From positions 840,001 through 872,000 of the forward strand of contig JALDRA010000001.1 in assembly GCA_031316235.1 (NCBI GenBank): a DNA stretch of 32,000 nt, written 5' to 3'. The notes beneath the pieces were generated by a model. That model saw only the letters and a list, made by a program, of their open reading frames with translations, was not told the DNA's origin and ran no database searches. Made by a program: the position numbers and the translations under genes. This stretch comes from Candidatus Scalindua sp. (GTDB lineage: Bacteria > Planctomycetota > Brocadiia > Brocadiales > Scalinduaceae). Positions 1 to 32,000 of this stretch are shown here, piece after piece. How positions within the stretch are numbered: position 1 is the first letter of the stretch; each line of letters begins with the position of its first letter.

Positions 1-1281
1 AATCATTATAGAAAATGGTTGCAGTACTATCTTGATTTTTGCCAAAAGTATCATTTCCAAAGTATTCAACCTGAAAGCCTCCAGAATTTTTTGAGAAAGT
101 TGGGGAAAAAACGCCAGACACGAGAACAGCAAAAGCAGGCTTCTCATGCAATTTCTCTTTACTACTCTATTGCTCACACCGTAGCGGATCCTGTTGAGAA
201 ATTACGGTCAGGTAGGATTCAGAATGAGCATATTTCTCCAGGGAATAAGGATTTATCTGATGAAGGCATGGAATGGCAAGCCGCGCTTGGTAATCTTTCA
301 TCAGAAATTAAGATACGGCACTATTCACCGAAAACACTAAAGGCGTATACCCTGTGGGTCAGGCAATTTCAGGCCTTTACACGGAAAAAGGAGCCACAGC
401 TATTGTCTTCAGCCGAGGTAAAAGAGTTTTTAACTTTTCTGGCCATAAAGCGAAAGGTCTCTGCCTCAACACAAAACCAGGCTTTTAACGCCCTCCTCTT
501 CTTTTACCGACATGTCATCAAAAAGGATTTTGAAAATTTAAAGGATACTCCCAGGGCCAAGAGGACACGTTATATACCTGTTGTCCTGTCTCGACCAGAA
601 ATAGACGAAATATTTATGCATCTATTATATCCATATGATTTAGTCTCTAAGCTTCTCTATGGGTGCGGACTGAGATTGTTTGAATGCTTGAACCTCCGCG
701 TTCAAAATTTTAATTTTGACACATCTATTCTCACGATTCATGATGGAAAAGGGAAAAAAGATAGGACGGTACCTCTACCGGAGACAATCGTGCCTGATTT
801 AAAGGCACATCTTGAACGGGTAAAGAACCTCCATCAAATAGATCTGGACGCAAATTATTCCGGAGTTTTCCTGTTTGACTTGTTGGATAAGAAATATAGA
901 AATTGTGCAAAGGAGCTGGTCTGGCAGTGGTTTTTCCCCGCAAAAACATTGACTTTAGTTCCGGAAACAGGAGAATTTAGACGGTATCATCTACATGAAT
1001 CGCATGTGCAGAAGGCCATTAAACGGGCGGTTGGAAAGTCAAAGATAGCTAAGCGCGCCTCAGCACATACGTTCCGCCATAGCTTCGCCTCTCATCTGTT
1101 GCAAGCCAATTATGACATACGTACTATTCAGGAACTGCTGGGGCATAGCAATGTCAGGACCACGATGATTTATACCCATACGATAAAGAGGCAGACAGTA
1201 AAAGAGGCAAAGAGTCCTCTCGACTTTTCGCATCTGAAACGACCCACAGAATATAAGCAGAGGGTAACAACATCCCCCTGA
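1..1281 (+). CDS. intI: Integron-type tyrosine recombinase (IntI-like); 5' end probably lies beyond the window edge
   Basis: ORF 19..1281 (TTG) stays open in the same frame back to nt 1 (NHYRKWLQYY...). Catalytic residues are present: R in GLRLFECLNL, HxxR in HTFRHSFASHLL, H and Y in LGHSNVRTTMIYTH. It carries the extra segment that separates IntI from XerC/D: LLDKKYRNCAKELVWQWFFPA...RRYHLHESHVQKAIKRAV, compared from memory with IntI1 [20 protein letters not shown]...RRHHMYDQTFQRAFKRAV. The KSPLD tail is also IntI-like. Confidence 0.85.
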   Translation, partial: NHYRKWLQYYLDFCQKYHFQSIQPESLQNFLRKLGKKRQTREQQKQASHAISLYYSIAHTVADPVEKLRSGRIQNEHISPGNKDLSDEGMEWQAALGNLSSEIKIRHYSPKTLKAYTLWVRQFQAFTRKKEPQLLSSAEVKEFLTFLAIKRKVSASTQNQAFNALLFFYRHVIKKDFENLKDTPRAKRTRYIPVVLSRPEIDEIFMHLLYPYDLVSKLLYGCGLRLFECLNLRVQNFNFDTSILTIHDGKGKKDRTVPLPETIVPDLKAHLERVKNLHQIDLDANYSGVFLFDLLDKKYRNCAKELVWQWFFPAKTLTLVPETGEFRRYHLHESHVQKAIKRAVGKSKIAKRASAHTFRHSFASHLLQANYDIRTIQELLGHSNVRTTMIYTHTIKRQTVKEAKSPLDFSHLKRPTEYKQRVTTSP

Positions 1282-1283
1282 AT

Positions 1284-1310
1284 CCCCCTTCAAAGGGGGA
1301 CTTTGATTTT
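1284..1310 (+). terminator. Possible intrinsic terminator after intI
   Basis: CCCCC(TTCAAA)GGGGG hairpin starts 3 nt after the TGA stop and is followed by ACTTTGATTTT. The stem is short and the T-tract imperfect. Confidence 0.35.
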
Positions 1311-1328
1311 AGTGGGGTTAAGATTACT

Positions 1329-1450
1329 TAGTGGTTGAACGAGAACTGCCCAGATATACCCATTACAAAATGATTTTTGGAATTTCAGGGCCGGAGTTTA
1401 CTTGAAATTTTGATTTTTCGATTGAACAAAACCGGAGGCTTAGTAATACT
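1329..1450 (+). repeat. 122-bp direct repeat, copy A (equals the left arm of the 2423..2734 palindrome); starts TAGTG-GTTGAAC
   Basis: Hand alignment with 2423..2544 gives 115/122 identical with no gaps. Preceded by a second TTAGTGG at 1309..1315. Confidence 0.9.
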
Positions 1451-1507
1451 TAGAACCCAGGAAAAAATAATTTATCATTCCCGCATCTCATTCCTCTTGC
1501 TAAATTT

Positions 1508-1735
1508 TTACACCAATTCAAGAAACCTATCGACTGAAAGCCGAGCCTGTTTCAATATATGCGACAAGGTGGATCTTTTGATGGGACTGTGGGCAGGAAT
1601 TGTCAGTTTAAGAACTTCGTCTTGTAAATGCTTCTGAAGTCTAATATGGCTTCCCTTCTGACGGACAACTACCCATCCATCCCGTTGCAAAGCCTTTCTT
1701 ACCCTTTCGTATCCTAAACTCGGCACCTTTGTCAT
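1508..1735 (-). CDS. hicA: HicA-family mRNA interferase toxin
   Basis: 75 aa. DGWVVVRQKGSHIRLQK motif with the conserved GSH histidine, then ...IKRSTLSHILKQARLS, typical of HicA/YcfA. Overlaps hicB by 4 nt (ATGA). Confidence 0.85.
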   Translation of the reverse strand: MTKVPSLGYERVRKALQRDGWVVVRQKGSHIRLQKHLQDEVLKLTIPAHSPIKRSTLSHILKQARLSVDRFLELV

Positions 1736-1935
1736 ACGGCGATTTCCACAATTTCATGGTCCGGGGATAAGGTAAGATCGTCTTCTACCGGGTCTAAATA
1801 CAGTTCAATGGCTTCTTTGATATTGGCCATGACCTCTTCTTTGGTGTCTCCCTCACTGATACAACCAGGGAGGCTTGGCACATAAACTGTATACCCCCCC
1901 TCATCACTGGGTTCGATAACAATTTTTAATTTCAT
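1732..1935 (-). CDS. hicB: HicB-like antitoxin (UPF0150 fold only, 67 aa)
   Basis: MKLKIVIEPSDEGGYTVYVPSLPGCISEGDTKEEVMANIKEAIELYL matches the HicB N-terminal domain pattern. I prefer the ATG at 1935 (GGAGGG 7 nt upstream) to the TTG at 1950 used in the ORF track. Confidence 0.8.
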   Translation of the reverse strand: MKLKIVIEPSDEGGYTVYVPSLPGCISEGDTKEEVMANIKEAIELYLDPVEDDLTLSPDHEIVEIAV

Positions 1936-1983
1936 AGCTTTTCCCTCCAAATTGAAGAAATATAACGTTAAATGAACTGCGAC

Positions 1984-2001
1984 TATAATATCACAATTAT
2001 A
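1984..2001 (-). promoter_or_regulatory. Possible hicBA promoter/operator palindrome
   Basis: TATAAT-atcaca-ATTATA inverted repeat about 50 nt upstream of the hicB ATG. It reads TATAAT on both strands. No convincing -35. Confidence 0.25.
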
Positions 2002-2188
2002 CAGACGCAGCCTATCGTAAATACCATAGCCATGTTTATATTACTTTAAAGCACTTTTCAAGTGAAATTTCTCATAAATTTGCGAAAACGCTTGTTTTTA
2101 CCTATCATTAAAAATAGCTCTTTATAATTTTAAGTGGGTAAGTAGTGTATAATCCTAGAAAACATACATATTTTAGGAGGAAGTAGAT

Positions 2189-2242
2189 ATGATGAGTTTT
2201 GTGAACGAGTTAGTGCTTCGACAAAATTATTGTACTTTATAA
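2189..2242 (+). CDS. 17-codon micro-ORF (MMSFVNELVLRQNYCTL), speculative
   Basis: Perfect AGGAGG at 2175..2180, 8 nt before the ATG at 2189. TATAAT at 2148..2153. GCTGTTT-GGG-AAACAGC hairpin downstream at 2341..2357. No homology evidence is possible. Confidence 0.2.
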   Translation: MMSFVNELVLRQNYCTL

Positions 2243-2422
2243 TGTGTGATAAATACATAATGCAGAGAACTGATACAATCCTATCAATGCTCGTTTTTCC
2301 CCAAACGAACACACTGATATTCATATCAGGCATAATAAAGGCTGTTTGGGAAACAGCCCCTACATTTTATGATCAAGAATCGCTTAATTTGGGTTAAATT
2401 AAATAGGCCTTGATTGGAAACA

Positions 2423-2734
2423 TAGTGGCTGAACGAGAACTGTCCAGATATACCCATTACAAAATGATTTTTGGAATTTCTGGGCCGGAGTTTGATTGAA
2501 ATTTAGATTTTTCGATTGAACAAAACCAGAGGCTTAGTAATACTAAGTCGAGGATTTTGTGATTGAGAAAAATGTAAAGTTCGGGTGAAATCGGGCTCAG
2601 AAAACCAAAAATCAATTTGTGATGGGTATTTAAGGCGCGTAATCGTTTCGGAACCGGAGCGTACTGAAGTACGTGAGGATTACGGAATTATTGCAGCAAC
2701 GCAGTAGGTGGGTAGTTATCGTTCAACCACACTA
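2423..2734. repeat. 312-bp imperfect palindrome (long hairpin); left arm equals direct repeat copy B (2423..2544)
   Basis: Outer arms TAGTGGCTGAACGAGAACTG / TAGTTATCGTTCAACCACACTA. Inner arms 2451..2539 and 2541..2628 are centred on CTTAGTA-A-TACTAAG. The right arm carries an 84-nt insertion (2629..2712) with its own stems. The last 3 nt are the fabI stop codon. Confidence 0.9.
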
Positions 2735-3499
2735 GATGCCAACAATATGGTACCCCGAATCAACATGAACAATTTCCCCTGTTACATTTTTTGCCCAATC
2801 ACTACAGAGGTAAACAGCGGTATTTCCGACATCGGTCGGATCTATATTACGCCGTAAAGGAGCCATCTCCTTAGTAAGTTCATACATAACCATAAAGTCT
2901 TTCAAGCCTCGTGCTGCGAGAGTCCTCATGGGGCCTGCCGAAATAGCGTTCACACGGATACTCTTTGGTCCTAAATCTGCCGCCAGATATCGAACGCTTG
3001 ATTCAAGTGCCGCTTTTGCAACTCCCATTACATTATAATTTTTGACAGCCCTTTCCCCTCCAATATAGGTTAGAGCCGTTACCGCCCCGCCATTCACCTC
3101 CAGGAGAGGAAGCGCCTCTCTGCATAAGGCAATCAAGGAGTAGCAGCTTATGTCCAACGCGAGTTTGAACCCCTCCCGTGAAGTATTAACAAAATTACCG
3201 GTAAGGTCTTCCTGTCTGGCAAAGGCGGGTGTATGGATAAGCCCGTCAAGGGCATCAACTTTATTGCCCAGCCGATCAAAAAGTTTTTTTATGTCGTCAT
3301 CTGATGTAACATCGCACTCCCCAAGGTCTATTGAATCCAGGGAGTTAAATAAACTTTTCACTTCATTACCAAATCGTTCGTTCTGATACGTATACGCTAT
3401 TCTTGCACCCTGTTTCGATAGAGACTGCGCTATCCCCCAACCGGTACTGCGTTTACCTGAGATATTAGCAATGAGAACAGTTTTACCTTGAAGAATCAT
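2732..3499 (-). CDS. fabI: Enoyl-[acyl-carrier-protein] reductase (NADH), FabI
   Basis: 255 aa SDR. The N-terminal GKTVLIANISGKRSTGWGIAQSL...AYTYQ and SAGPMRTLAA motifs are typical of FabI. Confidence 0.9.
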   Translation of the reverse strand: MILQGKTVLIANISGKRSTGWGIAQSLSKQGARIAYTYQNERFGNEVKSLFNSLDSIDLGECDVTSDDDIKKLFDRLGNKVDALDGLIHTPAFARQEDLTGNFVNTSREGFKLALDISCYSLIALCREALPLLEVNGGAVTALTYIGGERAVKNYNVMGVAKAALESSVRYLAADLGPKSIRVNAISAGPMRTLAARGLKDFMVMYELTKEMAPLRRNIDPTDVGNTAVYLCSDWAKNVTGEIVHVDSGYHIVGI

Positions 3500-3551
3500 A
3501 TTTCGAACTCCTTAACGCTTGAAAATTAATCTCTTCTGCAATTTTTCTATT

Positions 3552-3663
3552 TATACTCATCTCATAATAGTTTTCGGATAAAATCCGAGATAAAATTGAG
3601 CGAGTAAACCTTCACCAAGATTTAGTTTCCGGTAAAACCGAAAACCAAATCGGTTTTAGTATA
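3552..3663 (+). repeat. MITE-like two-hairpin intergenic element, full copy 1 (112 bp)
   Basis: TA-TACTCATCTCA...TTGAGCGAGTA (module 1, apex TCGGAT-AAA-ATCCGA) followed by GATTTAGTTT...AAACCAAATC...TTTTAGTA-TA (module 2). About 92% identical to the reverse complement of 26851..26962. Confidence 0.85.
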
Positions 3664-3779
3664 TTATTAATTACATCGCGGCATCCATCACAAGCACACG
3701 TATTTATCATATATCAACTGGATTCTGACATTTTTGTCTGGGAGTTTCTCATTTATATTCTCCCTTGTCAAGCATATTA

Positions 3780-4763
3780 TTACCCCACGACAGGCAGCAA
3801 CTCATTTGACAGTTCAATCAGTTTCTCAACATCCAACTCTTCACCCCTCCTGCCCGGATCTATACCAACTCTCTCTAAAACACCAATTACCCTATCCCGA
3901 GCATCCTCGTGCAGTTTCCTCTTAGAAGCCGGATCTGTTTCTCCTGAAAGTTTTGTATCATCAGCCCTCTGGTATAAGGACAAAAGGCTGTTCAATATTG
4001 TCTTACGCCTTGAAACATAGATGGCATTCACAACCTCATTAAACCTGCGGGGGTCCTCAATAGCAGCAGAGAATCTGTCTGTCGTAACCTCCATCTTGAC
4101 AATCGCAGAATCAATGCGTGGTGCAGGCCAGAACACATCAGGTGGTAATTTCTTTAAAACCCTGACATTTGCATATAATTGGGTAATGAGAGATAACCGG
4201 CCAAAATCTTTTGTAGCAGGCCTGGCAACCAGCCTGTTGGTTATATCTTTCTGGAGTGTCAGAATCATTGAATTGATAGGTAATTCACCCTGCAAGAGAT
4301 CAATAATTACCGGCGTGCTGATATAATAAGGCAGATTAGATACCACCTTAATACCCTCTCCAGCCAAATTACTACCATGTAATTGTATATAGCTACGGAT
4401 TTTTTCAACTACTTCCGGATGAATATGGTGCTTTGATTTCAAGATATCGCTGTTGATCAGTGTCACATTCGTAACCTCCTGTAAGGTTTCAGACAAGATC
4501 TCAAAGACCTTACGATCTATCTCAACAGCAAATACCTGCTGCACCTTCTCAGCAAGCATCCTTGTCAAGGAACCGGTACCGGCCCCTATCTCAAGCACAA
4601 TGTCATCACTACGTAATTCTGAAGACTTGACAATAAACTGTAATATATTCTGGTCTATTAAAAAATTCTGCCCCCATCGTCTCTTGAGACGAATGCCTCG
4701 TTCGCTAAAAATGATCTTTAGCATGGATTTTGTATGTGGCACATTGAGGGGAAACATAGACAC
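3780..4763 (-). CDS. rsmA: 16S rRNA (adenine1518/1519-N6)-dimethyltransferase RsmA/KsgA; start uncertain, long C-terminal tail
   Basis: GQNFLIDQNI, SAM-binding VLEIGAGTGSLT and SNLPYYISTP motifs. Confidence 0.9.
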   Translation of the reverse strand: MSMFPLNVPHTKSMLKIIFSERGIRLKRRWGQNFLIDQNILQFIVKSSELRSDDIVLEIGAGTGSLTRMLAEKVQQVFAVEIDRKVFEILSETLQEVTNVTLINSDILKSKHHIHPEVVEKIRSYIQLHGSNLAGEGIKVVSNLPYYISTPVIIDLLQGELPINSMILTLQKDITNRLVARPATKDFGRLSLITQLYANVRVLKKLPPDVFWPAPRIDSAIVKMEVTTDRFSAAIEDPRRFNEVVNAIYVSRRKTILNSLLSLYQRADDTKLSGETDPASKRKLHEDARDRVIGVLERVGIDPGRRGEELDVEKLIELSNELLPVVG

Positions 4764-4891
4764 GAGACACTCACCTTACTCTTTCTTAAGTTTCGGAATT
4801 GAACTTCAGATATGCGGGCTCATCCTTTTACGGTTATTATCTGTTATTCACAGACGCAGCAAAATACCGCGGTCCTTTTTCCCGTTACAGT

Positions 4892-5335
4892 TTATTTTAA
4901 CTTTTCCCCAAGGGCCTTACCATAATCCTGACACGTCCGCATGCCTTCACTCGATCCAACATTCTGTTCCTCAAGAAGAAAAGAACCTAATTGTGTCATG
5001 TCCATTTTGAAAACATGCTCCATGGTATCAAAGATGTACTTGGGTGCATCACCGCTATGGGTGTATGCACCAAACGCTCCACCCACTTTCCCTTTCAACT
5101 CCGCCTTTTCTGCTAAAAAGAGAAATGTCTTCATATTTGACGTCATATCTCTATGGTACGTCGGGCAGCCAAAGGCGTAACCATCATATCCATCTAAATC
5201 TTTTTCACTCTTTATATCTGAGAGTTTTTTTACCTCGGCACCATTCCCGCTAAAACGGACACCTTCGGCAATATATTCTGCCATTTTTTCGGTATTACCC
5301 GTTCTGCTGTAGTAAGCAATTAATATATTTTTCAT
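4892..5335 (-). CDS. Flavodoxin-like FMN protein
   Basis: 147 aa. N-terminal ILIAYYSRTGNTEKMA phosphate-binding loop and GCPTY motif. Confidence 0.75.
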   Translation of the reverse strand: MKNILIAYYSRTGNTEKMAEYIAEGVRFSGNGAEVKKLSDIKSEKDLDGYDGYAFGCPTYHRDMTSNMKTFLFLAEKAELKGKVGGAFGAYTHSGDAPKYIFDTMEHVFKMDMTQLGSFLLEEQNVGSSEGMRTCQDYGKALGEKLK

Positions 5336-5363
5336 AACCCATCCTCCTTTTTCATTTTCATTA

Positions 5364-6398
5364 TCAATTAAAAACCACTGTTTTCTTCGCCATCATAGTT
5401 GCCGTTTTAATCGCTTCAATCATTGAACCGGGATTTGCAATTCCCTTACCGGCTATATCATAGGCAGTGCCATGAGTTGGAGAAGTTCTAATAAAGGGTA
5501 TACCCAATGTGATATTTACTCCTGAATCAAAGGCGCACAATTTGATCGGGATCGCCCCCTGATCATGATAGTGCACCACAACAACGTCAACGTCTCCATT
5601 AATGGCCCTGTTAAATACCATGTCAGCAGAAAATGGTCCACTGCAATCGATCCCAAGCTCCTGCGCCTGTTTAATGGCAGGAACAATGAATTCACTCTCC
5701 TCGGAACCAAAACGTCCACCATCACCACAATGCGGATTAAGCCCGCAAACCGCTATCCTCGGTCTTTCAAGGTGAAAAAACCGCTTCAGTCCCGTTTCGG
5801 TTATCTTCACTGTTGAAAGTACGTTTTCCTGATTGACAGCATCCGGAATATCTCTCACTGCAAGATGGGTGGTAACAAAGGCAACCCTCAGTTTTCCGCC
5901 AGTCATCATCATGACAACCTTTTCTGTCGATGTCATCTTCTGAAGTAATTCTGTATGGCCAGTAAATGTAAACCCGGGCATATTTATGGCTTCTTTATTT
6001 ACGGGAGCTGTTACCATGGCATCTATCCGCTTATCCATAGCGAGATGTATGCCCTCCTGTATATATTCTACAGAGGCATTCCCACAGCCAGGCAAGGGTT
6101 TCCCCGAAGCGGGAACCCAATCAGGAATATTATCCAGATCCAACACATTGATACCTTCCGCTCTCTCCCTCACCATATCAGAAAAGCCACCGCCAGGCTG
6201 AAGAGAATGTATTTTCACCATTAAACCCAGATTCTCCGCGACACTGCTCATGACCCTTTCGCTCCCTATTACGACAAAATCAACCTCATCACCTACTTCC
6301 TGAGAGGTAAGCGCCTTCAGGATCACCTCAGGGCCGATACCGCAGGGATCACCCATGGTTATGCCGATTCTATTTCTTTTTTTACTGCCACGATTCAT
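5364..6398 (-). CDS. pdxA: 4-hydroxythreonine-4-phosphate dehydrogenase PdxA
   Basis: 344 aa. ITMGDPCGIGPE, TGHTE and HGTAYDIAGKGIANP motifs of the PdxA family. Confidence 0.9.
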   Translation of the reverse strand: MNRGSKKRNRIGITMGDPCGIGPEVILKALTSQEVGDEVDFVVIGSERVMSSVAENLGLMVKIHSLQPGGGFSDMVRERAEGINVLDLDNIPDWVPASGKPLPGCGNASVEYIQEGIHLAMDKRIDAMVTAPVNKEAINMPGFTFTGHTELLQKMTSTEKVVMMMTGGKLRVAFVTTHLAVRDIPDAVNQENVLSTVKITETGLKRFFHLERPRIAVCGLNPHCGDGGRFGSEESEFIVPAIKQAQELGIDCSGPFSADMVFNRAINGDVDVVVVHYHDQGAIPIKLCAFDSGVNITLGIPFIRTSPTHGTAYDIAGKGIANPGSMIEAIKTATMMAKKTVVFN

Positions 6399-6408
6399 TT
6401 AACTTTAT

Positions 6409-7053
6409 CTACAAAAACCCTTTCTCCACCAATATCTCTTCCGTTATCCCAGGCCGGCTCTTCTTCGGTGTTGCTAATATCTTCTTTACCCACTTCCCCA
6501 GCATATCTGTTTCAATGTTAACCCTCTGCCCGACCTTTTTGAAACCCAGTGTTGTCGCATCAATCGTATAGGGCACAATTACAACCGAAAATAACGTATC
6601 TTCAAGATCTACTATTGTCAAACTGATACCATCTACCGCCACAGACCCCTTCTTAATCATCATATTGACCAGCTCTTCATCTACCGAAACCACGAGGGTA
6701 CACTGCCCTTTTGCCGTCTCCTTCTTACTGATTACGCCGACCCCATCAACATGGCCAGAGACAAAATGCCCCCCAAGTCTGCCACCTATTTTCAACGACC
6801 TTTCAACGTTTACCTGATCAGATACCCTTAATTCACCAATGGTTGTTTTCTGCAACGTCTCACCCGACACGTCAAAACTCACCTCCTGGTTCCTGATCCG
6901 TGTTGCCGTCAAGCACGCTCCATTCAGAGAGACACTGTCTCCCAGGCCAACATCGTTTGACAACCTTCCGATATCAACAATAACTGTTGCTGAATTTGCA
7001 TGCCGTTTTATCTGCCTGACTTTCCCTAGCTGCTCAATGATACCCGTAAACAT
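6409..7053 (-). CDS. ribE: Riboflavin synthase (alpha chain)
   Basis: MFTGIIE start, duplicated lumazine-binding halves (SLNGACLT / AVDGISLT), 214 aa. Confidence 0.9.
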   Translation of the reverse strand: MFTGIIEQLGKVRQIKRHANSATVIVDIGRLSNDVGLGDSVSLNGACLTATRIRNQEVSFDVSGETLQKTTIGELRVSDQVNVERSLKIGGRLGGHFVSGHVDGVGVISKKETAKGQCTLVVSVDEELVNMMIKKGSVAVDGISLTIVDLEDTLFSVVIVPYTIDATTLGFKKVGQRVNIETDMLGKWVKKILATPKKSRPGITEEILVEKGFL

Positions 7054-7215
7054 AATTTAATGGTAATGGTTTGTAATGGCGAAAATTTCTGATTTAATAT
7101 TTGGGATTTACGATAAAACCGCTCAATTTAGCTTTAATCAACAATCGTACTTTTTTGGCAAAACCTGACACTGTAAGTTTGGAACAGAGATAGGCCCAAA
7201 TATTTTGTTAACGTC

Positions 7216-7878
7216 CTAATCTCCCCCTTTTAATACCCCCAGGACCGTCGTACCAGCTGAAACACTTTCACCCTCCTTAACGGCTAATTCGAAATTTGCA
7301 TCCTCAGGAATGAACACTTCCAGCCTTGATCCAAACTTAATCATCCCAAACCTCTCACCTCGAATAACTGTTTGACCAACGGTACAGTCGCATACAATTC
7401 TCCTTGCAACCTTTCCTGCAACTTGTTTAATCATGATCTTCATCTTTCCATTCGAGGTCAGAATACCCATCAAATTGTGCTCATTCATTTCAGAAGAGTG
7501 TTGAGACCGGGCATCGAGAAATTTTCCCGGAACGTGTTTTATGAATTCAACCACACCGCTGTACGATATCCTGTTAACGTGGACACTGAACAGGGACATA
7601 AATATCGCTATTTTGAGGGCCTTGCACTTCAAATAGTTTTCCTCATCTACGTGTATAATCTCAATAATTCTGCCATCAGCAGGTGAAATGAGGTTCTCTT
7701 CTCCCTCAGGTACCACTCTTTCAGGATCCCTGAAAAAATAGAGGATAAAGAACATACAGAAACAGACAAATATGCTGAACCATGGATAAAAAAAAAGGCT
7801 CATGATGAGCGCAACAAAAAGAAGCATCCCAAAAAATGAGATCTCTTTTGAGCCATATTCAGCAAAAGGTAATCGCAT
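7216..7878 (-). CDS. psd: Phosphatidylserine decarboxylase proenzyme, short membrane-anchored type
   Basis: N-terminal TM helices and the FGSRLEV self-cleavage (G-S-x) motif near the C-terminus, 220 aa. Confidence 0.8.
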   Translation of the reverse strand: MRLPFAEYGSKEISFFGMLLFVALIMSLFFYPWFSIFVCFCMFFILYFFRDPERVVPEGEENLISPADGRIIEIIHVDEENYLKCKALKIAIFMSLFSVHVNRISYSGVVEFIKHVPGKFLDARSQHSSEMNEHNLMGILTSNGKMKIMIKQVAGKVARRIVCDCTVGQTVIRGERFGMIKFGSRLEVFIPEDANFELAVKEGESVSAGTTVLGVLKGGD

Positions 7879-8027
7879 ATAAATTATGCTCCTTTCCCTC
7901 GTTAATTTATACTTTATTGTTATTTTGTTTCACAAAATACAATAGAAATAAAATATATCATGGATTCACCGCATTTTTAGCATATAACTACCGGCATGTC
8001 AACATATATGCTCACATCGGAAAGTAT

Positions 8028-8057
8028 TTGACAGATACAATATTATTTTGCTATAAG
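8028..8057 (+). promoter_or_regulatory. Candidate sigma70 promoter for eno
   Basis: TTGACA (8028..8033), 18-nt spacer, TATAAG (8052..8057). Implies a leader of about 165 nt. Confidence 0.3.
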
Positions 8058-8176
8058 AAGATCATTGTTCGTTCGCCCGTTTACTGCTTCTTCGCTGATC
8101 ATGTGCAGGGTTTTCGAGAAATTACCACACGAGGGAGAGTTACGGCAAAGAAACCCCTTATGTTTTGATAAAATAA

Positions 8177-9505
<1,329 letters not shown>

Positions 9506-9670
9506 GCTGAACCAGAGGCGCAGCCTGTGAGCTGCCCTGAGGATGCAGCGAGTGAAGAGCAGGCGGAGATTTCCTGGACATGAGATACCAGTCTTGCTGA
9601 TGCCGTTAGAGGACCTGCGAAAATGCCAGGTTATTTTATCCTGAGCCCTATGCTATAGGAACACCAGAAC

Positions 9671-10102
9671 ATGTTACAACGTTTCCTCATCACATTCTGC
9701 ATTGTGGTTTCACTTGTCATTATCTTTTCGGCAGTTGTGACTCAGAAACGTGAGAAAAGGAGAAACCTTGAATCAGAGCTGAAAACACTTTCAGAAGAGG
9801 TTGCATCTGCAAAGAAAAAAAATTTTCTGCTTAAACAGGAAACAGAGGCCATCGTTAATGATCCCATACAGATTGAGAGAGCGGCTAGAGAGGATTTCGG
9901 GTATGTCAAGCCAGGAGAAATTATCTACAAAAAATATAAATTTGAACTCTCTGAACCCAAAGAAGAGATTGTCAAGAAAAGAAGCTTTTTATCCAGGCTG
10001 GACTCGTTCTTATTTGATGGCCCCTTCCCGTGGCAGGTACCTTTAGGATTAATTTCGATAGCATCAATATTTTTGCTTGTTTCGTATAGATATGCACGTT
10101 AA
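9671..10102 (+). CDS. ftsB: Septum formation initiator FtsB/DivIC family, with an extra C-terminal hydrophobic segment
   Basis: N-terminal TM helix, coiled coil, IERAAREDFGYVKPGE motif. Conserved position directly after eno. Confidence 0.7.
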   Translation: MLQRFLITFCIVVSLVIIFSAVVTQKREKRRNLESELKTLSEEVASAKKKNFLLKQETEAIVNDPIQIERAAREDFGYVKPGEIIYKKYKFELSEPKEEIVKKRSFLSRLDSFLFDGPFPWQVPLGLISIASIFLLVSYRYAR

Positions 10103-11345
10103 AAATTATATCAACAAAGTTGTAATTGATGCGGAGAAGGCATCACACACGCTGGCTACTGCCAGCAGTTCTGTAAAGAATGACGCACTGGAACAGATAG
10201 CACAGAATCTCTCCAGCTCCAAAGCAACCCTTATGGCAGAAAACGAAAAGGATATCAGGGCTGCTGAGAATGCCGGTTTGTCAACGGCGATGATTGACAG
10301 GCTGAAGCTGACAGAGTCCCGAATAAAAGAGATGGTAGACGGCATACGACAGGTCAGAAACCTTAATGATCCTGTTGGAGAGATAATGGAAGGAACTATT
10401 CGACCTAACGGACTGCAGATACTGAAGGTCAGGGTGCCCATAGGCGTGATCGCCATCATCTATGAATCCAGACCAAATGTTACAGCGGATGCAGCATCAC
10501 TCTGCTTAAAGACCGGCAACGTGACCATACTACGAGGCGGAAAAGAGTCTATCTTCTCCAATCTTGCCATTTATCGACAAATAAGCTCTGCCCTCGAGCA
10601 CGTCGGTATGGATAAAAATATCATACAGGTAATTGAAACTGCTGATCGTGAAGCTGTTAACCACCTCCTCAAGGCAGACAAATATGTAGACCTTGTAATT
10701 CCCAGAGGTGGTGAAGGGTTGATACGAAACGTGGTAGAAAACTCAACCATCCCCGTTATTAAACATTATAAGGGGGTATGTCACACCTATGTCGATGAAC
10801 ATGCCGATCTGGACATGGCAAGGGACATATGCCTGAATGCGAAGATTCAGCGCCCCGGTACATGCAATGCCATGGAGACAATGCTGGTGCATGAAAAGGT
10901 TGCAAAGACATTCCTTCCTGATGTATACCAGGTCATGTCAGAGGCTGGTGTCGAGTTGCGGGGATGTGAACTGAGCCGTGCAATTCTCCCCGATATTAAT
11001 CCAGCTACTGACGAAGACTGGTCAGAAGAGTATCTGGAGAAGATCCTGTCGGTAAAGGTCGTATCTTCCATTGAAGATGCCATCAACCACATATCAATCT
11101 ATGGCTCTGCCCACTCTGATGCCATCGTTACGGAGCTGATCTCAAATGCAAGGAGGTTTACGGATGCGGTTGATTCTGCTGCCGTTTATGTCAATGCATC
11201 CACCCGGTTCACCGATGGGTTCGAATTTGGTATGGGTGCAGAGATCGGCATCAGTACCGACAAACTCCACGCCCGGGGTCCCATGGGACTCAAGGAACTC
11301 ACATCATACAAATATGTTGTCTATGGTAACGGGCAGATAAGGTAG
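10092..11345 (+). CDS. proA: Gamma-glutamyl phosphate reductase ProA
   Basis: Aldehyde dehydrogenase fold; YESRPNVT, CNAMETMLVH (catalytic Cys) and ASTRFTDG motifs. I prefer the ATG at 10092 to the TTG at 10077. Overlaps the ftsB 3' end. Confidence 0.9.
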   Translation: MHVKNYINKVVIDAEKASHTLATASSSVKNDALEQIAQNLSSSKATLMAENEKDIRAAENAGLSTAMIDRLKLTESRIKEMVDGIRQVRNLNDPVGEIMEGTIRPNGLQILKVRVPIGVIAIIYESRPNVTADAASLCLKTGNVTILRGGKESIFSNLAIYRQISSALEHVGMDKNIIQVIETADREAVNHLLKADKYVDLVIPRGGEGLIRNVVENSTIPVIKHYKGVCHTYVDEHADLDMARDICLNAKIQRPGTCNAMETMLVHEKVAKTFLPDVYQVMSEAGVELRGCELSRAILPDINPATDEDWSEEYLEKILSVKVVSSIEDAINHISIYGSAHSDAIVTELISNARRFTDAVDSAAVYVNASTRFTDGFEFGMGAEIGISTDKLHARGPMGLKELTSYKYVVYGNGQIR

Positions 11346-11476
11346 GAGAGTACTGATTTCAGCAAACTGCAGATACGCTATCCCATTTTCTCGTTTACAA
11401 TAAACCCTGCGATAAGCATTAAAAGGGTGTCAGATTCTGCTTCACATTTAACGTACTATGAAGGTTGATAGTTCGC

Positions 11477-11743
11477 ATGAGAATGGTGCTGGTCTCCCTG
11501 TTAATTGTGGCTTTACATTGTGGATGTACATCTATGACCAGATACCGGGTTTCTTCTGCACCGGTTACGCAGATAAGCAATGAGGCTTTGATCAGAGACT
11601 ACGAGAAGACATTAAATATCTGTATACTTTTACGAGAGGATTTGATAAACCTGAATGAAGACCAGATATCGGCGCTTGTCGATGCTCAGGTAAGACTTAT
11701 TGAATTAAAAAAAGAAAAATCATACAGAGGCATATATCCATGA
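11477..11743 (+). CDS. Small hypothetical exported protein or lipoprotein
   Basis: [17 protein letters not shown] signal or lipobox-like N-terminus. No recognisable domain. Confidence 0.4.
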
Positions 11744-11783
11744 TTTTTTCACATTCTATCAAGTTATAAAGTACATTAAAACA

Positions 11784-13391
11784 ATGGTTGAATTTACCTA
11801 CGAGGAGCTGTTCCCTCTTGACAAAGACACTACTGATTTTCGCTTATTATCGAAAGAGTATATCTCAGTAAAAAAATTTGAAGGCAGCGACATCATTGCC
11901 GTGGATCCTGAAGGGCTGACGTTGTTAACTGAGCAGGCATTTAAAGATGTATCTCATCTGTTGCGGCCGGCGCATCTGGAGTCGTTATCGAAAATCCTCT
12001 CTGATCCGGAAAGTTCCGATAACGATACCTATGTTGCCCGTGAATTATTAAAGAATGCGGTTATTTCAGCAGAAGGCATCTTTCCCATGTGCCAGGACAC
12101 CGGAACCGCTATTGTCATGGGAAAAAAAGGACATCAAATCTGGACAGGTTTTTCTGATGAAGTGGCAATTTCAAAAGGTGTATTTAATGCCTACACAAAA
12201 AACAATTTCCGGTATTCACAGAATGCACCCTTGACGATGTATGATGAAGTGAATACGGGCTGTAATCTTCCCGCCCAAATTGAACTCTATTCTACACAGG
12301 GAGACGAATACAAGTTCCTCTTCATTGCAAAGGGTGGGGGATCTGCAAACAAGACATATCTCTATCAGGAGACAAAAGCACTGTTAGATCCAAAAACCCT
12401 CATACATTTTCTGAACGACAAGATGAAGACTCTGGGAACTGCCGCCTGCCCGCCTTATCATCTTACCTTTGTCATAGGGGGGCTGTCAGCCGAAATGACC
12501 CTTAAGACGGTAAAACTGGCATCGTCCGGTTACCTTGACCACCTCCCCGCTACGGGAAGCCCTCAAGGCCACGCTTTCAGGGACAGAGAGATTGAAAACC
12601 AGGTTCTGGAACTATCGCGGTCGCTTGGAATCGGGGCACAATTCGGAGGAAAGTATTTCTGTCATGACGTCAGGGTTGTACGCCTTCCGCGACATGGTGC
12701 GTCATGCCCGGTTGGAATCGGCGTAAGCTGCAGCGCAGACAGAAACATAAAAGGCAAAATAACCAGAGATGGTATTTTTCTGGAAAAACTTGAAACTGAC
12801 CCTTCAAAATATCTACCACAAGTAGAGAGTTCAGATACGAAATCGGTACCTGTGGATCTGAATCAGCCAATGAATAAAATCCTGGCTGTCCTTGATAACT
12901 GTCCGGTCGCAACCCGTCTATTACTTACCGGCAACATTATTGTAGCGAGAGACATTGCCCATGCAAAACTCAAAGAGCGTCTTGACAGGGGAGAAGGGCT
13001 TCCTCAATACTTCAAAGATCATGTCATCTACTATGCCGGTCCGGCAAAAACACCTCACGGATATACCGCAGGATCATTCGGCCCTACCACTGCGGGGAGA
13101 ATGGATAGCTATGTACCGCTCTTCCAGAAACGAGGAGGCTCCCTCGTGATGCTTGCAAAGGGAAACCGCTCAAAAATGGTTACTCAATCGTGCAGGGAAT
13201 TCGGTGGCTTTTATCTCGGCTCAATTGGTGGGCCTGCTGCAAGGCTGGGAAAAGATTGTATCACACATATCAAAACGATTGAATATCCTGAACTTGGGAT
13301 GGAGGCAATATTCATGATAACGGTAAAAGATTTCCCTGCGTTTGTTATTATCGACAACAAGGGAAATGATTTTTTTGAAAAGTTATTGTAA
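11784..13391 (+). CDS. fumA: Fumarate hydratase class I (Fe-S, FumA/FumB type)
   Basis: 535 aa, collinear with E. coli FumA as I recall it: [81 protein letters not shown]. Confidence 0.92.
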
Positions 13392-13438
13392 GCGGTATCC
13401 AGGGAATTATGCTCTCAAAAGCGTATAACACAGTAAGT

Positions 13439-13476
13439 AAAAAAGGAACCACCGCTCTAATGCAGACGGTGGTTCC
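13439..13476 (-). terminator. Intrinsic terminator of the propeller/cytochrome operon
   Basis: Perfect 10-bp stem GGAACCACCG/CGGTGGTTCC with a 12-nt loop, followed on the minus strand by TTTTTTA. Lies about 105 nt after the cytochrome stop codon. Confidence 0.6.
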
Positions 13477-13580
13477 CTCTCACCCGTTTGTAAAGATATA
13501 ATTCAACAAACCTGGTTTTTACAAATTACTAATTCCGCTGATTTAATAAGCGAAATACCTTCTCTGATCAGTGAAACACC

Positions 13581-14606
13581 TTAAAGAGCCTTCATAAACT
13601 CAACAAGGTCCTGTAATTCCTGATTACTCAGATGCGATGTAACACCATGCATATCCTTTGTTGTAACGGAGTTATCAATCGTATCCATCAGAGTCTCAGC
13701 ACTGCCATCATGGAAATAGGTACCGGACGCATAGATATCCCTCAATGTCGGGGTATCAAATTCCTTTACCAGATCCAATCCGATAATCGGCACATCATAA
13801 TCCTCACCATATGGATCAACTCCTTTTTCCAACGCTGCGGTATTGAATACCTCACCTGGTGTCGTCCTGAATCCATCCCTTCCTACCCTTCCGGTTCCAA
13901 CGTCATGAGTCTGAGCATCACTGAACAGTGCCCTTGGGTTGTTAGGATCTCCCGGATGGCACTCAATGCATCCCACCTTCGGATCACTGAAAACCTTCCA
14001 GCCTCTCTTTTGAGCCTCGGTCATCGATCCATCTGCATTGCGGAAAGGACTACCCGTAAACTCTAAAGAACGGATGTAAGCAACCAATGCCTCCAGTCTT
14101 TCAGGCGAGAAGTTCTCACTTCTGAACACAAATCCAGGGTCTCGTCCGCATACCCTGTCGATTGATGATGTAGCACCTACGATCTCATCAGGATGACCCG
14201 TAAATCCTTCATGCCTGAATGGAGGGAGGTACCTTCCGCCACGGATGTACTTCGTATTCTTCCAGCTGCCCCAGCCTTCATCACCAAGATCCCAGATCAG
14301 ACCTGTTGTCTGACCTCTCTCATAGTGACAGCTTGCACATGAGTACTCACCCTGTAAAGTCCATGAATTCTCATTAAACTGAAATTGTCCATACCTTACC
14401 AGTTCGCTCTTGTAAGGTGAATGCTTCACCCTGTAATGCACCTCAGGGACAGTCAACGGCTCTCCTCTTTCCAATGGAGCCCATTCCGGCCCTGTCTGTA
14501 TAGTCGCTATAACCTGAGCCTCTCCTGCATCAGCAAACTTCACAGTTGCAGTCAGGCAAAAAAGACACAGGGTAGCAATTAAGCTCAACACAAACATCTT
14601 CCTCAT
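13581..14606 (-). CDS. Exported dihaem cytochrome c, bacterial cytochrome c peroxidase / MauG family
   Basis: Two CxxCH motifs (CASCH, CIECH). CCP-like TPTLRDIYASGTYFHDGSAETL and C-terminal LSNQELQDLVEFMKAL. Signal peptide MRKMFVLSLIATLCLFCLTATVKFADA. I prefer the ATG at 14606 (AGGAGG 6 nt upstream) to the track start at 14672. Confidence 0.8.
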   Translation of the reverse strand: MRKMFVLSLIATLCLFCLTATVKFADAGEAQVIATIQTGPEWAPLERGEPLTVPEVHYRVKHSPYKSELVRYGQFQFNENSWTLQGEYSCASCHYERGQTTGLIWDLGDEGWGSWKNTKYIRGGRYLPPFRHEGFTGHPDEIVGATSSIDRVCGRDPGFVFRSENFSPERLEALVAYIRSLEFTGSPFRNADGSMTEAQKRGWKVFSDPKVGCIECHPGDPNNPRALFSDAQTHDVGTGRVGRDGFRTTPGEVFNTAALEKGVDPYGEDYDVPIIGLDLVKEFDTPTLRDIYASGTYFHDGSAETLMDTIDNSVTTKDMHGVTSHLSNQELQDLVEFMKAL

Positions 14607-14668
14607 TACCAACCTCCTAAAAAAAACAGTTAAAGTTAAATACTCAAAAAACCCCAGCCATACAATAA

Positions 14669-15805
14669 TCAATCAAGCGGAGTCCTGATTACGGATACAT
14701 TATTCGAAAAATAGTTCGCAGCATAACATATCTTACCATCCGGAGACAGCGCAACTGAACTTGGCCCGAGTCCTACATTCACCCTCTTCACCAGGTAGTC
14801 TACCATAATCGTAAGATCATCCTTCATCTCATCCAGCTCATCCTGTGAGCTGGTCTGGATGATCTCTGTCATCTTACCCAGATCAAGAATAGTAACCCTG
14901 TGCATACCCCTTACACCGATGTACACATATTTACCCTCTGGACAGATTGCGATTCCATAGGGATTACCATCGTAATTGTTGTGCTCATCGAGTGGAAACT
15001 GTGCAACTTTACCGCCAGCCCTCGTCTCAACCATTGCAACATTGTTTGAGAAAATCTGGGCATTTTCAGCCTCGCAGACAGGCAGCCAGTTCTTTGGCTG
15101 TTCCATCGTAAAGAGAACGTACTTACCATCAGGAGTATACTCAACGCCCCTGAAGTTGGCGCTACCGGGTACTACCCTTGTCTCAGTAACCCTGCCTGTT
15201 GCAAGGTCAATGAAATCAACGCACCTGTTTATTTTGCCCGTCGTATCAAGAACAACCGCGGCTTTCTTCCCGTCAGGAGATATCGCTATATCCCTTGGAC
15301 CATAGTCAGATGTCCTGATCTCACCGATTTTGTTGTTCATTGCTGTATCAATGATATCAACAGTGTTCCACATACTTCCTGAGCAGCACACATATGCCTT
15401 CGAACCATCCTTAGACAGCTTTATGCTGCATGGCCAGTCGCCAACTTTGATGGTCTTTATTACTGCCTTGGTGCCCACATCAATGATGGAAACTGAATCA
15501 CTTTCAGCGTTACATACATACAGCGTTCTCCCATCTTGAGTACATACCGTTGCTTCCGGCTGTACCTGAACAGGCACTTCACCGGTAACTTTCCTTGTTC
15601 TCGTATCAACAAAAGTCACACTGTGGCCTGACTGATTTGCAAGAAACAACGTACCGCCATCAGGAGAAACCGATACGTGAAACGGGGAAGGATGTTCAGT
15701 CCTCACCCTTGTACCCTGAATAAAACCGGCACTGGCACTTTGAGATATCGCCAGAGATACCAAGCCGGCCCCGAGGATACTCCAAAATAAACTCCCTTTT
15801 TTCAT
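14669..15805 (-). CDS. Exported YVTN-repeat beta-propeller protein
   Basis: Signal peptide ending SASA-G. Repeated ~40-aa units (LYVCNAESDSVSIID, AYVCCSG..NTVDIID, CYAANYFSNNVSVI) with SPDGK turns. AGGAGGT RBS. Confidence 0.8.
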   Translation of the reverse strand: MKKGSLFWSILGAGLVSLAISQSASAGFIQGTRVRTEHPSPFHVSVSPDGGTLFLANQSGHSVTFVDTRTRKVTGEVPVQVQPEATVCTQDGRTLYVCNAESDSVSIIDVGTKAVIKTIKVGDWPCSIKLSKDGSKAYVCCSGSMWNTVDIIDTAMNNKIGEIRTSDYGPRDIAISPDGKKAAVVLDTTGKINRCVDFIDLATGRVTETRVVPGSANFRGVEYTPDGKYVLFTMEQPKNWLPVCEAENAQIFSNNVAMVETRAGGKVAQFPLDEHNNYDGNPYGIAICPEGKYVYIGVRGMHRVTILDLGKMTEIIQTSSQDELDEMKDDLTIMVDYLVKRVNVGLGPSSVALSPDGKICYAANYFSNNVSVIRTPLD

Positions 15806-15878
15806 TCTTCACCTCCTAAAAGTTAACAAAAAACACTAGAGTCCTACTTATTTTAAACTGCCCTCTTACGGCAGATCG

Positions 15879-15894
15879 TGCAGCAAAGACACCA
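15879..15894 (-). promoter_or_regulatory. Candidate sigma54 (-24/-12) promoter for the propeller/cytochrome genes
   Basis: The minus strand reads TGGTGT-CTTTG-CTGCA. GG and GC have the canonical 10-nt separation (consensus TGGCAC-N5-TTGCA). Lies 74-89 nt upstream of the ATG at 15805. The -24 element is imperfect. Confidence 0.3.
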
Positions 15895-16166
15895 TACCCT
15901 AAGCCTTTTGAAGGTCTTTCGTTATAGCCTTTTTGTCCTGGCCAGAAACCTTCACACCCAAGCTCCTCTTACTGCATCTATAGCAAACCGCTCTCTTGAG
16001 ACGTTTGCCGTTACAGGTACGCGGCTTGATAAATAGAAACGCAATAGACATACCGTATGATTACTAACTTTCAAAAACATCATTAACCACAATAATTTCA
16101 TAGAGTTACACACCGGGAAGAAAAAATAGTACTCTATTTTGCATGGCAGAAACAGCAGGTAAATGA

Positions 16167-16200
16167 CCTGAATCCGAAACCCGGGTACTTAATTCCCGGG
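16167..16200 (-). terminator. Possible weak terminator after the two-component operon
   Basis: The minus strand reads CCCGGG-aattaagta-CCCGGG-TTTCGG, about 80 nt after the regulator stop codon. Only a short T run. Confidence 0.25.
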
Positions 16201-16278
16201 AAATCATATTTAAGTCTCATCAGATTATATTGTTATGATAGTTGACCGTATCTGGTCATGGTATGAAGTTTCTGGTCA

Positions 16279-17652
16279 TTATGTAAGGCCCAATTTATTC
16301 ATTTTATTTCTGAGTGTAGTTCGAGGTATGCCAAGTATTTCTGCCATGTTTACCTGGTTGCCATCCGCTTTTTTGTACGCCCACTTGATTAAGTTTTCTT
16401 CAAATTCTGCAACTTCATTCTGGAAATCAATCCTGTCCTTCTCTTCCAGATCCAGGTGGATTTTGTCTGATACACCTTCAAACTTTTTCAAGTGTTCAGG
16501 CAAATTCTGTACAGTAACTTTGTTGTTGGAAGAAAAAACTAACGCATGTTCCACAACGTTTTCCAGTTCTCTTACATTGCCTGGCCAGTGATATTTTATC
16601 AATACATCCAGTGTGTCTGAAGAAATATCCGGTTTAGAAATTTTTAAGCGGTTACTATATTTCCTCATAAAATAATTTATCAACAGTGGTATATCGTCTT
16701 TTCGCTCTCTCAAAGCCGGAAGTTTTATGGCAACGACATTCAATCTATAATACAAATCTTCCCTGAACTTCCCTTGCTTAACGAAAATAGCCAGATCCAC
16801 CTTTGTAGCGCATATTAAACGGACATCTACAGAAATCGTTTCCTCACCACCCACTCTTTCGTATTCTCTTTCCTGGAGCACCCTGAGTAACTTTACCTGC
16901 ATCTCCAAGGGAATGTCGTCTACATCGTCAAGAAAGATAGAACCACCATCAGAAAGCTCAAATTTGCCCTTTTTGGTCCTTATTGCACCCGTAAATGCAC
17001 CTTTTTCATGACCAAAGAGTTCGCTTTCTAATATCTCTCTGTTCAGTGCCGCACAACTTAACTTTACAAAAGGACCATCATTGCGGCTACTGTTGTAGTG
17101 AATAGCACCAGCAATAAGTTCTTTACCAGTACCACTCTCTCCCTGAATTAATACGGTAGTTTCTCTATTAGAAACAGTTTTTATCGTGTCCAATACCTTC
17201 ATCATTGGCGTACTCTTCCCCACGATATTATCTTGTCCATAGAGTTCCTGAATTTCAGACCTGAGTCTTGTCAACTCTGATGTTGCTTTTTTATATGTGA
17301 GAGCTCTTTCTAATTTGATAATCAGTTCATCTGTTGAGAATGGTTTGCAGATATAATCAAATGCACCTTCCCTCATTGCAGTTACCGCGCTTTCCACTGT
17401 CCCATAAGCGGTCATTATTATGACAATAGTCTTCTGTGATATACTTTTTATCTCCTTCAGGAATTCAATCCCATCCAGGCCCGGCAATCTCAGGTCAGAC
17501 ACTACTATATCATAGTCTTCATTTCTGACGTATTTGAGCGCATCACCGGCTGTCTTCATGGCTTTCACAGAAAATCCTTCTTTCTTGAGTTGATTCTCCA
17601 GTGACACCCGCATGAGTTTTTCGTCATCAACAATCAGCACTCTGCCTCTCAT
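16279..17652 (-). CDS. Sigma54-dependent response regulator (NtrC family: REC + AAA+ + HTH)
   Basis: REC domain with DLRLPGLDG. Walker A GESGTGKE. GAFTGA sigma54-contact loop (EKGAFTGA). C-terminal Fis-type HTH (ILGIPRTTLRNKMNKLG). Confidence 0.9.
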   Translation of the reverse strand: MRGRVLIVDDEKLMRVSLENQLKKEGFSVKAMKTAGDALKYVRNEDYDIVVSDLRLPGLDGIEFLKEIKSISQKTIVIIMTAYGTVESAVTAMREGAFDYICKPFSTDELIIKLERALTYKKATSELTRLRSEIQELYGQDNIVGKSTPMMKVLDTIKTVSNRETTVLIQGESGTGKELIAGAIHYNSSRNDGPFVKLSCAALNREILESELFGHEKGAFTGAIRTKKGKFELSDGGSIFLDDVDDIPLEMQVKLLRVLQEREYERVGGEETISVDVRLICATKVDLAIFVKQGKFREDLYYRLNVVAIKLPALRERKDDIPLLINYFMRKYSNRLKISKPDISSDTLDVLIKYHWPGNVRELENVVEHALVFSSNNKVTVQNLPEHLKKFEGVSDKIHLDLEEKDRIDFQNEVAEFEENLIKWAYKKADGNQVNMAEILGIPRTTLRNKMNKLGLT

Positions 17653-19949
17653 ATCTTATCCTCTTGATTTTCTGCAGGTAGACATACCGTAAATGTAGAT
17701 CCTTCTCCTGATGAACTTGCTGCACTGATCATTCCCCCATGATCTTCTATAATCCTTTTACTGATGGCAAGTCCGATACCAATGCCCCGACCTTTACCTT
17801 TCGTTGTAAAAAAAAGATCGAATATCTTATCCAGCTCTCCTTTATTTATCCCACATCCTGTATCAGATATCGAAAACTGCACGCATGAACCATGTTCACT
17901 GCAGAGCTTTGATTCAATGAACAATCTGCCGCCGTTTGGCATACTATCAATAGCGTTAGCCAAAAGGTTTATAACCACCTGAAAAATATTATCACAATCA
18001 ACATATACCCTGGGTAACCTCGACGCCAGTTTCTTTTTCAACGATATATTTTCATTTTCCCGCTTATGTTCCATAAAAATGAGAGATGATTCAATGATAT
18101 TGTTTAAATCATGGCAGGACAGGTTTAAAACATTTGCCCTGGTAAATGTAGTAAGACGCTTAACTATTACCTCAATTCTATCAAGACCTTCCTGTATTAA
18201 TTCTGTAAATTCCTGAGTCTGCTTAACATTTGCCGGCTCTTTCTCAATCATTCTGGTAAAATTCTGAATCCCTCCCAGGGGATTATTAATTTCATGAGCT
18301 ACCTCAGCAGCTAATTCCCCAATAGCCGCAAGGCGCTCTGTACGCACAAGTTGCTGTTCCAGTCTTTTTCGTTCAGTAATGTTGCTGCATATATACTGTA
18401 CAAATATATTGTTTCCATACTTGATCACACTTGCACTTATGGTTGTCGGAGTAACGTTTCCTTCCTTATGCCGGTGGTTAACATCGTGAAGTATACCTGA
18501 ACCTTTTTCTTTCACCTGTACCCATAAATCCTCTAATCTTGGTATGTCCTGGACAGGGTACATGTCCCATACCTTGAGCTTACATAACTCTGTTTTTGAA
18601 TAACCGGATATCTCTTCCGCTTTTTTGTTGGAATCGATTATTTGTGCGGTATGTATGTCCAAAGTAACAATTGCATCGTTTGCAGAATTGATTGATTCAC
18701 GATATTTTTCTTCGGATTCTTTCAGCTTCGCAGTTCTTTCCTGTATTTTCTGCTCTAAAACAGAATAAGACTCCTCAAGTTTATCAGTCATCTTGTTAAA
18801 TTCATTTGATAACATCCCGATTTCGTCTTTTCTCTTAACGGATATTCTCTGAGTAAGGTTTCCACCCCCTATTGACTTTACTCCCAGCACCAGTTCCTTG
18901 ATAGGATTGGTAATGCTGCTGGCGATCAGGAAAACGGCGATTACCATACCCGCCGCAGTTATGATAACAAGAATAAAGACCTTTCTTTTCAGATTATTTA
19001 TGGGAGCAAATACTTCTTCACTATCCTGCTTGGCAACAAGCCCCCATTTAAGCATTGGCAGATAACGATAAGCAGAGAGTACAGGAACGTTTCTATAATC
19101 TGTTGTCTTGATAATCCCTTCTTTACCTTCTGAACTCATAATTGAAGATTGAGCATTTTTTGCAGTTACCGGAATCTTAAACTTTAAAGCAGAGTCTTTA
19201 CGATGCCTCAGAGTATTAAGAAATACAACATTCTCACCTTCACGCCTTACAAGCAAAGTCTCTCCAGTTTTTCCCATACCAGGCCAATTCTGTATCATAG
19301 GCTCTATACTTTCATCTATATTCGCTCTTAAAATCAATGCACCGATCAAGATATTTGATCCTAACAGGGTAAGAGGGTCTGTTTTATGAATGGGACCAAA
19401 AAAACTCATACATATCTGATTCGAACGGTTTGAATGGTGGATATCTTTTATAGGCTGGCCCATCGTCTTGAGCACATCTTTAAAAAAGAGCAGATCGCCT
19501 TCCTTCTTTCCCACATTATCCTTGTTTGTGGATACTAATATCTCACCACTTTCAATATCCATTATATATATTTCATCAAAAACCCTATAGGTACTCTTTA
19601 ACTTATTAAGGTACATTAACAGTCTAATATGATATTCTCTCCCGACATCAGAGGTCAGCATGCTGTCAACGGAATCCGTTGCCCTCCTTATATAAAACAA
19701 ACTGGTAAATGCAGCTTCCAGAAACTTGTCTCTGGAAATTACCATTGTATCCAGTAATCTTTCCTGCAGCCAACCCTGCAATTCCGCCTTTTTTAAATCG
19801 GTAATGGAAGTCAGCTGCTCTATTAATCTCTGTTCAACAGCGCTCTTACCATTGTAATACGATATAATGCTGACGGTTAAAAGTGGAATCATCGTCATCA
19901 AAAGAAAATATCCAATCAGCTTTCCCCTGATACCAAAAATTATCTTCAT
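17649..19949 (-). CDS. Sensor histidine kinase (TM, Cache-like periplasmic domain, TM, HAMP, PAS, HisKA, HATPase)
   Basis: 766 aa. Two TM segments flank a region of about 290 aa. HAMP region (PIKELVLGVKSIGGGNL). H-box AAEVAHEINNPL. G-boxes DTGCGI and GIGIGLAI. The stop overlaps the regulator start by 4 nt. Confidence 0.9.
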   Translation of the reverse strand: MKIIFGIRGKLIGYFLLMTMIPLLTVSIISYYNGKSAVEQRLIEQLTSITDLKKAELQGWLQERLLDTMVISRDKFLEAAFTSLFYIRRATDSVDSMLTSDVGREYHIRLLMYLNKLKSTYRVFDEIYIMDIESGEILVSTNKDNVGKKEGDLLFFKDVLKTMGQPIKDIHHSNRSNQICMSFFGPIHKTDPLTLLGSNILIGALILRANIDESIEPMIQNWPGMGKTGETLLVRREGENVVFLNTLRHRKDSALKFKIPVTAKNAQSSIMSSEGKEGIIKTTDYRNVPVLSAYRYLPMLKWGLVAKQDSEEVFAPINNLKRKVFILVIITAAGMVIAVFLIASSITNPIKELVLGVKSIGGGNLTQRISVKRKDEIGMLSNEFNKMTDKLEESYSVLEQKIQERTAKLKESEEKYRESINSANDAIVTLDIHTAQIIDSNKKAEEISGYSKTELCKLKVWDMYPVQDIPRLEDLWVQVKEKGSGILHDVNHRHKEGNVTPTTISASVIKYGNNIFVQYICSNITERKRLEQQLVRTERLAAIGELAAEVAHEINNPLGGIQNFTRMIEKEPANVKQTQEFTELIQEGLDRIEVIVKRLTTFTRANVLNLSCHDLNNIIESSLIFMEHKRENENISLKKKLASRLPRVYVDCDNIFQVVINLLANAIDSMPNGGRLFIESKLCSEHGSCVQFSISDTGCGINKGELDKIFDLFFTTKGKGRGIGIGLAISKRIIEDHGGMISAASSSGEGSTFTVCLPAENQEDKI

Positions 19950-19985
19950 AATTCCTTCAAATAATTTTTATCTTCTATTCTAAAT

Positions 19986-20042
19986 TATACTCATCTCATA
20001 ATGGTTTTCGGATAAAATCAGAGAAAAAATTGAGCGAGTATA
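19986..20042 (+). repeat. MITE-like element, module-1-only copy 2 (57 bp)
   Basis: TATACTCATCTCATAATGGTTTTCGGATAAAATCAGAGAAAAAATTGAGCGAGTATA, lying 37 nt upstream of the kinase start codon. Confidence 0.85.
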
Positions 20043-20161
20043 TAATACCATGCAAGTCAATAGGATAGAGGATGACACCTCAAAACTTCGTTACTGTTAT
20101 CCGTAAAGAGGAGAGAGGGTTGAGCAGCAGGAAAGAAACAGATTCTTTTGTAAGAAAAATG

Positions 20162-20190
20162 TTGAAACTATTGACCTTTAAACGTATAGT
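20162..20190 (+). promoter_or_regulatory. Sigma70-type promoter placed for a leaderless transcript of the 152-aa ORF
   Basis: TTGAAA (20162..20167), 17-nt spacer, TATAGT (20185..20190). The ATG at 20197 is only 6 nt downstream and there is no Shine-Dalgarno. Confidence 0.4.
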
Positions 20191-20196
20191 TTCAGA

Positions 20197-20655
20197 ATGA
20201 AGAAGAAAAAAAGACCTGACAGGGAAGATGTTGAGACAATCAGGAATCAGCTGCTGGATTTTGCATGTGCAAAACACGATTTTAAACTTGAAAAGGAAGA
20301 GTACCGGCCAGATGGTGATTGGAATGGGATATTTATGGTAAAGTTCGGGGATAACCCGCAGGAAGACCGATTACATTGCAGCGCTCCATGTGGTGAGCAA
20401 TTTATTACATTTGGTCTCGATTTAGATGTTGACGAAGAAATATGGAAAAGTGAATGCGAAAACATCTTCCGGGTGGCTTCGCGTTACGATATAGCCGTTT
20501 ACGTATCATCGAAAGGGGAAAAAGGTGATGTGCGGCGCTGTCGCCTCTCATCAAGGGCATGGATACCCAATTTCAGCCAGCGTATATTCGGGTTAACTTT
20601 TTCCAATCTTGTGGGTTGTAAAGAGGCTATTTTGCAGATGCTTTCCGGTACATAA
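20197..20655 (+). CDS. Hypothetical protein, 152 aa
   Basis: Longest ORF in an otherwise non-coding stretch, with plausible coding composition. I can assign no domain. Confidence 0.5.
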   Translation: MKKKKRPDREDVETIRNQLLDFACAKHDFKLEKEEYRPDGDWNGIFMVKFGDNPQEDRLHCSAPCGEQFITFGLDLDVDEEIWKSECENIFRVASRYDIAVYVSSKGEKGDVRRCRLSSRAWIPNFSQRIFGLTFSNLVGCKEAILQMLSGT

Positions 20656-20671
20656 TGCGGTACCTGTTTTT
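20647..20671 (+). terminator. Possible weak terminator overlapping the stop of the 152-aa ORF
   Basis: GGTAC-ataatgcg-GTACC followed by TGTTTTT. The stem is only 5 bp. Confidence 0.25.
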
Positions 20672-21004
20672 CAAGAAAGTATTGTCACCCGGGGATACTC
20701 AGTATTTCTCCCCTCTCAATGTCAGCAGAATGAGTATGAAGCCTCCTCCTTTCATGCCCATGCCGTTTCATAAAGGAACACGTATCCTGATCTCATCTGG
20801 TACGTATGCAGAATGGTCTCTTACATTTTCAGATCCTGCGATGACTCTCAATGACCCAGTTATCGTATCAATCAAATGAATTCAAAGGAAACGGCCCTTT
20901 CCCGCCACGATATAATCTGGCTTTGAATGAAGGACAGAGATTGCACCGATTGAAAAAAAATAACTTCCGGAATAAGGCTGTCTTGCAGGAAAACAACAAC
21001 AGTA

Positions 21005-21143
21005 TATACTCATCTCATACTGGATTTCGGATAAAATCCGAGAAAAAATTGAGCGAGTAAAGCCCTCGCGTTTTTTGTCCGGGGATACCATTAACCAGAC
21101 TTTGGTTTTTGGATAAAGACAAAACCAAATCGGTTTTAGTACA
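21005..21143 (+). repeat. MITE-like element, variant copy 3 (139 bp, divergent module 2)
   Basis: Module 1 is identical to that of copy 4. Module 2 is replaced or expanded but keeps the stem GACTTTGGTTTT/AAAACCAAATC and the terminal CGGTTTTAGTA. Confidence 0.8.
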
Positions 21144-21380
21144 TTGATTTTCATACATTGTTTTGGTAATTTGAGATTGTGAAATAATGAATGAAACCCA
21201 TTGTGTGAAGATGTTTCAGATTACCCGTAAAGAAGAACCGGCTAAGCCTGATAAATCCGGTAACTCCTGCTGACTGTCAATATAAGTGCCCGATCTATCA
21301 GGCTTTTCAAGTTTATTGAAAGCTATAGGAAAAAACAGAGATACTTTATTTGAATCAACAAGTTAAGATACCAGGTGCAG

Positions 21381-22988
21381 ATGAAGAAGACAACCAGATT
21401 AAAACAGATGTTACAAAGCCCTCAATTGGAATTTCTCATGGAAGCACACAGTGGTATATCGGCAAAGATAGTAGAGGAAGCGGGATTTAAGGGTATCTGG
21501 GGCAGCGGCCTCTCAATTTCCGGATCTCTGGGTGTTCGAGATAATAACGAAGCGAGCTGGACTCAGGTTTTGGAAGTAGTAGAATTTATGAGCGATACCA
21601 CCACGATTCCCATTCTGATTGACGGAGATACTGGATATGGCAACTTTAACAACATGCGACGTCTCGTCAAGAAGCTTGAACAAAGGGATATTGCAGGGGT
21701 ATGTATCGAAGACAAGCTCTTTCCCAAAACCAACAGCTTTCTCCGTGAAGGAGCTCAGCCCCTGGCTGATATTGATGAGTTTTGTGGTAAGATCAAGGCG
21801 GGGAAGGATATTCAAAGGGACGAGGATTTTGTTATTGTGGCTCGCGTTGAAGCGTTTATTGCGGGATGGGGACTTAAAGAAGCCCTGAATCGAGCGGAAG
21901 CGTATTGTAATGCGGGAGCTGACGCAATCTTAATACACAGCAAATTATCAAATGCAAGTGAAATTTTCGACTTCATGAAAGTTTGGGATAACCGTTCACC
22001 TGTGGTAATTGTTCCGACTAAGTACTACACCACCCCTACCGATGAGTTTCGAAAACACGGAATCTCTGTCGCTATCTGGGCAAACCATGTTTTCAGGGCT
22101 TCCATTCAAAAGATGCAGGAAATTACTCAACAGATTTACCAGGAAGAGAACTTGCTGAATGCAGAAGACTCCATCGTACCGATCAAAGAGGTCTTTCGCC
22201 TGCAAAATGATAAGGAACTTGCCCTTGCAGAGGAACATTACCTGAGACCAAAATCTGGTAACAAGAGAAGTGCCATTATCCTTGCATCCACACGCGGTGA
22301 ACAACTGGGAAAACTGACCCAGTCGATTCCAAAAACAATGATCAAGATCGGAAAAAAGAGCATCCTGGAAAGGGCAGTAGAGCATCTTAATGAATACCAC
22401 ATCAAAAATATTTCGGTAGTAGCCGGATACAAGAAAGAAGCTATTAATCTCCCCAATTTAGCAATTATCGGGAATGATGATTATGAAACGACAGGAGAAA
22501 TGGTATCTCTCTCCAAAGCAATTGACACTGCCCGGGGAGAATCAATTATTCTGTTCGGAGATATCCTCTTCAAAAAGTATTTTCTCAGCATTATCCTCGA
22601 TGATCCCGCAGATATTGTCATCATCGTTGATTCCGTCTTCTCCCCTAACAGGAACTATCAATCTGATTTTGTTTCCGTTTATCAGGTTGAAGGAGCTTCC
22701 TTTTTCCCAGAGGATAATTATCATCTCAAAAAGATTTTTTACGATCAACCCCGTTCAGAATATTACGGCGAATGGATTGGAATGATGAAGCTCACTACCA
22801 AAGGTGTTACAATGGTAAAAGATTTTATTCAAGAGTTTAAAAATAAACCGGAATTTAAAAAGATGGATATCCGGGATATGTTCAACCATTTTATCAAGCG
22901 GGGAATCAGGATTAAGATTCAAACAATTTCAGGTCACAGGATCGATGTAAACAATATTGAAGATTTTTCCTTGGCTGGCGAATTCTGA
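21381..22988 (+). CDS. pepM: Phosphoenolpyruvate mutase (PepM) fused to a C-terminal nucleotidyltransferase domain
   Basis: The N-terminal ~290 aa is collinear with PEP mutase as I recall it ([41 protein letters not shown], PepM-specific [32 protein letters not shown]). The C-terminal ~240 aa has the sugar/phospho-base nucleotidyltransferase pattern ([32 protein letters not shown]...VVAGYKKE). The track ORF starts at GTG 21375; I prefer the ATG at 21381. Confidence 0.9.
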
Positions 22989-23051
22989 TTTCGGGGAATA
23001 CCGGAACCTGTTTCTCTGTTATTGCGGAGACAGAACCGTTATCTTTGGATC

Positions 23052-23080
23052 TATACTGAAATCATTATAAGATGAGTATA
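23052..23080 (-). repeat. MITE-like element, 29-bp mini copy 5 (ends only)
   Basis: The reverse complement reads TATACTCATCTTATAATGATTTCAGTATA, i.e. the left ~21 nt of module 1 joined to the terminal AGTATA. Lies between the convergent pepM and permease genes. Confidence 0.6.
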
Positions 23081-23120
23081 TTTCCGCTGAATTCCCCATG
23101 ATCTCGTGACCAGCCAGGCG

Positions 23121-24656
23121 TTAACTATTTTTTAACCGCAAATAAAAATGGATGGCAGAAAATAAGAGAGCAAAGGAGCAATAGCCTATGGAAAAATCAT
23201 CGGCAACACCGAAACCGAATGTACTCATCACTCCATTTGGCACCAGCTCATACGCATGAATGATACCGACATATGATAAAAACGCAGCTCCGAGTGACCA
23301 GAAACATGCCCGCAGGAACTGCCTTTCAATCAGAAAGACTGAAATTGAGGCAAGTATCATGGACGTAAAGATAAATCCTCTTTCAAGTGATATCATTCCG
23401 TGAATGGCAATTGTATTTTCAAACGCCTCTTCACCCACAATAAAAAGGGTCGTTCCTGCTGAACGCAGAGCACCTTCCACCATTAACAACCCCCACGCAG
23501 CGATAGCAGGGAAGAGACCCATGGCAACGGCCATGGCATGATGTTTAGGCGTTTCCTGAAATGCCTGCGCAACGATTACGATCCCTATCCATAATAAAAT
23601 CCCTATTCCCGCCTCTACCGGTACCAATCTAAGAATAATGGTTATCAATCCTGTCAAACATATCACGATCACAAAGATCCCGTTCAAGATTGAATACCCC
23701 CTCCTGGCACCCATTGCCTTCCAACCAGGATGTCCAATGTATATTGTTGTGGGAAAACAGCTGCCAAAAACGGAAGCAATAACCGAACCAACTCCATTTG
23801 CTAATAGAGAGGAGAACGTATTGTATCTGTCCCCTGCCGCCTCAGCACTCTCAATATTCTGTAAGGATCCCACAACATTGAATACTCCCATTGGAATAAT
23901 AATTGAGAGATATTGAAGTATATACTCATTTTTTACCAGAGCTATCATATCTCCTCCACAGAAATGTGGCAGAGATAAATGAAATATCCCCTCTGAGGAG
24001 ACGATACTTTCTCCCCCCATATACCCCAGTAACCAGGCCAGCCCTGTGCCGACTCCAATAGCAATCAAACCTCCCGGCACTCCCAAGGGAAATCTAATCT
24101 TTGAGAAATATTGGACAAGAATAAATGCCAGTGGAAAAAGAGCAATAACAGGTTTTTCAAATATTTTAAATGCAAAGTCCATCGAAATAAACGTAATGGC
24201 AATTCCTGCCAGCGTTGACAGCAAAGCTGCCCGGGGAGTGATACGCCTGAGGCTTTCTCCAACCAGTGCCCCCAGCATTTCTATCACCCCACTGAAGAAG
24301 CAGGCAATCATACCCACCTTCCATACTAAATAGGGGTCTTTTGTATCGCGATACACCGGGTGCATGATAAAAAAAATGAAGGCAAAAAGACTCACGGTAT
24401 TAATCCCATAAGGTAATGCGGTTATATCACCTCTTTTTTCCCTGGTTGCAACTCTCTTTGCCTGCCATGCATAAAAAACATTGCCCATAAGTATTGAAAC
24501 AGCTGCGCCTGGAAGTATTATTCCGAAAACAAGTGCATCAGGCATACCGCAGAGTGTCTTACAAAAACTTACGATAAGTATTAACTGGATGAGATTATCG
24601 ATTGCAAGACCAAAAAAACCATCAATATCTCTCTTTACAAATAAAGGATAACTCAC
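23121..24656 (-). CDS. Polytopic membrane permease, probably nucleobase/NCS2-superfamily type
   Basis: 511 aa with more than 10 hydrophobic helices throughout. The family assignment rests on general resemblance only. Confidence 0.55.
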   Translation of the reverse strand: MSYPLFVKRDIDGFFGLAIDNLIQLILIVSFCKTLCGMPDALVFGIILPGAAVSILMGNVFYAWQAKRVATREKRGDITALPYGINTVSLFAFIFFIMHPVYRDTKDPYLVWKVGMIACFFSGVIEMLGALVGESLRRITPRAALLSTLAGIAITFISMDFAFKIFEKPVIALFPLAFILVQYFSKIRFPLGVPGGLIAIGVGTGLAWLLGYMGGESIVSSEGIFHLSLPHFCGGDMIALVKNEYILQYLSIIIPMGVFNVVGSLQNIESAEAAGDRYNTFSSLLANGVGSVIASVFGSCFPTTIYIGHPGWKAMGARRGYSILNGIFVIVICLTGLITIILRLVPVEAGIGILLWIGIVIVAQAFQETPKHHAMAVAMGLFPAIAAWGLLMVEGALRSAGTTLFIVGEEAFENTIAIHGMISLERGFIFTSMILASISVFLIERQFLRACFWSLGAAFLSYVGIIHAYELVPNGVMSTFGFGVADDFSIGYCSFALLFSAIHFYLRLKNS

Positions 24657-24666
24657 TTTTTTACCC

Positions 24667-24695
24667 TTGCTTTCTTTTTATATAGTTTTTATAAT
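24667..24695 (+). promoter_or_regulatory. Sigma70-type promoter placed for a leaderless transcript of the ferritin-like pair
   Basis: TTGCTT (24667..24672), 17-nt spacer, TATAAT (24690..24695). The ATG at 24704 is 8 nt downstream and there is no Shine-Dalgarno. Confidence 0.35.
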
Positions 24696-24703
24696 CGGCA
24701 ACT

Positions 24704-24946
24704 ATGATCAAGAAAAAACATCTTATTAATACGCTCTTCAAGGCCCTTGAATGTGAAGAAGAGGCAAACGCTCACTTCTATAGCTACACGGCCAATTCAC
24801 TCAAGTATTATAAATGGTTAAGTGAAGAGAAGAAAAAAAAGATCGAGGAAATAATAAAAGGGTTGAAGGAAGATTCACAAAAGCACAAATCCATTATTGA
24901 AAAACTAATCAAACGCGTACAAGAGAGTAAAAAAAATGTATTCTAG
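24704..24946 (+). CDS. Half-size ferritin-like/rubrerythrin-like helical protein, part A (two helices)
   Basis: 80 aa. Helix 1 is ALECEEEANAHFYSY and helix 2 is LKEDSQKHKSIIEKL. Same helix-pair pattern as the next ORF, but the ExxH motif is degenerate. Confidence 0.5.
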   Translation: MIKKKHLINTLFKALECEEEANAHFYSYTANSLKYYKWLSEEKKKKIEEIIKGLKEDSQKHKSIIEKLIKRVQESKKNVF

Positions 24947-25163
24947 TGAAGCACTTTCCAATATGTTCCTGAGGATTCTCCAGTTCGAAGAAGATGTCAA
25001 GGCTTTGTATGACGACTGCATCGACAAACTTGACGATGCGATAATTATTGAAATTCTGCAATCAATCAGCAATGAAGAAAAAGGGCATATTGAACTTGCA
25101 AGAAACCTTTTGAAAATAATACAGAAAGATCTTCTCAAAGAGGCGAGTGAAAAAGACGGATAA
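24936..25163 (+). CDS. Half-size ferritin-like/rubrerythrin-like helical protein, part B (two helices)
   Basis: 75 aa. Helix 1 is LRILQFEEDVKALYDD and helix 2 is ISNEEKGHIELARNLL (EExxH). Its ATG is the last A of an A8 run plus TG. Overlaps part A by 11 nt. Confidence 0.5.
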   Translation: MYSSEALSNMFLRILQFEEDVKALYDDCIDKLDDAIIIEILQSISNEEKGHIELARNLLKIIQKDLLKEASEKDG

Positions 25164-25191
25164 CTGCATGCCAATTTTCTGACTCAGTCAT

Positions 25192-26787
25192 CTAAACGTC
25201 TAACGTTGCCCTGATAAATCCTTTGAACAGCGGATGAGGTTTTAACGGCTTTGATTTGAATTCGGGATGAAACTGCACTGCCACAAACCATGGATGTTCT
25301 TTCAGTTCGATTATCTCAACCAAACCGCCGTCTGATGTAAAACCGCTGCAGATAAGCCCCTGTGATGCAAAGGAGTCTCTGTATTTATTGTTAAATTCAT
25401 ATCGATGTCTATGTCTTTCGTACACTAATTCCTCACGGTAGCAATCGTAGGCTTTTGAAGGTTTTGTTATTTTGCACGCTTGTGCACCCAGCCTCATGGT
25501 ACCACCTTTTTTCACAATGTCTTTCTGCTTATCGAGTAAACAGATAACAGGGTGCGGTGTATTCACATCGAATTCGGTACTGTTTGCATCTGTTAAATTA
25601 CATACGTTTCGTGCGAATTCTATGGTAGCGCAATGCATGCCCAGACACAACCCAAGAAATGGGATTTTGTTTTCCCTCGCGTATGTAGCTGCCAGTATCT
25701 TCCCCTCAATACCTCTTTCTCCGAATCCCCCGGGTATTAAGATCCCTTTACAGCCTCGAAGGTGCTTCTCTGCTCCATCCTCTTCGATATCTTCTGATTC
25801 TATTCGCCTCTCAATGACCTTTGCTGAATTACTTATGCCACCATGCAGCAAGGCCTCGTAAATCGATTCATATGCTGATTGGTGGCCAATATATTTACCA
25901 ACTATCGCCACCTCTGTTTCTCTTTCTGGGTTCAGCAGAGTATTCAGCATTTCAGTCCATTCCAAAAGAGTATTCTCTTTTTTCTTTAGATGAAGTTTTT
26001 TTAAGATTATTTCATCCAACCCCTGTTCGACAAGAAGCAATGGTATCTCATAAATGTGGGATTTCACATCCTGCTCTTCAATTATTGACTCTCTTTCTAC
26101 ATTGCAGAAGAGAGAGAGTTTTTCTTTAATGCTTGCAGAAAGAGGCTTTTCTGTTCTGCAGATTAATATATCCGGTTCTATCCCTGCCTGACGTAACATA
26201 CCAACTCCATGTTGTGTCGGCTTTGTTTTCAGCTCATCTGCAGCTCGCAGATAGGGTATGAGCGTCAAATGGATATAGAGCACATTTTCTCTCCCTATTT
26301 CCTGGCCAAATTGCCTTATGGCCTCCAGAAATGGCTGACTTTCAATATCACCAACGATTCCGCCTATCTCTGAAATAACAACATCCGTATCGGAATCCGA
26401 CAATTTCCTTATACAGTCCTTAATCTCATTTGTTATATGGGGTATTACCTGTATTGTCTTCCCCAGATATTTCCCCTCACGTTCCTTTGTAATTACTGAG
26501 TAATAAATTGAACCGGTAGTGAAGTTGCAGTCCTTGTCTGTTATCACATTTGTAAACCTTTCATAATGCCCCAGATCAAGATCAGTCTCTGCTCCATCAT
26601 CTGTCACATAAACCTCACCGTGTTCATAAGGACTCATGGTCCCCGGATCAACATTAACGTAAGGATCAAACTTCTGCAATCGTATACGCAAGCCATGGTT
26701 TTCCAGAAGTAAACCGATTGATGCAGCATTTAATCCTTTTCCAAGCGAAGAAACTACACCACCGGTGACAAATATATGTTTTGTCAT
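25192..26787 (-). CDS. pyrG: CTP synthase
   Basis: 531 aa. [18 protein letters not shown] start and glutamine amidotransferase GLCLGMH catalytic Cys motif. Confidence 0.95.
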
Positions 26788-26850
26788 GGATTATATCTCC
26801 AGAAAAATTTCCCCTATTCAGACCAGCTTCCCAACACCCTGCCGCCATTG

Positions 26851-26962
26851 TATACTAAAACCGATCTGGTTTTCGGTTTTACCGGAAACCAGATCCTGGT
26901 GAAGGTATACTCGCTCAATTTTTTCTCGGATTTTATCCGAAATCCAGTATGAGATGAGTATA
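26851..26962 (-). repeat. MITE-like two-hairpin element, full copy 4 (112 bp, inverted orientation)
   Basis: The reverse complement aligns end to end with copy 1 (about 103/112). Flanked by TA on both sides. Lies between kdsB and pyrG. Confidence 0.85.
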
Positions 26963-27024
26963 CCATATAATCAAAACTTACTCAGGAATCAGAAAATAGC
27001 AATTCACTCATTTTTCCTGACCCC

Positions 27025-27840
27025 TTAACTCCTCCTTATCCGGTATCTTTCAATGAATCTCTCGAAACTCTCTGGTGTATCAACACCCTCACAGGTATAG
27101 GGCGTGACAAGAACCTTGATTTTATACCCATTTGACAGCACTCTCAGTTGTTCCAGTTTCTCAGCATCCTCTAACCCTGTTGAGCAGAGCGAGGAAAATT
27201 TCAACAAAAAATCCTTACGATACATGTAAATACCAAGGTGCTTGAGAAAGGAAAAATTTGTCTTCTTTCCCCCTTGAATTTCTTCTTCTCTCTTCTCACT
27301 TGATGTAAATTCAAAGCGGTTATCGTTGTCCCTAACATGGGGAATAGGCGCTCTTGAAAAATACATAGCGTAATTATCATCATTGAGAACAATTTTGACA
27401 ACGTTTGGATCCAGGAATTCATCTTGAGACGTTATTACATTCGCCAAGGTACAAACCACAGCCTCCTTTTCCGCATACATCGTCTCAACCAATGCATCAA
27501 TCATATTACCTCTTATGTCAGGTTCATCCCCCTGAACATTGACAACATAGTCCACATCCAGATGAGATGCTACCTCAGCAATTCTGTCAGTTCCCGATTC
27601 ATGATGCGAAGAAGTCATTCTCACAGACCCCGAGAAGGTATTTACGGCCTCAACAATACGTTCATCATCAGTTGCAATAATCACCTCTTGAATGTGTTTC
27701 GAGGTTTTTACCTTTTCGTATACATGCTCAATAAGGAATTTCCCTGTATACCTCTTTGCCTCGTGTTTAATCAGCTTGCCGGGAAGCCTTGTTGAACCGT
27801 ATCGAGCAGGGATAATGGCTATGGTTTTAAATGTATCCAT
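27025..27840 (-). CDS. kdsB: 3-deoxy-manno-octulosonate cytidylyltransferase (CMP-KDO synthetase)
   Basis: IAIIPARYGSTRLPGKLI and NVQGDEP motifs. Appears to carry an acidic/basic insertion of about 25 aa (SSEKREEEIQGGKKTNF). I prefer the ATG at 27840 to the TTG at 27855. Confidence 0.85.
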   Translation of the reverse strand: MDTFKTIAIIPARYGSTRLPGKLIKHEAKRYTGKFLIEHVYEKVKTSKHIQEVIIATDDERIVEAVNTFSGSVRMTSSHHESGTDRIAEVASHLDVDYVVNVQGDEPDIRGNMIDALVETMYAEKEAVVCTLANVITSQDEFLDPNVVKIVLNDDNYAMYFSRAPIPHVRDNDNRFEFTSSEKREEEIQGGKKTNFSFLKHLGIYMYRKDFLLKFSSLCSTGLEDAEKLEQLRVLSNGYKIKVLVTPYTCEGVDTPESFERFIERYRIRRS

Positions 27841-27927
27841 TGAATGCGATAGCAAAGGAATTGAGCAGTAACACTGCCTCTTTTTATGAGAAGCACTGTC
27901 ATGAATGGTATTCTATATGGTTAGACT

Positions 27928-28848
27928 TTACAGATCAGGTAAATACTTCTTGATTTCAGCAGTTTCAACCAGGTTTAAAAGCCAGGGTCCGACTCTTTGT
28001 TGCACCTTTATCGCCGTTACCAGTTCCTGAAGTTCATCTCTTACTTCACTGAATTTCTTCATACTTCTCGGTATCCGGTTTTCAATCTTCAAGATATGAT
28101 ACCCTTTGTCAGTCTTAACAATCTGGCTTATTTCTCCTTTTTTTAAATCCTTTACCGCATGCCCGAGAATTCCATGGGAACCGAACGGACGCATCTCCCC
28201 CCCGCGTGAAGCAGAATTCCTATCGACAGAATTCTTCTTGGCCAACGCCTCAAAGTCAACCCCGGTTTTGATACTGTCAATTATCTTCTCAGCATCCCGC
28301 ATCGTACGCAGTACAATCTGCCGCGCTATGACCTTTTCACCGTATTGATCCTCATAAGCCTCAAGCAACTCATCGTCAGTTACCTCAACTGTTTTCCTTA
28401 TAATTTTTTCCGCCATCAGTTCGGCTTCCACCTGTTCATTCGTAAGTCTGAAGGCCTGAACTATATTCTCCCGATACTTTTCCAGAGTGACCCCTGCCTT
28501 TTCAAGCTCCTGAGAAAATTCTTTATCATCCTTCAGACCAGCTTTCTGCATCTGTCGCCTTATCTCTCCATCAATGAGCTCATCAATTCTTTTCTTTATC
28601 TCTCCTTTTGCCACGGTAACTTTACTTCTTTCAGCTTCCTGCCTTACAAGAGTTCTTCTTATCAGCTGTTCCAGACCTTCTCTACCGTAAGTTTTTATAA
28701 GCAGGTCTGCAAGATCATCACGGCCAAGCTTTTGCTTATTCACCTCTGCAACTATGTTATCATCCCCCTGAACGAAAAAAGGGAAAACCATGCTATAAAC
28801 AGTCAGGGTTAGAAATATTGTACTGATTATGACAGATCTGTTATTCAT
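27928..28848 (-). CDS. Exported parvulin-type peptidyl-prolyl isomerase (SurA/PrsA-like)
   Basis: N-terminal signal/anchor, chaperone-like helical region, and a C-terminal parvulin domain (ARQIVL...FEALAKKNSVD...GGEMRPF...KGYHILKIE). Confidence 0.8.
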   Translation of the reverse strand: MNNRSVIISTIFLTLTVYSMVFPFFVQGDDNIVAEVNKQKLGRDDLADLLIKTYGREGLEQLIRRTLVRQEAERSKVTVAKGEIKKRIDELIDGEIRRQMQKAGLKDDKEFSQELEKAGVTLEKYRENIVQAFRLTNEQVEAELMAEKIIRKTVEVTDDELLEAYEDQYGEKVIARQIVLRTMRDAEKIIDSIKTGVDFEALAKKNSVDRNSASRGGEMRPFGSHGILGHAVKDLKKGEISQIVKTDKGYHILKIENRIPRSMKKFSEVRDELQELVTAIKVQQRVGPWLLNLVETAEIKKYLPDL

Positions 28849-28987
28849 AATTTACAATTTCCTAAAAAATATGTATTCTGAATATGAAAAATAAATAGTA
28901 AAAACAACCGAATGTTTAACAACCGGCACATCAGCAATATACCATTACCAAGGAAGGAGAGAAGGATACATGAATTTCCAAACGGGT

Positions 28988-29016
28988 ACAATACCATGGT
29001 ATAACTCAAGTGTCAA
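28988..29016 (-). promoter_or_regulatory. Candidate sigma70 promoter for the PPIase gene
   Basis: The minus strand reads TTGACA (29016..29011), 17-nt spacer, TATTGT (28993..28988). Confidence 0.3.
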
Positions 29017-29196
29017 CTTCATTTTATACTTGGTTTTTCCACTTGGTTTGCAGGGATGTGTGTGTTAATCGAAATCTCATTATAATGATAATTGTCAACA
29101 CACCCATCGAGGCGGAATCAGGAGAAGGGATCAGTGCAACTCCATGAGAATGAATCTGATGGAAAGAGAACAGAGAGGTAATATTCAGTGACCCTT

Positions 29197-29553
29197 TTAC
29201 GGGATCTCTCCCAAATTGAATAAAATCTCAAGTTTTTTGTTGAATTTTAATGCCACACCATACTTTTTCTTTTTCTGGGAATCTTCAACGATAACGCTCC
29301 TGATAACTTCTCCGCTGCCGCCGAGTCGAATTGTTCTGCTGGGAAGCATAGGAGAAGAAGTTTTTGCTAATATTTCAAAATCGATTCTCTTACCCAGTTG
29401 AAACTGCTCTCTATTTTCCATTGTAACCTCAAAATAGACACCTGTTGAACTGATATTCGTTGACTCAATTTTTTTATTAAGCAGCATTATTGGAAGAGAG
29501 AGCCCTAATCTTCTGTAATGACGTTTCTCTTTGCCTTCAAAAGGATCTGTCAT
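29197..29553 (-). CDS. Stand-alone PilZ-domain protein (putative c-di-GMP receptor)
   Basis: 118 aa with an RxxxR motif (RHYRR) and a downstream N-x-S-x-x-G motif (NISSTG). Confidence 0.7.
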   Translation of the reverse strand: MTDPFEGKEKRHYRRLGLSLPIMLLNKKIESTNISSTGVYFEVTMENREQFQLGKRIDFEILAKTSSPMLPSRTIRLGGSGEVIRSVIVEDSQKKKKYGVALKFNKKLEILFNLGEIP

Positions 29554-30013
29554 GATTTTTTTTCTTTCTTATGTTTTTGGTTTCCCGATTAAAAAGTATT
29601 AAATGCTTTTAAGAATAGAAACAATTTCCCCGTTGATGGAATAAACACCTTACAGAAAAAAGTTATGCATCAATCAAAAATTGGTGTCTATCTACATAAC
29701 AACTACAATGCCATAGTACCCTGATTTCACAGTTTCCATGTAAGCTCTTGTTATATTGAAGCTTACAAATTGTCTGTTTCCCGGATCACACCAGATCAAA
29801 GACCCGTTATAAAGAAATCGTGTTCACTAAAACGAACTTAAAAAACCTGATAGCTGTTAGTTGAAACTTAAGGAGTGTTAAATATAGGGCTTATGAAAAT
29901 TTGGAGATGTTGAATTTCTGCAGCATTTATTCAACTAAAGCTGACAAAAAGCTCTGAACATCGGATGGATTTTGGACTGGCTGTATGGTTGTGTTGCTGA
30001 ACTGGCTGTTCCA

Positions 30014-30652
30014 TTATGCCTGGTCACTTACGTTCCTGCCGTACCTCTCAAGATACATCAGCTTGTCGATACTTAATCTCGGCCTGGGGGAAGGATCCTC
30101 ATCCGGAACACCAAGAGGTAAAAGTGCCATAACTTCGACAGTTTCAGGAATTTCGAGGATCTTTTTCACTCTGTTGTCGTCATACCATCGAACCCAACAA
30201 GTTCCCAGACCTAATTCTACTGCTCTGAGAACAATATGTTCGACTGCGATAGATACATTTGTCGCCGCCGCTGCAACAAGATCCTCCTTTTTGACAGTAC
30301 GCATGCCCTTCTCCAGATAAGGGATAAATTTCTCCCTCGTCCTTACCGGAAGTGCTCCTGATTCTATCAGTTCATCTACCCGGGCTGAAAATTCCTTAAA
30401 AGCACTCAAATCCGCGCAACAAACAATTACGACAGGAGCCCTTCTGATGTATCTCTGGTTGTGTGCCGCCTCTTGCAATTCCTTTTTGGTTTCATCATCT
30501 TTTACTATGACAAATCGCCATGGCTGTGTATTCGTTCCAGACGGGGCCAACCTGGCACTTTCAATTAATTCCCTGATTGTTTCATCCGGCACAGGATCAG
30601 GTTTAAATCTTCTTATACTCCTACGTCTTTTTATGGCTTCACTTACGTCCAT
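30014..30652 (-). CDS. Nitroreductase-family FMN oxidoreductase
   Basis: RRSIRRFKPDPVPDE...ARLAPSGTNTQPWRFVIV N-terminal signature, 212 aa. Confidence 0.85.
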   Translation of the reverse strand: MDVSEAIKRRRSIRRFKPDPVPDETIRELIESARLAPSGTNTQPWRFVIVKDDETKKELQEAAHNQRYIRRAPVVIVCCADLSAFKEFSARVDELIESGALPVRTREKFIPYLEKGMRTVKKEDLVAAAATNVSIAVEHIVLRAVELGLGTCWVRWYDDNRVKKILEIPETVEVMALLPLGVPDEDPSPRPRLSIDKLMYLERYGRNVSDQA

Positions 30653-30896
30653 GATATCTCCCGCGTTAAAATCAGAACTTCTCCGTTACAGGCAATAATG
30701 AGAAAGAAAAAAACAGTATTCCCTGGTTATTTGCAACTGGAAAATTACCAGCTATAAACATAAGGTTGACTATTTTAGGGGATAAAATATAATAATCAAT
30801 AAATACTTACTCTTTTCCGTCAAAAGCAGAAAACAGACATAACCAGCCGCACGTAACGATTTAAACACACTGATTTACACGGTACCTGTACAGAGA

Positions 30897-32000
30897 TGAT
30901 TTGTATCCCAATTACGGCCAGAAGCACAGAAGAAGTTATTCCTGAATTGGCAAAAGCCCAGAAACATGCCGATATAATAGAACTTCGCATCGATTTTTTT
31001 CAAGACATGCATGATGCAGAACTCTGTCTGGAGAAATTATCGAAGAAATGCCCCAAACCGGTAATTGTCACAAACAGACCGGAAAGAGAAGGGGGTGGCT
31101 TTACCGATAGTGAACCGGAGAGAATTAGGTTACTCCAGAAGGCTATAGATTTAAGATTCGAATATGTTGATGTTGAATATGATTCCATGAGACACATTGT
31201 CAGGCGGGGTTCCACTAAAATCATTGCATCCTACCATAATTTTCAGGAAACACCCCATGATATAAACAACATTTATGATAAAATCTCTCATTCGAAACCG
31301 GACATTGTAAAGATTGTCACATACGCTCAGGATATCACGGACAACATTAGAATTTTTGAACTGTTAAAGATCGCACACCTTCCTCTTATATCCTTCTGCA
31401 TGGGTGAAAACGGCCACATAAGCAGGATTCTTTCCAGGAAATTCGGAGGGTTTCTGACATTTGCATCACTCGGTAAAGGCAAGGAATCTGCCCCGGGACA
31501 GTTGACGGTTGAAGAGATCACCGGTATCTATCATTTTAAAAAGATAAACAGAGAAACAAAAGTATATGGCATCGTTGGAAACCCTGTTTCCCATAGTATG
31601 AGCCCGGCAATACACAACGCCTCATTCATTGAAAAAGGCCTCAATAGTGTTTATGTCCCTTTGAATGTCCTGGATATTGAATCCTTTGTAAGGGAATTCA
31701 AAAAAATCAATATCCAGGGATTCAGCATCACCATACCACACAAAGAGACCATCTTACCATTTCTGGATGATATAGATTGTACTGCCGAAAAAATCGGAGC
31801 AATCAATACTGTTGTGAACAAAAACGGTAGATTCAAGGGCTACAACACTGACAGCATGGCAGCAATACAAGGATTGGCAAACAGCATGAACAGCAACGAA
31901 AAACATCGTACTAAAGTTGCCCTTATCGGGGCAGGAGGAGCAGCAAGGGCAATAGCATATGGCCTTAAAAAAGAGGGCTATGACATAACCATTTATAACC
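30897..32000 (+). CDS. aroDE: Bifunctional 3-dehydroquinate dehydratase (type I) / shikimate dehydrogenase; 3' end beyond the window
   Basis: Not in the supplied ORF track because it is open at the window end. My translation from the ATG at 30897 gives MICIPITARSTEEV...IELRIDFF...IIASYHNF (AroD type I), then VYGIVGNPVSHSMSPAIHNA...GFSITIPHKE...GYNTD...ALIGAGGAARA (AroE). Confidence 0.85.

Follow-up and report, generated by a model that had tools for sequence, protein, structure and literature searches.

A composite of two nested palindromic repeats beside fabI in Candidatus Scalindua, with an apex conserved across phyla

Near one end of the 32,000-nt stretch of Candidatus Scalindua DNA analysed here (the window), an imperfect palindrome of 312 bp ends on the stop codon of fabI and lies 1.1 kb from a genuine integron integrase gene, which raises the question of whether such a structure is a substrate of the integrase, a terminator, a structured RNA or a dispersed repeat. 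With good probability, it consists of two non-autonomous hairpin-forming intergenic repeats, one nested in the other, which resemble ERIC and have spread in the manner of MITEs. The unexpected part is the apex of the outer repeat, which is conserved across phyla and recurs in bacteria as remote as E. coli.

Anatomy of the palindrome

Upon folding of positions 2423-2734 as RNA, a long imperfect palindrome well above chance was obtained, with a minimum free energy (MFE) of -125.8 kcal/mol on the plus strand (shuffles -70.2 +/- 4.7; z -11.9) and of -97.4 kcal/mol on the minus strand (z -10.5), and the same inequality of the strands was found with DNA parameters (plus -67.6, minus -53.4). Both the outer and the inner arms given in the preliminary description were recovered, the outer ones by a repeat search as a 22-nt inverted repeat with 82% complementarity, and the nested stems CGTAATC...GATTACG and CGTAC-TGAA-GTACG are seen in the MFE fold. 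An excess of G:U pairs on the plus strand had been noted for the inner hairpin; the counts there are indeed 7 in the plus fold and 1 in the minus, and the bias is stronger over the whole 312-bp element (14 and 2) and recurs in other copies (L003 14/4, L004 11/5, L006 8/2), the better-folding strand being plus in nearly every copy. By the “+” strand of an element is meant the strand that carries the G.U-closed apex and the better fold. The element contains no ORF with a family match.

The odd anatomy of this palindrome arises because two repeats are nested: a 184-bp palindrome sits in the 5' arm of a 128-bp palindromic repeat, of which 2423-2449 and 2634-2734 are the two parts. A branch of 84 nt in the right arm, previously taken for an insertion, is thus the conserved core of the outer module, and it is the 184-bp unit that was inserted. 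The parts are as follows, R1 being the family covariance model.

2423-2734, plus strand: composite palindromic element, an outer repeat containing an inner repeat (folds of both strands; full-length copies in L003 and L004)
2423-2449, plus strand: left terminal inverted repeat of the outer module, TA-GTGGCTGAACGAGAACTGTCCA-GAT (arms 2425-2446 / 2709-2730)
2450-2633, plus strand: inner module, 184-bp palindrome ATACCCAT...ATGGGTAT, an independent repeat (stand-alone copies elsewhere)
2533-2547, plus strand: inner apex CTTAGTA-A-TACTAAG, present as first described (sequence; R1 match)
2634-2734, plus strand: right part of the outer module, conserved core and right terminal inverted repeat (R1 match; arm 2709-2730)
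2652-2681, plus strand: conserved apical core AACC-GGA-GCGTAC-TGAA-GTACGT-GA-GGATT (at least 120 contig matches; E. coli matches; covariation)
2732-2734, minus strand: fabI stop codon TAG, reading CTA on the plus strand (fabI, 2732-3499, minus strand)
Termini of the outer module: GTGTTTGAACGAAAACT

The outer unit, of about 128 bp, has 20-22-bp terminal inverted repeats flanking the conserved apical core; by itself (128 nt) it folds with -47.8 kcal/mol, and R1 matches it at 2627-2713 (+) with 62.7 bits. The signature of the core is an invariant closing G.U pair together with GGA/GA purine loops. The apex of the inner module stands in an ERIC-like context, AAAACC-AGAG-GCTTAG-TAATA-CTAAGT-CGA-GGATTTT, where R1 matches 2500-2586 (+) with 16.5 bits (E 5e-5, 201-nt search), and matches to the inner module come from Scalindua loci only.

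Copies and insertion sites

The composite nature of the element, the independence of its units, their occurrence at unrelated loci and their presence or absence between close genomes, with target duplication, can all be read directly from other copies. Full-length composites occur in L004 (5120-5420) and in L003, and the flanks of composite copies are unrelated to one another (fabI, umuC-like, radical-SAM/intI). The inner module is found alone at L005 5174-5356, and in a second inner-only copy (L005 2506..2399 + 502..427) it is interrupted by a group II intron; outer-only copies of about 125 nt occur at L005 4436-4560 and in L017, L028, L048, L051, L086 and L132, those of L005, L017, L028, L048 and L132 having the left terminus seen in the window. 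In L132, the orthologous site after fabI (FabI 89% identical) holds the outer module, and the inner one is absent. Several copies with unrelated flanks had been named beforehand as a refuting outcome, and they make the element MITE-like rather than a one-off site of the attC type or an RNA gene present once.

A contig 95% identical to the window (SHMT01000010.1) carries, after ribE and after rsmA, additional outer copies that are missing from the window. The site between ribE and pdxA is filled in L130 and empty in L132 and in the window, where the spacer is 10 nt, and at the filled site about 14 nt are duplicated (GGGGTTTTTGTAGAT / GGGGTTTTTTAGAT); in the two recent insertions the target duplications measure about 14 and about 8 nt. 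In L130, copies lie inside operons, as ribE-pdxA and rsmA-fabI. The element tolerates the 184-bp insertion and, in L133, that of a different repeat, as well as internal deletions, one of which, in the L006 composite, is symmetric about the inner apex (query 81-155 missing, apex at 118). Small, non-coding, bounded by terminal inverted repeats, dispersed over unrelated loci and polymorphic in insertion, these elements have the generic features of MITEs.

At the window locus, the element does end on the fabI stop codon, as had been stated, and that codon overlaps the final base of the right repeat and the flanking TA. FabI orthologues all have 255 aa, and the stop is therefore native. The copy is flanked by TA at 2423-2424 and 2733-2734, as is ERIC, which has 5'-TA-3' at either terminus, and a plain TA duplication at this stop codon was considered and rejected: once the element and a single TA are taken out, no stop codon follows for about 33 codons. 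More generally, of 10 independent loci of the Scalindua type, 7 have a convergent ORF whose stop codon is no more than about 10 nt from the right repeat.

The Correia/NEMIS, RUP and Nezha MITEs are likewise small, non-coding, multi-copy at unrelated loci and bounded by terminal inverted repeats, and insertion polymorphism, co-transcription and RNA hairpins have been described for them (PMC2229807, PMC3184786). In contrast to these, the Scalindua elements have no known matching insertion sequence or transposase, contain a self-similar nested insertion, and belong to a family that is conserved across phyla at the hairpin tip and not at the termini. No autonomous element or mobilising enzyme was found, which counts against a mobile repeat, and neither transposase, integrase nor reverse transcriptase is enriched beside the 66 family clusters, whose neighbours are housekeeping genes. 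Conservation of the apex and not the termini is also the reverse of what a classical transposase-bound MITE displays, an observation that sits awkwardly with nested mobile repeats.

A conserved apex and its relation to ERIC

The core pattern of the outer module was matched in at least 120 metagenome contigs and is present in 5095 of 5426 E. coli genomes. The metagenome matches listed form 66 clusters spanning a GC content of 0.28-0.64, and all are long hairpins with the same apex. Pairing within the family is 83% (70.5% in shuffles), and the covariation score of 0.295 was reached by none of 500 shuffles (0.094), while slid registers gave at most 0.095; members retrieved with the covariance model, independently of the search pattern, likewise show compensatory changes in the helix and an invariant G.U pair. 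Compensatory change, proposed earlier as a check, is thus found in the apical helix of the superfamily, and it is weak in the inner module, where double changes affect 5 of 71 pairs with a covariation term of +1.12 among five sequences, too few and too alike to be informative. The proposal of selection on a single-stranded plus-sense fold is partly supported: across the wider family the apex keeps an invariant G.U pair and an asymmetric GGA/GA loop while its helix covaries, which fits constraint on such a fold. In the superfamily as a whole, the better fold is that of the plus strand in 45 of the 66 clusters, and the G:U bias (5.2 vs 4.7) is not significant. As this superfamily-wide asymmetry is modest, the strong G:U bias stems mainly from the Scalindua elements and the apex.

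Two resemblances of the apex were considered and set aside. A sarcin-ricin loop (AGUAC-GUGA-GGA) was rejected, as AGUAC pairs with GUACU in a covarying hairpin in all members, and so was a kink-turn, as the 5' strand has just a 1-nt bulge before GA. In keeping with the earlier remark that no RNA class could be named, Rfam gave no match at gathering score, either for the window or for any of 10 loci, and nothing relevant at E<=5 in two loci; the core as a sequence string returned unrelated primers only from a full-text literature search, and a high-GC family member found no match in a plasmid collection.

The superfamily also includes an unannotated repeat of E. coli, located between the pheM attenuator and pheS (R1 49.4 bits, E 2.6e-13). 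The core pattern of this repeat is identical to that of the Scalindua outer module, whereas its outer stems differ (CCAGCGC...GCACTGCC type) and it is placed within a 5' leader, in sense orientation, where it abuts no stop codon. The superfamily of the outer unit is large and previously uncatalogued, and its apical architecture is shared by ERIC/IRU. ERIC, likewise an intergenic and imperfect palindrome (about 127 bp, the outer module being 128 bp), has a core, CCCCAG-GA-GCTTAC-ATAA-GTAAGT-GA-CTGGGG, laid out as in the outer module with a compensated helix: a stem, (G)GA, a G.U-closed 5-bp helix, a 4-nt loop, GA and a stem. In both, the central inverted repeat (GGAGCTTACATAAGTAAGTGAC in ERIC) is the most conserved part and flanking motifs AAGGCG ... 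AACGC(A)GC occur, and the folding asymmetry of ERIC matches as well (-56.8 vs -40.0 kcal/mol). The hairpin of the ERIC copy near ybhI, the only copy examined, overlaps with its right end the antisense stop codon of ybhI. Similarity in sequence is marginal (R1 on ERIC 15.4 bits, E 5e-4, 844-nt search), and the termini are unrelated. Further, ERIC has been reported from Enterobacteriaceae and Vibrionaceae only (PMC10969869), whereas the host here is a planctomycete.

ERIC is co-transcribed, forms an RNA hairpin, exerts orientation-dependent effects and duplicates TA at its target (PMC2229807), and it unmasks an RNase E site (PMC2229807; PMC10969869). The duplications of the Scalindua elements differ from this TA, that of the filled and empty pair being the longer of the two given above, which likewise does not sit easily with nested ERIC-like repeats. 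Size variants arising by internal insertion and by palindrome-centred deletion occur in the Scalindua elements as in ERIC. Such ERIC variants were reportedly described by Sharp and Leach in 1996 and by Sharp in 1997, and De Gregorio is said to have made a point in 2005 on the orientation of ERIC near stop codons. To our knowledge, the origin, mobility and central conservation of ERIC have gone unexplained since 1990-91, and ERIC-PCR typing presupposes an enterobacterial element. Covariation and an invariant G.U pair now accompany one and the same architecture of the apex in an anammox planctomycete, in an E. coli repeat and in at least 100 metagenome contigs, which suggests that many “species-specific” palindromic repeats are related and makes the apex a concrete, testable motif.

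Possible action of the element and alternative explanations

The present data allow a model in which nested mobile ERIC-like repeats probably act as transcribed hairpins. The repeats would have spread as MITEs do and have landed, or been retained, directly 3' of stop codons in antisense. At fabI, the element would be co-transcribed into the 3' UTR as a long hairpin with the stop codon in its base, and such hairpins may, by analogy with ERIC and Correia, modulate the stability or processing of mRNA 3' ends; a ribosome that terminates there would open the stem at its base, which could expose RNase sites. It is also possible that the hairpin insulates convergent transcription. However, the mRNA of the abutting gene in Scalindua carries the weaker-folding minus strand, without the G.U pairs, and the plus-strand bias is therefore unexplained by a simple 3'-UTR hairpin role. 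This bias would be inherited from a master sequence of the family, one constrained as a single-stranded plus-sense fold, whether RNA or a single-stranded intermediate of mobility.

An extension of this model, which we put forward tentatively and regard as possible but not favoured, is that ERIC represents, within the enterobacteria, a much larger superfamily of palindromic repeats that crosses phyla and whose apical module is recognised by a host or mobilising factor. The module would comprise the strand-specific tandem purine loop GGA/GA, the invariant G.U, the covarying 5-bp helix and often AAGGCG...AACGC shoulders, and the factor would be widely conserved and act on single-stranded plus-sense nucleic acid. 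Because recognition would be apical, it would follow that the tip is conserved and not the ends, that copies nest and that they land by stop codons in one orientation.

Rather less probable is an explanation in which the apex is not selfish DNA at all but a structured RNA with a function, or an element that regulates mRNA in cis, to which a conserved host factor binds. The invariant G.U, the GGA/GA loops and the helices that covary across lineages of widely differing GC content would fit such a role, and so would members kept at the same intercistronic position and orientation in several diverged lineages, as in about 4 clusters between Proton_antipo_M-family genes and about 3 next to dnaN/recF-type genes, or at pheM-pheS, where the copy is retained in 4807 of 5426 E. 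coli genomes; these repeated same-site members suggest long retention, possibly function, rather than pure selfish spread. Against this, both orientations are common family-wide between co-directional genes (22 sense, 27 antisense), copies are gained or lost between near-identical genomes and withstand the insertions and deletions described above, the G.U pairs are missing from the mRNA strand in Scalindua, and Rfam holds no family for the element.

For the two remaining alternatives the surroundings of the palindrome need to be considered.

19-1281, plus strand: integron integrase gene intI (TIGR02249, 381.6 bits, cutoff 265)
1283-1300, plus strand: canonical terminator-like hairpin and T-tract directly 3' of intI, separate from the palindrome (terminator scan)
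1322-2397, no strand assigned: segment of about 1.07 kb with copy A and hicA/hicB, an insertion relative to L132
1329-1453, plus strand: copy A, half a composite (outer left arm, inner left arm and apex), 93.6% identical to 2423-2547
2340-2358, no strand assigned: GC-rich hairpin GGCTGTTTGGGAAACAGCC with T/A tracts on either side (terminator scan)

That the palindrome is no more than a bidirectional terminator, or an insulator, between two convergent genes and belongs to no family is very unlikely. It does lie between convergent units, the intI/hicBA side and fabI, and its hairpin is very stable on both strands. However, an intrinsic terminator consists of a GC-rich hairpin and then a U tract, and no T/U tract follows this stem; the terminator scan, which found the hairpins at 1283-1300 and 2340-2358, returned no terminator-like site at the ends of the palindrome, and the element belongs to a repeat family with copies within operons. 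The hairpin at 2340-2358, whose minus-strand tail reads TTTATTAT, is likely the terminator of the fabI transcript beyond the palindrome.

Least probable of all is a giant attC- or attI-like site recombined as a folded single strand by the adjacent integrase, a reading now removed for this locus; the 312-bp element is unrelated to the attC sites of the integron. Sites of the attC type are recombined by IntI as single-stranded DNA, measure about 55-150 nt and carry boxes RYYYAAC ... GTTRRRY; in the folded strand some bases are extrahelical, and a central spacer separating the R and L boxes stays unpaired. Both attC sites (including Vibrio VCRs) and the element are imperfect palindromes with AAC/GTT inverted termini and strand-biased folding near an integrase; in L006 the element begins 5 nt past the intI stop codon, and a half copy and a full copy bracket the hicBA module as attC sites bracket cassettes. 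The termini first described as resembling core sites, GCTGAAC ... GTTCAAC, keep AAC/GTT with one departure each from the consensus. These boxes lie within the terminal repeats and are probably no core sites of an integron; taken alone, the outer module would fit the attC size range, whereas 312 nt exceeds it, as had been remarked, and the element is conserved at its apex, not at R or L boxes. Its outer stem pairs continuously, with neither extrahelical bases nor an unpaired spacer, and is a perfect 20/20 duplex in L006. The true attC sites, of about 70-125 nt, are canonical (GCCTAAC...GTTCTAC, ATCTAAC...GTTAGGC) and lie with a conserved attI upstream of intI, in a divergent array outside the window (L003 680-4830; L006 2212-2850), whereas the element lies 3' of intI, past the terminator of that gene. 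The same element also follows ribE, rsmA and umuC and occurs in E. coli, with no integrase near, and intI adjoins it solely in the two Scalindua intI loci among the approximately 125 loci listed; intI is a neighbour of the palindrome and not its partner.

The hicA/hicB segment, for its part, is bordered by direct GGGTTAA repeats (1315-1321 and 2391-2397) and not by core sites; in L132 nothing but a spacer of about 45 nt separates the outer element from the intI terminator. The 125-nt match of copy A to the composite ends exactly after the apex. The intI ORF is open at the window edge, with the TIGR02249 match starting from residue 90; a product of 337 aa would result from an ATG at 268.

Anatomy and composite structure of the palindrome

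The preliminary description had read positions 2423-2734 as a long imperfect palindrome with strand-biased G:U pairs. This is borne out, as both strands fold far beyond shuffled sequence: as RNA the plus strand reaches -125.8 kcal/mol (shuffles -70.2 +/- 4.7; z -11.9) and the minus strand -97.4 kcal/mol (z -10.5), and with DNA parameters the plus strand gives -67.6 and the minus strand -53.4. The inner hairpin holds 7 G:U pairs in the plus fold and 1 in the minus fold, equal to the original count, and the whole 312-bp element 14 and 2, respectively. The outer arms (2425-2446 / 2709-2730), the inner apex CTTAGTA-A-TACTAAG (2533-2547) and the nested stems inside the 84-nt branch were all found as described, and the element does end on the fabI stop, CTA at 2732-2734 being the TAG of that gene. 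The host is Ca. Scalindua, an anammox planctomycete, and the palindrome is surrounded by the following features.

19-1281: intI, a true integron integrase gene (TIGR02249, 381.6 bits vs a cutoff of 265)
1283-1300: terminator-like hairpin of intI, directly after the gene
1329-1453: half copy of the palindrome, 93.6% identical to 2423-2547, stopping just past the apex
Between half copy and full palindrome, minus strand: hicA/hicB
2340-2358: terminator-like hairpin, the next one on the fabI strand
Beyond the palindrome, minus strand, in this order: fabI, rsmA, a flavodoxin gene, pdxA, ribE, psd, then eno

The decisive comparison for the composite nature of the element is that between FabI orthologues. 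In the fabI locus of a related genome (L132; FabI 89% identical, same gene order), the fabI stop is followed by the outer module only, ...GCGCCTTGT|ATCTGG..., a junction occupied in the window by a 184-bp palindrome. Therefore 2450-2633 is the inserted unit, and the outer element consists of 2423-2449 plus 2634-2734 (128 bp); the 84-nt branch, previously taken for an insertion, is instead a widely conserved core. A genome scan with a 25-nt inner-arm pattern matched four loci, all Scalinduaceae, among them a full-length copy with unrelated flanks (L004) and a copy adjoining a second intI (L006) in which query positions 81-155 are missing, a deletion symmetric about the apex (query position 118). 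A further locus, L005, carries the 184-bp inner hairpin by itself (5174-5356), the outer part by itself without the inner hairpin (4436-4560), and another inner hairpin, this one interrupted by a group II intron (matches to Rfam RF00029 and RF01999) with a reverse transcriptase gene at 580-1827. These are nested repeats, and their units are independent of each other.

After the outer element, L132 has ~45 nt, the intI terminator and intI, with no hicBA, and window ~1322-2397 (half copy and hicBA) is thus a later insertion; direct GGGTTAA repeats (1315-1321, 2391-2397) bound this 1.07-kb segment, the repeat being 7 nt. The exact end of the half copy behind the hairpin apex suggests that the tip was a site of breakage or template switching.

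The L005 intron (503-2398, with an RT/maturase ORF) is inserted 16 nt 3' of the inner-copy apex hairpin with the same sense as the plus strand of the element; introns that target hairpins (class C-like) are expected to sit in this way. A second palindromic repeat family, TATACTCATCTCATAATRGTTTTCGGATAAAATCCGAGAWAAAATTGAGCGAGTA..., has at least 4 copies in the window (3552-3663, 19985-20040, 21005-21145 and 26851-26962 (rc)); in L005 (384-425 and 2507-2606) it hosts one inner-palindrome copy, and in another comparison locus (L133, about 1560-1590) it interrupts the outer element after fabI. In the Scalindua genomes compared, repeats nest repeatedly. After fabI of Ca. Scalindua japonica (L134 5769-5850) only a ~75-nt remnant without the core is present, GTTGAA...GCGCCTT...ATCTGGAACAA, apparently the outer element after a deletion centred on the palindrome.

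The conserved core and its relation to ERIC

The core pattern AGCGTACTNNAGTACNTGAGNATT, derived from four Scalindua variants and thus shared by construction among the members that it retrieved, matched at the least more than 120 metagenome contigs, with ~3 expected by chance; the confirmed hosts are Ca. Scalindua and E. coli only, the other loci being metagenomic. The matches listed fall into 66 clusters at 80% identity (GC 0.28-0.64), all of whose representatives fold into long hairpins in which the apex is common and the stems differ by lineage. In an alignment of 35 representatives, with 500 shuffles and slid registers as controls, 83% of cells are paired in the named structure, vs 70.5% in shuffles, and the covariation score is 0.295 vs 0.094 (0/500 shuffles reach it; slid registers <=0.095). 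The pair at columns 27:51, of which 27 lies outside the search pattern and 51 is an N within it, is G-C in 18 sequences and C-G in 13. R1, a covariance model of the family, matched the window at 2627-2713 (+) with 62.7 bits, and its search of 560 kb of fetched loci found further copies without the exact pattern, in which the apical helices are compensated (GCGTAT/ATACGT; GTTTAC/GTAAAT; GTGTAC/GTACAT; GTTGGC/GCCAAT) and the closing G.U pair and the 5'-GGA / 3'-GA loops are invariant. The apex is covarying and strand-specific. The preliminary description had recognised no RNA class in the palindrome, and the Rfam search likewise returned no family match, the core family included; nor was the apical module found in Rfam or in the literature searched, and its cross-phylum conservation is the most interesting by-product of this analysis. 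Tandem arrays of half-size units (period ~98 nt), each with the conserved core, occur at L007 3653-3930 and L025 57-178.

One core type is a chromosomal repeat of E. coli, present in 5095/5426 complete genomes, which sits unannotated between the pheM attenuator and pheS. The K-12 copy (L128, NC_000913.3 1799013-1799096, locus 2014-2097) scores 49.4 bits with R1, placing the pheM-pheS repeat in the same superfamily as the Scalindua outer module. The palindromic repeat at pheM-pheS (L128 and L127 2501-2674), ~170 bp long, is found in 4807/5426 complete E. coli genomes, and its type occupies 1-4 places per genome.

The standard ERIC1R and ERIC2 primer sequences joined (GTGAATCCCCAGGAGCTTACATAAGTAAGTGACTGGGGTGAGCG) served as a query for the enterobacterial repetitive intergenic consensus, which was found at 100% identity in E. 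coli, with a match in 5424/5426 genomes. An ERIC copy (L129) is a long hairpin with the apex CCCCAG-GA-GCTTAC-ATAA-GTAAGT-GA-CTGGGG and shoulders AAGGCG ... AACGCAAACGCAGC, in the same layout as the core family, and its strand asymmetry (-56.8 vs -40.0 kcal/mol) is like that of the Scalindua element. R1 picks up the ERIC copy at the expected position and strand, though with a weak score (15.4 bits, E 5e-4, in 844 nt), and the inner-module apex AAAACC-AGAG-GCTTAG-TAATA-CTAAGT-CGA-GGATTTT with 16.5 bits (E 5e-5, in 201 nt). ERIC is accordingly a relative by architecture, and at most a putative member of the core family. As the inner apex and the outer core are both ERIC-like, the 312-bp element is read as one ERIC-like repeat nested in another: it is a palindromic MITE-like repeat with ERIC-type architecture, and a new variant of these. 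Reviews place ERIC in Enterobacteriaceae and Vibrionaceae only (PMC10969869), and characterise it as a MITE that has terminal repeats and a TA duplication and that affects mRNA stability, depending on its orientation, through an RNase E site (PMC2229807; PMC10969869).

Integron sites, mobility and possible role

Window 1-3069 corresponds to L003 4911-8000 (95% identity), and upstream of intI L003 holds small minus-strand ORFs with canonical attC sites between them; these and the attI-like site were called by eye and by motif.

L003 680-750: attC, GCCTAAC...GTTCTAC
L003 1392-1470: attC, GTAGAAC...GTTATGT
L003 2319-2446: attC, ACATAAC...GTTAGAT
L003 3033-3159: attC, ATCTAAC...GTTAGGC
L003 about 3985-4040: attC, ...GTTATGC

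The attI-like AACAAGTTATTCTA is conserved, being common to L003 and L006. The attC-like reading of the palindrome, prompted by its termini, is rejected, as it lies on the opposite side of intI from the cassettes, past the intI terminator, and its outer stem has no extrahelical bases. Among ~125 core-bearing loci listed, intI is present in only the two Scalindua intI loci, and there is no link between the 312-bp element and the recombination sites of the integron. The latter is a classical chromosomal integron (L003 680-4830 and L006 2212-2950) with intI, the attI-like site and at least 5 cassettes, which are divergent from intI and lie upstream of where the window begins. The L132 orthologue of intI is broken into two ORFs, with transposase genes of the IS110 and IS1595 families after it.

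SHMT01000010.1 (L003/L130), which shares 95% identity with the window, has additional copies of the outer module 3 nt past the ribE stop and 66 nt past the rsmA stop. The ribE-pdxA spacer is without the element in the window and L132 (...GGGTTTTTGTAGATAAAGTTAAATG), and the filled ribE site, GGGGTTTTTGTAGAT-[element]-GGGGTTTTTTAGAT..., has ~14 nt of its target duplicated; the rsmA copy has a duplication of ~8 nt (CTCTAGTT / CACTAGTT) and a 16-nt extension, AGGGTTTCCGATCAAG, also present after the fabI copies. The repeat occupies several loci, is gained or lost between close relatives, and is flanked by target duplication. Of 12 Scalindua-type copies, 9 (representing 7 of 10 independent loci) have the right terminal repeat <=~10 nt from the stop codon of a convergent ORF of >=100 aa, and each of these 9 lies antisense to the gene concerned; the one ERIC copy examined is placed likewise with respect to ybhI. 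Over the whole superfamily orientation is mixed, and its neighbours are housekeeping genes, with no enrichment of transposases or recombinases found among them. Certain positions nevertheless recur, in one orientation, across diverged clusters:

Between Proton_antipo_M-family genes: L013, L014, L097, L103
Adjoining dnaN/recF-type genes: L020, L043, L059, L112

These recurrent intercistronic sites suggest long-term vertical retention inside housekeeping operons. Members at a given site share position and orientation, and come from clusters <80% identical to each other.

It is possible to propose a model by which the element may act in the transcript. It would share a transcript with fabI, for which the next terminator-like hairpin along the strand is the one at 2340-2358, and could form a hairpin whose predicted base includes the fabI stop codon, so that terminating ribosomes would open the stem, as has been proposed for stop-codon-proximal ERICs. 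Such opening would possibly alter 3'-end decay or processing. The Scalindua mRNA strand is the weaker-folding minus strand and the G.U-rich plus strand is the template, which points towards a putative single-stranded stage of plus sense, either during mobility or as an antisense RNA.
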